From Candidatus Helarchaeota archaeon (GTDB lineage Archaea > Asgardarchaeota > Lokiarchaeia > Helarchaeales > RDOG01): a DNA stretch of 43,381 nucleotides. The notes under the pieces were generated by a model. That model did no database searches. It saw only the letters and a list, made by a program, of their open reading frames with translations, and had not been told where the DNA came from. Of this stretch, positions 1 through 43,381 are shown one piece after another. The stretch lies in assembly GCA_029838215.1 (NCBI GenBank), contig JALGVI010000016.1:1-43381 (forward strand). Reading direction: 5' to 3'. How positions within the stretch are numbered: the first letter of the stretch is position 1; the number at the start of each line of letters is the position of its first letter. The translations under genes and the position numbers were made by a program.

Positions 1-429
1 GGAATCCAAGATCATTATTATTTTTTGAAATGCATGCGTGATTTCCCGAATGGAACTGAAAAATTGGTGTTGCGTCAAGCCATCTAGAAATATTCGATCA
101 ACTATGGTGAAGAGTTTCCGATCTTTAGGGTGAAAAGCCACGTCCAGAGGTCGCGTGATTATATAATTCATGACTTCAGTCCGAAACGTCAAGAATTTTG
201 CAGGCGATTTATTCAGCACGGAGAGATGTTGTGGACTTATCGTTACTTGGCAAGATACTATGATAAATGAGCGATCGTTTGGTTTTATTACCTGTAATTG
301 CAATTTGGTTGGTAATTTGATGAGAACTATGAATTCATTTGCGGGATTTGTCAATTTCTTGTCAAATATTCCTTCTTCTTGAGTCCATCTCTTTATCGAA
401 TCATACAAATCTTTTACGTCCTTTGGCAT
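1..429 (-). CDS. DUF2299-like archaeal hypothetical protein, truncated at the window edge
   Basis: Not in the ORF track. Manual translation from ATG at 429 (alternative ATG at 450) gives MPKDVKDLYDSIKRWTQEEGIFDKK...DRIFLDGLTQHQFFSSIREITHAFQKIIMILDS, open to base 1. The W..EEG and DRI(F/Y).DGLT patterns recall DUF2299. Confidence 0.65.
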   Translation of the reverse strand, partial: MPKDVKDLYDSIKRWTQEEGIFDKKLTNPANEFIVLIKLPTKLQLQVIKPNDRSFIIVSCQVTISPQHLSVLNKSPAKFLTFRTEVMNYIITRPLDVAFHPKDRKLFTIVDRIFLDGLTQHQFFSSIREITHAFQKIIMILDS

Positions 430-521
430 GAACCGCCACTCTCTCGTCATTAATAAACCATCAGATAAAAAAACTAATGGTACGGAATGATCACGCGATT
501 TAAAACGTGAATTTGAATTGA

Positions 522-1262
522 TTACTTGAGATAATAAGAGATTTTTTCAATCTTTTTCGAGCATTCTTCAATTATTAACTCGGCCATTCCCAATGGTGTT
601 CCCTTCCTAAATAGAATCGCCAACACGAGTTTCCAAAAACCTACAAGGACGATGGTTTTGGATTCCATTTCATAAATCATTTTTTTTATGGAATGCGCAC
701 GAGCTTCGTGGTGAACTTCTATGTGTTTTACAACTGAAAGTAAAACTTCAGCATTCAAGTAACTTATGATTGGAGACCCTGTTTCCGTTAAGAGAGCACT
801 TCCCTTAACTTCGTTCATTTCGTTTAATGAATGCAGGAGCTTCTGAAATTCTTCTCGAGATTCAATTTCTCCAAAAATTTCTTTTTTCTCAAAAATTTCG
901 TCAATGGCAGGTCCGATTTCGTGGAATAGCTTGATATTACCGTCCCACGTTTCATACCAATTTTCACCAAAGTTCTTCAAGAAAACATCACGCAATTTAA
1001 TGAGATTTTCACGCACGGATGAGATTGCTGCCGAGCTATCAACCAATGCAACAAGAATCAAATTCTTGGCGCGGTGAATCACAAACCTTTTCTTAGTCAT
1101 GTCAAGAATATCTAAATGTTCATTTACAACTTCTTTTGTAAATTGAATCAGGGCGGAAAAGAAACCGGTTATCAAATCAGTATCAAATTTTCTATGGTCA
1201 AATGGCTTATGAAAAACACAAAGTCCCGATGAATCGAGAATCCAGATATCGTAATAAACCAA
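522..1262 (-). CDS. Longin-like domain fused to a C-terminal roadblock/LC7-like domain
   Basis: The N-half (IWILDSSGLCVFHKPF...DLITGFFSALIQFTKEV...LILVALVD...F...F) follows the longin pattern. The C-half (VKGSALLTETGSPIIS...IYEMESKTIVLV...VLAILFRKGTPLGMAELII) follows the roadblock pattern. TTG start. Confidence 0.75.
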   Translation of the reverse strand: MVYYDIWILDSSGLCVFHKPFDHRKFDTDLITGFFSALIQFTKEVVNEHLDILDMTKKRFVIHRAKNLILVALVDSSAAISSVRENLIKLRDVFLKNFGENWYETWDGNIKLFHEIGPAIDEIFEKKEIFGEIESREEFQKLLHSLNEMNEVKGSALLTETGSPIISYLNAEVLLSVVKHIEVHHEARAHSIKKMIYEMESKTIVLVGFWKLVLAILFRKGTPLGMAELIIEECSKKIEKISYYLK

Positions 1263-1541
1263 GATTGAACGACCTGCTAAAAGATGGATATGCTTTTTTT
1301 GATAAATATATCTAAAATTTGATTTTTAATTCTTTGGTCTGTCTGTCTTGTGGCATATTAAGAATTTGAAAATGCAAAAATTAAAAAAAAACTCAATTTC
1401 GCGGAAAAGCAAAGCAAGTTTGTTACCTGAATCAAGAAGAAGAAGAATTTAGTCATTTATATCTTGGAGCTTTCATTAAGTGAATATATTAGGAAATTTC
1501 AGGAGCGTGTTAAGAAATAAGAAAAAGATGGAAATTATATG

Positions 1542-2009
1542 TTAGGATAAGTGAATTATAAATTCACAACAGGGTTTGCCTTCAGCTTTCAAGGTGATTT
1601 TCTCGAGCTCGGCTTTTCCAAAAGCAGTTTTCGCAGCGGTTTCTATCAATCCTTCAGTATAGGTACAATAAAATTGATGTGAGATATCCATATCAGCAGA
1701 TTCGAATGGGCACACATTGAGCTTCACGCGAACATCATTACCTTCGGCGGTCAATTCGGCACCTCCTTCACCCAAGACGGGTTCAAGAACATCATTAACA
1801 AGAGCCTCAGAAAAATTACTTGGAGTCCAATTGTCGATTTTAAACTTCTTTTTCATGCGCTCAACAACATTAGTTCCTATTCGTTCACCTATCAATCGAT
1901 ACACAGTTCTAATGGTTTCAGGACCCATTATATTATTCATTTCCTGTATGCTCATCTTGAAAATGCTTGAGATGAACTTCAGTTTTTTAATATCCTCTGA
2001 CATTTTCAA
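1542..2009 (-). CDS. V4R / Bet3(TRAPP)-fold small protein
   Basis: Contains IGERIG, VCPF, FYCTYTEGLIETA and KPCCEFII, the typical V4R Cys pattern. Confidence 0.75.
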   Translation of the reverse strand: MKMSEDIKKLKFISSIFKMSIQEMNNIMGPETIRTVYRLIGERIGTNVVERMKKKFKIDNWTPSNFSEALVNDVLEPVLGEGGAELTAEGNDVRVKLNVCPFESADMDISHQFYCTYTEGLIETAAKTAFGKAELEKITLKAEGKPCCEFIIHLS

Positions 2010-2021
2010 ACCTCATCGATT

Positions 2022-2405
2022 TCAACCTGATTCAAAGATTTCTTTTATCTTTAAAACGGCATCCTCCATTTCTAATGTTACTAGTCCAACATTTGGGTTT
2101 GAACTCGTTATTACAACCAAAATGACCTTTCCCGCCTCCTGTAGAAACATGTCGCCTTTGGAAATCGTAAGATGTAGCCCCTGAAATATGCCCTGATCAA
2201 ATAAAGATTCACCAGTACGCTTTGACGTTCCAAGTAGTGCTGCAGACATGGCAGCAATCATTCGCTCGCTGGCTTCGTTTGGTAAAGCCGAAACAACCAA
2301 TAAACCATTTGTACGAATTATGGCAGATCCCTTGATATCGGAAACTTTACTTTCCAAATCATTCAAGATAATCTTCGCATTTTCTATTTTCGATATGAAA
2401 ATCAC
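2022..2405 (-). CDS. Roadblock/LC7 (MglB-like) domain protein
   Basis: Contains IKGSAIIRTNGLLVVSALP, ERMIAAMSAALLG and NVGLVTLEM, classic roadblock motifs. The true start may be slightly different. Confidence 0.9.
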   Translation of the reverse strand: MIFISKIENAKIILNDLESKVSDIKGSAIIRTNGLLVVSALPNEASERMIAAMSAALLGTSKRTGESLFDQGIFQGLHLTISKGDMFLQEAGKVILVVITSSNPNVGLVTLEMEDAVLKIKEIFESG

Positions 2406-2519
2406 GCCCTTTTAAATGGGTTTTTTTTGTCTAAAGGGAATTTATTTTCGATTTCATTTTTATCGTTATAAAATAGGATTTTAAGTTTTTGTTTTAGGGA
2501 TACAATCATTGCGAATTTC

Positions 2520-3542
2520 TCAAAAAATTAAAAGTAAAAATAATAAAGGAATTGCAAGGAGTGACGTGCAAATCGGAGTTATTAGGTTATCATCATAGTA
2601 AGGTTTAGAATGTCTTGCGAGACTTTCAAAAAAGGCAGCAATTCCAGCTAAAAATATTGAATAAACAACATATAGTGGAAAAGGAAGGCTTGGTGCAAGT
2701 ATTAACACCATTGTCAAGGGAGACAGTCCGATCAATGCAATGATTAAACCCGCACCGAAAAAGCAAAGACTGCCTTCAAGAGATTTTTCCCTGTTTTGGA
2801 TTAATTTATGCTTTCCGTATTTTTTCCCGCCGTAATAAGCACAAGTATCGCCAATGCCCCATGTCAAGATTATCACCAAATACAACATTGAAATTAAACC
2901 GGGTGAATTAAAAACGTCCAAAAAAAGAACGGCGATCAAGAGCACGACTGCTGATGAAAATAACGCCATGAAAGAAGGCATGTACATTTCACCCGGATTG
3001 ACTTGTCTTCCAAGAGCATTAAAAGTATCCGTGAAATACGTTTTCTTCCCGATTTTCACGTAGATGAGTTCGTGTGCCAAAAAAGCACCCGCCAATCCAA
3101 AAACTACAAAAATTCCCAACCAATGACCGCAGATCGCCACGAGAAAAACGACTACGACTCCAGATATAATATTGAATAACTTCCGAGAGAAAGTCCGCAC
3201 TTCTTTATCCTTTCCTTCGACAGACTTCTTTCGTTTTTCACCGATAATGATGAGTATTGCAAGGAGAATATCGAGAAATAAAATCGAAAATAACACGAAG
3301 AAAGGGTTCACGCGAGATAGTCCAAGAAACAAGCTGCAAAGAATCGTAACGTTGGGAATGGATAATAAAATGGCAGACCAAAGAAAAGACTTCTCTTCTT
3401 CCATGATGAGAACCTTCAGCAAAATTGATTTTAACCGATCACGTGTGAATTGATGCCTTCGTGAAGAAGGATTTAATAAATCTACGTAAAAATCATGATA
3501 AGTATGGATCTTCAAAGATTTAAGAGCGATCATCACGACCAT
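2520..3542 (-). CDS. Polyprenol/dolichol/phytol kinase family (CTP-dependent) membrane protein
   Basis: Multi-pass membrane protein with GIGDTCAYYGGKKYGKHKL...KSLEGS and a C-terminal DDNL motif. The start may be the downstream ATG at 3404 (MEEEKS). Confidence 0.8.
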   Translation of the reverse strand: MVVMIALKSLKIHTYHDFYVDLLNPSSRRHQFTRDRLKSILLKVLIMEEEKSFLWSAILLSIPNVTILCSLFLGLSRVNPFFVLFSILFLDILLAILIIIGEKRKKSVEGKDKEVRTFSRKLFNIISGVVVVFLVAICGHWLGIFVVFGLAGAFLAHELIYVKIGKKTYFTDTFNALGRQVNPGEMYMPSFMALFSSAVVLLIAVLFLDVFNSPGLISMLYLVIILTWGIGDTCAYYGGKKYGKHKLIQNREKSLEGSLCFFGAGLIIALIGLSPLTMVLILAPSLPFPLYVVYSIFLAGIAAFFESLARHSKPYYDDNLITPICTSLLAIPLLFLLLIF

Positions 3543-3614
3543 GAATCGCTAAGAATGATTAGTAATTGATTTTAAGTTCAAGAAAAATAAAAATGAAAAT
3601 AAAAAGAGACGATA

Positions 3615-5819
3615 TTAGAAGACAGATGTAACAATCAAGAACAATGGCAGGAATACGGGAAAGAATGTAAGTGCCATATTGTTGATCGTAGTGACAAAGC
3701 TGCTCAAGGCGGCTCCCGCAGTGTCTTTCATCGGATCGCCGACAGTATCGCCGATTATCGTGCTTTTGTGGAGTTCGGTTCCTTTTAGACCCTGTGAAGA
3801 CACGTATTTCTTCGCGTTGTCAAAAGCAGCCCCACCCACGTTTAAAAAGATGCCCATTCCGCCGGCAGTAAATGTCGCAACAATCAAAAACGCAGCCACC
3901 GTATAAGGTCCGAGAATAACCCCAACAAGGATGGGCATGGCAACAACGAGAACGCCGGGAGCAATCATTGCCTTTAGGGAGGAAATACTACTAATATCCA
4001 CGCATCGAGCATAATCGGGTAATTCAGTTCCATCCATTATTCCCGGTTTTTCTCTGAATTGTCTGCGGACTTCATCAATGACTACGGAAGCAGTTTCGCC
4101 TGCTGATCGCAAAAGCATGCTGACGAAAAGAAACACTATTATGACCCCGAGAATGCCGCCGATAGCAATGGTCGGAATTCCAAGATTTATCCCTGTTGCC
4201 GCATAAATTGGAAACCTGGATTCTTCATCCTTTAATAATTCGAGATAGGCATTAATCACGACAAAGCCGATCGTCATTCCCGATATGATAGAGAATCCCT
4301 TTGTCAAGGATTTAGTTGAATTTCCAGTTGCATCGAGCAGATCCACGCGTTCTTCCACTTCGTCCGAAACGCCTGACATTTCTGCTACCGAGCCAGCATT
4401 GTCAGAAATGGGACCGAATCCATCCATACTTAGGATGATTCCCGTTCCTGAAGTCATTCCCATGCTCATCAACACGATCCCAAATATTCCGCCGAAAGCC
4501 CAAGAAATCGGTGCAATCGATGTTGCTGCAAATGCCATTCCGCAAGCATAAGAGCCTCCAATCAAAACGGTTATTATTAATAATGGAACAAACGGAGCTT
4601 CCATTCCTTTGGAGAGCCCTGCAATTATATTTGTAGCAGTTCCAGTCTTTGCCTGCTCGACAATATCATACGTTACTTTTCCATCCCGAGCGGTATAATA
4701 GTTCACGCAATAACCAATGATGATATTTGCAAGAATCCCAAAAATGCCCGCAAAGATCAGGAAAATATTTTGAAAGAGAATTGAAACAATGATAACGAAA
4801 AATGCTCCAATCGCAAAGCTACTAATGTTTAATCCTCTATTGAGAACTTTCCACGTATCTTTTGTTTCCTTTGCATTCACGATGTAATAATAGCCGCCAA
4901 TTGTGGCGAACGTTGCGAATGCTCGAATTAGAAATGGAAAGAAAATGATATAAATGGGAAAATGATTAGGAGCAAGCAGGACCAAGCTTGAAGCCATTAT
5001 CATTGATGATACCAATTCGCTCGTTAATGTCTCGTACAGATCTGCACTTCGTCCTGCACAATCACCCACGTTATCACCCACGGCATCAGCAATGACAGCA
5101 GGATTCCTAGGATCATCTTCAGGGATGTCTTTTTCAAGTTTACCGACAATATCAGCTCCAATATCAGCACCTTTTGTGAAAATGCCACCTCCTAACTGAA
5201 TGATAACACTGGCAAACGAAGATCCAAAACCGCATCCGGCAATGACTTTAAACAATTCACCATAGAAAACGTTAGGAACGCGGAGATCAATTGTAGTAAA
5301 GGGAATGATGGGCATGAATTGTTGCATGAAAACAAAAAGATTAGAGAATGCCACGTAGGTTATGAAGATTTGGATGACATTTACACCAAACACGATGAGC
5401 CCCATTATCGTGCCTCCCTTAAACGCAGTACGGAAGGCAGATTTGAGATCGGTATGGGCAGCTTGAGTGACACGGGCATTAGTCCTTGTTGCCACGTCCA
5501 TTCCAATGAATGCCGCAGCCATGCTAGTTATTGTACCAATTGAATAAGTAATTGCAACGAAAGGACTGAGTCCTACAAAACTTCCAAAAAACAATATCAC
5601 TAGAGCAATGATTAATGCAATGATACCAATGGTCTTGAATTGCCGTTTCATATATGCCTTGGCACCGGTTCGGATGTAAGAATAAATTTGAGTCATTCTC
5701 TCGGTGCCTGTAGATATTTTTCGAGTTTGATTCCAAATATGAAGGGCAAAAATGATAGCAACAATACCACCAATAGAACCAATGGTCAGAAATACCATAG
5801 AAACGATAATTTCAAACAC
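3615..5819 (-). CDS. hppA: Membrane-bound ion-translocating pyrophosphatase, K+-independent signature
   Basis: Contains GGGIFTKGADIGAD, IPEDDPRNPAVIAD.VGDNVGD, DGFGPISDNAG, GNSTKSLTKG, DNAKK and GDTVGDPMKDTAG, with many TM segments. Confidence 0.97.
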   Translation of the reverse strand: MFEIIVSMVFLTIGSIGGIVAIIFALHIWNQTRKISTGTERMTQIYSYIRTGAKAYMKRQFKTIGIIALIIALVILFFGSFVGLSPFVAITYSIGTITSMAAAFIGMDVATRTNARVTQAAHTDLKSAFRTAFKGGTIMGLIVFGVNVIQIFITYVAFSNLFVFMQQFMPIIPFTTIDLRVPNVFYGELFKVIAGCGFGSSFASVIIQLGGGIFTKGADIGADIVGKLEKDIPEDDPRNPAVIADAVGDNVGDCAGRSADLYETLTSELVSSMIMASSLVLLAPNHFPIYIIFFPFLIRAFATFATIGGYYYIVNAKETKDTWKVLNRGLNISSFAIGAFFVIIVSILFQNIFLIFAGIFGILANIIIGYCVNYYTARDGKVTYDIVEQAKTGTATNIIAGLSKGMEAPFVPLLIITVLIGGSYACGMAFAATSIAPISWAFGGIFGIVLMSMGMTSGTGIILSMDGFGPISDNAGSVAEMSGVSDEVEERVDLLDATGNSTKSLTKGFSIISGMTIGFVVINAYLELLKDEESRFPIYAATGINLGIPTIAIGGILGVIIVFLFVSMLLRSAGETASVVIDEVRRQFREKPGIMDGTELPDYARCVDISSISSLKAMIAPGVLVVAMPILVGVILGPYTVAAFLIVATFTAGGMGIFLNVGGAAFDNAKKYVSSQGLKGTELHKSTIIGDTVGDPMKDTAGAALSSFVTTINNMALTFFPVFLPLFLIVTSVF

Positions 5820-5974
5820 AAGTTTTCACCAATTCTATCTTTCCGATTTTCAACAGGCTTTTCTTTCTATTAAAAGAAGTTTAACTCAGAGATCCGTGAT
5901 TCATCTCTCGATAACTATCAAACTTCCTAGATATTCCTGAATGAAGATTTCAAATTAAGCAAAATTTTACTTTC

Positions 5975-6024
5975 AAATTTAAAAAGGTTTTGATTAGAAT
6001 AGCGCAAAATTTAAAAAGGTTTTG
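5975..6024 (-). repeat. Exact 18-bp direct repeat with a promoter-like (BRE+TATA) sequence upstream of hppA
   Basis: aaatttaaaaaggttttg occurs at 5975-5992 and 6007-6024. The minus strand reads CAAAACCTTTTTAAATTT. Confidence 0.75.
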
Positions 6025-6155
6025 CAAAATACTCGAGAATTCAGAAGCATTTTTAGGAATCAAGCCAGATTTCTCATTCAATTAAAGGCAAGAATTAGAA
6101 TCGAAAAATAAATCGGTTAGATCAATTCATGTAAAAAGAAAATGAAAGGAGGTTT

Positions 6156-7349
6156 TCAAATAATTCCTTTTCGTGTTAATTCCTTGATTTTTTCGTCAGA
6201 ATAGTCCAAAAAACGACCATATATTTCAATATTATGTTCTCCCAATTTAGGCGCCTTTCGTTCCACCTTTCCCCCAGCTTCTGAAAAACGAAGGATGACA
6301 TTGGGAATGGTTGCCTTTTCAACGCCATCATCAGAAAAATCGAAGTGCGTTAATAACGTTCCACGAGCACTTAATTGAGGATGATCCCGCACTTCGTCAA
6401 CGCTTAGCACGGGAGAACAAGGGATGCGTTCTCCAGTTAATATCCCGATAATTTCATCTCGGGTTAGCGAGCTCGTCCATTCCGTTAGTATCTCATCCAA
6501 CTCTTCTATATGGTTCATCCGCTTGTGAGCATTCTTGAACCGTCTATCCCGAACTAATTCTTGACGTCGAATTATGACCATCATTTTCTTAAACTGCTTC
6601 TCAGTGACACATACGATCGCGACACGTTTTCCATCTTTCGTGGGATATTGATTATATGTCGGGAGCCACGTCAAACCACCTTTCTTGCGATTTTTTGCGA
6701 AATCCATGAACTCGCGTGCGTGGGCCCTAATATTCAGGTTGTACATCATGTCCTGCATCGATAAATCAATAAATACGCCCTTACCGGTTTTTTCGCGATA
6801 ATAGAGAGCTTGCGAAACTCCGAGTGCAATGAAATGACCAGCTGTAAGGTCGGCATACGGAATATGCGGAGCACCCTTTATTTCATTTGCATCTAACATT
6901 CCAGAGGATGCTTGTGCTATTACATCGAATGCTGGTTGTGAGCAATACTCCTCCAATCCAGTCTGTCCAAATCCAGATATGGCACCATATATCAGCTGGG
7001 GATTTAACGGTTTCAAGACGGTCTCATAATCAAGCCCCCATTTCTTCATCACTCCAGGTGTAAAATTTTCAAGTACGATATCAACGTGTTTCACCAGTTC
7101 TTTGAAAATTTCCTGACCTTCTTTATATCGCAAGTTCAACGTGATGGATTTCTTATTTCGATTGATTATGGAAAACAATGGGCTGATTTGCTTGTTAAAT
7201 AACACGAATAATCGTAACGGTTCCCCAACTCCAGGGGGTTCTATTTTTATGACTTCAGCGCCTTGATCACTTAATTGAGTTGATCCCCAGGGACCCGAAA
7301 AAAACTGCGACAAGTCGAGAACGATCAAGCCTTCAAGTATTCTGTCCAT
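6156..7349 (-). CDS. Family III CoA-transferase (CaiB/BaiF)
   Basis: Contains VLDLSQFFSGP, GAEVIKIEPPG, NRNKKSITLNL, ENFTPG, ISGFGQTG, a catalytic-Asp region AFDVIAQA, and APKLGEHN. Confidence 0.95.
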   Translation of the reverse strand: MDRILEGLIVLDLSQFFSGPWGSTQLSDQGAEVIKIEPPGVGEPLRLFVLFNKQISPLFSIINRNKKSITLNLRYKEGQEIFKELVKHVDIVLENFTPGVMKKWGLDYETVLKPLNPQLIYGAISGFGQTGLEEYCSQPAFDVIAQASSGMLDANEIKGAPHIPYADLTAGHFIALGVSQALYYREKTGKGVFIDLSMQDMMYNLNIRAHAREFMDFAKNRKKGGLTWLPTYNQYPTKDGKRVAIVCVTEKQFKKMMVIIRRQELVRDRRFKNAHKRMNHIEELDEILTEWTSSLTRDEIIGILTGERIPCSPVLSVDEVRDHPQLSARGTLLTHFDFSDDGVEKATIPNVILRFSEAGGKVERKAPKLGEHNIEIYGRFLDYSDEKIKELTRKGII

Positions 7350-7438
7350 TGTTGATCACGGATAATCTTTTTTCGATAAAACAATTGAGAAATTCATCTT
7401 TTTCATTTGGTAGAGAATTTATAATTGAAAAAGTTCTA

Positions 7439-8758
7439 ATGTTTTTATTCAAAAACTTTATCAACCGGAATTGGAGACCTGATACTTTGGAATTTGAAAG
7501 AATACACGTAGAACACGTTGCCTTATTCGATAAGTTAATACAACTTTTTGCAGGGGGAAGACAGATCAAGAGATTTAATCCCGATGGGACTCGAGAATCA
7601 TTTATTTGGCCGTATTCATTTCCATTTATTGTTCGCCTCACAAAATGGCTAGATCGACACCAAATTCATCGGTATACAATGAAAAGGAAGGGTCCTTTAT
7701 TTTGGCTAGCGCGTGCTATGGGATTTCTTTTCGGCGGTTTGGCAATTTATTTTTCGGGTTGGACCGATCCCGTCATTCATAATATTAAATTTATTTATAA
7801 AAATCGGTTAAAACGCTACGATGAAAAAACGCGGAAACAAATTTTTAAAAACATCATATATCGAAACTGTCGTTACATGGCTCGATTATTAATTGAAGAT
7901 CTTTTGGTCTTTCCATCTTACGTTCACTATAAAAACTTGAAAGATAGAGATGGAATGAATCTCGAAAAATATAGACGTAAGTACGAACAATATTACGAAC
8001 TCAAGGGCAAGGAAAATTTGGATGCTGCCTTTGAAAAGTATGGAGGTGCAATACTTCTATACCTGCACACGAATTCGTTCATTCTCGGATCTTGCTATTT
8101 TGGTTTTCACGGTTATAATTGCATCATTCCAATTGATAGTCATGGAGTGAAGGCAATATCACGTTACATGAAGGGAAGCGGTCAGCATGTCATAGACGCT
8201 CATGACCCAAAAATCAAGAAGAAAATTGATAGATACTTGAAAAATAAAAAGAATCCCGTCTTCATATCAACAGCAGATATGGGGTATCCGAACCAAACAC
8301 TTCTTCCATTCTTTTCAGAACTATGTCGGACGCCTGTAGGACCAGCAGTCTTGGCGCAAAGATATAATCTTCCAGTCCTGCCAATGTGGGAAGAAACACA
8401 TCCAAAAAAATTCTACCACACGCTAAACATTGGAAAGGAAATCGATTTCATCAGGGATGAAAGTGTACCAAAAAGAGACAGGATATGCAAGAATTCAATT
8501 AAATGTAATAAAGAGATAGAAAAGATCATACTCAAAGACCCGGCAAAATGGTGCCTTCTTTCACAGGTTCATAATATACGGCGTTTTAATCCCGTGTTTG
8601 AAATTCAAGGATTAGGCGTCAATAAAATGCTCTTAAAACAGCTCGAATCATTTAAAATAACCATAAAAGAAAGTTACGAAGAAAATCGACAAGATGACAG
8701 GATAATAAAAGCCCTCGAGCGGTCTATTGAAAGTTTAAAGGCCTTAGAAAAATCCTGA
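7439..8758 (+). CDS. LpxL/HtrB-type lysophospholipid acyltransferase superfamily protein
   Basis: Contains GAILLYLH, ISTADMG, LPFFSELCRTPVGPAVLAQRYNLPVLP and IEKIILKDPAKWC. Start moved from the track's 7280, which overlaps the divergent gene, to the ATG at 7439. Confidence 0.7.
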   Translation: MFLFKNFINRNWRPDTLEFERIHVEHVALFDKLIQLFAGGRQIKRFNPDGTRESFIWPYSFPFIVRLTKWLDRHQIHRYTMKRKGPLFWLARAMGFLFGGLAIYFSGWTDPVIHNIKFIYKNRLKRYDEKTRKQIFKNIIYRNCRYMARLLIEDLLVFPSYVHYKNLKDRDGMNLEKYRRKYEQYYELKGKENLDAAFEKYGGAILLYLHTNSFILGSCYFGFHGYNCIIPIDSHGVKAISRYMKGSGQHVIDAHDPKIKKKIDRYLKNKKNPVFISTADMGYPNQTLLPFFSELCRTPVGPAVLAQRYNLPVLPMWEETHPKKFYHTLNIGKEIDFIRDESVPKRDRICKNSIKCNKEIEKIILKDPAKWCLLSQVHNIRRFNPVFEIQGLGVNKMLLKQLESFKITIKESYEENRQDDRIIKALERSIESLKALEKS

Positions 8759-8898
8759 CTCTCTAAAAACAAGAAATTCAAGCAGATTTAACGGATTTTA
8801 AAAAATAGGTCATTAATAAATGAAAAGATTTCACGAGAAAGACGAACACTTAGAAGTTAGTCACAATAGAAAAGCAACTTGGATTACTCAAAACACGA

Positions 8899-8970
8899 TC
8901 ACTTACCTTTCTGCTTGCGTCTTTTACGCGCTATCTTCCTGTTTCTTTTCTTCTTCCATTTTTGTCTGAT
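8899..8970 (-). CDS. rpl41e: Ribosomal protein eL41/eS32-like peptide (23 aa) with an apparent ATC start
   Basis: The minus strand translates to (I/M)RQKWKKKRNRKIARKRRKQKGK*, collinear with eukaryotic eL41 [25 protein letters not shown]. GGAGG lies 9 nt upstream, with a TATA/BRE further upstream. An in-frame TGA two codons upstream excludes an upstream ATG. Confidence 0.75.
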   Translation of the reverse strand: MRQKWKKKRNRKIARKRRKQKGK

Positions 8971-8979
8971 GATTCACGT

Positions 8980-9035
8980 CCTCCTTGCAATCAGTACAAT
9001 ATTCTAAGTGAGTTAATCAGTATTTTAAATTTTCG
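8980..9035 (-). promoter_or_regulatory. Putative BRE-TATA promoter and Shine-Dalgarno site for the eL41-like gene
   Basis: On the minus strand: CGAAAA (9035-9030), then TTTAAAATA (9029-9021), then AAGGAGG (8986-8980). Confidence 0.6.
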
Positions 9036-9138
9036 ATATTCGAATAGCTTTTAAGCTCTCCGTTTTTTTTTAAGATTAATTATAGATATTTGGAGATAAA
9101 TCAATTTATTTTTTTCTTTTAAATCATTTAATACGATT

Positions 9139-10017
9139 TCATTTTAGATTATCCTTTTGAAAATTATGGCTATTTTGTTTTAAATATTGTTTTTGAAGTT
9201 CGGTTTCCTTGAAGTATCGCGCCCAATCGCTATATTCACCATGATATACAAAAACGTATAGGGCATTAAAAATGTAGAAAACGGCGAAGATAAGCCAAAC
9301 AGTCCAAAAATTTGGATTAATTAACGTTGTAATCGCGCAAATGATAATCATGTAAATGACACCTGTCAAACCACCGGTCAGATAGCACATTCTTCGACCC
9401 TTGAAACCAATTTGCAAGAATTGGGCATAATTTTCAACCCAGCACGGCTCAAGCTTGTGAATCCAGAAAAAAGGTTCCACGTTATAGATTTTCTTCAACA
9501 CGTAATAATGAACAAACACGCGAATGCCTGCCATTGTCGTTATGGCGCTGGCGGTCCAAAGACCCAATCCAAGAAGGTATGTTAAAAGAAAAGCGAAGAA
9601 ATTTTGTCCTAAAAGCCAAAAAAACACTTCTTCGAAGAAGTAAACATCGAGAAGGCGAATTAATTCATTGAAAGTGTAGAAAAATTGCAAGAAAAATACA
9701 TTTTCTACGAAATTAAATAACCAGAAAAAGTTTAGAAGCATTCCAGCAATCAATGCCAGTATTCCAAACAGGAATCCCACGTTTTTCGAATAAATGTTAA
9801 AGGTAATTAGTGAGGTGCGTCGGATTCGTCCCAGTGGTTCGGCGAGTTCTTTTGGCACGCGGTCATATTTCAGTTTTACATCACGCATTATCGTCCGAAC
9901 ACGTCTTCGCTCTTGATCGCTTAAATAGCCTTTATTTTCTAACTGAAGTATTTCCTTTAACAGTTCTTCATCCATGAAATTCATTCCATAACCATATCTG
10001 TCTACCGATACTTTCAC
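9139..10017 (-). CDS. Hypothetical multi-pass membrane protein coupled to the thiolase operon
   Basis: A soluble N-terminal segment is followed by several hydrophobic helices. The GTG start overlaps the thiolase TGA (GTGA). Confidence 0.7.
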   Translation of the reverse strand: MKVSVDRYGYGMNFMDEELLKEILQLENKGYLSDQERRRVRTIMRDVKLKYDRVPKELAEPLGRIRRTSLITFNIYSKNVGFLFGILALIAGMLLNFFWLFNFVENVFFLQFFYTFNELIRLLDVYFFEEVFFWLLGQNFFAFLLTYLLGLGLWTASAITTMAGIRVFVHYYVLKKIYNVEPFFWIHKLEPCWVENYAQFLQIGFKGRRMCYLTGGLTGVIYMIIICAITTLINPNFWTVWLIFAVFYIFNALYVFVYHGEYSDWARYFKETELQKQYLKQNSHNFQKDNLK

Positions 10018-11201
10018 GGCTTTTTATTGGTCAAAATATTCACGCAAGCAACAGCTAGTGGACCACCAAGATTATGTTGTAGTCCTATTTCCGCCCCATC
10101 GACTTGCCTCTTGCCAGCTTCATTCCGTAATTGGAACCAATTCTCGCAAATTTGTCCAATACCTGTGGCACCAATGGGATGACCTTTGGCTTTTAATCCT
10201 CCAGAGGTATTCACGGGAATTCGACCACCGAGTTCCACTTCACCTTCGTCAATAAGCTTGCCTCCATCTCCAGGATTGCAAAAACCTAAATCTTCATAGT
10301 CAAGCAATTCAGTAAAAGTGAAACAATCATGAACTTCGGCAAAGTCGATGTCTTTTGCTTCAATCCGTGCCATCTTATAGGCGGCTCTTGCCGCGTTTAC
10401 CGTTGCATGCGCCGATGTTAGACTCCGGCGATTTGGAAGCCAATAGGTATCCGTAGAAAGGGCAGTTCCGAGCAAGTAAAGCGGGGCATCGGTGTACTTC
10501 AATGCATTTTCAGCGCGAGTTAAAATCACGACGGCGGCACCATCAGTTTGCGGGCAGCAATCAAAGAGACGAAAAGGATAGCTAACCATTGGAGCAGTGC
10601 TCGCCTGTTCTTCAGTAATTTCGAAACTGAAGTGAGAGAAAGGACAAAAAGTACCATTGTGATGATTCTTTACTGCAATCTTTGATAGTTGAGATCGTCT
10701 TTCTTCTTCATTTCTTGCGTATTTGTGCATGTGAGCATTTGCATACATGGCAAAATAACTGGCGGCAATCAGCCCTCGATTATATACCTGTTCTCGAGCA
10801 GCTACGAAACGAAGAAACCCTTCAGGGTGCTTTTCACGCATTTTCTCAGCACCAACAACCATTACAGTTTCATAGACACCGGCAGCAATGGACATTGCGG
10901 CATTTCGGAAGGCGTCAGATCCGGTTGCACAGGCATTTTCATTTCGGCTTACGGGAATGTCCTTCAGTTGTGGTAATGCAGAGATCAAGGCAGCACCAGA
11001 AGGAACGTCCCGCTGACAGGATGCCGCACCATCACAAGTCCCTAACCAAGCTGCTTCTATCTCTTTTTCTAAATCGATACCTTTATCCACATTTTCCACG
11101 CAATGATTAGTAGCTTCCACGATCAGGTCGAAAAAACTCTTATCAAACAATTCACCAAATTTTACGAGACCTGCACCCACCACGGCAACCTTGCCTCTCA
11201 T
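10014..11201 (-). CDS. Archaeal/SCP2-type thiolase family protein
   Basis: Contains ENACATGSDA (catalytic Cys), CCPQTDGAA, AEVHDCFT, NTSGGLKAKGHPIGATG and QHNLGG. Preceded by a GGAGG SD. Confidence 0.95.
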   Translation of the reverse strand: MRGKVAVVGAGLVKFGELFDKSFFDLIVEATNHCVENVDKGIDLEKEIEAAWLGTCDGAASCQRDVPSGAALISALPQLKDIPVSRNENACATGSDAFRNAAMSIAAGVYETVMVVGAEKMREKHPEGFLRFVAAREQVYNRGLIAASYFAMYANAHMHKYARNEEERRSQLSKIAVKNHHNGTFCPFSHFSFEITEEQASTAPMVSYPFRLFDCCPQTDGAAVVILTRAENALKYTDAPLYLLGTALSTDTYWLPNRRSLTSAHATVNAARAAYKMARIEAKDIDFAEVHDCFTFTELLDYEDLGFCNPGDGGKLIDEGEVELGGRIPVNTSGGLKAKGHPIGATGIGQICENWFQLRNEAGKRQVDGAEIGLQHNLGGPLAVACVNILTNKKP

Positions 11202-11596
11202 TCAGTCTCCTCCTGCAAGATCTTGAATTTGGGACCGTAATATAGCATTCCATCCTTATCAGACATCCTACGTATTACGACCTCAACGGGCATTCCTATC
11301 TTGAGATCTTTTTCAGATTTAATCTCGGTAAATTGAGACATTAGCCGACCGCCTCCATCTAATTCAACGACACCAATTGCTAAAGGCTTGTCAAATTCTT
11401 TCGGCAAATAATGATTGACAATGAAGCTCAAAACTTTCCCAGTTGAACTCATTTGAATTTCCTCCAATTCTTGGCTTCCGCATTCAACACAAACCCGTCT
11501 TAAAGGATAATTCACGTGCTCACATTTTAGACATTTCAAACCTTTTAATTGAAATATGGATTTCTTTTCACGCCAAATATAAGGTAAATCGGTCAT
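11198..11596 (-). CDS. DUF35-type Zn-ribbon/OB-fold protein
   Basis: Contains CLKC...YPLRRVCVEC, GKVLSF, IGVVELDGGGR and IGMPVEVVIRR. Overlaps the thiolase start by 4 nt. Confidence 0.95.
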   Translation of the reverse strand: MTDLPYIWREKKSIFQLKGLKCLKCEHVNYPLRRVCVECGSQELEEIQMSSTGKVLSFIVNHYLPKEFDKPLAIGVVELDGGGRLMSQFTEIKSEKDLKIGMPVEVVIRRMSDKDGMLYYGPKFKILQEETE

Positions 11597-11614
11597 TGTA
11601 ATTCATCCTTTCAA

Positions 11615-12619
11615 TCAAATTAAACCCAAATATTGAAGATACGTTGGATATGAAATCAACGCCTTATTTTTTATGAAATGATCAACCGCAGGTTTTGCCC
11701 GACCGTTCTGAATGGCTGAAGTTGTTTTCAAGCTAAACGCATGAGTGCCACCAGATCCCCAACTTGCACAAAGAATGGTTTGATCGGGTTCAGCATTATC
11801 AAGGACTTTCGCCAATCCCATCAGCACGGAAGAAACCCCTATATCACCAAAATATTGCACGATATTTCCGACTTCTAATTTCTTAAGATCCAACTTGACG
11901 GATTTAGCTATTTGAATGGGAATTCTACCATCGTTTTGCTGGAAAATGACGTGATCATAGTCGTTAACTTCTCGGTTGACTTGGTTTGTTAATTGCTTGA
12001 TCGCATTTTTCATCGTCTTGATGATTCCAAACTGACGCACGAAACGGTCATCACCAGCATGATATTCGCCATCAACAGGTCGCCATCGTTCCGAGATCTC
12101 AGATGAAAATGAAGTGAATCCTTCAAATACGGCGATGGGTTCCAGATTACCAATTATCCAACTCGTGCCTCCCGCACCAAATGACCCTTCTAGATTTGAT
12201 CCGGGTCTCGACAACAGGGAATCAGCCGTGACCACCATGCTAAGGTCGTTTGGATTCAACTGACAATGATTCGTCGCTTCTTCAAGGGCAAAGCTTCCTG
12301 CCCGAGCAGAACCCCCTAAATCGACATTTTTTGATTGTTCGTCAAGACCCAACATGGAAAGGAGTAATGTCGATATCTGTTTTTCAATGAAAGGTGAAGA
12401 AACAGAAGCAAAATATAACGATTTGATTCTTGCAATCTCCAGCCCAGAACTCAGCGAATTCTTTGCCGCAGAAAGAGCTAACGTGATGGTATCTTCATCC
12501 CTATATGGCACGGACTTTTCTTTCACTCCAGCAGAACTCTTATTCCAAACTTTTTTGAGTTCGCCAGATGAAATGCGATACCTTGGCACGTAACATCCGT
12601 AGCTGATAATGCCAACCAT
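11615..12619 (-). CDS. HMG-CoA synthase-like protein with catalytic residues substituted (PhlA-like pseudoenzyme)
   Basis: Contains GIISYGCYVPRYRI, EDTITLA, GSFGAGG and GDIG, consistent with the HMGS fold. It has SVS in place of SES, SARAG in place of ACKAG, and FQQN in place of FHQP. Confidence 0.85.
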   Translation of the reverse strand: MVGIISYGCYVPRYRISSGELKKVWNKSSAGVKEKSVPYRDEDTITLALSAAKNSLSSGLEIARIKSLYFASVSSPFIEKQISTLLLSMLGLDEQSKNVDLGGSARAGSFALEEATNHCQLNPNDLSMVVTADSLLSRPGSNLEGSFGAGGTSWIIGNLEPIAVFEGFTSFSSEISERWRPVDGEYHAGDDRFVRQFGIIKTMKNAIKQLTNQVNREVNDYDHVIFQQNDGRIPIQIAKSVKLDLKKLEVGNIVQYFGDIGVSSVLMGLAKVLDNAEPDQTILCASWGSGGTHAFSLKTTSAIQNGRAKPAVDHFIKNKALISYPTYLQYLGLI

Positions 12620-12763
12620 TATTGAAATTCTCCAATAAAAATGATTCTTTTTATCAATGATTTTCAGCGATGGAATAAGAAGTTTTAGATATAAATCATG
12701 ATATATCGAATTTCATCAAATTAAACGAAATCATGTAATTTTTCCTCCAAAAAATCCTGTTTT

Positions 12764-13813
12764 TTAATTCATTTGGAGAACGTCATCAACAAGTTTGGCA
12801 TTTAAAAAACTTTGATATCGCCTGACGATGCATTTTAAGGAGGAAATGGAATATTTAATCGGCAAAAAGCCAAAATCCTTATCAATCTTGTAAAGATCGA
12901 GGCTCCCAACTCTTCGCAACCAATGATCAATGATTAAAATCGTCTTTCTCAAGTTAAGAGTTCGAATGAAATAATAATCAATCAAGCCAAGTCCGAGCCC
13001 GAAAACGGCACCGAAGATAATAAAAAAGAGGTATGAGTCCGTGCAAAAATATAGGAAAAGTATTAAAGCACTAATGGCACAACAGATAAGTCCCGAATAA
13101 AGCAATACCCTTGGTGCTTTAACGTTATCATACAAGTATTGCTTGTCGATGATCTTCACATCACTTCGAATTAACTTCCCTTTATCTAAATATAAATAAG
13201 GATTTAGGTATCCTGCACGAATTCCACGCGATAAAGTTCGCTGTAATCGCAAGATTCCGTATGGGCATCGAACTTCGTAAAGATTCATTTCTCTTATTTC
13301 TTCATCTATTGGAATGAACTGGTTAATGATGATGAAATCAACTTCATGACGGAGATGCCACAGGATAAAACCAATAATACCGCACGTCAAAGACAAAATA
13401 ATAATGGGTACCGCAAAAACCACGGAACCAACATGAGAATAGATGCAAAGACTTGCATCGAGACAAATTATTGCCGCACTCGAACTTCCGAAGCCAAAAC
13501 CAAACACGCAAATATTGCATTTTTCCGTTCCAAGACCGAACCAAAGAAAGAAGAAAATACCGATTACAAACGTTGCGGAAGCAATGTCAAAAAAAATCAC
13601 GGAATTTAAATGATCTTGAGGAGAAACAAAACCTTGTAGATATGGATAAATAGAAATGAAACTCGGAAGTTCGAGTAATATAATGGAATTCATCAATTGA
13701 ACGAGAGTCAAGACTGTAAGACCCAAGATTGTAAAAATAATTGCCAAGAGAGGATTTTTCCAATCGCGTTTTATTTTAATTCGTCCTTCTAGTTCCAACA
13801 TGAAACTCGCCAT
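12764..13813 (-). CDS. Hypothetical membrane protein
   Basis: Long ORF with about four N-terminal hydrophobic helices, a soluble middle and two further helices. No recognisable motif. Confidence 0.6.
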   Translation of the reverse strand: MASFMLELEGRIKIKRDWKNPLLAIIFTILGLTVLTLVQLMNSIILLELPSFISIYPYLQGFVSPQDHLNSVIFFDIASATFVIGIFFFLWFGLGTEKCNICVFGFGFGSSSAAIICLDASLCIYSHVGSVVFAVPIIILSLTCGIIGFILWHLRHEVDFIIINQFIPIDEEIREMNLYEVRCPYGILRLQRTLSRGIRAGYLNPYLYLDKGKLIRSDVKIIDKQYLYDNVKAPRVLLYSGLICCAISALILFLYFCTDSYLFFIIFGAVFGLGLGLIDYYFIRTLNLRKTILIIDHWLRRVGSLDLYKIDKDFGFLPIKYSISSLKCIVRRYQSFLNAKLVDDVLQMN

Positions 13814-13956
13814 TAAAATGGATAAAGCGATAAAATTCGTGAGTCGTAATTAAAATCGCACCATTGATGCTTTTATTCAATCACTTCATTATTATTAAAG
13901 AAGATTCAATCTTATCAAGATTAAAAAAATCGCCTCAACCAGAGGTGTTTTAAAAA

Positions 13957-14967
13957 TTGATGATGAATAAAAAAATATTGTTAAAGGGCTCGATTGCTGG
14001 ACTACTTTGTTTCATGCTTGCATTCGGTTTTATGTCCGTTGTTATAGCGCGTCCTGGTTGTGCGCCCTCAGATTCTGAGATCCCTGAATGGAATCTCAGA
14101 TGGGAAGGAGACTTACTCACCGAAGCCTCAACGGTTTTGGGAATTGCTCTCCCAACAATTTTGGACTTGACTTTTTGGGGACAAATCTGGACACAAAATG
14201 AAACGGTGAATCCCGACGAACTTGCAGCGGTCGCTTTTACAGTGACGTCAGATCTGCAATTTAGTTTTTGGGACATACAGGTACCAACTCTTCTCACGCC
14301 TCTTGTTAGACGAATAATTCCCGAATTTACGGGAGGATCTATTTGGAATGTGGCAAATTCGGCTTTTAACAAGGCGGTCACGGCTTTAAATTCGACCACA
14401 AATAGAGGCACGTGGACAATTGTTGACTCCGTCACGTTCATTCCCGGTTTGGATCACGTTCTAGCCGTTGAACTGGAATCTACGGAAATAAATGCCACGT
14501 TTGTTCTCGGTACTTCTGATTCTGTGGTAATCATGGGAATTGCTCTTAATGTTTCTCAATATGAGCAAGGTGATTTTGGAAGTTTGGGCACGCTATCGCT
14601 AGACCAACTAGCAAACTTGACTTTAACAGAGGTAATCGATTATCTTATTGAACCGGTCATTGCAAATGCCAATTTAACTTCGCTTTTCGGTGCTCTTACT
14701 GGACTGGACTTTTTAGGCGGTGGTTTTGGAGCCTTTAGCTTTGGTAGCTTCTTTTCTTCAAATGTCGCTGAGCCAATTACCCTTAGCTCAAAAGCAAGTG
14801 GAAGCGACGTTGCTGATTCCCAAACAATCGCAACACTAGAAGGATTAATGGGTACCGCACTCTCTCAAGCAGAACTCTTCGATTTAATAGTTGCTGGCAT
14901 AATAATGGCCATCCCAATGGTTGCAATTGTTGCGGCTTCGGCAATGGCTCTTAAAGGGAAGGATTAA
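13957..14967 (+). CDS. Secreted/surface protein with a signal peptide and C-terminal membrane anchor
   Basis: The N-terminus has KK, a hydrophobic stretch and VVIA-RP. The body is Thr/Ser/Asn-rich with several N-x-S/T sequons. The C-terminus has a hydrophobic helix and a KGKD tail. Confidence 0.75.
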   Translation: MMMNKKILLKGSIAGLLCFMLAFGFMSVVIARPGCAPSDSEIPEWNLRWEGDLLTEASTVLGIALPTILDLTFWGQIWTQNETVNPDELAAVAFTVTSDLQFSFWDIQVPTLLTPLVRRIIPEFTGGSIWNVANSAFNKAVTALNSTTNRGTWTIVDSVTFIPGLDHVLAVELESTEINATFVLGTSDSVVIMGIALNVSQYEQGDFGSLGTLSLDQLANLTLTEVIDYLIEPVIANANLTSLFGALTGLDFLGGGFGAFSFGSFFSSNVAEPITLSSKASGSDVADSQTIATLEGLMGTALSQAELFDLIVAGIIMAIPMVAIVAASAMALKGKD

Positions 14968-14970
14968 GTC

Positions 14971-14995
14971 TCTTTTTTTCGTTTTTTTTTTTTTT
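14971..14995 (+). terminator. Oligo-T archaeal terminator
   Basis: T7 and T14 tracts immediately follow the stop codon at 14967. Confidence 0.65.
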
Positions 14996-15085
14996 CTATT
15001 TTAATCTCAAGCAATTTTCCAGAATCCAATAACTTTAGAAGAAATTCGGCAAATTTTTTTAACCTGAATGAGCTACTTGTAAGAG

Positions 15086-16045
15086 ATGATGGATAAATTC
15101 ATCACGAAGAATAAGTTGGTTTTGGCACCACTCTTGGGAGTGAGTAACCGCCCGTTCCGCAAGTTATGTCGACAATACGGAGCAGGTCTCGTCTATATTC
15201 CCATGATACACGTGGAAAGAATCATTCATGATTCCAAAGAAATTCATAAGTTTTTGTCAATCATCCAAAAAGATAATCCCATTGCCGTGCAAATTATTGG
15301 AAATGATCCAATTAACTTCAAGCTGGCAATGGATGTTTTAAATTCCCATAATTTTATCATCGATCTCAATTTTGGCTGCCCTTCAATCAAGATGCGGACA
15401 TCAAAACGCGGCGGATATCTCCTTAAACACCCCGATAAAGTCAGGGAAATCGTTCAAACCGTTGTCAAATATTCAAAAAACCCAGTTTCGGCAAAAATAA
15501 GAACGGGTTGGGATGAAAATTCTGTAAATGCACTTGAAATTGCTCGCATCTTGGAGGAAGAAGGAGTCCAACTCCTCGCCATCCACGGAAAAACCGTTCT
15601 TGCAAGATATCGGCAAGGAGTCAATCTCAAAATAATAAAAAAAATCAAGGAACGAGCAAATATTCCCATTATTGGAAATGGAGAGATTTTTTCACCGGTG
15701 GACGTGAGCGCCATGATTTCAGAAACTAATTGCGACTACGTGATGATCGGACGTGCCAGCATCGGCAATCCTTTTTTTTTCAAGCAGTGTCGAGAATGGC
15801 TAGATTCAAAAATCGAACTCGAACGCACGCGTTCAGTGATTATAAAGCAGATCGAAGAATTTCGTGAATTATGTGAAAAAGAACCACGCACGATTGAGAA
15901 ATTGAACTTTCCAGTTTTTAAAAATTTCTGCCTACACGCAGTCAAACATCTCAAAAATGCAAGAAAGTGGCGGATCTTGATAACCCAAACCAAAAACGAA
16001 AATGAGCTCCTTCAGGTACTGAAAGCTTTAAAAGGGGAGAAATGA
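15086..16045 (+). CDS. dus: tRNA-dihydrouridine synthase (Dus family)
   Basis: Contains LAPLLGVSNRPFR, VQIIG, IDLNFGCPS (catalytic Cys), VSAKIRTGWD, AIHGKT, IPIIGNGEI and VMIGRASIGNP. Confidence 0.93.
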   Translation: MMDKFITKNKLVLAPLLGVSNRPFRKLCRQYGAGLVYIPMIHVERIIHDSKEIHKFLSIIQKDNPIAVQIIGNDPINFKLAMDVLNSHNFIIDLNFGCPSIKMRTSKRGGYLLKHPDKVREIVQTVVKYSKNPVSAKIRTGWDENSVNALEIARILEEEGVQLLAIHGKTVLARYRQGVNLKIIKKIKERANIPIIGNGEIFSPVDVSAMISETNCDYVMIGRASIGNPFFFKQCREWLDSKIELERTRSVIIKQIEEFRELCEKEPRTIEKLNFPVFKNFCLHAVKHLKNARKWRILITQTKNENELLQVLKALKGEK

Positions 16046-16193
16046 TAAATAAAAGCAATTTACAGGTCTTTTTTATCGAAATTCATCAAGGCTTCACTTT
16101 AAAATAACCCTGTAATAAAAAAACAAGAATATCTAATTATTCAAAAAAAAATTGATTTATTATTACCAAAAAAATCGTCAGGAAATGATATGA

Positions 16194-17453
16194 ATGAACG
16201 AATCTTACATGTCGTGTTGCGATTGGAGTAAATGCACTTTTTGTGGTAATTGTCTAATGAAATGCCCGTATTTGGAACTTGAAAAAGAAGATGCCGTTTC
16301 AGAAATAAAGAAACTGATTGCTGGTGAGCCCGCAAATTTAGTTTTTGATAATTGCGCAAAATGCTTTAATTGCAATCGCTATTGCCCTGAAAACTTGAGA
16401 CCGGCAGATTTAATCACGCAAAGAATCATCGAAAATAGGAACGGAAAAGTGCCATATTTCTTGACCTATTTGATTAATTCAATGCCAACGGGATCCTTGA
16501 TGCAAGACATGTATGCAAGATTGACGCGGGATGAAAAAGAAATTTTGGAAAAATGGGAGGAAATCCCCCCTTCGGGAACAGATGAGATTCTCTTCATCGG
16601 TTGCATTGGTCGCATATCTTGTTATGACATAGAAAATTCGCAAGTTTTGAAGGATTTACCGAAATTTAGTCCTGCAGATATATGTTGTGGAGAGCTTGCT
16701 TATCGCATGATCGGTTGGGAGTGCTATTCGGACCTCGTGGAGCGAACCTTGAAGAGATTTGAAGAATTGAACATTAAGAGAATGGTATGTTATTGCGGTT
16801 CATGTTACAACTTCTTCTCAAACATCTTACCAAACGTATATGGCAAGAGCCTACCGTTTGAACTGGTCTCTCTGTATGAATGGATGCTTCAAAAAATAGA
16901 AAATGGAGAGCTCGAAGTCAAAAACCCATTAAACTATACTGCAGCCGTCTCGGAATCTTGCTACGTGAGCGAGCTAGGACCTGAGTTTCAGGAGATACTT
17001 CGCAAGCTTTATCGAGCAGCAGGAGCAGACCTCGTTGAATTGAAACATCATGGAGACTATAATCTATCGTGTGGTTGCGCGTGTGCTTCCGCCAGACCTA
17101 ACAAATTAATGAGGAGCCTCATAAAAGGACAACGTAAAAAACACAAGGAATTAAAGGAGGCAAATATCAAGGAAGCAATAGTAAATTGTCCAGGTTGCAT
17201 GATTTTTCTTTCGCTCACGAATCGATTACTCGGCAAGAAAAAATGGCATTATGCGATGGATGATCTATTGGGGGCTTTTGGCGATGAGATTACGAAACCG
17301 CTGAATAAAAGAACGGGATTTTTCATCAGGACCATCATGCCAAAATTTCTGAAGCTCTATAAAAAAGTGAAGTATCCAATGCCGCGGATTCCGGTTGTCG
17401 GTCCCGTTCCTGGTAACTGGAAAGAAAAATCAAAATGGACTGAAAAAAAATAA
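16194..17453 (+). CDS. HdrD/GlpC-like Fe-S protein (two 4Fe-4S motifs plus CCG domains)
   Basis: Contains CTFCGNCLMKCP and CAKCFNCNRYCP, CCGE...YCGSC, and a degenerate second domain SCGCAC...NCPGC. Confidence 0.85.
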   Translation: MNESYMSCCDWSKCTFCGNCLMKCPYLELEKEDAVSEIKKLIAGEPANLVFDNCAKCFNCNRYCPENLRPADLITQRIIENRNGKVPYFLTYLINSMPTGSLMQDMYARLTRDEKEILEKWEEIPPSGTDEILFIGCIGRISCYDIENSQVLKDLPKFSPADICCGELAYRMIGWECYSDLVERTLKRFEELNIKRMVCYCGSCYNFFSNILPNVYGKSLPFELVSLYEWMLQKIENGELEVKNPLNYTAAVSESCYVSELGPEFQEILRKLYRAAGADLVELKHHGDYNLSCGCACASARPNKLMRSLIKGQRKKHKELKEANIKEAIVNCPGCMIFLSLTNRLLGKKKWHYAMDDLLGAFGDEITKPLNKRTGFFIRTIMPKFLKLYKKVKYPMPRIPVVGPVPGNWKEKSKWTEKK

Positions 17454-17492
17454 ACTTATTTTTTTTATTAAACGTTTCATTTCTAAAAAGTT

Positions 17493-18167
17493 CTAATTGA
17501 CTCGGTTCTCCGCGGAATCGGCTTTTTCTCGTGAAGACTTATTAAAAATTCGCTGAATGGGTCGGTAAATTCCCACTGCAACATCAATTATGGCATCTAT
17601 GAAATTCTTTACAATAAAAGAATTGATTATCAAGATGAATATGATGATGAATAGGACCGAAAATGCGGCGGCAACAACTTCATGAGAGACAAAAATCGAA
17701 AAGCCTGCAATGCTCATGAGTACTGTCGTGACGATCCTAAAGAAATTGGCAAAAATTAAGGCGGGATAAAAGAAAATCAATGCAATGCCCTTGAGGAGCC
17801 ACTGTTTTTTTGAAGAGTGAGGAGGAGTAGCGATGACCATTGCTGTTATGAGAGATAGTGCTTCGATTCCCGTGCAGATGTTAATGATCTGAAAACCAGT
17901 CGGATAAAGAGGACCGTTAATTATCATTATATTACTGGGAGAATACAAAGCAACGTAATTAAAATAGAGGACCGTCTGAATGCCCATCAAGTCAAGGATG
18001 AATTTTGCTCCCAACGCGGTTATGAAGAGCATTGTAAAATTGTCCAAAAGAAGAAATAAAATGATGGTCAGGCTTATCACGATGATTAAGTAAATTATTG
18101 AGTTTTTCAAGGAGATATTTTCACCTACACGATAAGTGTCGGGCATCTGTGATGTTGATTGGCTCAT
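17493..18167 (-). CDS. Archaeosortase/exosortase family transpeptidase
   Basis: Membrane protein with the Cys-Arg-His triad pattern: IINICTG, ANFFRIV and SHE. Confidence 0.85.
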   Translation of the reverse strand: MSQSTSQMPDTYRVGENISLKNSIIYLIIVISLTIILFLLLDNFTMLFITALGAKFILDLMGIQTVLYFNYVALYSPSNIMIINGPLYPTGFQIINICTGIEALSLITAMVIATPPHSSKKQWLLKGIALIFFYPALIFANFFRIVTTVLMSIAGFSIFVSHEVVAAAFSVLFIIIFILIINSFIVKNFIDAIIDVAVGIYRPIQRIFNKSSREKADSAENRVN

Positions 18168-19675
18168 GATTTAGACTCCTGTTTTTTCTTTTCAATTTTC
18201 GTGAAGATTATAAAAAGAACGCCAAGAATGAGTCCTGTCAAGATTGAATAAATGATGGAATTTATTTGAATGATCGTCCAGTTAGAAACGGAAAGCGTGG
18301 GATTTATACCGACAAATTGAATGAAAAAAAACACCGTGTTCAACAATGAAACGATGAAAAATGCCATTAACAACGTGTAAAACTCGCGACCCATTTTTTT
18401 TTCGAGTAATTGGTGAAAATTGCCTTCTTTCTGTAGCCACTCATCTCTAATTTCCCGCATGGCAATCAGGTAAATAAAAAGGATCATTGATATTTGAGCC
18501 AATAAGGTAAATCGAGGATTTAACAGGACCAACATGGGAAATATCAAGTTTACTAATGCGAAAACTACAACAACTACGAGACACGCGATGTATAACACGT
18601 ATTTCTTATTCGAACGAAATGTCTTAAACGACATGCGAGGCATGAAGAAAACTGCACTAAACAAGCAAACCATGATCAAAAAACCGAAAACAAAGGCATT
18701 ACAAATAAAGTTACTGATAAAAAAACAATCAGGGATAAACGTGCTGAATAAAACAAATAGAAAAAACGGACCTGTAAAAATACCAAAAAGAATGCTTGTT
18801 TTAATCAAAAAATGAAGATCTTTTTTAAGCAAACCTTGAAAAACAGCATATAAAACACCTGTTAATAAAAAATATGGAAACAACCATGTGATAGAGGCAA
18901 TGGACTGGAAGAGAAAATCAAAAGTAAATTCAGTTCCCGGGATTTGAAATACCGCCATTATCGAACCACTAATGAGAATGAGTAAAAGGAAAAAAACGAT
19001 CAGGTTTAGCCAAGTTCTAAAGGTTTTCTTGTGATGGTGCCGAAAAGTCTTCTTATACATGAAACGCGTTAAGACCAATCCAACCACGATGACGATGATT
19101 AATTCGATAAGAAAGGGCAATATAACATTAAAATAAGGATAGTACGGGATTCCATAGGAGTAACTATAAAATAATTGATAAAACATTTGAAAAATAAACG
19201 ATAGCAAGGTTGTCATGAATATAAGAGTGAACCAAAACTGAACTAAAAAATCATGATCATAAGTTCGTAGCGGTTTCTGACATTTTGGGCAGGTAGAAAT
19301 GACATCAGATCGCTTGAGATTTTTAAATGAAATGTAATGATAAAAAATACTATACGAAAAAAAAGAAATTGCCGATAAAATCGCAAATAATGAAGTGGCT
19401 AAGAAAACATTAACAGACGATAATCCCGACGGGTCAAATGGCATTCTCAGTATTGAAATGGCAAAATAGAAAAGCAAGAAAGAAATGATGTTCCAAAGAA
19501 AAAAATTTTGTATGTTTTCCATCCGAGATAAATTCGAACATTGAGGGCAGAAATACACTTTACAATCCTTGCAATAGATCCAATTCTTAAAATTTCGCCA
19601 CGTAGTTGCGTGTGGGCGACCACATTTTTCACATTTAAAATCCAATTTATCGTCCATTTTTCTCAAAACATCCAC
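18164..19675 (-). CDS. Multi-pass membrane protein with an N-terminal Cys-rich zinc finger
   Basis: Contains CEKC..H..CKDC.x4.CPQC, then two TM helices, CPKC, and about ten further TM helices. Overlaps the archaeosortase start by 4 nt (ATGA). Confidence 0.7.
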   Translation of the reverse strand: MDVLRKMDDKLDFKCEKCGRPHATTWRNFKNWIYCKDCKVYFCPQCSNLSRMENIQNFFLWNIISFLLFYFAISILRMPFDPSGLSSVNVFLATSLFAILSAISFFSYSIFYHYISFKNLKRSDVISTCPKCQKPLRTYDHDFLVQFWFTLIFMTTLLSFIFQMFYQLFYSYSYGIPYYPYFNVILPFLIELIIVIVVGLVLTRFMYKKTFRHHHKKTFRTWLNLIVFFLLLILISGSIMAVFQIPGTEFTFDFLFQSIASITWLFPYFLLTGVLYAVFQGLLKKDLHFLIKTSILFGIFTGPFFLFVLFSTFIPDCFFISNFICNAFVFGFLIMVCLFSAVFFMPRMSFKTFRSNKKYVLYIACLVVVVVFALVNLIFPMLVLLNPRFTLLAQISMILFIYLIAMREIRDEWLQKEGNFHQLLEKKMGREFYTLLMAFFIVSLLNTVFFFIQFVGINPTLSVSNWTIIQINSIIYSILTGLILGVLFIIFTKIEKKKQESKS

Positions 19676-19796
19676 AACTTATCGTTTTAAAATAAAAAAT
19701 GGAACTTTTTAATTTTTATGGTACTTACTCGGTTTTTTGTCGGAAACGGGATGGGCTTTTTCAAATTTTTCACCATGTCTTCAGTTTCTTTAAATA

Positions 19797-22025
19797 ATGA
19801 CATGTAAAGATCAACTCAAACGTGTTATTGAGGTTTTTAGAATGACGGTTGCGGAACGAGGACTTTTGAACATCTCAGGAATTGGAGAAAGAATTGCAGA
19901 CAAACTCGTGGAACATTTTGGTGGAGAACAATCAGCTATCGATGCAATAATGAACTCTACAATAACAGAAATAGCATCTATCCGTGGAATCGGCATGAAA
20001 AAAGCCATGCGAATCGTTTCAACTTTCCACGAGTCCAGAATGGGAGTAAAAAAAGAGGATGTATTAAAAACAGCCGATATTTCAAGAATCCACTCAGAAA
20101 TCCTCGCAATATTGAAAAATTATGCGCAAACCGATTACACGAGGGACAAATTTTCGATACTTTATCCGTTACCAAGCCGTTTTCAAGAAAAAATTCAAGA
20201 ACGAGTGGATTATTTTTCCGAAGCACGTCCTGTCGTCGAACGTGTTGGAGAATTAGGGAAAAAAATCAAGGTTCATCTTTCCAAGATTAAACCTCTTAGA
20301 AACACCGTGAAGAAGATCAGGCGCAAAAAGGCAATCCTAACCGACAATGAACAACTTTATAACAATATTCTTGAAGATGAAGACATATCACGATATTGTG
20401 ACATCCAATACATTGAGAAAAGTTCCCACGAAGCCATGGAAATTCTCCAAGAAAGTTCGAAAAGTCATGATCTCGTCTTCACCATTTTCGAGAGCTTTTC
20501 ATTTAATCATGACCTAATAAACGTAATTCCGCTTTTGGAATTTCAATTCCACAAAATTCTACCGGAATTTGGCATCGACGTGTTCATCAGTAATTCGAAA
20601 ATGATCAAGCATGCTTATATTTTGGTAAAAATCATCCACACGTTAAACGAATCAAGCACGATGAAGAAATTCAAGCAAGATCTGGACCTTGAAGTGCTTG
20701 AAGAAATAATCGATTTCCTTGAGAATGTCATGGAAGATGGTGAATTATCAAAGGATTTTAATGAAGAGATTTTTGAATTACGAAAATGCATTGACAATTT
20801 TGAAAGGATCATGAGTGATCTGGAATTATGGATGAATGAAACGATCACGAAAAAGATTGAAGAGCTTGAAATCAAACTTGATGGGAACCAGATTTTAAGC
20901 ATTTTGAAGGCTAAAGGAGAAAGCATGGATGGTTCGTTTGATATTGCTAGTTTCTTGCCATCAGATATTGCCGACATCATGTATTCCACGATCCAACAGG
21001 CGCAAGAGTTATTATTTAAGAAATTACATTTTAAAGAAGATGAAGAAATTTCCATAAATTCCTACTTTTTAGATGACGGCTTTTCCTTGCCAATCGAGTT
21101 CAACCATGAAAAACTGAACGAACTAAAAAATCACTTGAATAAAAAATATTTCGTGAAAGAGCACTTCATCCTATGCAGTTACCACGAAAAAATCAGCCAA
21201 TATGAAAAGGATCTCCGAAAAATCATTAAAACCTTGCTTGATTTTGATGAGTTTTTTGCAGTGGGGAATTTTGCCAAGGATTATGACCTAAAACCTCCAA
21301 AATTATTCCAGATTGGACACGGAATCGCAATAAAAGATGGCATAAATCTTTTATTGAAAAAGGAAGAGTTACGAGATCCGACTTTTCAAGCAGTCCCGAT
21401 AAACTATGGGATTGGACGGACTGAACTATTTGCTGAAAAAACAAAAAATGAGCGGATCGTAGTCCTTTCTGGAGCAAACTCAGGAGGAAAGACGTGTCTC
21501 TTACAGACAATAGCACACGTTGTCTTACTTGCACAAATGGGATTCCCAGTTCCTGCCAGTGTTTCAGAAATAGGCTTGGTAGACGAGATCTACTTTTTCT
21601 CTAAATCCACGGGAATGGTATCTGCGGGAGCATTTGAAACATCTCTCGAGACATTTGCTCAGATAATTTCAAGCAAGCATCCGAAACTCGTTCTTTTCGA
21701 TGAATTGGAAGCAATGACAGAACCCGGTGCTGCCACGAAAATAATATCCTGCCTGCTTGAAATCTTTCACGAATCAACAAACATCACGTGTTGCTTGGTC
21801 TCTCATTTAGCAGAACAAATCATGAAAAATATCGGCATCACGGTGCGAATTGATGGAATTGAAGCTCGCGGACTCAAAGACGGAAAGCTCATCGTTGATA
21901 GAAATCCGCGGTACTATTACTTGGCGAAAAGCATGCCAATTCTGATCGTGGAAAAGTTATGTACAACAAGGGATATTACAAAAAAAGATTTTTTTATGAA
22001 AATTCGGAATTCTCTAACGAGATAA
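19797..22025 (+). CDS. Archaeal MutS-like ATPase (MutS2/MutS5 type) with N-terminal helix-hairpin-helix
   Basis: HhH motifs ISGIGERIA and IRGIGMKKA, Walker A SGANSGGKT, signature AGAFE, Walker B LFDELE, and VSH. Confidence 0.88.
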   Translation: MTCKDQLKRVIEVFRMTVAERGLLNISGIGERIADKLVEHFGGEQSAIDAIMNSTITEIASIRGIGMKKAMRIVSTFHESRMGVKKEDVLKTADISRIHSEILAILKNYAQTDYTRDKFSILYPLPSRFQEKIQERVDYFSEARPVVERVGELGKKIKVHLSKIKPLRNTVKKIRRKKAILTDNEQLYNNILEDEDISRYCDIQYIEKSSHEAMEILQESSKSHDLVFTIFESFSFNHDLINVIPLLEFQFHKILPEFGIDVFISNSKMIKHAYILVKIIHTLNESSTMKKFKQDLDLEVLEEIIDFLENVMEDGELSKDFNEEIFELRKCIDNFERIMSDLELWMNETITKKIEELEIKLDGNQILSILKAKGESMDGSFDIASFLPSDIADIMYSTIQQAQELLFKKLHFKEDEEISINSYFLDDGFSLPIEFNHEKLNELKNHLNKKYFVKEHFILCSYHEKISQYEKDLRKIIKTLLDFDEFFAVGNFAKDYDLKPPKLFQIGHGIAIKDGINLLLKKEELRDPTFQAVPINYGIGRTELFAEKTKNERIVVLSGANSGGKTCLLQTIAHVVLLAQMGFPVPASVSEIGLVDEIYFFSKSTGMVSAGAFETSLETFAQIISSKHPKLVLFDELEAMTEPGAATKIISCLLEIFHESTNITCCLVSHLAEQIMKNIGITVRIDGIEARGLKDGKLIVDRNPRYYYLAKSMPILIVEKLCTTRDITKKDFFMKIRNSLTR

Positions 22026-22034
22026 AAAAGGAAG

Positions 22035-23120
22035 TTAAAGGGCATCCAGTAGGGCTTTCCAATCAACATATTCAGCGATCTTCGATTTTACCAATTCGAT
22101 TTTCTTTTTATTTTCAGCAGACATATATCCAGCGATTTTATGTATCATTTGACTCGTCGTATTCGTGTCGTATGGAACTTGAATTATGGGTATGTTTCGT
22201 TCTCGAGCTCTGACTAGCACCTTTATTGGAGGATAAAGTCCACCTGTACAAACTACAAGAGATGTGGTATCTAGTTCCAATGCGGATAGGATCAAGTCGG
22301 GGCGATCTCCTCCAGTGATGATGCAGTTATTGACGGTTCTTTGAAAGAATCGAATTGCATTTTCGGGATTCATTGCGCCAACAAGCGTGGTTTCAACAAT
22401 CCGACCCAATGCTTCTGCATTATTTCCTTCGAGAATTTGACCACCTACAATTCGATGAATTTCTTGCACGGTAGGGGCAATTAACTTGATGTCAAGAGGG
22501 ATTACCCCAAAACACTCTAAATTCATCTTGTTTTTCAAGGCGGGCTTCAAGTCATTCTTGACCTGATCCATGTTGTGTCGCTTCACGTTATTGAAAATAA
22601 CGCCAATGAGATTTGCCTTGTGTAACTTGAAGAGTTCATTCTGAAGATAAATGTCATCAAGAACAGAATAATCCTCACCACCGGAGATGATGATCACCTT
22701 GGTGTCAAGATGTTTAGCAACGATTGGGTTTGAAAGACCAATCGAGGCGAGATGTTCATTCCGTCTCTGCCCTTCGATTAACATTATATCGTGTTTTGCA
22801 GACAATTTATCTAACGCCTTTTTAATGGTATCAAAGACTTCTTTTTGATCTTCTTCCATCATGCATTTTACAGCATATTGTCGATCAAGTTGGACTGGAC
22901 ACATATCAGTTGGTTCATCGTCCAGCTGGAATATTTCCTTTAACATCACGGCATCATGATCGGGCTTGTCTTCTTCCCCTGGGTCTTTTCGCCCAATTGG
23001 CTTGAAGTAACCGACATCATGTCCGTTTTCTTTTAATACAAGTCCTAACCCAATACAGGTTGCAGTTTTTCCTGCAAACCTGCCTCGTGAAGTTATCATT
23101 AATTTTTTCAATTCATTCAC
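22035..23120 (-). CDS. Phosphotransacetylase N-terminal-like (BioD-like + DRTGG) protein
   Basis: Contains AGKTATCIGL, GYFKPIG, MLIEG, LVGAM and IITGGDRPDL. Abuts the acyl-CoA synthetase gene. Confidence 0.9.
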   Translation of the reverse strand: MNELKKLMITSRGRFAGKTATCIGLGLVLKENGHDVGYFKPIGRKDPGEEDKPDHDAVMLKEIFQLDDEPTDMCPVQLDRQYAVKCMMEEDQKEVFDTIKKALDKLSAKHDIMLIEGQRRNEHLASIGLSNPIVAKHLDTKVIIISGGEDYSVLDDIYLQNELFKLHKANLIGVIFNNVKRHNMDQVKNDLKPALKNKMNLECFGVIPLDIKLIAPTVQEIHRIVGGQILEGNNAEALGRIVETTLVGAMNPENAIRFFQRTVNNCIITGGDRPDLILSALELDTTSLVVCTGGLYPPIKVLVRARERNIPIIQVPYDTNTTSQMIHKIAGYMSAENKKKIELVKSKIAEYVDWKALLDAL

Positions 23121-25319
23121 CTATCTTAAAGTTATTTTTACATCTAAAGCGAGAGATCCAGTTCCTTGTTGAAAAACAAAAATAGGATTAATATCAATTT
23201 CATTAATTTGTTCAAAATCAGTTACGAGCTTGCCTATCCGGCAGATCACGTCTATGAGCGAATCGATGTCAGATGGAGCCTGACCTCGCACGCCTTGTAA
23301 TAGACTATAGACTTTCGTTTCAGAAATCATGGCAAGTGCCTCTTTTCGCGTGATCCCCTTGTGGTTAATGCGGAATGATACATCTTGGAGAAAATTTACG
23401 AAGATTCCGCCAAAACCAGTCATAATCATTGGTCCAAACGTGGGATCACGGTTCATTCCAATGATGAGTTCTTTTGCGTCAGGTAATTTCGACATTTGCT
23501 GTATTTCAACACCGTAGATAACAGCCCTTGGCATTGCTCTAACAGCTCGATCCACGATTTCTCGGTAATGTCGCCTGACTTCAGCATCAGACTTCACGCC
23601 AACAACAACACCACCGATATCGGACTTATGAAGGATTTGGGGTGATGAGATTTTCATGACGATGGGATATCCGATTTCATTTGCAAACGTTACGGCTTCC
23701 CGTGGATTTGTTGATAACTTCGTCTTAGGAACTGGAATGCCATATGCTTCAACGACAGAAATAGCTTCGGGCTCAAGCAAAACTTTTCTTCCATCTTTTT
23801 CCACGGTTTCAAAGATTTCTTGAACCTGCCTCTTATTTATATTAGGAAACACAGGAGGACCATCGCATGTCTCAATGCTCATTTGATAATCAGAATGTAG
23901 AACAAGTCCTTTCAAGGCTTTTACCGCTTGTTCAGGAAAAGCATAACAGGGTATGTTGGCATCTTTTAACATTATCGTGGCTTCGACAACGCTATGCCCT
24001 CCAATGAAAGCACCCACGACGGGTTTGTCAGGGAAGGCTTTTGCATGTTGAATAACGGCTTGGGCAGTTTTTCGAAACTCGGTTGTTGCTGTTGGTGCCA
24101 TTATGACAATGGCCATGTGAACGTTTTCATCTTCCAGACAAGTCCCTAAAGCAAAGTCATAACGATCAGCTTTCGCATCACCTATAACATCAATAGGGTT
24201 AAAGACAGCAGCTTCTGCAGGAAGATTTTCGCGTAACTTTTTGATCGTTTCGGGCATGAAGTTCGCAATTTTTAACCCTTCGCGTTCAACCGCATCAGTA
24301 CAAACGATGCCGGGGCCTCCTGCATTCGTAATAATTGCTACACTTTTTCCCTTTGGAGTCGGTTGCATCGATAATGAAACAGCATAATCAAAGAGATCTT
24401 GGATGGATTCTGCTCGAATCACGCCCGTTTGTTGGAAGGCTTTCGTATATGCGATATCTGCACCTGCCAGAGCACCAGTATGGGAAGATGCAGCTTTTGC
24501 ACCTGCAGCAGATGTACCTGATTTTAATATGATTATGGGCTTTGATGAGCAGGTTGTAACGTCCATAAAGCGTTCGCCTTCAACAATATTTTCCAAGTAG
24601 CACAGAATCACTTCTGTATCGGGATCATCAATGAGCGCTTCAATAAAATCAGTTTCATTCAAGTCCGATTTATTCCCTAAACTAACGAACTTACTGAATC
24701 CTATCCCTTCATTCAAGGACCAATCAAGAATTGAGGTTAGCATTGCACCAGATTGGCTCAAAAAAGCAATTTTTCCAGGTATCGGTGCTCTTGGGGCGAA
24801 TGAAGCATTAAAAATTTGACCGTTACCCATATAACTTGACATTCCCACGACATTCGGTCCAAGCATCCGCATGTTATACTTTTTGCAGATTTCCACGAGT
24901 TTATCTTCCAACTCTGCTCCTTCGTGTCCGACTTCCTTGAAGCCAGCCGTGATCACGATGAGTCCTTTGACTTTTTTCTGCCCACATTCTTCCGCAACAC
25001 CAAGCACGTGCTTCGCCGGAACTACTACAACGCAGACATCAATAGGATCTTCGATTTCAGTCAAGGAACAATAGCATTTAAGCCCGAAAATCTTCTCTTC
25101 CCTAAGATTTATGGGAAAAATTTTTCCTTTAAAACCATCATCGATGATGTTTCGCATTACCGAATAACCGACCTTTCCCTTCTTGTTTGATGCACCCACG
25201 ACTGCAACAGATCTAGGATTGAAAAAGTAATCCAAATTCACATCGTTTTTTTCAGGCGATATATGAAACACCCTCTTGGTTAAATGATATGTTCTTTTTG
25301 CACTTAATAGATTATTCAA
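23121..25319 (-). CDS. acdAB: ADP-forming acetate/acyl-CoA ligase, fused alpha+beta subunits
   Basis: Contains FFNPRSVAVVGAS, LGPNVVG, SQSGA, SLGNKSD, ASSHTGALAG (phospho-His), TNAGGPG, MKISSPQILHKSDIGGV and DINP. The real start is probably the GTG at 25241. Confidence 0.93.
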   Translation of the reverse strand: MNNLLSAKRTYHLTKRVFHISPEKNDVNLDYFFNPRSVAVVGASNKKGKVGYSVMRNIIDDGFKGKIFPINLREEKIFGLKCYCSLTEIEDPIDVCVVVVPAKHVLGVAEECGQKKVKGLIVITAGFKEVGHEGAELEDKLVEICKKYNMRMLGPNVVGMSSYMGNGQIFNASFAPRAPIPGKIAFLSQSGAMLTSILDWSLNEGIGFSKFVSLGNKSDLNETDFIEALIDDPDTEVILCYLENIVEGERFMDVTTCSSKPIIILKSGTSAAGAKAASSHTGALAGADIAYTKAFQQTGVIRAESIQDLFDYAVSLSMQPTPKGKSVAIITNAGGPGIVCTDAVEREGLKIANFMPETIKKLRENLPAEAAVFNPIDVIGDAKADRYDFALGTCLEDENVHMAIVIMAPTATTEFRKTAQAVIQHAKAFPDKPVVGAFIGGHSVVEATIMLKDANIPCYAFPEQAVKALKGLVLHSDYQMSIETCDGPPVFPNINKRQVQEIFETVEKDGRKVLLEPEAISVVEAYGIPVPKTKLSTNPREAVTFANEIGYPIVMKISSPQILHKSDIGGVVVGVKSDAEVRRHYREIVDRAVRAMPRAVIYGVEIQQMSKLPDAKELIIGMNRDPTFGPMIMTGFGGIFVNFLQDVSFRINHKGITRKEALAMISETKVYSLLQGVRGQAPSDIDSLIDVICRIGKLVTDFEQINEIDINPIFVFQQGTGSLALDVKITLR

Positions 25320-25463
25320 AAATTTCCATATAGCTCTGTTAATATTCTATTCTAAATCCCTCGAGCTATTTAATGATTTTTGTAGGAAAAAATACAATTA
25401 TCGGCATTTTAGAAACAGTCTGAAAAAAAGGTCTGACTTCAAAGAATTTTTTTAAAAAATGGT

Positions 25464-25682
25464 TCACTCTTCGGGTTTTGATTTTAAATCGAACCATCTT
25501 TTAACGTTTTCGGAATAATTTTCGAGATCAAAAATTCGTTTCTGGATTTTGCTTAAATATCTCGTCTCCCAACATTCCTGACACTTCTTGCAATAATAAC
25601 AAGCCGTGTTGGAAGGTTCATATTCTCCGAAACAACTGAAATCGCTCGGTGGATAAATTTTTGAATAGATATGGTACATCAA
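25464..25682 (-). CDS. Small Cys-rich protein, putative metal-binding
   Basis: 72 aa with CFGEY...C-x2-C-x2-C-x2-C. It fills an otherwise empty gap and is co-directional with its neighbours. Confidence 0.55.
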   Translation of the reverse strand: MMYHIYSKIYPPSDFSCFGEYEPSNTACYYCKKCQECWETRYLSKIQKRIFDLENYSENVKRWFDLKSKPEE

Positions 25683-25749
25683 TAATAATTTGTAAATTAA
25701 AAATAAAAATTTTGCAGCCGCTTTTCATTCAGCACGATTCGCCGAATTT

Positions 25750-27084
25750 CTACTTTTTTTCTTCTTGATCCCGATCTTGTTGTTCTTTTTTCTTGAATTG
25801 CTGAATTTCATCCCAAATATTTGAGGAGTAACTGAAATGTTGTGCAAAAAAGTTTTCAATGCTAAATGTTTCACCTTCTTTTACAGCAGGCATCCCAACG
25901 ACTTGCGAGTTCGGTTCTACATCCGTTACTGCTGCGGAATATGGCAAGATTTCGGCATTTTCTCCGACTTTAATTCCCGGAAGGACTCCTGCGCCAACTT
26001 CAATTAATGCATTTTTTCCAATTTCGACATTTCCCAACCGGACGGGAGAATCCTTAAGACCCTCATGAGTAATGATCACGGCGTGACGCTTTACGTGAGC
26101 GCCGTCTCCAATCTTGATCCGTTCGGGGTGCCATGGGTCTAAAGTAACGTTATCTTCGATTCTTGCACGTGGGTCGACCTTTACTCCAGCCAATCCCAAA
26201 AGGAAGTGGCGCATTGCTTGAGGCATTTTTTGTTTTTGGAGTTCGAGCAGGATGGAAGTGACTATATTGTAGGAGCCTTTTTTAAAGATGGGAATGTATT
26301 CACGAAATTCAGAAACGTGAGCAGGCAAATCTTCAAGCTCTCTTTCGCCTTCTATCATTTCCATCATTGATTCGGAGAAAGGATGGATCATGTTTTCAGG
26401 CAAGCCAAATGCCACGTGATTTGCGGGAATATTATGTGAATGAAATCCCGGACCAACGTAAGAGTTTTCATCTATTCTAATGCCGGGTAAGAGAACTGCT
26501 CCAGGGGCAATAAATACATTTTTACCGATACTCACCTTTCCCACTCGAAGATTTTCAATGGACCGTTCTCCTCCTGCAAATTCATGACATAATATGGCTG
26601 CACTCAGACTTATGATCGTTTTATCTCCAATTTCTATCAATCGCGTGAATAATGGATCTACAAAGTTACCCATCGTAAATAATACGCCTTCCCCGATTTT
26701 CGCCCCGAAATCTTTTAAGAGATTCGCCTTAAATGTGGGAGTGCCAAGTTCCAAAGCCCTTATTCTGAGTAAAAGCCGTGCAGGATAGATCAAACCTGTT
26801 GTCCATTTTCTATAATATTTTTTTTCTTTTTCCGTCGCCTCACGCGTTTTTCGTAATTTCGTGTCGGTCCCAGCATAGCTCTTCAGAGAGATCTTCTTGA
26901 GCTTGCGGATCAATTTCTTCTGGTATGATTCAATCCTATTGCGCGCCTTTTCCGTTTGTGCATCAAATTGAGAAATGAAATAATTCTGTAAAAAAGCACT
27001 GTTCTTTAAAATGGGAAAATATTTTATGAGATCTTCAAGTCCTTTAGGAATTTTCATTAGGAGGTCCCCACGTAGAGAAATCAA
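25750..27084 (-). CDS. Acyltransferase-like protein with two left-handed beta-helix (hexapeptide) domains
   Basis: Two parallel blocks: GAKIG...DP...IEIGD...ILCHE...KVSIGKNVFI...LPG and GVKV...DP...IKIGD...IITHE...NVEIGKNALI...LPG. Likely start is ATG 27057. Confidence 0.8.
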   Translation of the reverse strand: MISLRGDLLMKIPKGLEDLIKYFPILKNSAFLQNYFISQFDAQTEKARNRIESYQKKLIRKLKKISLKSYAGTDTKLRKTREATEKEKKYYRKWTTGLIYPARLLLRIRALELGTPTFKANLLKDFGAKIGEGVLFTMGNFVDPLFTRLIEIGDKTIISLSAAILCHEFAGGERSIENLRVGKVSIGKNVFIAPGAVLLPGIRIDENSYVGPGFHSHNIPANHVAFGLPENMIHPFSESMMEMIEGERELEDLPAHVSEFREYIPIFKKGSYNIVTSILLELQKQKMPQAMRHFLLGLAGVKVDPRARIEDNVTLDPWHPERIKIGDGAHVKRHAVIITHEGLKDSPVRLGNVEIGKNALIEVGAGVLPGIKVGENAEILPYSAAVTDVEPNSQVVGMPAVKEGETFSIENFFAQHFSYSSNIWDEIQQFKKKEQQDRDQEEKK

Positions 27085-27164
27085 GTGAACGTGAAATTTT
27101 TTAAGTTAATTTTCATCAACATTGCTTGATCATTTTCCGAATCTTATAAACTTGGTGTCGTCGT

Positions 27165-28016
27165 TTGAATCTAAAAAAAGAATTTGTCAGGCTTAAAAAA
27201 GGAATTAGTCTCGCATATTACGATATCGGTACCGGAATGCCGATCGTGTTTTGTCATGGTCTGGGTGGAAATGCAGATAATTGGACGCATCCGAAATCAG
27301 CCCAAGTGCAATTTTTTTCGAAAATATCCAGGGTTTTATCATTCGACTTGAAAGGATATGGAGATTCCGACAAGTCCGAGCAGTTTTCCTATGCGATAAG
27401 TGAATTCGCACGGGAACTTCACGAAGCGATCGATCAGATCGCTGGCGACGAAAGGATAATTCTCGTTGGTCACTCAATGGGAGGAATGGTAGCTCAAGAA
27501 TATGCCTTGCAATTCCCAGATAATTTGAGAGGATTGGTGCTGGTCGCCACGTATTCTCACCTAAAGGTCGATTCAAGTTATTATAAGTTTCAAGAATGGA
27601 TTCTCAAACAAACGGAAGAAAGGAGTCTTGAAGAACTGGAATCGTTCGTGTCCGAACAACTCGTGAAACAAGGAGTTTCGCTCATGTTTTACAGAAAATA
27701 CTTGAGAAGAAATCCAGACATGATCGAGTGGGCTGTCGGAGAACAAAAGAAAGTTCCCATTCATGTATTGGCAGCTTGCATGCACTCTATTTTTCAATTT
27801 AACGTGCACGAACATCTTGGGCAGATCACGGTCCCAACCTTAATTTTTGTTGGAAACCGAGATCAAACCATTCCGCCCAGTTATTCAAAGGACATGCATG
27901 AAAAGATTCCCGTTTCGGAATTGAAAATTTTTGAAAACTGTGGACACATGATACAATTCGAAAAAAGGGAAGAGTTCAACTTCGAATTGGAAAAATTTAT
28001 TGCTTCACTTTCATAG
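27165..28016 (+). CDS. Alpha/beta-fold hydrolase
   Basis: Oxyanion motif HGLGG, DLKGYGDS, nucleophile GHSMGG, GNRD, and GH. Confidence 0.93.
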   Translation: MNLKKEFVRLKKGISLAYYDIGTGMPIVFCHGLGGNADNWTHPKSAQVQFFSKISRVLSFDLKGYGDSDKSEQFSYAISEFARELHEAIDQIAGDERIILVGHSMGGMVAQEYALQFPDNLRGLVLVATYSHLKVDSSYYKFQEWILKQTEERSLEELESFVSEQLVKQGVSLMFYRKYLRRNPDMIEWAVGEQKKVPIHVLAACMHSIFQFNVHEHLGQITVPTLIFVGNRDQTIPPSYSKDMHEKIPVSELKIFENCGHMIQFEKREEFNFELEKFIASLS

Positions 28017-28025
28017 AATTATGGC

Positions 28026-28802
28026 TCATTTCCTTGAATTGTCGATGGATTCTTTCAAGGCATTCATGTAAAGACATTTATCATATGGCATGCGCGGATC
28101 GAACCTTGCCTTTTCAGCCCGTGTTATGGGAACACCCCGAATTAAGACCAATGGAATGCTTTCATTTGCTTCACCCATTAAAAGCTGGGCGGCTGTAGCC
28201 AGATCATCAGCAATGGCGCGAAACGTGAATTCCAACTTTCGACCAAAAAGGTCTGATTTTCCCCTTTCATCTTCTACGGGTTCGAATCCAGAAGTCGCTA
28301 ACGCCATGCCCACCACGCCTCTACGTAAGGGTTGGGTCTTGCTATCCGATATTATTAGTCCAATCCAAACGCCAAAATGCGTTTCGAGTTTCATTCTAAT
28401 TTCATTTATGGCAGAGTACTCGGGGAAAAGGATGGCATGATTTGGCGGCGCATTTGATAGGTCAATTCCTGCATTGGCAATGAGAACGTCATCTATTTCA
28501 CAAAGAAGCACGCGCTTCATTCCTCCGATTACACGATCAGAATGATCTAAAATAACCTGAACGAAACGTTGATCCATTTCGTACTTCTTTGCAAGAGCCA
28601 AAGCCTTTTTACTGGGAATAATACTATTTAAATCGACCAATCGCCCTTGAGATGATGAAAGTGCACTTTGGGCTAAAACAAGAACATCGCCATCTTGCAA
28701 TTTCAGCTTTGAATTATTCAATTCTTCAACAATCACTTGAAAAATATCATCATTTGGCGTGATCAATCGTGTTTTGATGGGGATTAGCGTGATGGGAGTC
28801 AT
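28026..28802 (-). CDS. cofE: CofE-family gamma-glutamyl ligase (F420-0:L-glutamate ligase or folate glutamylation)
   Basis: Contains LQDGDVLVLAQ, ANAGIDLSN, IISDS...PLRRG, DLFGRKL, IADDLATAAQLLMGEANESIP. Confidence 0.9.
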   Translation of the reverse strand: MTPITLIPIKTRLITPNDDIFQVIVEELNNSKLKLQDGDVLVLAQSALSSSQGRLVDLNSIIPSKKALALAKKYEMDQRFVQVILDHSDRVIGGMKRVLLCEIDDVLIANAGIDLSNAPPNHAILFPEYSAINEIRMKLETHFGVWIGLIISDSKTQPLRRGVVGMALATSGFEPVEDERGKSDLFGRKLEFTFRAIADDLATAAQLLMGEANESIPLVLIRGVPITRAEKARFDPRMPYDKCLYMNALKESIDNSRK

Positions 28803-28807
28803 TTTTT

Positions 28808-29653
28808 TTAATCTCGTATTTTTAAGTCTCGGAAGTATTGAGAGAGTTTAACCATTTGGCGAGACGCTTTGACGTCATGAGTTCTGATGACATGCGCACC
28901 ATTGTATATGGCAATTGCAGTGGATATTAGTGTCCCTTCTAGACGGTCGGCAGGGTCTGGAATCCCGAGAATGTCCCCAATAAAAGATTTTCGGGAAATA
29001 CCGATTAGTATTGGTTTATTAAGGATTCGAAGTTCTTCGAGTCGATTTATTAAATGAACATTATGATTTGCGGTCTTTTCGGGAATCCATCGTCCAATCC
29101 CGGGGTCGATAATAATATTGCGTGGATCAAGACCCCGTCCTTCGACAGATTCAATTGCTTCTTTCAATACCTGAATGGCCGTGTTGACAGTTAGAGCATC
29201 TCCAGGACGGAATTCTGTCGCCATGAGAATGACAGCAGCAGAAAAATCCGCAATGACATCGACCATTTTCGCATCGGTCTTAAAACTACTGATGTCATTA
29301 ATGACATGCGCACCAGCTTCCAAGCATTCTCTTGCAATTTCGGCATGTTGCGTGTCAATTGAAATCAAGCACTCATGATCTTTCGTTATGCTTTTCACTA
29401 CAGGAATGAGGCGATTTTTTTCTTCAGAAATTGAAATAGGCGCCACGCCAGGAGCGGTTGATCGTGCACCGACATCAATGATGGTTGCACCAGAATCAAT
29501 CATCTCTTGAATGCGGACAGAAATGTCTTCTGGTTTTGAAAAAAAAGAGTGATTATAAAAGGATTCTCGAGAAAGATTGATAATTCCCATTAACCGCACG
29601 GGATGAAAGTCCCCAATTGCAAGACCGTGTATCATCGTTTCGATTTTGGACAT
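28808..29653 (-). CDS. folP: Dihydropteroate synthase
   Basis: Contains MGIINLSRESF, IDVGARSTAPG, ISIDT, VINDIS, IIDPGIG, ISRKSFIG and IRTHDV. Confidence 0.95.
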   Translation of the reverse strand: MSKIETMIHGLAIGDFHPVRLMGIINLSRESFYNHSFFSKPEDISVRIQEMIDSGATIIDVGARSTAPGVAPISISEEKNRLIPVVKSITKDHECLISIDTQHAEIARECLEAGAHVINDISSFKTDAKMVDVIADFSAAVILMATEFRPGDALTVNTAIQVLKEAIESVEGRGLDPRNIIIDPGIGRWIPEKTANHNVHLINRLEELRILNKPILIGISRKSFIGDILGIPDPADRLEGTLISTAIAIYNGAHVIRTHDVKASRQMVKLSQYFRDLKIRD

Positions 29654-29664
29654 TCAAATCTCCA

Positions 29665-31224
29665 TTAATGTTTAAAACAGCGGTGACCTGTAAAAACCAT
29701 TGGTATGTTTTCTTCGTTGGCTGCCGCAATGACTTCTTGGTCCCGTATGGAACCTCCTGGTTGAATAATGGCAATAATTCCCGCTTTCTTGGCGGCTTCA
29801 ATTGCATCGGGGAAAGGAAAGAAAGCATCCGATGCCAATACCGCACCTTTCACGCGGTCTGCGGCTTTTCGAATTGCGATCAGGACAGAATCGATTCGAC
29901 TCATTTGTCCCGCCCCAACACCAATGACTTGAAAATCCTTGGCAAGGAGAATGGCATTAGATTTAACGTGCTTCAAGACTTTCCACGCAAAAAGCAATTG
30001 AGGAATGACATGCTCAGGAGGTGCCATTTTCGTTACAACTTTTAAGTCCGTGGCACTAATTTCCAGGGTATCGCGTGTTTGGAGTAATAGTCCTCCTTTA
30101 ACCTTCCTGTAATCTACGGGTTCGAATTTTCTCATGGTAGAAATCGAAGGCAGTTCAAGGACTCGAAGATTCTGCTTCTTCTTGAACGCTTCTAATGCGG
30201 CAATGGAAAAACTGGGTGCAATCACGCACTCAACAAATGTCGATGTTATTTCCTCTGCCGTATCCACGTCAACGTCACGATTCAACGCAACAATGCTCCC
30301 AAATGCAGACATGGGATCACCTGCACGCGCCCGCACGTATGCTTCTTTCAATGATGAAGCCACCGCAGTTCCGCAAGGATTGGTGTGTTTGATGACAACC
30401 GCAGCAGGTTCGGAAAATTCTTGGATGATGGACAAAGCCGAATCCAGATCCAGATAATTGTTGAATGAAAGATCTTTACCCTGATGTTGTTTTGCTGCCG
30501 TGATAACGAGCCCAATGGGAAAAGGATCTTCGTAAAACGTTGCTTTCTGATGCGGGTTCTCACCATACCGAAGCTCTTGTTTTTTCCGATATCCCATGAC
30601 AAGCTTTGTCGGAAAGTCATCGGATTGGTCTAAGAATCGATTTTCTAGAAAACGATAGATAAGGCTATCATAATATGCGGTATGCTGAAACGCCTTCACG
30701 GCAAGATATCTTCGCAACTCAAGAGAAACATCACCATTTGAAGATTCCATGGCTTCTCGAACTTTAGAGTAATAAGTAGGATCAACAATGACCACGACAT
30801 CAGCATGATTCTTAGCCGCTGACCGAATTAGCGTGGGACCTCCAATATCAATGTTTTCGATGGCATCTTCCAAGGAAACGTTGGGATCGGAAGTCGTGGC
30901 TTCAAAAGGATAGAGGTTCACGACCACCATATCAATTGGTTGGATGTCATGTCTTGACATTTGTTCAACGTGATCCTGCTTACTTCTAAGTGCCAAAATG
31001 CCACCGTGAATCTTAGGATGAAGTGTTTTAACGCGCCCATCGAGCATTTCGGGAAATTTTGTCACATTTGATACGGGAGTGATAGAAATTCCGGCTTCAT
31101 TTAATACACGAGCCGTTCCTCCCGTTGAGATAATTTCAATATCAAAACGCTTCAAGAATTGAGCAAATTCAATTAAGCCGGTTTTATCTGAGACGCTAAT
31201 AAGCGCCCGTGAGATCTTTGTCAT
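29665..31224 (-). CDS. purH: Bifunctional AICAR transformylase/IMP cyclohydrolase
   Basis: Contains ALISVSDKTG, GRVKTLHPKIHGGIL, IDIGGPT, LRYGENPHQ, KHTNPCG, VKSNAI, GAGQMSRIDS, ASDAFFPF and IQPGGSIRD. Confidence 0.98.
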   Translation of the reverse strand: MTKISRALISVSDKTGLIEFAQFLKRFDIEIISTGGTARVLNEAGISITPVSNVTKFPEMLDGRVKTLHPKIHGGILALRSKQDHVEQMSRHDIQPIDMVVVNLYPFEATTSDPNVSLEDAIENIDIGGPTLIRSAAKNHADVVVIVDPTYYSKVREAMESSNGDVSLELRRYLAVKAFQHTAYYDSLIYRFLENRFLDQSDDFPTKLVMGYRKKQELRYGENPHQKATFYEDPFPIGLVITAAKQHQGKDLSFNNYLDLDSALSIIQEFSEPAAVVIKHTNPCGTAVASSLKEAYVRARAGDPMSAFGSIVALNRDVDVDTAEEITSTFVECVIAPSFSIAALEAFKKKQNLRVLELPSISTMRKFEPVDYRKVKGGLLLQTRDTLEISATDLKVVTKMAPPEHVIPQLLFAWKVLKHVKSNAILLAKDFQVIGVGAGQMSRIDSVLIAIRKAADRVKGAVLASDAFFPFPDAIEAAKKAGIIAIIQPGGSIRDQEVIAAANEENIPMVFTGHRCFKH

Positions 31225-31346
31225 GCTTTCTCCTCTAGCAGGTATTAATCAATATCTCGATAGCAACTTTAAAGTAAGTTATTTTTGATCGTTATTAAAA
31301 TTACGCAGGATGTCAAAAAGCCTGAATTCGTGAAATATTCGAATAA

Positions 31347-31769
31347 ATGACGATCTTTGGAGTCTTAAAAATGGGAAAGAGCAACATCATTGAAATCAAG
31401 GAAAAAATAGAGTCTTATTTAAGAGCAGGGAATTTGAAAAAAGCAAGCAAGGAAATCAAGTCGGCAGAAAAGAAGTTCTTGGATGAACCGTATTTAATTT
31501 TTTACAAGGGAATGATTAACTGGAATTCAAAGCAATATGAAGATGCAATTGCGAATTTCAAAGAATGTCTGAAGAGTGCTTTACTGGAAGAAGGACAGGG
31601 CATTTATGCAGAGTTCAAGAAAGGACAGGTTTATTATTACATGGGTCTCTGTTATGACATGCTAGGAAATACGGAAGAAGCCATCATACAAATAAAGAAA
31701 GCACTTCATGAAGAACCAACTAATTTTGAATACCAAGAAATGCTTGATGAATTGCAGGCAGAGCTCTAA
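31347..31769 (+). CDS. Small TPR-repeat protein
   Basis: TPR consensus in YKG...YEDAIANFKECL and YYMGLCY..LG..EEAI..IKKAL..EP. May start at ATG 31371. Confidence 0.8.
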   Translation: MTIFGVLKMGKSNIIEIKEKIESYLRAGNLKKASKEIKSAEKKFLDEPYLIFYKGMINWNSKQYEDAIANFKECLKSALLEEGQGIYAEFKKGQVYYYMGLCYDMLGNTEEAIIQIKKALHEEPTNFEYQEMLDELQAEL

Positions 31770-31874
31770 ATTCCAATTACTCATTTTTATAACATAAAAA
31801 ATCTTGCTTTGTCATGAACAGCAAGTCTTAATTTATTAAAACGAGATTAATAAAATAGAAGAACGGAAATATGT

Positions 31875-31933
31875 AATCCTCCAAATTACTTGAAATAAAA
31901 AATCCTCCAAATTACTTGAAATAAAAAATCCTC
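31875..31933 (+). repeat. Perfect 26-bp tandem duplication (two full copies plus a 7-bp partial)
   Basis: aatcctccaaattacttgaaataaaa at 31875-31900 and 31901-31926, then aatcctc at 31927-31933. Confidence 0.9.
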
Positions 31934-31945
31934 AAGAAGAGAACC

Positions 31946-33499
31946 ATGTTTTTCCCTGCATTTGATATTATCATTGAAATTATTGTAGTAGCCATATTCA
32001 TCTTGGTCATATACACGATCGCTAGCGAGAAGATACACCGTGCTCTCATCGCTTTAATAGGTGCTGCCATAGTTTACATCATTCTAATGTTTTCCGGAAA
32101 AGTAACGATCCTTGAAATCATTGGTTTCGCTTTTGGGACTTCACAAGATGGATTTACGAACTTTCACTCAATTTTACTGATTTTCGGAATGATGCTTATT
32201 GTTGAGGTCTGTAATTCTGCGGGTGTTTTCCAATTTATAGCATTTTTTCTAGTGCAAAAGGCAAGAGGTAATTCGACGGTTATTTTGATATTGATATGTG
32301 TGTTATCCGCAATAATGTCAGCGATTTTAAACAATATCTTAACAGTTATCATATTGATCCCACTCATAATTCAAATATCTCGTATTTTGAACATTGATCC
32401 TGAAAAATACATAATAAGTGCCGCTATTTTAGTGAACGTAGGGGGATTATTCTTTCAGATTAGTTCCATTCCCAACATTTTAATAACAAATTACTTCCAA
32501 ATCTCATTTGCGGAGTTTTTGATCAACGTTGGTTTTTTCAGCATGATCATTCTCGGTATTTCAATCATGTTATTTGTAATCGCGTTTCGAAAAAGTCTAA
32601 AAGTGCCTGAAGACCGACTTGTTAAATACCTTCGAGAAATCGATCCATGGAACTTTGTATCATCAAAGAAACTCTTTTTTGAAGCATCTATAATCTTAAT
32701 TATCGTGATAACGTTATTCATCCTACCAATGAAGGAAATAACCTTTGGAATTTTATCGACAGATATCATTGCATTAATCGGTGGTGTCACGCTTTTGATT
32801 ATTTCAAGGCTAGATGCCAGAGAGACCTTAAAAAAAATAGATTTTTCCCTTATTATTTATTTACTTGCCATTTTCATAGTCGTTGGAGGTCTTGAAGCGG
32901 TCGGGCTTGTTGCTCAGGTGGCGGCAGCGATGTTAGGTATCCAAGCATTTTTCGGAAACACGCCATTAGTGACGGTTCTCCTAACGCTTTGGTTATCCGC
33001 GGGATTAAGTTCTATTGTCGACAACATACCGATCACGCAGACATTAATTCCAACAATCGGTCTCGTGACCCAGGGATATCCACATTTTATAGCCCGACAA
33101 ACGCAATATAGTCTTGCATTCGGAGCCAATCTAGGTGACAATCTAACACCAATGGGTGATAATATCCTTGTAATGAACATTGCAGAAGAAAATGGACGCC
33201 CAATCACGCAAAAACAATTCTTTCGGATTGGATTTATCACCACCATCATTCAATTAATGATCGTAACGATGTTTTACATCTATCTTTTAGAAATCATCTT
33301 GGGAATAATCCTGACGATCTTTATCGCATCCATCACGGGTATTATTTTATATTTGTATTATCTGAACAAGAAGAAATCAATTTTTAGGTCGTTTTTCGAT
33401 TTATTTTCAACATTTTGGAGTAATATTAAGATTTCTTTAAAAAAAATAACAAAAAGAAAAGGAGAAAACGATGACACCATCAAACTTGGAAAAAATTAA
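31946..33499 (+). CDS. ArsB/NhaD/SLC13 (IT superfamily, P-protein-like) permease
   Basis: Contains SEKIHR, LIFGMM...G.FQF.A, LNNILTV, SSIPNILI, IDFSLIIY, SSIVDNIP and GANLGDNLTPMG. Confidence 0.88.
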   Translation: MFFPAFDIIIEIIVVAIFILVIYTIASEKIHRALIALIGAAIVYIILMFSGKVTILEIIGFAFGTSQDGFTNFHSILLIFGMMLIVEVCNSAGVFQFIAFFLVQKARGNSTVILILICVLSAIMSAILNNILTVIILIPLIIQISRILNIDPEKYIISAAILVNVGGLFFQISSIPNILITNYFQISFAEFLINVGFFSMIILGISIMLFVIAFRKSLKVPEDRLVKYLREIDPWNFVSSKKLFFEASIILIIVITLFILPMKEITFGILSTDIIALIGGVTLLIISRLDARETLKKIDFSLIIYLLAIFIVVGGLEAVGLVAQVAAAMLGIQAFFGNTPLVTVLLTLWLSAGLSSIVDNIPITQTLIPTIGLVTQGYPHFIARQTQYSLAFGANLGDNLTPMGDNILVMNIAEENGRPITQKQFFRIGFITTIIQLMIVTMFYIYLLEIILGIILTIFIASITGIILYLYYLNKKKSIFRSFFDLFSTFWSNIKISLKKITKRKGENDDTIKLGKN

Positions 33500-34400
33500 G
33501 GAAAAAATACCGGAATTATTGTACGGTGCGGTATTTTATACGAACGGATTGATTATTGAAAGACTTTTAGATCCTTCATTTAACATCACGAAAATTGGCT
33601 CCATTCTGAGCGAAATCATCAAGAATATAAAGAATTTTCTCGCAGAAATAAAAGAAGAAACAACAGAATACAAGAGAATAACTTTTCTGGTCGGGAATAA
33701 GAAGATTGCAGTTTTACGAATTGGGGAGGACACGCATGCCATATTCGTATTTGAAAACCTATGGGAACCAATGCAAATCATCGTAAAAAAAATTAAAGAA
33801 GACTTGATCCACATTTCCGAAATTATAGACATCCCACTCTCGGAAATTGAAAAAAATAAGTTAATGGAACAAATTGAAAATCTCAAAAGAGAAAAGAAAC
33901 AACTTGAGAAAAAAGAGAAGGAACTCAAGGAAAATCTTGAAACATTAGAGGAACGGTGCGAATTTCGACAATCATTAAAGCAAGATCTTGAAGAAGACGT
34001 TGATGTTCTAGCATCCAAAAGAGATAAGATTACAGATAGATTAAAAAGCGTGAATGAAATCTATGATGACTACGAATCTCGAGAAAAACTCACGGATCGT
34101 CAAGAGATCTTGTTCAAGCTGACAGGAGCAGAAAAACAACGACTAGAACACAGATTGGATTCACTAAACCAAAGAATTGCAGAAGAAAAACAAAAGAAAG
34201 AAAAACTTCTCATGAAAATTGAGAGAGAAGAAAAAGAAGACGCAAAAAAAAGAGAGTTATTAATTGAAAACACAGAAAAAATCAAAGAGAAAAAAGAAGA
34301 AATTCTTGAAAAAGAAATAGATCTTGCCGAAAAAGCACAAGAAATAGGAAAAAAAGAATTGAAACCAGAAAACCTTCTTGATACAGAAACGAAAGAATAG
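33471..34400 (+). CDS. Roadblock-like N-terminal domain plus long charged coiled coil
   Basis: The N-terminal 115 aa (YGAVFYTNGLII...RITFLVGNKKIAVLRIGEDTHAIFVF) has roadblock-like strand order, followed by E/K-rich heptads. An AGGAG SD lies upstream, and the gene overlaps the permease by 29 nt. Confidence 0.65.
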   Translation: MTPSNLEKIKEKIPELLYGAVFYTNGLIIERLLDPSFNITKIGSILSEIIKNIKNFLAEIKEETTEYKRITFLVGNKKIAVLRIGEDTHAIFVFENLWEPMQIIVKKIKEDLIHISEIIDIPLSEIEKNKLMEQIENLKREKKQLEKKEKELKENLETLEERCEFRQSLKQDLEEDVDVLASKRDKITDRLKSVNEIYDDYESREKLTDRQEILFKLTGAEKQRLEHRLDSLNQRIAEEKQKKEKLLMKIEREEKEDAKKRELLIENTEKIKEKKEEILEKEIDLAEKAQEIGKKELKPENLLDTETKE

Positions 34401-34404
34401 ATGA

Positions 34405-35574
34405 CTAAACGGAAAAATCTACAAACATTAAATAGAATTTTCTTAGTTTCTTGGATTCAATGATTTTATTTCCTTTTATTGAGAGTGATTTAACGAGCAA
34501 TCGTGTCGTCCGCTGTTCTCCCATGAACCCTAGTTTTCCCAAAACTTTCTCAGCATATTGTGGTAATAAAGCATTCACGATACCAACCGTTTTATGAAGG
34601 GAACGTAAAATAGTCGCAACGAAACCCTTTTTCAATTCCATTCCTTCGGGGTTAGATTCAATGTCTTCCGAAAATGCAAGATTCTGAAAGAAAGCCATTG
34701 GAATATAGCCACTAACCATGTAGATTTCGCTAATTTCCGAACTCAAGGTTGCTTTTATTTCGCCATCATCATCCCATACCCAAACGTGATATCCGAATGG
34801 AGTGTCCTTAAATTGCTCACGTGATTTATAATCGCGCTTTTCTAATGTCATCATTTCGTTCGTGTATTTTTTAAATTCCTCGAGTGTCCACGTTCGAGCC
34901 AGATCTAAACGCTTTGTATAATCATTCAAGAGCTTCACGATTGTGGGATAGTCTTCAGGCGTGGCTTCACGGATGGTTCCACCTGCCAATTCATGATTTT
35001 TCAATCTGGCCACGATCCTCGCAGCCTGGGCTTCTACAACGTTGAGGTTGCGTGCGTCACGTAGCATGTCCACGCCTTCTTTTCCCAGAAGCTTTATCTT
35101 TCCCTCAACATTTTTATTCATTACAACCATTTTGTGATGTTCTTTCAAAAATTCAATCTCAGGAGTATTTTTGCTTGCAATGGGCAGGCAATAAATGAAA
35201 TCCGCTTCCCTTTTCGCAATTCGTGAGAATAATTCTGTTGCAAGACGATCTAGAATTTCAGCACCTTCATCCCAATAATCAGGATCGATTCCGAGAAATC
35301 CAATCACGGCGGCCTTCATTGGCTCACCTTTAAACCTGCAAGATATTATTTCAGCACCTAACGTTCCAACGACTTTATCATCAACTCGGGCTTCCAGTAC
35401 TAATTCAGGATCGCTAAAAACAGAATCCAAGCTGAATTCCGTAAAAAACGCATCATAGATCGTTCCGATATCTTGGTCCATCGTATCTCTAAATTTTACT
35501 CGAATTCTTCGATATAAATCAGCCAAATATTCAAAATCCCGCGTTAACGGCTGAATTTCAACATCCATCTTCAT
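34405..35574 (-). CDS. Tandem-GNAT acyltransferase resembling N-myristoyltransferase
   Basis: Two GNAT halves. [34 protein letters not shown] and VNALL...LGKLGF parallel NMT C-domain segments. The start is probably ATG 35574 or 35568 (AGGTG SD), not the track's 35601. Confidence 0.7.
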   Translation of the reverse strand: [389 protein letters not shown]

Positions 35575-35744
35575 CCACCTGCGTGAAGCGTTAAAAAACA
35601 TGTTTCAGATATTCTAATTTTTTAATAAATTGGTTTTAATTGAATTTAAAGATATTGATTTTCTTAACGAATTATCCTTTGTCTAAGAATATTTATTATC
35701 ATTCCTGCTTTTATTAAACTAAATAAATCAGTAGGAGAGGAAAC

Positions 35745-36512
35745 ATGTCTTCAAATTTGAAAAATATCATCATCACGGGAGCAGGTTCAGGCTTTGGCAG
35801 AGCAATGGCAATTAGACTATCGGCAGAAGGATATAATTTAATCTTGAGCGATATTAACGAAGAAACATTGCAAGAAACCGCACGGCTCATAAAATCCAGC
35901 GAAACGAAAATCCTCTTACAAGCAGGGGATGTTGGAAATCCGGGATTTCTCAAGTCAATGGTCAAAAATGCCATTGAAGAATTTCAAGATCTGCACGTTC
36001 TAATAAATAATGCAGGCATTAGTGGCGATGTAATGAACATGATCGACTTGCCGGAACCAGCATTGATGCGTGTTTTTGACGTGAACTTCAAGGCTTATTG
36101 GCTTCTTTGCAAGCTCGTTGCAAAAAAGATGAAAACTCAAAAAAAACTGAAGCCGATACGTGGAAAAATCATAAACATATCCTCGATTGCAGGAAAACAA
36201 CCATTAGAAATGCTAGGAGCATATTCGTGCAGTAAGGCAGCCGTGAATGCCATGACCATCATTCTCGCAAAAGAGTTGGCACCGAGGATCACGGTAAATG
36301 CCGTTTGTCCGGGGTTTCACGTTACGGGCATATACAAAAACGATCCAAATTTGGTTCAGGACTACATGAAAATTGTAAACCAAAAAATTCGTTTAAGAAG
36401 ATTAGGAACTGCCGAGGACATAGCAAATATCGTTTCATTTCTTGTTTCAGATGACTCAAATTACATGACGGGGCAATTAATCAACTATGATGGTGGGATC
36501 ATTTTTCACTAA
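35745..36512 (+). CDS. Classical SDR oxidoreductase
   Basis: Contains TGAGSGFG, an acidic residue after beta2 (SDIN), NNAG, NISS, YSCSK and NAVCPG. Confidence 0.95.
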   Translation: MSSNLKNIIITGAGSGFGRAMAIRLSAEGYNLILSDINEETLQETARLIKSSETKILLQAGDVGNPGFLKSMVKNAIEEFQDLHVLINNAGISGDVMNMIDLPEPALMRVFDVNFKAYWLLCKLVAKKMKTQKKLKPIRGKIINISSIAGKQPLEMLGAYSCSKAAVNAMTIILAKELAPRITVNAVCPGFHVTGIYKNDPNLVQDYMKIVNQKIRLRRLGTAEDIANIVSFLVSDDSNYMTGQLINYDGGIIFH

Positions 36513-37561
36513 TGGTGCTCACGATGAACGAAACTAAAGCAAAGCATGCAACAATTTATCACGATGAAGATGTTTCAGACGAATTGGTCGAAGCATTAAG
36601 AAAAAAAGTTATCGCAATAATCGGTTATGGAAACCAAGGACGCTCTCAAGCACTAAACCTGCGCGATAGTGGAATGAACGTAATCATTGGTAATATAGAA
36701 GATGAATACAAGAAAAAAGCTCAAGAAGATGGATTCAAAGTAGAAAGCATTGAAGGAGCAACAAAACACGCAGACATTCTCATGATTTTAATTCCGGATG
36801 AGATTCAAGCAGATATCTTTGAGGAAAAAATAAAGCCAAATTTGACATCGGGTAAAACCATCGATTTTGCCACCGGTTATAACGTTGCTTTCAAGGAAAT
36901 AACAGGAATGCAAATACCAATAGACGTGGACATAATCATGATAGCGCCACGAATGATTGGCGTTGGCGTGAGAGAGAAATACCTGAGCGGGGAAGGATTT
37001 TTTAGTTTTATTGCCATGGAGCAAGATGCTACAGGAAATGCAAAGAATACTTTGCTAGGGCTTGCGAAAGCACTGGGAACCACGAAAGCGGGAGCCATCG
37101 AGACTTCTTTCAGAGATGAAGCACATCTCGATCTATACACGGAGCAGGCATTCGGTCCAGCATTTGGGCAAGTTTTAATGAACTCCCTTGAGGTACTGGT
37201 GGAGTCAGGCTACCCTGTTGAAGCAATTTTCGTGGAGATTTACATGAGTGGCGAATTTAGCTTCACGCTTAAGGAGATGGCTGAGATCGGCATAGTTGAA
37301 CAGATGAAATTTCACTCACCCACATCTCAATATGGGTCTCTCACGCGTGGCGCCCGGTTCATTAATCCAAAATTGAAAGAATTAATGGCAAAAAGCCTGT
37401 CAGAAATCCAATCTGGAAAGTTCGCTCGTGAATGGAAACGCGCGCAGAAGCGGGGAAAAGATCCAGTGGCGTCTTTGAAACAAACAGCATTACAAATGCC
37501 GATAAATAAGTTAGAACGAGAAGTCCGTAAAAGACTCAAGATGAATCCCGAAAAGAAATGA
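36512..37561 (+). CDS. ilvC: Ketol-acid reductoisomerase (class I)
   Basis: Contains IIGYGNQGRSQALNLRDSG, LIPDE, APRMIG, DLYTEQ, SPTSQYG and GKFAREW. The start overlaps the SDR stop (TAATG). Confidence 0.92.
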   Translation: MVLTMNETKAKHATIYHDEDVSDELVEALRKKVIAIIGYGNQGRSQALNLRDSGMNVIIGNIEDEYKKKAQEDGFKVESIEGATKHADILMILIPDEIQADIFEEKIKPNLTSGKTIDFATGYNVAFKEITGMQIPIDVDIIMIAPRMIGVGVREKYLSGEGFFSFIAMEQDATGNAKNTLLGLAKALGTTKAGAIETSFRDEAHLDLYTEQAFGPAFGQVLMNSLEVLVESGYPVEAIFVEIYMSGEFSFTLKEMAEIGIVEQMKFHSPTSQYGSLTRGARFINPKLKELMAKSLSEIQSGKFAREWKRAQKRGKDPVASLKQTALQMPINKLEREVRKRLKMNPEKK

Positions 37562-37567
37562 TTTCTT

Positions 37568-38317
37568 TCATTTCAAAATTTTTTTTACTGCATCAACAAC
37601 TTTTGGAACGAAATCACCCGCTTTTTTCCAGATCCGTAAATGTGCTTTGTTGTCGAACGGAGTTTCACCGAGATTCAAGAGAATCAGCTTGGCACCATTT
37701 TTAAGAGCATATTCAGGCATGTATGCTGCGGGTGTCACGACGAGAGAACTGCCAATCACGAAAAAAACGTCGCAGTTTTGAGAATGTCTCACTGCTTCAG
37801 AGATTTCTTTATCAGGAAGAGGATCGCCAAAATTCACTACACTTGAGATAATTCGACCACCACAGTGAGGACACTTCGGTTGCCCTTTTAATACAGGGTC
37901 AGTTCTATAACCATTTCCCCAGACAGTTTTGTCCCATCCGGCTTCTTCGTGGGTCATTTGACGATCGCAATCTACACATCTCATTAAATACGAATTTCCG
38001 TGAAGCTCCGCCAATTTTTCAGGTTTAATTCCTGATTTTAGATGAAGTCCATCCACGTTTTGAGATATGAGAAAGTCCAATTTTCCAATTTTCTGCAACC
38101 CCACGATAGCAAGGTGCGCATCGTTCGGTTTTGCCAAATGCCAAGGAACCTTGCTCCGTGGTGGGGGCAATCCTTTTTCTCTTCGGGTCCAGACACCATC
38201 GGGACCGCGATAATCAGGCAAACCACTTTCAGTACTGATTCCTGCACCCGTAAAAATAACTAATTTCTCGCATTTTGCGATCCATTCAGCCGCCAAATTA
38301 ACTTGCTCGTCACTCAT
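37568..38317 (-). CDS. Sir2-family NAD-dependent deacylase with class IV (SIRT6-like) features
   Basis: Contains [38 protein letters not shown], Zn ligands CVDC/CPHC, GSSL and NL. Confidence 0.93.
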   Translation of the reverse strand: [249 protein letters not shown]

Positions 38318-38405
38318 CGTAGAAATCCCCTTTACTTCTTAAATTCTTAATCACTTGATAAAAAATTTCATAAACCAAATAACGAATTTTTCCTATAAAT
38401 TATGA

Positions 38406-39104
38406 ATGGTTTTGTCAATGTCTCGTTTTAATGAATACAAGGAATTAGTTCTCAAAACAGCTCAGTACATGCAAGAAAAAAAACTTGTCATAGGGTCAAG
38501 CGGGAACATCTCCTGCTTAATTCCGGGTGAAAATCTAGTAGCAGTAACCCCTTCAGGATTAGAATATGACCATTTATCATCATCAGACATGTGCATCGTT
38601 GATCTTGATTTTAATAAAGTAGAGGGTCCACACATGCCATCGGTAGAAACTCGAATGCACCTTGCAGTTTACAAGAATCGACCAGATGTAAACGCCGTCA
38701 TTCACACACATCAATGCTACGCAAGCGTTTTGAGCATAATAGGGGAAGAAATTCCCGCAATTTACGACGAACAAGTAGCATACATCGGCTACGAAGTCGC
38801 ATTGGTAAAATATGGAATGTCCGGGAGCCCAGAATTAGTAGAAAATGTAACAGAGAAATTGGGAAATAATTGTAACGCTTACATCATCCAAAATCACGGA
38901 GCACTCTGCTTGGGAATAAACATGAAAGAAGCACTAAAAGCCGTTGAGGTCTTAGAACGGGTGGCAATGAATTATTATCTTGCACTCGTTTCGGGCAAAC
39001 CCATTACAAAGGTTCCCGAACCTATTGTCAACACGATGATGGGAAAATTAAGAACAGAACAGAAAAAGGAAAAACGTCGTAAGAAAAAAGTGGCTCGCCA
39101 ATAG
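38406..39104 (+). CDS. Class II aldolase/adducin family (FucA-like)
   Basis: Contains SGNIS, VTPSG, PSVETRMH, IHTH and QNHG, the Zn-binding His triad pattern. Confidence 0.92.
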   Translation: MVLSMSRFNEYKELVLKTAQYMQEKKLVIGSSGNISCLIPGENLVAVTPSGLEYDHLSSSDMCIVDLDFNKVEGPHMPSVETRMHLAVYKNRPDVNAVIHTHQCYASVLSIIGEEIPAIYDEQVAYIGYEVALVKYGMSGSPELVENVTEKLGNNCNAYIIQNHGALCLGINMKEALKAVEVLERVAMNYYLALVSGKPITKVPEPIVNTMMGKLRTEQKKEKRRKKKVARQ

Positions 39105-39133
39105 ACCTGAGCAACACGTAATCTTTTTTTTCT

Positions 39134-40363
39134 GTGAGGGGAAGAAGCATGAGCATGAATGAAAATTATCAAAAAGACTTTTTACTTTCAGATGAAGATA
39201 AAAAATTTCGCAAGGAAATCCAAGATTTTGTAGAAAAAAAAATAAGACCAGTCGCAGATGAAATCGAAAATACCGATGATTTTTCCTATATTCGCAAGAT
39301 CTATAAACAAATGGGTGAGGAAAATCTCCTGTCCTTGCCCTTTAAAAAATATTACAAGGGATGGTTGAAAAATCCAGGTGTTATAAACTCGACTTTGCTT
39401 GCAGAAGAAATTTGCAGGATCAGTGCGGCTCCCGGAATTGCATTTGGAGCTTCAATGTTTTATGGAAAGGCCTTATACGTCGCAGGGAATGAACAAGTTC
39501 TGGAGAATTACTTGAAACCGATCACGACAGGGGAGAAAATGGGGGCGATTTGCATAACAGAACCGTCAGTTGGTTCTGATACCGCCAACATGCAAACCAA
39601 CGCAGTTTTAGACAAGGACGAATGGATAATAAATGGAAAAAAACGTTTTATTACAAATGCTGGAGAAGCTGAACTGAACATCGTATACTGCGTGACAGAT
39701 CCAGAATTAAAAGCCAAAAGGCGGCACATGTCAGCCATAATTGTCCCAAAAGATGTGAAAGGATTTAGAACTAAGCAATATAAGTTCATGGGACGACGTG
39801 GATTTCGAAATGGAGAAATTATTTTGGATGATGTGCGTGTTCCAAAGGAGAATTTGGTGGGAAATATTGGAGATGGACATAAGATTTTAATGACACAGTT
39901 CAATACAGAACGAACCACTATTGCTGGTCAATGTATTGGAATCGCCACGGCAGCATTCGAAGAAGCCAAAGATTTTGCAAGAAACAGGACACAATTTGGA
40001 GAGAAAATAGTTCAAAAACAAGCAATATACTTAAAAATCGCAGAGATGGCAACGAAATTGGATGCGACCCGCCTACTTTGTTACAGGGCTGCAAAAATGG
40101 TAGATGCAGAATTGCCGGGCAGAAAAATCATGAGAGAGGCGGCAATGGCCAAGCTACATGCAAGTGAAGTTGCAAAAGAAATTTGTGATGATGCACTTCA
40201 AATTCTCGGAGGAGAAGGGTGGACTAAGACGGGATATGGGACCAAGTATCACGTTGAACGATACTATCGAGACATCCGCATTCATCTCATCGGTGGAGGC
40301 ACGAGTACTATCCAAAAATACGTGATCGCGTCCAAGGAATTGAATTTGCCCCTAAGACTTTAA
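39134..40363 (+). CDS. Acyl-CoA dehydrogenase
   Basis: Contains ITEPSVGSD, INGKKRFITN, GF...FMGRRG, R.QFG.KI, QILGGEG, ERYYRD and GGGTS.IQ. Confidence 0.95.
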   Translation: MRGRSMSMNENYQKDFLLSDEDKKFRKEIQDFVEKKIRPVADEIENTDDFSYIRKIYKQMGEENLLSLPFKKYYKGWLKNPGVINSTLLAEEICRISAAPGIAFGASMFYGKALYVAGNEQVLENYLKPITTGEKMGAICITEPSVGSDTANMQTNAVLDKDEWIINGKKRFITNAGEAELNIVYCVTDPELKAKRRHMSAIIVPKDVKGFRTKQYKFMGRRGFRNGEIILDDVRVPKENLVGNIGDGHKILMTQFNTERTTIAGQCIGIATAAFEEAKDFARNRTQFGEKIVQKQAIYLKIAEMATKLDATRLLCYRAAKMVDAELPGRKIMREAAMAKLHASEVAKEICDDALQILGGEGWTKTGYGTKYHVERYYRDIRIHLIGGGTSTIQKYVIASKELNLPLRL

Positions 40364-40473
40364 ATTCGTCATTATCTTCGCATGTTAGAAAAGAATTTAT
40401 TAGATTTGATATAAATAAAGAAAAAGGTTCAAAAATAAAGAAAACATTTATCAAAATTAGAAATTTCAAAGAG

Positions 40474-40887
40474 ATGATTGAAATGGCACTAGGAATCATT
40501 TTATTAAAGTGGGAAAATGAAGTCGGGACTTCGCTTATTGCTCAATTTCCCGAACGATATCGCGTAACCGAAAAATTATTAATGAGCATTTATTCCACTC
40601 ATAGATTATCCACAAATGACCCTTCCTTTGCAACTACGACTCAGCCCAATATGAGAGTCCTTAGTTTTTTCTCGGGCTTAGATATCAATAACTGTGTAGG
40701 TGCACCAAATTATATCGTGGCATTATTGCTTCGAAAGGACGAAAATCCCAACGACTTTAGAGATATTTTAAAATCGGCAGCAGGAGAAATCTTGAGCAAT
40801 TTAGATGCAAATATCTCTCATACGAAGAAAACTCTTGAAAAGACATTTGATAAAATGAGAAAAGCAAGTAAAAAGAAAAAGAAATAA
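40474..40887 (+). CDS. uDENN/longin-like small protein
   Basis: The N-terminus GIILLKWENEVGTSLIAQFP matches the (F/W)D...GP.I...YP pattern, followed by SFFSG and YIVALLL. Confidence 0.55.
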   Translation: MIEMALGIILLKWENEVGTSLIAQFPERYRVTEKLLMSIYSTHRLSTNDPSFATTTQPNMRVLSFFSGLDINNCVGAPNYIVALLLRKDENPNDFRDILKSAAGEILSNLDANISHTKKTLEKTFDKMRKASKKKKK

Positions 40888-40888
40888 T

Positions 40889-41482
40889 TTATTCTTCTTT
40901 TAATAATTCAGATTGCATGAAACTAGGGAAATGAGAATTTGCAAATCGGATGCAATTGTTGATATCGTTTCTATACGTGAGTAGAAAGCCGATATTAAAC
41001 AGTTCGCTGAAACTTTTTTTAGTCAAAGAACCAGAAGAAAATAACGCTTTTTCCTTGTCCGAGATAATGACGAGTGAATTGGTACTCGAGTTAGTGACTG
41101 ATTTTATGACGGTATCTGACTTGAGCGCCTTCAAGACATTGTGAAATTCCTTGTCTTTAATGTCCTGTTTATCCAAGGTACAAATGGTCACTTGAACGGA
41201 TTTTGACTTGTCAATCAACTTTCCAAAATACTCTTGGTCAAGGATGGGAGATACGATAAGAAGCTCTTTTTTCGCAGAAGAAATCAGTTCATCAGTCATT
41301 TTCCTTAAATTCTTAGTTTTTGCGACCTCTTGCGATGTAACGGTTTGGTACTTATCGAAAATCGAAATTATTTGTTCCTGAAGAGCCTTTACTTCCTTCT
41401 TAAGTTGCACGTTTTTTTGGTAATATTCCTTACTCATCTGTTTAAGTGATTCAATCTCGATTGAGCGATCATCGTCGGCCAT
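40889..41482 (-). CDS. Short coiled coil plus degenerate PLD-fold domain
   Basis: Contains LISSAKKELLIVSP, VQVTICT and NSLVIISDKEKALFSSGSLT. The HxKxxxxD/GSxN motif is degenerate. Confidence 0.65.
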   Translation of the reverse strand: MADDDRSIEIESLKQMSKEYYQKNVQLKKEVKALQEQIISIFDKYQTVTSQEVAKTKNLRKMTDELISSAKKELLIVSPILDQEYFGKLIDKSKSVQVTICTLDKQDIKDKEFHNVLKALKSDTVIKSVTNSSTNSLVIISDKEKALFSSGSLTKKSFSELFNIGFLLTYRNDINNCIRFANSHFPSFMQSELLKEE

Positions 41483-41496
41483 TTAATTATTCTCCT

Positions 41497-42732
41497 TTAT
41501 TTTGGAATCGATACTACATCATTCTCAACTTTGACCAATCCACGTCTTTCAAGCATCATGGCAATTCTTCGTGTATTTGCAACCGATTGTCCGATGGCTT
41601 TAGCAATTGTTTCCAACGGGGTCGGTCCTGCTTCATCTACTATTACAAAGATTTTCAAATTAGGATCGGTTTCAAAAATCTTTTTCATATTTTCAATGAG
41701 TTCTTTATATCTTTGGACTTGGGCAGTTGCATCGGTCAAGTCTTTTTGAAGCTGGGAATGCTCACTCGCCATTGCTTCCAATCGCTTCATTTCTTCTTCG
41801 AAACCCTTTTTAATATCTTCTTTTTCGCGCTCAAATTGACGAACTAATTGTGCTTGACGACTTTCGAGTTCTCGAGTTACTTCTTCAATTTCGGCACTCT
41901 TTGCACGTTCCGCATCCATGAGTTTTTCTTGGAGTTCATCTTTCTCGGCACGTATTTTTACTAATTCGGAATTCAGGTCTTCGATCTGTTTCAGGTTCTT
42001 TTCTTGTCGCGCCATGAGTTTTTCAATTTTTTCTTCATTAACTTTGATAATATCATCGCGTTCCTTCAATTGGAGCGTTAATTCGGCTTCAAGTTCTTTA
42101 AAGTCAAACTCCGCCATTTCTTCCGTGAGTTCATCCATGTGATATTTTGCGCGAAGCTCATTCATTGTCTGCTTGAATTTATCATGAGTTTGCTTGATGT
42201 TTTCAAGTTCAGCCTCAAGAGTTTTAATCCGAGCATCTTTCTCAATGAGATCTTTCTCATAGCTCGCAGCTAAAACGCGTTCGGCTTCACCTCGAGTTTT
42301 TTCCAAACGATCTTGTAATGTGGCTATTTCAGTTTCAAGTTCTGAAATCCGTAAATCTTTCTCTTTCAGTTTAACCTCAAGCCCTTCTGAAGATTGAAGC
42401 CGTGCTCTGAATTTTTCGTATCGATCCTTTATCACGGAAAGTTCGGTTTGTAACTCGGTCAACTTAAAATCCCGTTCATTAATTTGATCTTCAAATGTAG
42501 CAATTTGAGCACGTTGTCTTCCAATAATTGAACGTAGCTCGATAACATCTGTTGGAAAATCAACCATTCCTTCAATTTTTTCTTCTAATTCCTTAATTCT
42601 TTTTTGTGATTTATTTAAATCATCTCTCAATCGTGAATTTTCAAGTTTCAGAGATTTTAATTCATCCATTATTTTTGCTTGCTTTTCTTGCTTCTTGTCA
42701 TATTGGGAGATCATGTCATCTATATCGGGCAT
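41497..42732 (-). CDS. Long coiled-coil protein with C-terminal winged helix
   Basis: About 350 aa of heptad-rich E/K/L sequence, then KIFVIVDEAGPTPLETIAKAIGQSVANTRRIAMMLERRGLVKVEND. Confidence 0.75.
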   Translation of the reverse strand: MPDIDDMISQYDKKQEKQAKIMDELKSLKLENSRLRDDLNKSQKRIKELEEKIEGMVDFPTDVIELRSIIGRQRAQIATFEDQINERDFKLTELQTELSVIKDRYEKFRARLQSSEGLEVKLKEKDLRISELETEIATLQDRLEKTRGEAERVLAASYEKDLIEKDARIKTLEAELENIKQTHDKFKQTMNELRAKYHMDELTEEMAEFDFKELEAELTLQLKERDDIIKVNEEKIEKLMARQEKNLKQIEDLNSELVKIRAEKDELQEKLMDAERAKSAEIEEVTRELESRQAQLVRQFEREKEDIKKGFEEEMKRLEAMASEHSQLQKDLTDATAQVQRYKELIENMKKIFETDPNLKIFVIVDEAGPTPLETIAKAIGQSVANTRRIAMMLERRGLVKVENDVVSIPK

Positions 42733-42772
42733 AAAATCACCTTATTTAACTCAATTGTCATGATAATTCTTT

Positions 42773-43381
42773 TTATAATTTTGCCTTGTAAGTTTCCTTT
42801 TCTTTTTCAAGTTTTATTAAAACAGTCTGAAAAACCTGTTCGTTAATTTCTCCTTTCGAAAATTGACTAATTAGAAGATTTATTTTATAATCGATATTTT
42901 CAATTTTAGCATTTAGCTCTTCAGGACTTAGACCTTCGGCTTCAGAAATTGGTTCTTTTTCAGGTTCTTGCGATCCAACCTGCACTTGCGTGCTGACTTC
43001 ACCCTCAGGTTCAGGATTTGTGGTTGTAACCTCTTCTTTTTCAGAAGTAGATGTCATTCCACCTACACCAATGATTGGTGGAGGACCTTCAACGAGAGGT
43101 GGAAGAGTTTTTGCGGGTTCTTTCGCTTTTTCTTCTTTCTTCTTCCTCAGCAGCTCTTCTTCTTCCTTCTTCCTCAGCAACTCCTCTTCTTCCTTCTTCC
43201 TCAGCAGCTCTTCCTCTTCCTTCTTCCTCAGCAGCTCTTCTCTTCTTCCTTCTTCCTCAGCAGCTCTTCTTCTTCCTTCTTCCTCAGCAGCTCTTCCTCT
43301 TCCTTCTTCCTCAGCAGCTCTTCCTCTTCCTTCTTCCTCAGCAGCTCCTCTTCTTCCTTCTTCCTCAGCAGCTCTTCCTCT
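42773..43381 (-). CDS. Partial protein: charged repeat helix, P/E/T-rich linker and C-terminal helical (SHOCT-like) domain; 5' end beyond the window
   Basis: LLRKKEEEE repeats, a low-complexity linker, then FSKGEINEQVF. A frame slip occurs within the repeats near 43241. Confidence 0.7.
   Translation of the reverse strand, partial: RGRAAEEEGRRGAAEEEGRGRAAEEEGRGRAAEEEGRRRAAEEEGRREELLRKKEEEELLRKKEEEELLRKKEEEELLRKKKEEKAKEPAKTLPPLVEGPPPIIGVGGMTSTSEKEEVTTTNPEPEGEVSTQVQVGSQEPEKEPISEAEGLSPEELNAKIENIDYKINLLISQFSKGEINEQVFQTVLIKLEKEKETYKAKL
43139..43381 (-). repeat. Coding 27-bp tandem repeat (at least 9 units) encoding LLRKKEEEE
   Basis: Units begin at 43139, 43166, 43193, 43220 (29 bp), 43249, 43276, 43303, 43330 and 43357 (cut by the window end). 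Confidence 0.95.

Follow-up and report, generated by a model that had tools for sequence, protein, structure and literature searches.

A short-form eL41/eS32 gene with a putative AUC start in a Helarchaeales genome, and candidate ATH starts on other archaeal genes

A gene for the ribosomal protein eL41/eS32, overlooked by gene finders, lies between two convergent genes of a Helarchaeales genome. It is a single-copy gene of the short form, and its translation probably starts, led by a Shine-Dalgarno (SD) sequence, at an AUC codon (positions 8970-8968) that would be read as methionine, with neither an error in the sequence nor the death of the gene behind the missing ATG. The window analyzed here, by which we mean the whole stretch of 43,381 nucleotides, belongs to a metagenome assembled genome (MAG) that is 94% complete with 6% contamination.

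The eL41 gene and its surroundings

The host of the eL41 frame is the 380-bp spacer between the genes at 7280..8758 (+) and 9139..10017 (-), and the frame is on the minus strand. A first-pass annotation of the DNA letters had proposed a hidden eL41/eS32 gene at this place. Its description of the sequence and its coordinates (frame, TGA, SD, BRE-TATA, spacer, and GTG frame) were all correct on re-reading, and the features of the locus are the following:

8899..8970, minus strand: short-form eL41/eS32 coding sequence of 23 codons (ATC AGA CAA AAA TGG ... GGT AAG), with the stop TGA at 8901-8899
8968..8970, minus strand: proposed AUC start codon (ATC), aligned with the ATG of the orthologs (16 distinct orthologs), 9 nt after GGAGG
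8971..8973, minus strand: second in-frame ATC, a possible other start whose product would be longer by one residue, 6 nt after GGAGG, at the edge of the spacing distribution of the genome
8974..8976, minus strand: in-frame TGA closing the frame upstream, read from the sequence
8980..8986, minus strand: Shine-Dalgarno sequence AAGGAGG, complementary to the 3' end of the 16S rRNA, 9 nt before the ATC at 8970 and 6 nt before the ATC at 8973
9021..9035, minus strand: BRE/TATA-like element, CGAAAA (9035-9030) followed by TTTAAAATA (9029-9021), read from the sequence
8870..8893, minus strand: two T4 runs just past the stop (8893-8890 and 8873-8870), read by eye
8924..8977, minus strand: overlapping GTG frame of 17 codons, acidic, MNHQTKMEEEKKQEDSA and a stop, judged not to be a gene

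The translation of 8970..8899 (-) from the second ATC is IRQKWKKKRNRKIARKRRKQKGK; with the upstream ATC included, the frame reads I-IRQKWKKKRNRKIARKRRKQKGK and a stop. Upstream of it stands TAG-NIVLIARRT-TGA, a stretch without ATG, GTG, or TTG. The TATA-like element ends 50 nt upstream of the ATC at 8970, and CGAAAA-TTTAAAATA might be the promoter of eL41 itself, with a leader of about 30 nt. The spacer that holds it is AT-rich, and the distances from TATA to start in this genome range from 20 to 120 nt, a distribution too broad to either support or reject the promoter call. Archaea are known to use oligo-T terminators, and the two T4 runs may be one. We rejected the GTG frame at 8924..8977 as a gene: its GTG is 2 nt past GGAGG, outside the SD window, its product would be acidic, and it is absent at the orthologous loci. 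The spacer matches no known RNA gene in Rfam and tRNA scans of the window, and when it was searched as DNA against 40 relatives, only AT-rich chance matches came back.

The assignment of 8970..8899 (-) to a genuine single-copy eL41/eS32 gene is secure on the sequence comparisons. We built an HMM from 23 Asgard orthologs, excluding the sequence of the window, and applied it to the six frames of the genome, which give 141,709 stop-to-stop ORFs with 15 codons or more. The eL41 ORF scored 27.6 bits (E 1.9e-5), the runner-up 10.4 bits, and neither this HMM nor a regular expression found a second copy in the genome. In the PDB, a four-sequence profile that includes the peptide of the window matched 20 entries with E not above 1, each of them named eL41, eS32, or 60S L41. 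Most of these are chains of 22-25 residues that align with residue 1 on residue 1, and a few carry a short extension at the N-terminus. The peptide of the window alone (phmmer) also matched only eL41 chains in the PDB. The Pfam model PF05162, made of 25 low-complexity positions and noisy, scored the peptide at 14.2 bits (E 0.043), the cut-off being 22.3. It matched 8 of 14 control genomes, passing the cut-off in none, and returned nothing at E up to 10 over the whole genome of the window, a use for which it is too weak. A metagenome scan for the peptide itself (RQKWKKKRNRKIA, any codons) had 0 matches.

Searches with the peptide, and then with profiles, identified 23 orthologs in the phylum, of 21-25 codons and of the type MR[AEKN]KWKKKR..., each alone in an intergenic spacer with neighbours that differ from genome to genome. 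With a profile of 17 sequences, 400 Asgard genomes gave a match in 45 cases, spread over about 10 of the 33 families; two other families of Lokiarchaeia, represented by 135 and 14 genomes, gave none. Synonymous codon differences outnumber nonsynonymous ones among close orthologs (263:44, in pairs that are not independent), which points to purifying selection on the peptide in the related genomes; the relatives compared are at genus distance or more, and counts over them are not independent either. Residues R2, K4, W5, K7, K8, R9, and R18 are invariant in the alignment of 17 sequences, and the frame of the window is intact. Its peptide has K or R at 15 of 23 codons, for an ortholog length of 21-25 residues, and the unusual residues Q3, N10, A14, and G22. 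According to Table 1 of a 2023 review (PMC9932298), Loki-, Odin-, Thor-, and Heimdallarchaeota and all the TACK phyla lack eL41, and the literature we searched contained no report of an Asgard eL41 and no Asgard ribosome structure with an assigned eL41.

A close known counterpart is the eukaryotic eL41/eS32 (RPL41; PF05162; PDB 4v3p Lq, 3j6x 81, 6qzp Ln), and one Asgard ortholog (L053) has a peptide of 25 letters. The eukaryotic protein is alike in length (21-25 residues, a single basic helix), has the N-terminus M-R-x-K-W-[KR]-K-K-R with an invariant Trp 5, and aligns with the peptide of the window end to end from residue 1. They differ at residues 10-14, N-R-K-I-A in the window and M-R-R-L-K in eukaryotes, and in the start, ATG in eukaryotes and an SD-led ATC in the window, and the peptide of the window is below the Pfam cut-off. 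In ribosomes, eL41/eS32, a peptide of about 21-25 residues, or of about 37-41 with an N-terminal extension, occupies a place among h27, h44, and h45 of the small subunit (bridge eB14). The long archaeal form, known from the 30S subunit of Pyrococcus abyssi (37 residues; Coureux et al. 2020, PMC7005279), belongs to the same family as the protein of the window, for which the same site, adjoining the P site and flanked by h27, h44, and h45, would be expected. At its N-terminus the Pyrococcus protein is extended by 14 residues, which reach the modified bases of the P site (PMC7005279). Such an extension is impossible in the gene of the window because of the in-frame TGA two codons upstream, so that, judging by its reading frame, the gene encodes a 23-residue form of eukaryotic type. 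The short, eukaryotic-like N-terminus proposed in the first-pass annotation thus holds, both by this TGA and by the alignment with PDB chains from residue 1. M-R-x-K-W is also where the Asgard orthologs that we fetched begin, which makes them short forms too.

Start codon and Shine-Dalgarno sequence of the gene

The codon at the conserved N-terminus of the gene is neither AUG, GUG, nor UUG, and the frame offers no canonical start upstream, as the first reading of the locus had stated. In the fetched Asgard orthologs the same position is occupied by ATG (26 of 29) or by TTG (3 of 29, all in one family), and the window's genome is the only one with ATC among 30 fetched Asgard eL41 genes. Hence, the ATC is derived in this lineage, and conservation of a non-canonical start of the kind known for infC was not found among these orthologs.

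The position of the SD sequence points to this ATC. Over 2,215 well-defined starts of the genome, GGAGG is enriched about 8-fold at 6-11 nt before the start, with a peak at 7-10 nt. The 3' end of the 16S rRNA, on contig C124, reads ...GGAUCACCUCCU (in a shorter form, ..CACCUCCU). The ATC at 8970 is 9 nt from GGAGG, the ATC at 8973 is 6 nt from it, and the out-of-frame GTG only 2 nt, so that a strong SD (AAGGAGG) precedes the first of them at the spacing that the organism itself uses. At a given site, a GGAGG ending 6-11 nt upstream is expected by chance in 0.3% of cases, and AAGGAGG in 0.03% (about 3e-4).

These spacings also bear on the idea that translation starts elsewhere, either at the ATC at 8973-8971, giving 24 residues, or at the GTG at 8977 with a later +1 shift into the eL41 frame. 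The former is in frame, and its spacing of 6 nt past GGAGG is seen in 6 of 86 genes; the latter is the sole canonical start codon nearby and is followed by an A5 run. However, the first codon of the orthologs lines up exactly with the ATC at 8970, whose 9 nt fall within the peak of 7-10 nt, the GTG at 2 nt is at background level, and no ortholog has such a GTG or needs a frameshift. We regard both alternative starts, taken together, as quite unlikely.

Another explanation is that the ATG was lost recently and that the gene is silent or decaying, its frame being open merely because it is short. Several observations are in its favor: no fetched ortholog has an ATH codon (ATA, ATC, or ATT) in place of ATG or TTG, several substitutions in the peptide are unusual, 23 codons can long remain open by chance, and eL41 is dispensable in yeast, where the null grows normally (PMC9932298). 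Losses of eL41 do occur, since the gene was not found in the two other families of Lokiarchaeia mentioned above. Yet the frame and the seven invariant residues are intact, and a perfect SD of 7 nt at optimal spacing would rarely arise by chance. Moreover, a strong SD is absent from the eL41 genes of the four nearest relatives, hence the one in the window looks newly selected rather than decaying. ATH codons also stand at the start of essential-looking genes of the same genome, which we count as in use (see below). Loss of the start is, with this evidence, an unlikely explanation.

Initiation at the AUC at 8970-8968 would proceed as follows. The AAGGAGG of the mRNA would place the AUC in the P site, and the initiator tRNA would read it as methionine, giving the product (M)RQKWKKKRNRKIARKRRKQKGK. 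Initiation at near-cognate codons is established in bacteria and eukaryotes, and we infer the insertion of methionine at the AUC by analogy with them. No initiator tRNA-Met was found in the MAG by aragorn, with and without introns, or by regular expressions for the anticodon arm. Published archaeal starts are AUG, GUG, and UUG, and aIF1 discriminates against other codons (PMC4705826, PMC6237735). In the present genome the gene of aIF1 itself would begin at AUA. The output of eL41 would accordingly be expected to depend on how strictly start codons are selected, because aIF1 discriminates against non-canonical starts. It counts against an AUC start that one would not expect a weak start codon on a ribosomal protein needed in stoichiometric amounts.

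Probable ATH starts in this genome and in Bathyarchaeia

The ATC of eL41 is not the only such codon in the genome. We tallied the codons located 7-10 nt behind strong six-base SD matches that lacked a canonical start and were followed by an ORF of at least 100 codons opening within ten codons. ATH was found at 19 of them (ATC 8, ATT 7, ATA 4) for 4.7 expected, an enrichment of about 4-fold (binomial p 9e-8), and the remaining codons were near their expected counts.

Three individual genes with ATH can be placed on curated family profiles almost from end to end. The HdrB-like gene (C62:22078) has an ATC directly after a TGA, with its first canonical start at codon 24, and its residues 3-288 align with positions 2-289 of the 290 of TIGR03288. 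Among 11 homologs in relatives, 9 have ATG and 1 has TTG, 3-5 codons upstream of the conserved GC motif, and in the remaining one the stretch read is free of canonical start codons. In moaA (C117:109) the codon is ATA, residues 2-290 align with positions 2-306 of the 308 of NF001199, and the first canonical start lies downstream of the radical-SAM motif CxxxCxxC, which it would remove. In the gene for AcnX (C47:11850) it is ATT, and residues 2-379 align with positions 2-386 of the 400 of PF04412. An ortholog that is 68% identical, from another family of the order, has ATT at the same position, behind AGGTGA and with an in-frame TGA. No argument for ATH starts being real and used is stronger than this ATT, which recurs in a genome assembled independently. 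PadR (C106:12545, ATC) and NifS (C112:103728, ATA) are probable further cases.

Two ATT candidates, MazG (C75:3768) and CheD (C110:2524), were discarded, as the family profiles put their true starts downstream. We also dismissed the recurrence of NTGAAT[ACT], in which a canonical triplet overlaps the stop, as a sign of frameshifting: it is expected by chance, since three of the four bases before TGA suffice. By eye, the eL33/L35Ae gene of the genome needs an ATC behind AGGTGA as its start, and other candidates are a glycosyltransferase (C113), an FAD oxidase (C17), and a gene on C164. Further ATH sites lie at C46:5002 and C87:28074.

These cases weigh on whether the ATC of eL41 is a mistake of base calling or assembly, or a minority allele, with ATG as the true codon at 8970-8968. 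In favor of a mistake, the genome is a MAG and every other ortholog has a canonical start. Of the 2-kb stretch searched, the one sequencing run listed (hydrothermal vent DNA, Logan contigs) covered three short pieces, all outside 8899-9035. But ATH codons stand at the conserved methionine position in several genes on other contigs, one of them shared with the independently assembled genome of the other family, and an error rate sufficient to alter several start codons would break many genes, while the long ORFs of this genome are intact. An error is thus very improbable. SD-led initiation at AUH codons appears instead, from the comparison of these genes, to be minor but regular in this genome and in related Helarchaeales, which makes near-cognate initiation on eL41, suggested in the first-pass annotation, plausible.

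A second group of archaea has ATH on the same gene. We scanned metagenomes for ATH-R-x-K-W-K-K-K-R and found, among the 80 matches listed, at least 73 ORFs of 25 codons of the type IR[AK]KWKKKR[MV]R[RK]...R[YH]K. Among the matches listed, they have at least 67 distinct coding sequences and begin with ATC (39), ATA (25), or ATT (9). Of the 73, 36 have an in-frame stop upstream and no canonical start, 65 are preceded by an SD-like motif of four bases whose end is 8-10 nt from the ATH, and synonymous codon differences exceed nonsynonymous ones (2520:466), all three counts being among the matches listed. The PDB matches of these peptides are eL41 chains only. The gene follows by 25-30 nt that of a 6-phospho-3-hexuloisomerase, which NCBI MAG records assign to Candidatus Bathyarchaeia.

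The pattern of the scan demanded ATH, and we therefore drew a sample blind to the start codon through the neighbouring hexuloisomerase gene. It comprised six loci, of which five had eL41, all five with ATA. Because of their K11, these loci were beyond the reach of the ATH pattern. In three of the five, GTG-TAG stands just upstream, and the in-frame TAG that follows excludes this GTG as a start. In at least one archaeal clade, which belongs to another phylum, a near-cognate start on eL41 is thus, to judge from these genes, the rule. The genes of Bathyarchaeia resemble that of the window in being of the short form (25 codons), in the ATA, ATC, or ATT at the methionine position, and in the SD-like GGAG or GGGG ending 8-10 nt upstream. 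They differ in the phylum, in having ATH as the rule, in the hexuloisomerase neighbour, and in the C-terminus ...RRARYK.

aIF1 and start-codon fidelity

The first-pass annotation had seen in the near-cognate start of eL41 a possible sensor of initiation fidelity. As a property special to this gene, the idea finds no support, given the ATG and TTG of the Asgard orthologs and the ATH codons on the unrelated genes HdrB-like, MoaA, AcnX, PadR, and NifS. Because ATH is also found on metabolic genes and Asgard eL41 otherwise has ATG or TTG, the ATC of the window is best seen as one instance of a habit of the lineage and not as a dedicated sensor. The sensor idea is speculative and we give it little credence. 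It keeps some support because eL41, which touches aIF2-gamma as well as the rRNA network of the P site, has been suggested to affect the choice of the start (PMC7005279, PMC7531240), because Bathyarchaeia keep ATH on eL41, and because aIF1 lacks a canonical start in this genome.

More precisely, the N-terminal zinc knuckle of aIF1/SUI1 (CPKC...CMC) is encoded upstream of the first ATG, in a frame that opens at TAA and in which an ATA stands behind AAGGAG. Of 29 aIF1 loci, 28 of them from relatives, 21 contain none of ATG, GTG, and TTG from the in-frame stop to the first Cys, so that aIF1 lacks a canonical start in most of the Lokiarchaeia searched. The largest family of Lokiarchaeia keeps ATH AAA GAN GAN GAN ATT TGC, with ATT as the first codon in 14 of 15 loci and ATC in the other, and three genomes of Helarchaeales have TTG as the start of aIF1. 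We found no description of AUH starts on archaeal aIF1 in the literature searched.

The bacterial infC (IF3), with its AUU, and the eukaryotic eIF1, with its poor context, are known cases of fidelity factors that regulate their own synthesis (PMC5499595, PMC3326321, reference 55 of PMC6237735). By analogy, eL41 (AUC) and aIF1 (AUA) would here be genes of the translation apparatus with a start disfavoured by the fidelity machinery. Unlike in infC and eIF1, the AUC of Asgard eL41 is confined to one lineage, the same genome has ATH on metabolic genes, and autoregulation is putative. That eL41 and aIF1, both behind AUH and both at or next to the P site, form an archaeal circuit of start-codon stringency is doubtful. 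If such a circuit exists, the synthesis of both proteins would rise when discrimination against near-cognate codons falls, and it would be an archaeal counterpart of the autoregulation of infC through AUU and of eIF1, in which a ribosomal protein would act as an additional sensor or effector. Both the use of the AUC and any regulatory consequence of it are what we infer from the elements described above.

Short eL41 genes of eukaryotic type, present in Bathyarchaeia as well as in about 10 of the 33 Asgard families, stand against the absence listed in PMC9932298. The 25-residue eukaryotic form has direct archaeal counterparts, hence it need not derive from the 37-residue form of euryarchaea. 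The presence of AUC, AUA, and AUU behind strong SDs on conserved genes widens the picture of archaeal initiation at AUG, GUG, and UUG, and such starts lead gene callers to truncate or miss the genes that carry them. Finally, near-cognate starts on eL41 and aIF1 make the control of start-codon fidelity in Archaea directly testable.

Leader and upstream neighbour of the window's eL41

In the four nearest relatives (L031, L030, L028 and L034), we saw by eye no strong Shine-Dalgarno (SD) sequence before the eL41 gene, and AT-rich, TATA-like stretches lie approximately 25-45 nt upstream of its ATG. Taken together, these features suggest that the relatives' eL41 mRNAs are leaderless or carry a very short leader. 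If so, the window's eL41 would have switched to an SD-led leader alongside the change from ATG to ATC. It may also be co-transcribed with the gene directly upstream on the same strand, whose stop codon lies 168 nt before the ATC (8970):
Window 9139-10017, minus strand, 292-aa multi-pass membrane protein

Start codons and distribution of eL41 in other archaea

A 2023 review (PMC9932298) lists Bathyarchaeota among the groups lacking eL41. We identified an unannotated 25-codon eL41 gene in a clade of Bathyarchaeia (metagenome loci L134-L213 and L254-L258), which starts at ATA, ATC or ATT, lies 25-30 nt downstream of the gene for 6-phospho-3-hexuloisomerase and is followed by archaellum/pilus ATPase genes. 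Start-codon strength also varies within Asgard, since in family f16 the orthologs L130, L131 and L132 (REKWKKKRLRKRKRKERRRKG) start with TTG, whereas those of the sister genomes L128 and L129 start with ATG. A profile search of 400 Asgard genomes found no short-form eL41 in 135 genomes of family f4 and 14 of f5, both of the window's class and including three single-contig genomes; either the gene was lost there or its form is too diverged for the profile.

Probable ATA, ATC or ATT starts elsewhere in the window's genome

Seven conserved genes of the window's genome (a MAG) have ATC, ATA or ATT at the position of their family's Met, with a strong SD upstream:
C62:22078, plus strand, HdrB-like gene
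C117:109, plus strand, MoaA
C47:11850, plus strand, AcnX
C106:12545, plus strand, PadR
C112:103728, minus strand, NifS
C138:2468, minus strand, secreted protein
C87:28074, minus strand, eL33/L35Ae

The signal peptide of the secreted protein would be cut unless this codon is the start, and the ATT of AcnX is shared with contig C92 of G005, a genome from another family of the order (locus L087). Standard gene callers would truncate all seven. Across the whole genome, aragorn predicted 36 tRNA genes when introns were allowed but only 18 when they were not; neither run found a tRNA-Met, nor was any initiator-type anticodon arm found, probably because of introns or of sequence missing from the MAG.

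The start of aIF1

The start-codon fidelity factor is encoded in the same genome:
C46:4706-5008, minus strand, aIF1/SUI1 (locus L090/L091)

Upstream of its conserved zinc knuckle there is no ATG, GTG or TTG; the frame there runs TAA, GTT and then ATA, the latter preceded by AAGGAG. We compared 29 loci of aIF1, all but one belonging to relatives (L092-L120), and in 21 of the 29 the knuckle likewise lacks a preceding canonical start. In the largest family of Lokiarchaeia, the sequence ATH AAA GAN GAN GAN ATT TGC (ATH being ATA, ATC or ATT) is kept, with ATT in 14 of 15 loci and ATC in one. An aIF1 starting at such a codon looks like an archaeal counterpart of bacterial infC, the IF3 gene, with its AUU start.

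What the first reader, a model, noticed from the sequence alone, without database searches (positions are those of the whole stretch)
34405..35574. N-myristoyltransferase-like tandem GNAT protein in an apparent Asgard archaeon
Seen in sequence: several segments align by eye with human NMT1 as I recall it. [31 protein letters not shown] matches [65 protein letters not shown] matches [45 protein letters not shown] matches [29 protein letters not shown] matches FNALDLMENKTFLEKLKF. Established: NMT is a two-GNAT enzyme regarded as eukaryotic, and it lipidates N-terminal Gly of Arf-family GTPases and other proteins. Inference: this may be an archaeal relative of NMT that could acylate proteins. Caveat: the CoA-pyrophosphate loop is acidic here (DYWDEG versus KLRSKR), so the substrate may differ.
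Basis: partly seen in the sequence, partly recalled or inferred. Interest (0 to 1): 0.8.

Follow-up and report, generated by a model that had tools for sequence, protein, structure and literature searches.

The report
Degenerate NMT-type double-GNAT paralogue, Helarchaeales
This gene of an Asgard (Helarchaeales) archaeon encodes a real but distant relative of N-myristoyltransferase, the eukaryotic enzyme that puts a fatty chain on protein ends. This copy has lost the coenzyme-A-binding loop and the free C-terminal end that the enzyme needs, so it is probably not a working myristoyltransferase.

Summary
The ORF is real: 34405-35601(-), with the likely start at 35568, giving 387 aa. Its likeness to NMT is more than chance. 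A profile of its family puts only NMTs at the top of the PDB (E 2e-17, both halves colinear). A profile of its own clade does the same (E 3.8e-8). The AF2 model (pLDDT 94.7) matches NMTs best (Foldseek E 4e-19; Z 29.5, against 23.3 for the best non-NMT tandem GNAT).

It is not a Pfam-level NMT. Its nearest predicted structures are uncharacterised, mostly bacterial double GNATs of about 350 aa. NMT-type double GNATs in archaea and bacteria were published in 2025 (PMC12219266). This scan also found them earlier on other DNA, in at least 6 genomes.

New here:
- Helarchaeales genomes carry 2-5 paralogues.
- The target's clade alone lacks GNAT motif A: 0 of 12 members against 44 of 49 others. Loop charge is -6 in the target.
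- The target runs 4 residues past the position of NMT's catalytic C-terminal carboxylate. A paralogue in the same genome (contig C164) ends exactly there.
- The target clade's N-terminal GNAT is relaxed.

Most likely it is a non-catalytic or mechanistically altered paralogue. No substrate is shown.

The parts
34405..35568 (-). Coding sequence of the NMT-type tandem-GNAT protein. The most likely start is the ATG at 35568, giving 387 aa plus the stop at 34405-34407. In-frame alternatives are ATG 35574 (389 aa, P0001, the numbering used in this report) and ATG 35601 (398 aa).
   Evidence: Orthologues P0003 and P0005 are 387 aa and align from MDVEIQ.
35575..35580 (-). Shine-Dalgarno-like AGGTGG, 6 nt upstream of the ATG at 35568.
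   Evidence: Read directly from the sequence. Function inferred.
35125..35568 (-). N-terminal GNAT domain (P0001 residues about 3-150), equivalent to the acyl-CoA-binding half of NMT. It is the least conserved part within the target's clade.
   Evidence: Pfam Acetyltransf_9 1.6e-6. Profile alignment to NMT residues about 55-166. Mean pairwise identity 0.27, against 0.37 for the C-terminal GNAT.
35248..35286 (-). Degenerate motif A / pyrophosphate-loop region (D97-D109, [13 protein letters not shown]; net charge -6). It stands where other clades have [QR]xxGx[GAQ] and NMT has KLRSKRxAP.
   Evidence: 0 of 12 clade members keep the motif, against 44 of 49 others. DSSP of the model shows the helix starting at residue 98, directly after beta4, against an 8-residue loop in the paralogue model.
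34987..35124 (-). Inter-domain linker (residues about 151-196) with the clade-conserved KNVExxxKxLG...N...AQAA block.
   Evidence: K154, E157, K161, G164, N178 and A189 invariant or nearly so.
34420..34986 (-). C-terminal GNAT domain (residues 197-385), equivalent to NMT_C. Residue V385 superposes on the C-terminal residue of every NMT.
   Evidence: Pfam NMT_C E 0.0019 at positions 24-67. VIA ranges: model ..385 aligns with Hs 496, Ca 451, Af 492, Sc 455 and Lm 421, and with the deltaC3 and deltaC2 truncations of HsNMT1 at 382 and 383.
34408..34419 (-). Clade-specific 4-residue C-terminal extension (D386-F387-S388-V389; clade pattern [DENG][FY]x[IV]) beyond the position of NMT's catalytic carboxylate.
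   Evidence: The same-genome paralogue ends exactly at the NMT end point.

Best explanation
The gene encodes a divergent paralogue ('clade T') of a prokaryotic NMT-type tandem-GNAT family, restricted to the Helarchaeales order. It is truly homologous to eukaryotic N-myristoyltransferase and keeps the whole two-domain fold.

Shown here: clade T lacks two parts of the NMT catalytic apparatus. The beta4-alpha3 CoA pyrophosphate loop (GNAT motif A) is replaced by an acidic helical segment. The chain does not stop at the position of NMT's catalytic C-terminal carboxylate but runs 3-4 residues further. The N-terminal, donor-binding GNAT is the least conserved part of the clade. The linker and the C-terminal GNAT, which is the acceptor-binding half in NMT, are the best conserved.

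Inferred: the protein no longer works as a canonical acyl-CoA-dependent N-acyltransferase. Most likely it is a non-catalytic ligand- or peptide-binding or regulatory paralogue. Less likely, it is an enzyme with a rebuilt mechanism, for example the Asp386 side chain as base and a donor held differently. The paralogues that keep motif A and the NMT end point, such as the one on contig C164 of the same genome, are the plausible active acyltransferases. Their acceptor is unknown.
For: Homology:
- The family profile against the PDB gives 35 NMTs at the top, E 2e-17, with both halves in order.
- The clade-T-only profile gives 17 NMTs at the top, E 3.8e-8.
- The AF2 model has pLDDT 94.7.
- Foldseek's top 50 are all NMT, E 4e-19 to 7e-17.
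- VIA gives Z 29.5, with 336 residues aligned at rmsd 3.1. The best non-NMT is Z 23.3.

Degeneration:
- Motif A is absent in 12 of 12 clade T members and present in 44 of 49 others. Mean loop charge is -2.75 against +2.0, and -6 in the target.
- In the model the helix starts at residue 98, straight after beta4. The paralogue model has an 8-residue loop there.
- Model residue 385 equals the NMT C-terminus in every species, and tracks the deltaC2 and deltaC3 truncations. The paralogue's last residue, 358, does the same.
- The ratio of N-terminal to C-terminal GNAT identity is 0.27/0.37 in clade T, 0.46/0.41 in the canonical clade and 0.58/0.56 in other Asgard clades.
- Several positions invariant in the other clades vary in clade T: the motif A Gly, Gly at residue 137, and the aromatic residue next to the end.

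Still under selection:
- Orthologues occur in all three families of the order.
- 12 columns are invariant within the clade.
Against: - In GNATs the pyrophosphate is bound by backbone amides, and NMT itself lacks the motif's Gly. Loss of the sequence motif alone does not prove loss of CoA binding.
- The loop geometry comes from a predicted model, not from an experiment.
- Asp or Glu at position 386 (8 of 12 members) could replace the terminal carboxylate.
- F93-L94 of the target match the oxyanion-hole pair of NMT (F170-L171 in yeast).
- Support for clade T is moderate (SH-aLRT 84, quick tree).
- I had no model coordinates, so the pocket and the path of the extension could not be inspected.
- No biochemical data exist for any prokaryotic member.
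Confidence: 0.55

Rival explanations
1. It is an active archaeal protein N-terminal acyltransferase, a functional NMT analogue. It would use an acyl-CoA and acylate N-terminal Gly or Lys of Asgard proteins such as small GTPases.
For: NMT is the closest characterised relative by sequence profile and by fold. F93-L94 align with the oxyanion-hole residues. The genome is rich in small GTPases, with 70 matches to the Arf model, and in acyl-CoA enzymes, with 9 ACAD paralogues.
Against: - Motif A is lost and the loop is acidic.
- The chain runs 4 residues past the catalytic C-terminus.
- The N-terminal GNAT is relaxed.
- Neither Pfam NMT model passes its cut-off.
- The best Arf-like protein is a 321-aa fusion without Gly-2.
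- Published work found no recognisable myristoylation sites on Asgard Arfs, and their membrane binding did not depend on myristate (PMC11914678; bioRxiv 2024.02.28.582541).
- A crude count finds MG starts in 4.3% of ORFs, below the bulk Gly frequency of 6.1%.
Confidence: 0.2
2. It is a small-molecule N-acyltransferase, acting for example on an amino sugar or an amino acid, like other tandem GNATs (GlcN N-acetyltransferase, MshD, Eis, HisAT). On this reading the NMT likeness reflects only shared ancestry of the fold.
For: - Tandem GNATs acting on small molecules score high: MAB_4324 Z 23.3, fungal GlcN N-acetyltransferase 22.2, Eis2 21.6, C. acetobutylicum GlcN N-acetyltransferase 20.2.
- The nearest predicted structures are uncharacterised bacterial double GNATs.
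- Two other branches of the family sit beside a polysaccharide deacetylase: the own-genome paralogue and P0024 on a 56% GC contig.
Against: The same loss of the CoA loop argues against any CoA-dependent transfer by this copy. The target itself has no deacetylase neighbour and no conserved operon. Sequence profiles rank NMT far above all small-molecule GNATs.
Confidence: 0.15
3. It transfers from a donor other than CoA, such as aminoacyl-tRNA (as in FemABX and L/F-transferase) or another activated acyl carrier. This would use the GNAT scaffold without motif A.
For: GNAT-fold enzymes that do not use CoA also lack motif A (established knowledge of the Fem and L/F-transferase families). FemX and FemA appear among the fold matches (Z 15.1 and 14.3).
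Against: The Fem matches are far weaker than NMT and have high rmsd (6.5-6.8). There is no coiled-coil tRNA-binding insert and no supporting gene context.
Confidence: 0.05

Closest known systems
Eukaryotic glycylpeptide N-tetradecanoyltransferase (NMT; EC 2.3.1.97; Pfam PF01233 + PF02799; e.g. yeast Nmt1p 2nmt, Candida 1iyl, human NMT1 5o9s)
   Same: Same tandem-GNAT fold, colinear from the first GNAT strand to NMT's last residue (model 2-385 onto HsNMT1 153-496; Z 27-29.5). Significant profile similarity in both halves. The IGFLG / INFLC strand and the IRxxxxxDxxxIxxLLNxY block are shared.
   Different: - Identity is 14-17%, and the protein is below both Pfam cut-offs.
- It has no N-terminal ribosome-binding extension.
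- The basic CoA loop KLRSKRxAP is replaced by the acidic [10 protein letters not shown].
- The chain extends 4 residues beyond the catalytic C-terminal carboxylate.
- The host is prokaryotic, and no substrate is known.
Prokaryotic 'NMT-type' double-GNAT proteins, defined in PMC12219266 (Nat Commun 2025) as double GNATs whose C-terminus ends at the active site. Includes uncharacterised bacterial families of about 350 aa, Asgard proteins, and the target's own paralogue on contig C164.
   Same: Same family by sequence and by predicted structure (TM 0.78/0.86 to a bacterial cluster). Same length class. All are uncharacterised.
   Different: The other members keep motif A and end at the NMT end point, or one residue after it. 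The target's clade does neither.
Other tandem GNATs of solved structure: MAB_4324 (7q3a), Eis/Eis2 (3sxn, 9mva), GlcN N-acetyltransferases (4zm6, 5kf1), MshD (1ozp), HisAT/NAT16 (9emd), FemX/FemA (6snr, 1lrz)
   Same: Two fused GNAT domains. As a rule only one of the two is catalytic.
   Different: Fold scores are lower (Z 23.3 down to 14.3, against 26.5-29.5 for NMT). Profile hits are weak or absent (first non-NMT double GNAT at E 1.2e-6 and 7.7e-4).

Membership tests
Eukaryotic NMT (EC 2.3.1.97; PF01233 + PF02799) | Tandem GNAT fold colinear with NMT over the whole catalytic core | tested here: met
   Foldseek's top 50 are all NMT, E 4e-19 to 7e-17, TM 0.63-0.70. VIA Z 29.5, with 336 residues aligned at rmsd 3.1, model 1-385 onto Candida NMT 79-451.
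Eukaryotic NMT (EC 2.3.1.97; PF01233 + PF02799) | Passes the curated Pfam cut-offs for NMT (25 bits) and NMT_C (27.9 bits) | tested here: not met
   NMT_C scores 18.3 bits (E 0.0019) and PF01233 gives no hit. No match over the cut-off exists anywhere in the own genome.
Eukaryotic NMT (EC 2.3.1.97; PF01233 + PF02799) | Specific remote homology to NMT rather than to GNATs in general | tested here: met
   Family profile: the top 35 PDB sequences are all NMT, best E 2e-17. Clade-only profile: the top 17 are all NMT, best E 3.8e-8.
Eukaryotic NMT (EC 2.3.1.97; PF01233 + PF02799) | Basic acyl-CoA pyrophosphate-binding loop after beta4 (KLRSKRxAP, the GNAT motif A position) | tested here: not met
   The target has [13 protein letters not shown], net charge -6. 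None of the 12 clade members keeps [QR]xxGx[GAQ]. The model shows no loop between beta4 and alpha3.
Eukaryotic NMT (EC 2.3.1.97; PF01233 + PF02799) | Chain ends at the active site, so that the C-terminal carboxylate can act as catalytic base | tested here: not met
   V385 superposes on the last residue of every NMT, and 4 more residues follow. The same-genome paralogue does end there.
Eukaryotic NMT (EC 2.3.1.97; PF01233 + PF02799) | Oxyanion hole from the backbone of the beta-bulge pair (F170-L171 in yeast) | tested here: inconclusive
   The target's IGFLG aligns with INFLC. The F position varies within the clade (commonest residue in 25% of members). The bulge could not be inspected without coordinates.
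Eukaryotic NMT (EC 2.3.1.97; PF01233 + PF02799) | Deep pocket that measures a C14 acyl chain | not testable with these tools
No pocket analysis was possible.
Eukaryotic NMT (EC 2.3.1.97; PF01233 + PF02799) | Transfers myristate to N-terminal Gly of proteins | not testable with these tools
   This needs an enzyme assay. Indirectly: no Gly-2 Arf was found, and a crude count shows no excess of MG starts.
Eukaryotic NMT (EC 2.3.1.97; PF01233 + PF02799) | N-terminal Lys-rich, ribosome-binding extension before the catalytic core | tested here: not met
   The protein begins at the core: model residue 2 aligns with HsNMT1 residue 153.
Prokaryotic NMT-type double GNAT (sensu PMC12219266) | Double GNAT whose C-terminus ends at the active site as in NMT1 | tested here: inconclusive
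   The C-terminal strand reaches the NMT end point at residue 385, but 4 more residues follow. Where they lie is unknown. The paralogue meets the criterion.
Prokaryotic NMT-type double GNAT (sensu PMC12219266) | Sequence and structure kinship with the double-GNAT families of about 350-390 aa in bacteria and archaea | tested here: met
   24 representatives at E below 1e-3. Full-length matches in every genome of the order, and weaker ones in other Asgard families. Atlas TM 0.78/0.86 to bacterial clusters.
Eis-type, MshD-type or GlcN N-acetyltransferase tandem GNATs | Closest fold and profile match | tested here: inconclusive
   Z 23.3 to 17.2 with higher rmsd, all below NMT. Profile E-values are 1e-6 or worse. 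This shows a shared superfamily, not the nearest family.
FemABX / aminoacyl-tRNA-dependent GNAT-fold transferases | Closest fold match and a tRNA-binding insert | tested here: inconclusive
   FemX Z 15.1 (rmsd 6.5) and FemA Z 14.3 (rmsd 6.8). No extra domain appears in the model.

The most novel reading that the evidence does not exclude
Clade T is a conserved 'pseudo-NMT'. On this reading it is a tandem-GNAT protein that has given up acyl-CoA chemistry but kept the acceptor-binding half. It would work in Helarchaeales as a reader, chaperone or regulator of protein N-termini or of acylated ligands, alongside active NMT-type paralogues. Alternatively, it would be an acyltransferase with a rebuilt active site that uses Asp386 and a donor other than CoA. 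Either would be the first functional split described within the NMT-type family, in the archaeal group nearest to eukaryotes.
Probability: 0.2. Interest if true: 0.6.

Novelty: new variant of a known kind. Interest (0 to 1): 0.35.

Why it matters
NMT was long held to be a eukaryotic invention, so prokaryotic relatives bear on how protein lipidation arose during eukaryogenesis. That such NMT-type double GNATs exist in archaea and bacteria is already in print (PMC12219266). This scan has also found them repeatedly.

What this locus adds is narrower:
- Helarchaeales have expanded the family to several paralogues per genome.
- One conserved paralogue line has dropped the two catalytic hallmarks while keeping the fold.

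This warns against reading every Asgard 'NMT-like' gene as a lipidating enzyme. It also points to which copies are worth assaying: those with motif A and the NMT end point, such as the one on contig C164.

Tried and rejected
- **Heterodimer test.** I tested whether a clade T protein and a canonical-clade protein bind, using the tandem pair of genome G123 (alignments A4 and A5). Complex prediction gave no verdict, score 0.00. This counts neither for nor against binding.
- **Expression.** No RNA holder was listed. One hydrothermal-vent metagenome run holds a 0.10 share of the words, and I did not lay it.
- **Gene context.**
  - The target is monocistronic. It is convergent with a 309-aa gene that has no Pfam match, and divergent from an SDR gene.
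  - No neighbour is conserved across clade T loci except a class II aldolase, which looks like leftover synteny.
  - The acyl-CoA dehydrogenase neighbour has 9 paralogues in the genome, so the adjacency is weak evidence.
  - The Sir2 gene at 37568-38317 is not found beside clade T genes in the other genomes.
- **Substrate hints.** The best Arf-like protein is a longin-like fusion without Gly-2. A crude first-ATG count gives 117 MG starts in 2749 ORFs, with no excess, and the start calls are unreliable.
- **Wider searches.**
  - The search for related loci failed on A1, which has no conserved stretch.
  - The search for related loci found nothing for P0024.
  - The word-based homologue search with A1 gave only 6 hits.
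- **Tree with eukaryotic NMTs.** Not possible, because no tool returned eukaryotic NMT sequences as usable ids.
- **Literature.** No held paper has both 'N-myristoyltransferase' and 'Asgard'. Meinnel et al. 2020 is not held.
- **NCBIfam.** No family matched.
- **Rejected readings.** A closer kinship to Eis or to Fem than to NMT is rejected.
Full report
**The gene.** An ORF on the minus strand runs from 35601 to 34405, 398 aa from the first ATG.
- Its closest relatives, P0003 and P0005, are 387 aa and align from MDVEIQ.
- An AGGTGG lies 6 nt before the ATG at 35568. The likely product is therefore 387 aa.
- I number residues on the 389-aa form (P0001), which was the form folded.
- The gene stands alone. 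It is convergent with a 309-aa gene that has no Pfam match, and divergent from an SDR gene.

**Is the likeness to NMT real?**
- *Single sequence: only a hint.*
  - Pfam gives a plain GNAT in the N-terminal half (Acetyltransf_9, 1.6e-6).
  - It gives a sub-threshold NMT_C match (18.3 bits against a cut-off of 27.9; E 0.0019) at residues 202-246 of the 398-aa form.
  - The only PDB sequence hit is Candida NMT, at E 0.74, in the matching position.
- *Relatives are rare.* There are 3 among 5.8 billion clustered proteins and 24 representatives among 1.84 billion. Every member that carries a name is a 'Candidatus Helarchaeota/Helarchaeales archaeon' hypothetical protein.
- *Profiles are significant.*
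  - A profile of 23 members (A1) puts 35 NMT sequences at the top of the PDB, best E 2e-17. It gives two colinear matches, one in each GNAT half.
  - A profile of the target's own clade (A2) still puts 17 NMTs first, best E 3.8e-8.
The fourth lies within the colinear structural superposition.
- *Fold.*
  - The AlphaFold2 model is confident (pLDDT 94.7, pTM 0.91).
  - Foldseek's top 50 solved structures are all NMTs, E 4e-19 to 7e-17.
  - An independent all-against-representatives alignment ranks NMT first (Z 26.9 and 26.5). Other tandem GNATs follow: MAB_4324 23.3, a GlcN N-acetyltransferase 22.2, Eis2 21.6, HisAT 15.1 and FemX 15.1.
  - In the second look the best NMT reaches Z 29.5, with 336 residues aligned at rmsd 3.1.

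**What family is it in?**
- A search of 400 genomes of the phylum found strong full-length matches only in the window's own order.
  - These lie in seven genomes of three families, with 2-5 copies in each.
  - Weaker, nearly full-length matches (open frames of 360-390 aa) lie in other Asgard families.
- The proteins of those other Asgard families, and the metagenomic protein P0024, pass the Pfam NMT cut-off at 32-47 bits. The Helarchaeales proteins do not.
- P0024 sits on a contig of 56% GC, so it comes from a quite different organism.
- In the ESM Atlas, the model's nearest predicted structures are uncharacterised, mostly bacterial double GNATs of about 350 aa (TM 0.78/0.86 and 0.77/0.85). 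They are slightly nearer than the eukaryotic NMT clusters (0.71/0.79 and 0.75/0.61). The feature search agrees.
- This matches earlier reports of this scan on other genomes.
- It also matches a published statement. NMT-type double GNATs, defined as those whose C-terminus ends at the active site, were 'surprisingly' found in archaea and bacteria. The paper's supplementary table of compared proteins includes Thorarchaeota and Euryarchaeota entries (PMC12219266).
- The existence of such proteins is therefore not new.

**What is special about this copy?** A tree of 62 family members (quick IQ-TREE) separates several Helarchaeales clades.
- *The target's clade.* The target lies in a clade of 12 different sequences, here called clade T (SH-aLRT 84). 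It is present in all three families of the order.
- *First departure: the CoA loop.*
  - Clade T alone lacks GNAT motif A. None of the 12 members has [QR]xxGx[GAQ] after beta4, against 44 of 49 other members.
  - The segment is acidic: mean net charge -2.75 against +2.0, and -6 in the target ([13 protein letters not shown]). Three members carry a 16-residue insert there.
  - In the model the helix begins at residue 98, straight after beta4. The model of the same-genome paralogue has the usual 8-residue loop, bearing RRKKIA, much like NMT's RSKRxA.
- *Second departure: the C-terminus.*
  - Model residue V385 superposes on the last residue of every NMT: human 496, Candida 451, Aspergillus 492, yeast 455 and Leishmania 421.
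  - The register is exact. Against the deltaC3 and deltaC2 truncations of human NMT1 the alignment ends at 382 and 383.
  - The target then continues with D386-F387-S388-V389. The clade pattern is [DENG][FY]x[IV].
  - The paralogue on contig C164 ends exactly at the NMT end point: residue 358 against 496, 356 against deltaC2 and 355 against deltaC3.
  - Every other clade ends there or one residue later. The canonical clade has an invariant Y-x-R end.
  - In NMT that terminal carboxylate is the catalytic base. This is established knowledge, restated in PMC12219266.
- *Third departure: a relaxed N-terminal half.*
  - Within clade T the N-terminal GNAT is the least conserved part: mean pairwise identity 0.27, against 0.37 for the C-terminal GNAT and 0.44 for the linker.
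  - In the canonical clade the N- and C-terminal GNAT values are 0.46 and 0.41. In the other Asgard clade they are 0.58 and 0.56.
  - Several positions invariant elsewhere vary in clade T: the motif A Gly, a Gly at residue 137, and the aromatic residue next to the end. Clade T has its own invariant set in the linker and the C-terminal GNAT.

**Reading.**
- Shown: this is a true homologue of NMT with the full fold, conserved as a protein. It lacks the canonical donor loop and the free carboxylate at the catalytic position.
- Inferred: it does not work as an acyl-CoA-dependent N-acyltransferase of the NMT kind. I put about 55% on a non-catalytic or mechanistically altered paralogue.
- The rivals get:
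  - about 20% for an active protein acyltransferase;
  - about 15% for a small-molecule acyltransferase;
  - about 5% for a donor other than CoA.
- Caveats:
  - Pyrophosphate binding in GNATs uses backbone amides, and NMT itself lacks the motif's glycine.
  - Asp or Glu 386 (8 of 12 members) could stand in for the carboxylate.
  - The loop geometry is a prediction.
  - I could not inspect coordinates, so the acyl pocket remains untested.

**Context and substrates.**
- No operon partner is conserved. A single-copy class II aldolase recurs near family members in four loci, which looks like old synteny.
- In genome G123 a canonical gene and a clade T gene lie in tandem.
- In G128 an AMP-binding acyl-CoA synthetase directly precedes the canonical gene.
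- The Sir2 gene 2 kb away in this window is not found beside clade T genes elsewhere. The 'writer/eraser' idea noted on this window is therefore not supported by conservation.
- The genome has 70 matches to the Arf model. The best is a 321-aa fusion with an N-terminal longin-like part and no Gly-2.
- Published work on Asgard Arfs found no recognisable myristoylation sites (PMC11914678; bioRxiv 2024.02.28.582541).

**Verdict.** This is a new variant (a degenerate paralogue line) of a kind already described and already met several times in this scan. Interest is moderate to low.

Noticed in passing
G000 contig C164:8332-9408(+) = L002:1030-2106: A second NMT-type double GNAT in the same genome (358 aa). 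It keeps an NMT-like basic loop (RRKKIA) and ends exactly at NMT's C-terminal position (model pLDDT 94.1, Z 29.4 to NMT). It is the better candidate for an active enzyme.
   Followed up: yes
L002:2140-2970(+), and L065:786-1685 beside L065:1716-2807: A polysaccharide deacetylase (PF01522) lies directly beside the C164 paralogue. A homologous deacetylase (E 6e-9) lies beside the distant family member P0024, on a 56% GC contig. This recalls NodB/NodA-type de-N-acetylation followed by N-acylation of an amino sugar.
   Followed up: partly
G123 contig C35:9656-10768(-) and 11422-12606(-) = L048:6654-7769 and 8405-9625: A canonical-clade gene and a clade T gene lie in tandem on one strand. Genomes of the order hold 2-5 paralogues each.
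   Followed up: partly
L049:8804-10837(-), upstream of L049:7640-8767(-) (genome G128): An AMP-binding acyl-CoA synthetase (PF00501) directly precedes the canonical NMT-type gene on the same strand. This hints at a supply of acyl-CoA.
   Followed up: no
window 37568-38317(-): A Sir2-family gene (possible deacylase) lies about 2 kb from the target. The genome has 3 paralogues, and the gene is not found beside clade T genes in the other genomes.
   Followed up: partly
window 38406-39104(+); L046:4697-5374; L047:9356-10033; L049:10902-11567: A class II aldolase (PF00596), single-copy in this genome, recurs within 0-3 kb of NMT-type genes in four loci of the order. This is probably a remnant of synteny.
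   Followed up: partly
G000 contig C83:27215-28180(-) = L053:1489-2454: The best Arf-like GTPase of the genome (163.7 bits) is the C-terminal half of a 321-aa protein whose N-terminal domain looks longin- or roadblock-like. Four more small-GTPase matches lie within 3 kb on C83, among 70 in the genome.
   Followed up: no
window 33471-34400(+), and L002:146-1009(+): Both NMT-type genes of this genome have a neighbour without any Pfam match. One is a 309-aa protein with a long charged coiled-coil tail. The other is a 287-aa protein with a Lys-rich start. By eye their globular parts recall roadblock or longin domains. This was not tested.
   Followed up: no
G000 contig C45:14533-14742(-) = L044:1022-1228: A 69-75-aa fragment matching the last 60-75 positions of the family profile lies in an ORF that starts about 20 bases from the end of contig C45. 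It may be the missing canonical-clade copy, or only a short ORF.
   Followed up: no

Follow-up and report, generated by a model that had tools for sequence, protein, structure and literature searches.

A short-form sirtuin gene in a Helarchaeales genome and its kinship to eukaryotic class IV (SIRT6/7-type) sirtuins

The sirtuin gene and its surroundings

The window, a stretch of 43,381 nt from a Candidatus Helarchaeota archaeon (contig JALGVI010000016.1), carries an intact sirtuin gene on its minus strand. The open reading frame starts with ATG, has no internal stop and encodes 249 amino acids with a Pfam SIR2 match; an AGGGGA Shine-Dalgarno-like run lies 8 nt 5′ of the start codon. The protein misses the NCBIfam CobB cut-off of 320, its best NCBIfam score being 204. 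The gene, its motifs and its direct neighbours are as follows.

36512–37561, plus strand: ketol-acid reductoisomerase (ilvC), convergent neighbour, 6-nt gap to the sirtuin gene
37568–38317, minus strand: short-form (class IV-like, Asgard SIR2b) sirtuin gene, 249 aa, Pfam SIR2
38207–38248, minus strand: GAGxS...PDYR NAD-binding motif, residues 24–37 (SIRT6 G52–R65), invariant in the alignment and placed by residue mapping
38129–38191, minus strand: short segment W43–K63, one helix and a Pro-rich loop; the class I–III/U helix bundle is ∼ 17 residues longer
38051–38062, minus strand: QNVD motif of the nicotinamide pocket, Q86–D89 (SIRT6 Q113–D116), from alignment and residue mapping
37997–38008, minus strand: ELHG with the catalytic His106 (SIRT6 H133), from alignment and residue mapping
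37862–37978, minus strand: Zn module C114/C117/C149/C152, plain CxxC pairs with a 31-residue GWD..WG.GYRT loop
37745–37753, minus strand: GSS phosphate-binding loop, G189–S191 (SIRT6 G214–S216), from residue mapping
38406–39104, plus strand: class II aldolase, divergent neighbour, 88-nt gap to the sirtuin gene

The gene stands alone on the minus strand between two plus-strand genes. A conserved operon was ruled out by comparison of 39 short-sirtuin loci, in which ilvC and the short sirtuin form no conserved unit and the neighbours track the host family only; the class II aldolase is absent next to the short sirtuin in the other loci compared. The double-GNAT gene at 34405–35601 (minus strand), separated from the sirtuin gene by two plus-strand genes, was considered as its partner in a writer/eraser module; as a conserved unit this was also ruled out, the GNAT gene being unlinked elsewhere. 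Homologues of it occur in 6/6 other genomes of the same order: three (G266, G267, G268) have the GNAT homologue and the short sirtuin on separate contigs, and in the remaining three (G240, G265, G269) the GNAT is present and no short-form sirtuin was found. The sole PDB match of the double-GNAT protein is weak (N-myristoyltransferase, E 0.9). Each of seven genomes of the order holds 2–3 paralogues, and with the same query none was found in 144 genomes from elsewhere in the class.

In four Helarchaeales loci (L104:468–1391, L105:1–867, L113:5017–5931 and L115:4996–5901) the short sirtuin is immediately preceded, on the same strand, by a gene for a Rag/Arf-type small GTPase; this is not so in the present genome or in G267. 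Eukaryotic sirtuins deacylate small GTPases, but the adjacency may be family-level synteny only. At the end of the window (42773–43381, minus strand) an open reading frame with tandem EEELLRKK / AAEEEGR repeats runs off the contig.

Contamination was ruled out: the contig has a GC content of 0.388 against 0.386 for the genome, the GNAT neighbour is specific to the order, and the closest named homologues of the sirtuin are Helarchaeota proteins (65–71% identity), one of which is 97% identical to the short-sirtuin copy in G266. A search of genome contigs for loci related to the sirtuin locus gave one true member. The host genome encodes three sirtuins, the 249-residue short form and two long forms.

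Sequence features, active site and predicted fold

A phmmer search of the PDB placed ten SIRT6 entries on top (E 5e-47, 163 bits), ahead of Sir2Af2 (159 bits), Sir2Tm (130) and Sir2Af1 (122), with SIRT7 (101), SIRT5 (85) and SIRT3 (82) at lower ranks. This agrees with the initial annotation, which had noted that the N-terminal stretch tracks SIRT6 and had quoted that stretch correctly. Judged by sequence, the lead over Sir2Af2 is small, and the telling feature is the indel. The distance from GAG to QNxD is 62 residues; it is 60–62 in the top 120 homologues (where the motifs could be parsed) and in most eukaryotic class IV matches, versus 76–85 (about 79) in class U/II/III. The very short segment after GVWT, described earlier as lacking the helical insert, is therefore borne out. 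The distance from QNxD to ExHG is a further shared indel: the protein and class IV have 18, typical class U/III 16, but 18 is also found in a long-loop group of bacterial class U sirtuins.

Class IV sirtuins have lost the helix bundle that follows GxWT (PMC11701078), and spacing, predicted model and fold search all show the same loss in the 249-residue protein; the full bundle of class U and class III (CobB) is not found, the loop being short. The AlphaFold2 model (mean pLDDT 96, calculated from an alignment that contained eukaryotic class IV rows) has, before helix 66–76, only helix 42–47 and then a loop where long forms have the bundle; structure prediction, which had been proposed as a check for the loss, thus gave the expected answer. 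Human SIRT6 (PDB 3pki, 3zg6; 35–36% identity), which also misses the bundle, was the best match in a VIA fold search with the model (Z 30.3, rmsd 1.9 Å over 235 residues). Sir2Af2 from Archaeoglobus (PDB 1ma3, 4twj) is the second-best PDB family, with 38–40% identity and similar motifs in the C-terminal half, but retains the full bundle and superposes with an rmsd of 4.5–4.7 Å (VIA: Z 28.4, 4.7 Å). Foldseek gave TM values of 0.82–0.86 for SIRT6 versus 0.69–0.74 for Sir2Af2.

All sirtuin-family motifs (GAGxS, QNxD, the catalytic HG, GxS) and the four-Cys Zn module in a Rossmann fold are present, and the catalytic residues Q86, N87, D89, H106, the four cysteines and G189–S191 map 1:1 onto SIRT6. 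Most residues of the SIRT6 acyl channel (as listed in a review) are also shared: P62, F64, V70, W71, F86, V115 and I185 have the hydrophobic counterparts P34, Y36, V42, W43, W59, V88 and V160, whereas F82, M136 and M157 are replaced by R54, S109 and K130. Unlike human SIRT6, the protein has neither the N-terminal lid nor a C-terminal tail, has no insertion between Zn cysteines 3 and 4, and reads NFG after the Zn module where SIRT6 reads DWE. Given these differences it is SIRT6-like in architecture, yet no SIRT6 orthologue; its Zn module is of the plain CxxC type, and the insertion of animal SIRT6 is missing.

The C-terminal half had been said to look more prokaryotic, which is fair by column count: it sides with long-form prokaryotes in 11 columns and with eukaryotes in 5, whereas the N-terminal half has 6 and 13 such columns, respectively. 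Most simply, the prokaryote-like columns are ancestral states. A chimera of a class IV N-terminal half and a class U C-terminal half is unsupported, since the C-terminal half itself carries the class IV states S159, N162, P220 and R228 and the wording INFGE-LP ... GSSL-V-PAA is common to many protist and fungal class IV proteins.

Phylogenetic placement and distribution of the short form

Two maximum-likelihood trees were calculated with the loop columns removed, so that the deletion could not drive the result. Tree 1 (108 sequences, LG+C20 PMSF) used class U/III as comparison; in tree 2 (89 sequences) the Zn-loop columns were also taken out and class II was added, and its bootstrap was not fully converged. 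Both were built without named SIRT7 and class I sequences; seven of the eukaryotic rows are named and most were assigned by length and clustering. In tree 1, eukaryotic class IV forms a clade of its own (100/100) that groups with the short-form prokaryotes at 99/93, or at 100/95 when two longer-loop relatives are included; below this group lies a grade of long-loop class U proteins, bacterial where named. Tree 2 sets eukaryotic class IV and the short-form prokaryotes apart from class U/II/III at 100/97. The 249-residue sirtuin lies outside the eukaryotic class IV crown in both trees and is not nested in it. The tree check proposed in the initial annotation hence came out for a union with eukaryotic class IV, but did not dispose of class U: a tree constrained to group the Asgard short forms with class U, again without loop columns, was worse by 30.7 log units at an AU p of 0.154. 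Class U placement is not formally rejected by this test, and the class IV affinity therefore rests on bootstrap, shared deletion and fold together. Three class IV-like proteins with longer loops (P0141, P0193 and P0148; spacing 84, 87 and 70) branch at or within the short-form clade and may be either pre-deletion intermediates or secondary insertions.

Of 251 Asgard genomes, 89 gave a match at E below 1e-45; two matches are long-form, leaving about 87 with the short form. It is common in families f3 (44/54), f7 (20/26) and f21 (6/6) and was not found in the sampled members of f9 (0/59) and f14 (0/19). Outside Asgard it occurs in 5/201 genomes of the phylum of a Deltaproteobacteria genome, in 5/151 Thermoplasmatota and 1/151 Planctomycetota, and in 0/151 Pseudomonadota. 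Proteins named Deltaproteobacteria make up a large short-form branch, encoded on bacterial contigs of Mb scale, and further short forms lie on high-GC metagenomic contigs. The clade is not Asgard-only; sediment bacteria are also carriers.

Several architectures were seen along the way. P0138 (408 aa, L075:4001–5227) is a fusion in which a short-form sirtuin follows an N-terminal domain resembling profilin (Pfam E 0.002, below cut-off); its locus, where another short-form sirtuin lies 1.5 kb upstream, is an insertion among ribosomal protein genes. P0121–P0123 and P0144 (481–537 aa) are short sirtuins of the bacterial-type branch with an N-terminal region of ∼ 250–290 residues, partly coiled-coil-like, and P0125, P0127 and P0132 are fusions of a eukaryote-type class IV sirtuin with a zf-UBP domain (PF02148). 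Tandem pairs of short-form sirtuins occur in two Lokiarchaeia genomes (L021 in G243:C190, and G210:C9); one copy of the G210 pair has internal stops.

It might be argued that the protein resembles SIRT6 by convergence and is a class U sirtuin of the ordinary kind that lost the same helices independently. The AU p of 0.154, the near-equal scores of Sir2Af2 and SIRT6 and a tree of the C-terminal half alone, which gave no resolution, would fit such a reading; we consider it very improbable, as the deletion is of equal length (spacing 60–62) in both groups, G38, T44, S85, S95, N108, N162 and P220 are shared outside the loop, and bootstrap is 100 in two loop-free trees. The kinship to SIRT6 is real. 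An Asgard origin of SIRT6/7 is possible: that Asgard SIR2b is the direct vertical ancestor of eukaryotic class IV, the bacterial and Thermoplasmatota copies being later transfers out of Asgard, is a credible reading, although we stop a little short of favouring it. The short form is carried by roughly a third of the Asgard genomes and by most members of f3, f7 and f21, and is sparse in the other phyla; an Asgard clade was placed as sister to SIRT7 in published work (Grau-Bove et al., 2022, bioRxiv 10.1101/2021.11.30.470311); and a tree constrained to unite eukaryotes and Asgard gains 3.5 log units over the unconstrained one. However, the AU p for this comparison is 0.54, which allows no choice between an Asgard and a bacterial donor, the large families f9 and f14 are without the short form in the sample, and in both free trees a Planctomycetota gene and a metagenomic protein are nearest to the eukaryotes (a 95/84 pair joining them at 90/61 in tree 1; 96/82 in tree 2). 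The short form may instead be bacterial, derived from a long-loop class U subgroup and transferred separately to eukaryotes and Asgard, which would make the Asgard copy a cousin of SIRT6/7. We regard this as rather unlikely. It would account for the closest long-form outgroup (QNxD–ExHG 18) being bacterial where named (genomes of the Deltaproteobacteria phylum, Cohaesibacter) and forming a grade below class IV, as well as for the large Deltaproteobacteria and the high-GC metagenomic branches; but few bacteria carry the short form and their distribution is patchy, in a set of 61 relatives the Planctomycetota copy is a singleton, and in tree 2 the bacterial branches fall, with low support, inside the Asgard grade. 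The earlier proposal of a prokaryotic sister lineage of SIRT6/7 accordingly stands as regards relationship (sequence, deletion, fold and two trees), but the lineage is neither new nor confined to Asgard, and the sister of the eukaryotes may be Asgard or bacterial.

Assayed relatives and proposed function

The protein is a fresh member of a clade that has already been reported and assayed, and its placement is largely known, the Asgard link having been published in 2022. The Asgard (Heimdall, Loki) clade of Grau-Bove et al. was well supported as sister to eukaryotic SIRT7. The present group comprises the same lineages and has the same class IV affinity, but joins class IV as a whole (in trees without named SIRT7) and, unlike that clade, has bacterial and Thermoplasmatota members. 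More recently, LoSIR2b of Ca. Lokiarchaeum ossiferum was found to remove acetyl groups from Loki histone-tail peptides and from yeast H4K16ac peptides in an NAD+-dependent reaction; it was the sole Loki paralogue clearly active on tail peptides, the others showing little activity (Cho et al., 2026, bioRxiv 10.64898/2026.07.02.735847). These authors set a LoSIR2b model beside the SIRT6–nucleosome structure and explicitly drew no conclusion on an ancestry to eukaryotic enzymes; their text mentions neither acyl nor myristoyl.

The L. ossiferum B35 genome (G253) encodes exactly three sirtuins. Only the one that is 57–58% identical to the 249-residue protein has Q94 (Q94–D97) and E112-LHG (E112–G115), and the two are reciprocally closest among the paralogues; the other two have Q105, and one of them fits LoSIR2a by N106/H123. 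The LoSIR2b label in the preprint reads QNID and the matched B35 gene QNVD, one letter off, so that the identification rests on residue numbering. The two proteins have the same short loop and the same Zn-loop motif, and both host genomes hold one short copy and two long-form paralogues. They differ in host (Prometheoarchaeales versus Helarchaeales) and in gene neighbours, and LoSIR2b has been assayed whereas the present protein is known from its sequence.

We consider it probable that the gene is the Helarchaeales orthologue of Asgard SIR2b, that the short-form clade and eukaryotic class IV (SIRT6/7/8/9) go back to a single ancestor in which the helix bundle was lost, and that the enzyme is an NAD+-dependent deacylase with histone tails among its substrates. 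By analogy with LoSIR2b, lysine deacylation that includes histone tails is its most likely activity. NAD+ would be bound by the Rossmann domain (GAG, QNVD and GSS motifs), the acyl oxygen of the acyl-lysine would displace nicotinamide, the ribose hydroxyl would be activated by His106, and free lysine and O-acyl-ADP-ribose would be released; these deacylation steps are established sirtuin chemistry. In its host the enzyme probably deacetylates histone tails among other proteins, as suggested by the orthologue and by the host histones. Seven histone genes are present, one of which encodes a Lys-rich N-terminal tail of ∼ 28 residues, and this tailed histone is a candidate substrate. Its gene (contig C112:128777–128953, minus strand) has a TTG start behind a GAGG run and a Lys/Pro/Ala-rich N-tail, and forms a divergent–convergent pair with a tail-less histone gene 200 nt away.

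The open SIRT6-type channel of the model is predicted, at about even odds, to take longer acyl chains as well. The initial annotation had treated acyl preference as a criterion for class IV, and this we found weak: LoSIR2b is a robust deacetylase, and the long-form Sir2Af2, which is not class IV, prefers myristoyl (PMC4253809). Acyl preference is therefore no marker of class IV, and long-chain activity would be no proof of class IV status.

The main job could also be housekeeping removal of non-enzymatic acyl-lysine damage, caused by reactive acyl-CoA in beta-oxidising anaerobes, with the histone-tail activity incidental. No archaeal-type histone match was found in the five bacterial short-form carriers searched, which implies that the short-form enzyme is not dedicated to histones; the host has 9 acyl-CoA dehydrogenases, one encoded 0.8 kb from the sirtuin gene; and syntrophic bacteria build up acyl-lysines that a sirtuin removes (PMC8942843). 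We nevertheless hold housekeeping as the main job to be somewhat doubtful, for LoSIR2b, unlike its long-form paralogues, acted on histone-tail peptides, and the 39 loci show no conserved linkage to acyl-CoA genes. It is compatible with the preferred reading of a SIR2b orthologue that deacylates histone tails among other proteins and differs from it only in the main substrate.

A tail-less SIRT6-like enzyme of 249 residues, in a host with a tailed histone, offers a convenient test bed for SIRT6 traits: long-chain preference, fatty-acid activation and nucleosome preference could be separated according to whether they are tied to the helix-bundle deletion or to the eukaryotic additions. The bacterial members call for caution with the label ‘eukaryotic signature protein’. 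The comparison also joins the phylogenetic remark of 2022 to the biochemistry of 2026, in that it is the class IV-like Loki sirtuin that acts on histone tails. A stronger version, in which all eukaryotic class IV sirtuins descend vertically from Asgard SIR2b and this ancestor already had both activities, deacetylation of histone tails and long-chain deacylation of the SIRT6 type, seems unlikely to us; if true, SIRT6/7 would be chromatin erasers inherited without a break from Asgard chromatin, and that lineage would be represented by the one Loki sirtuin that acts on histone tails.
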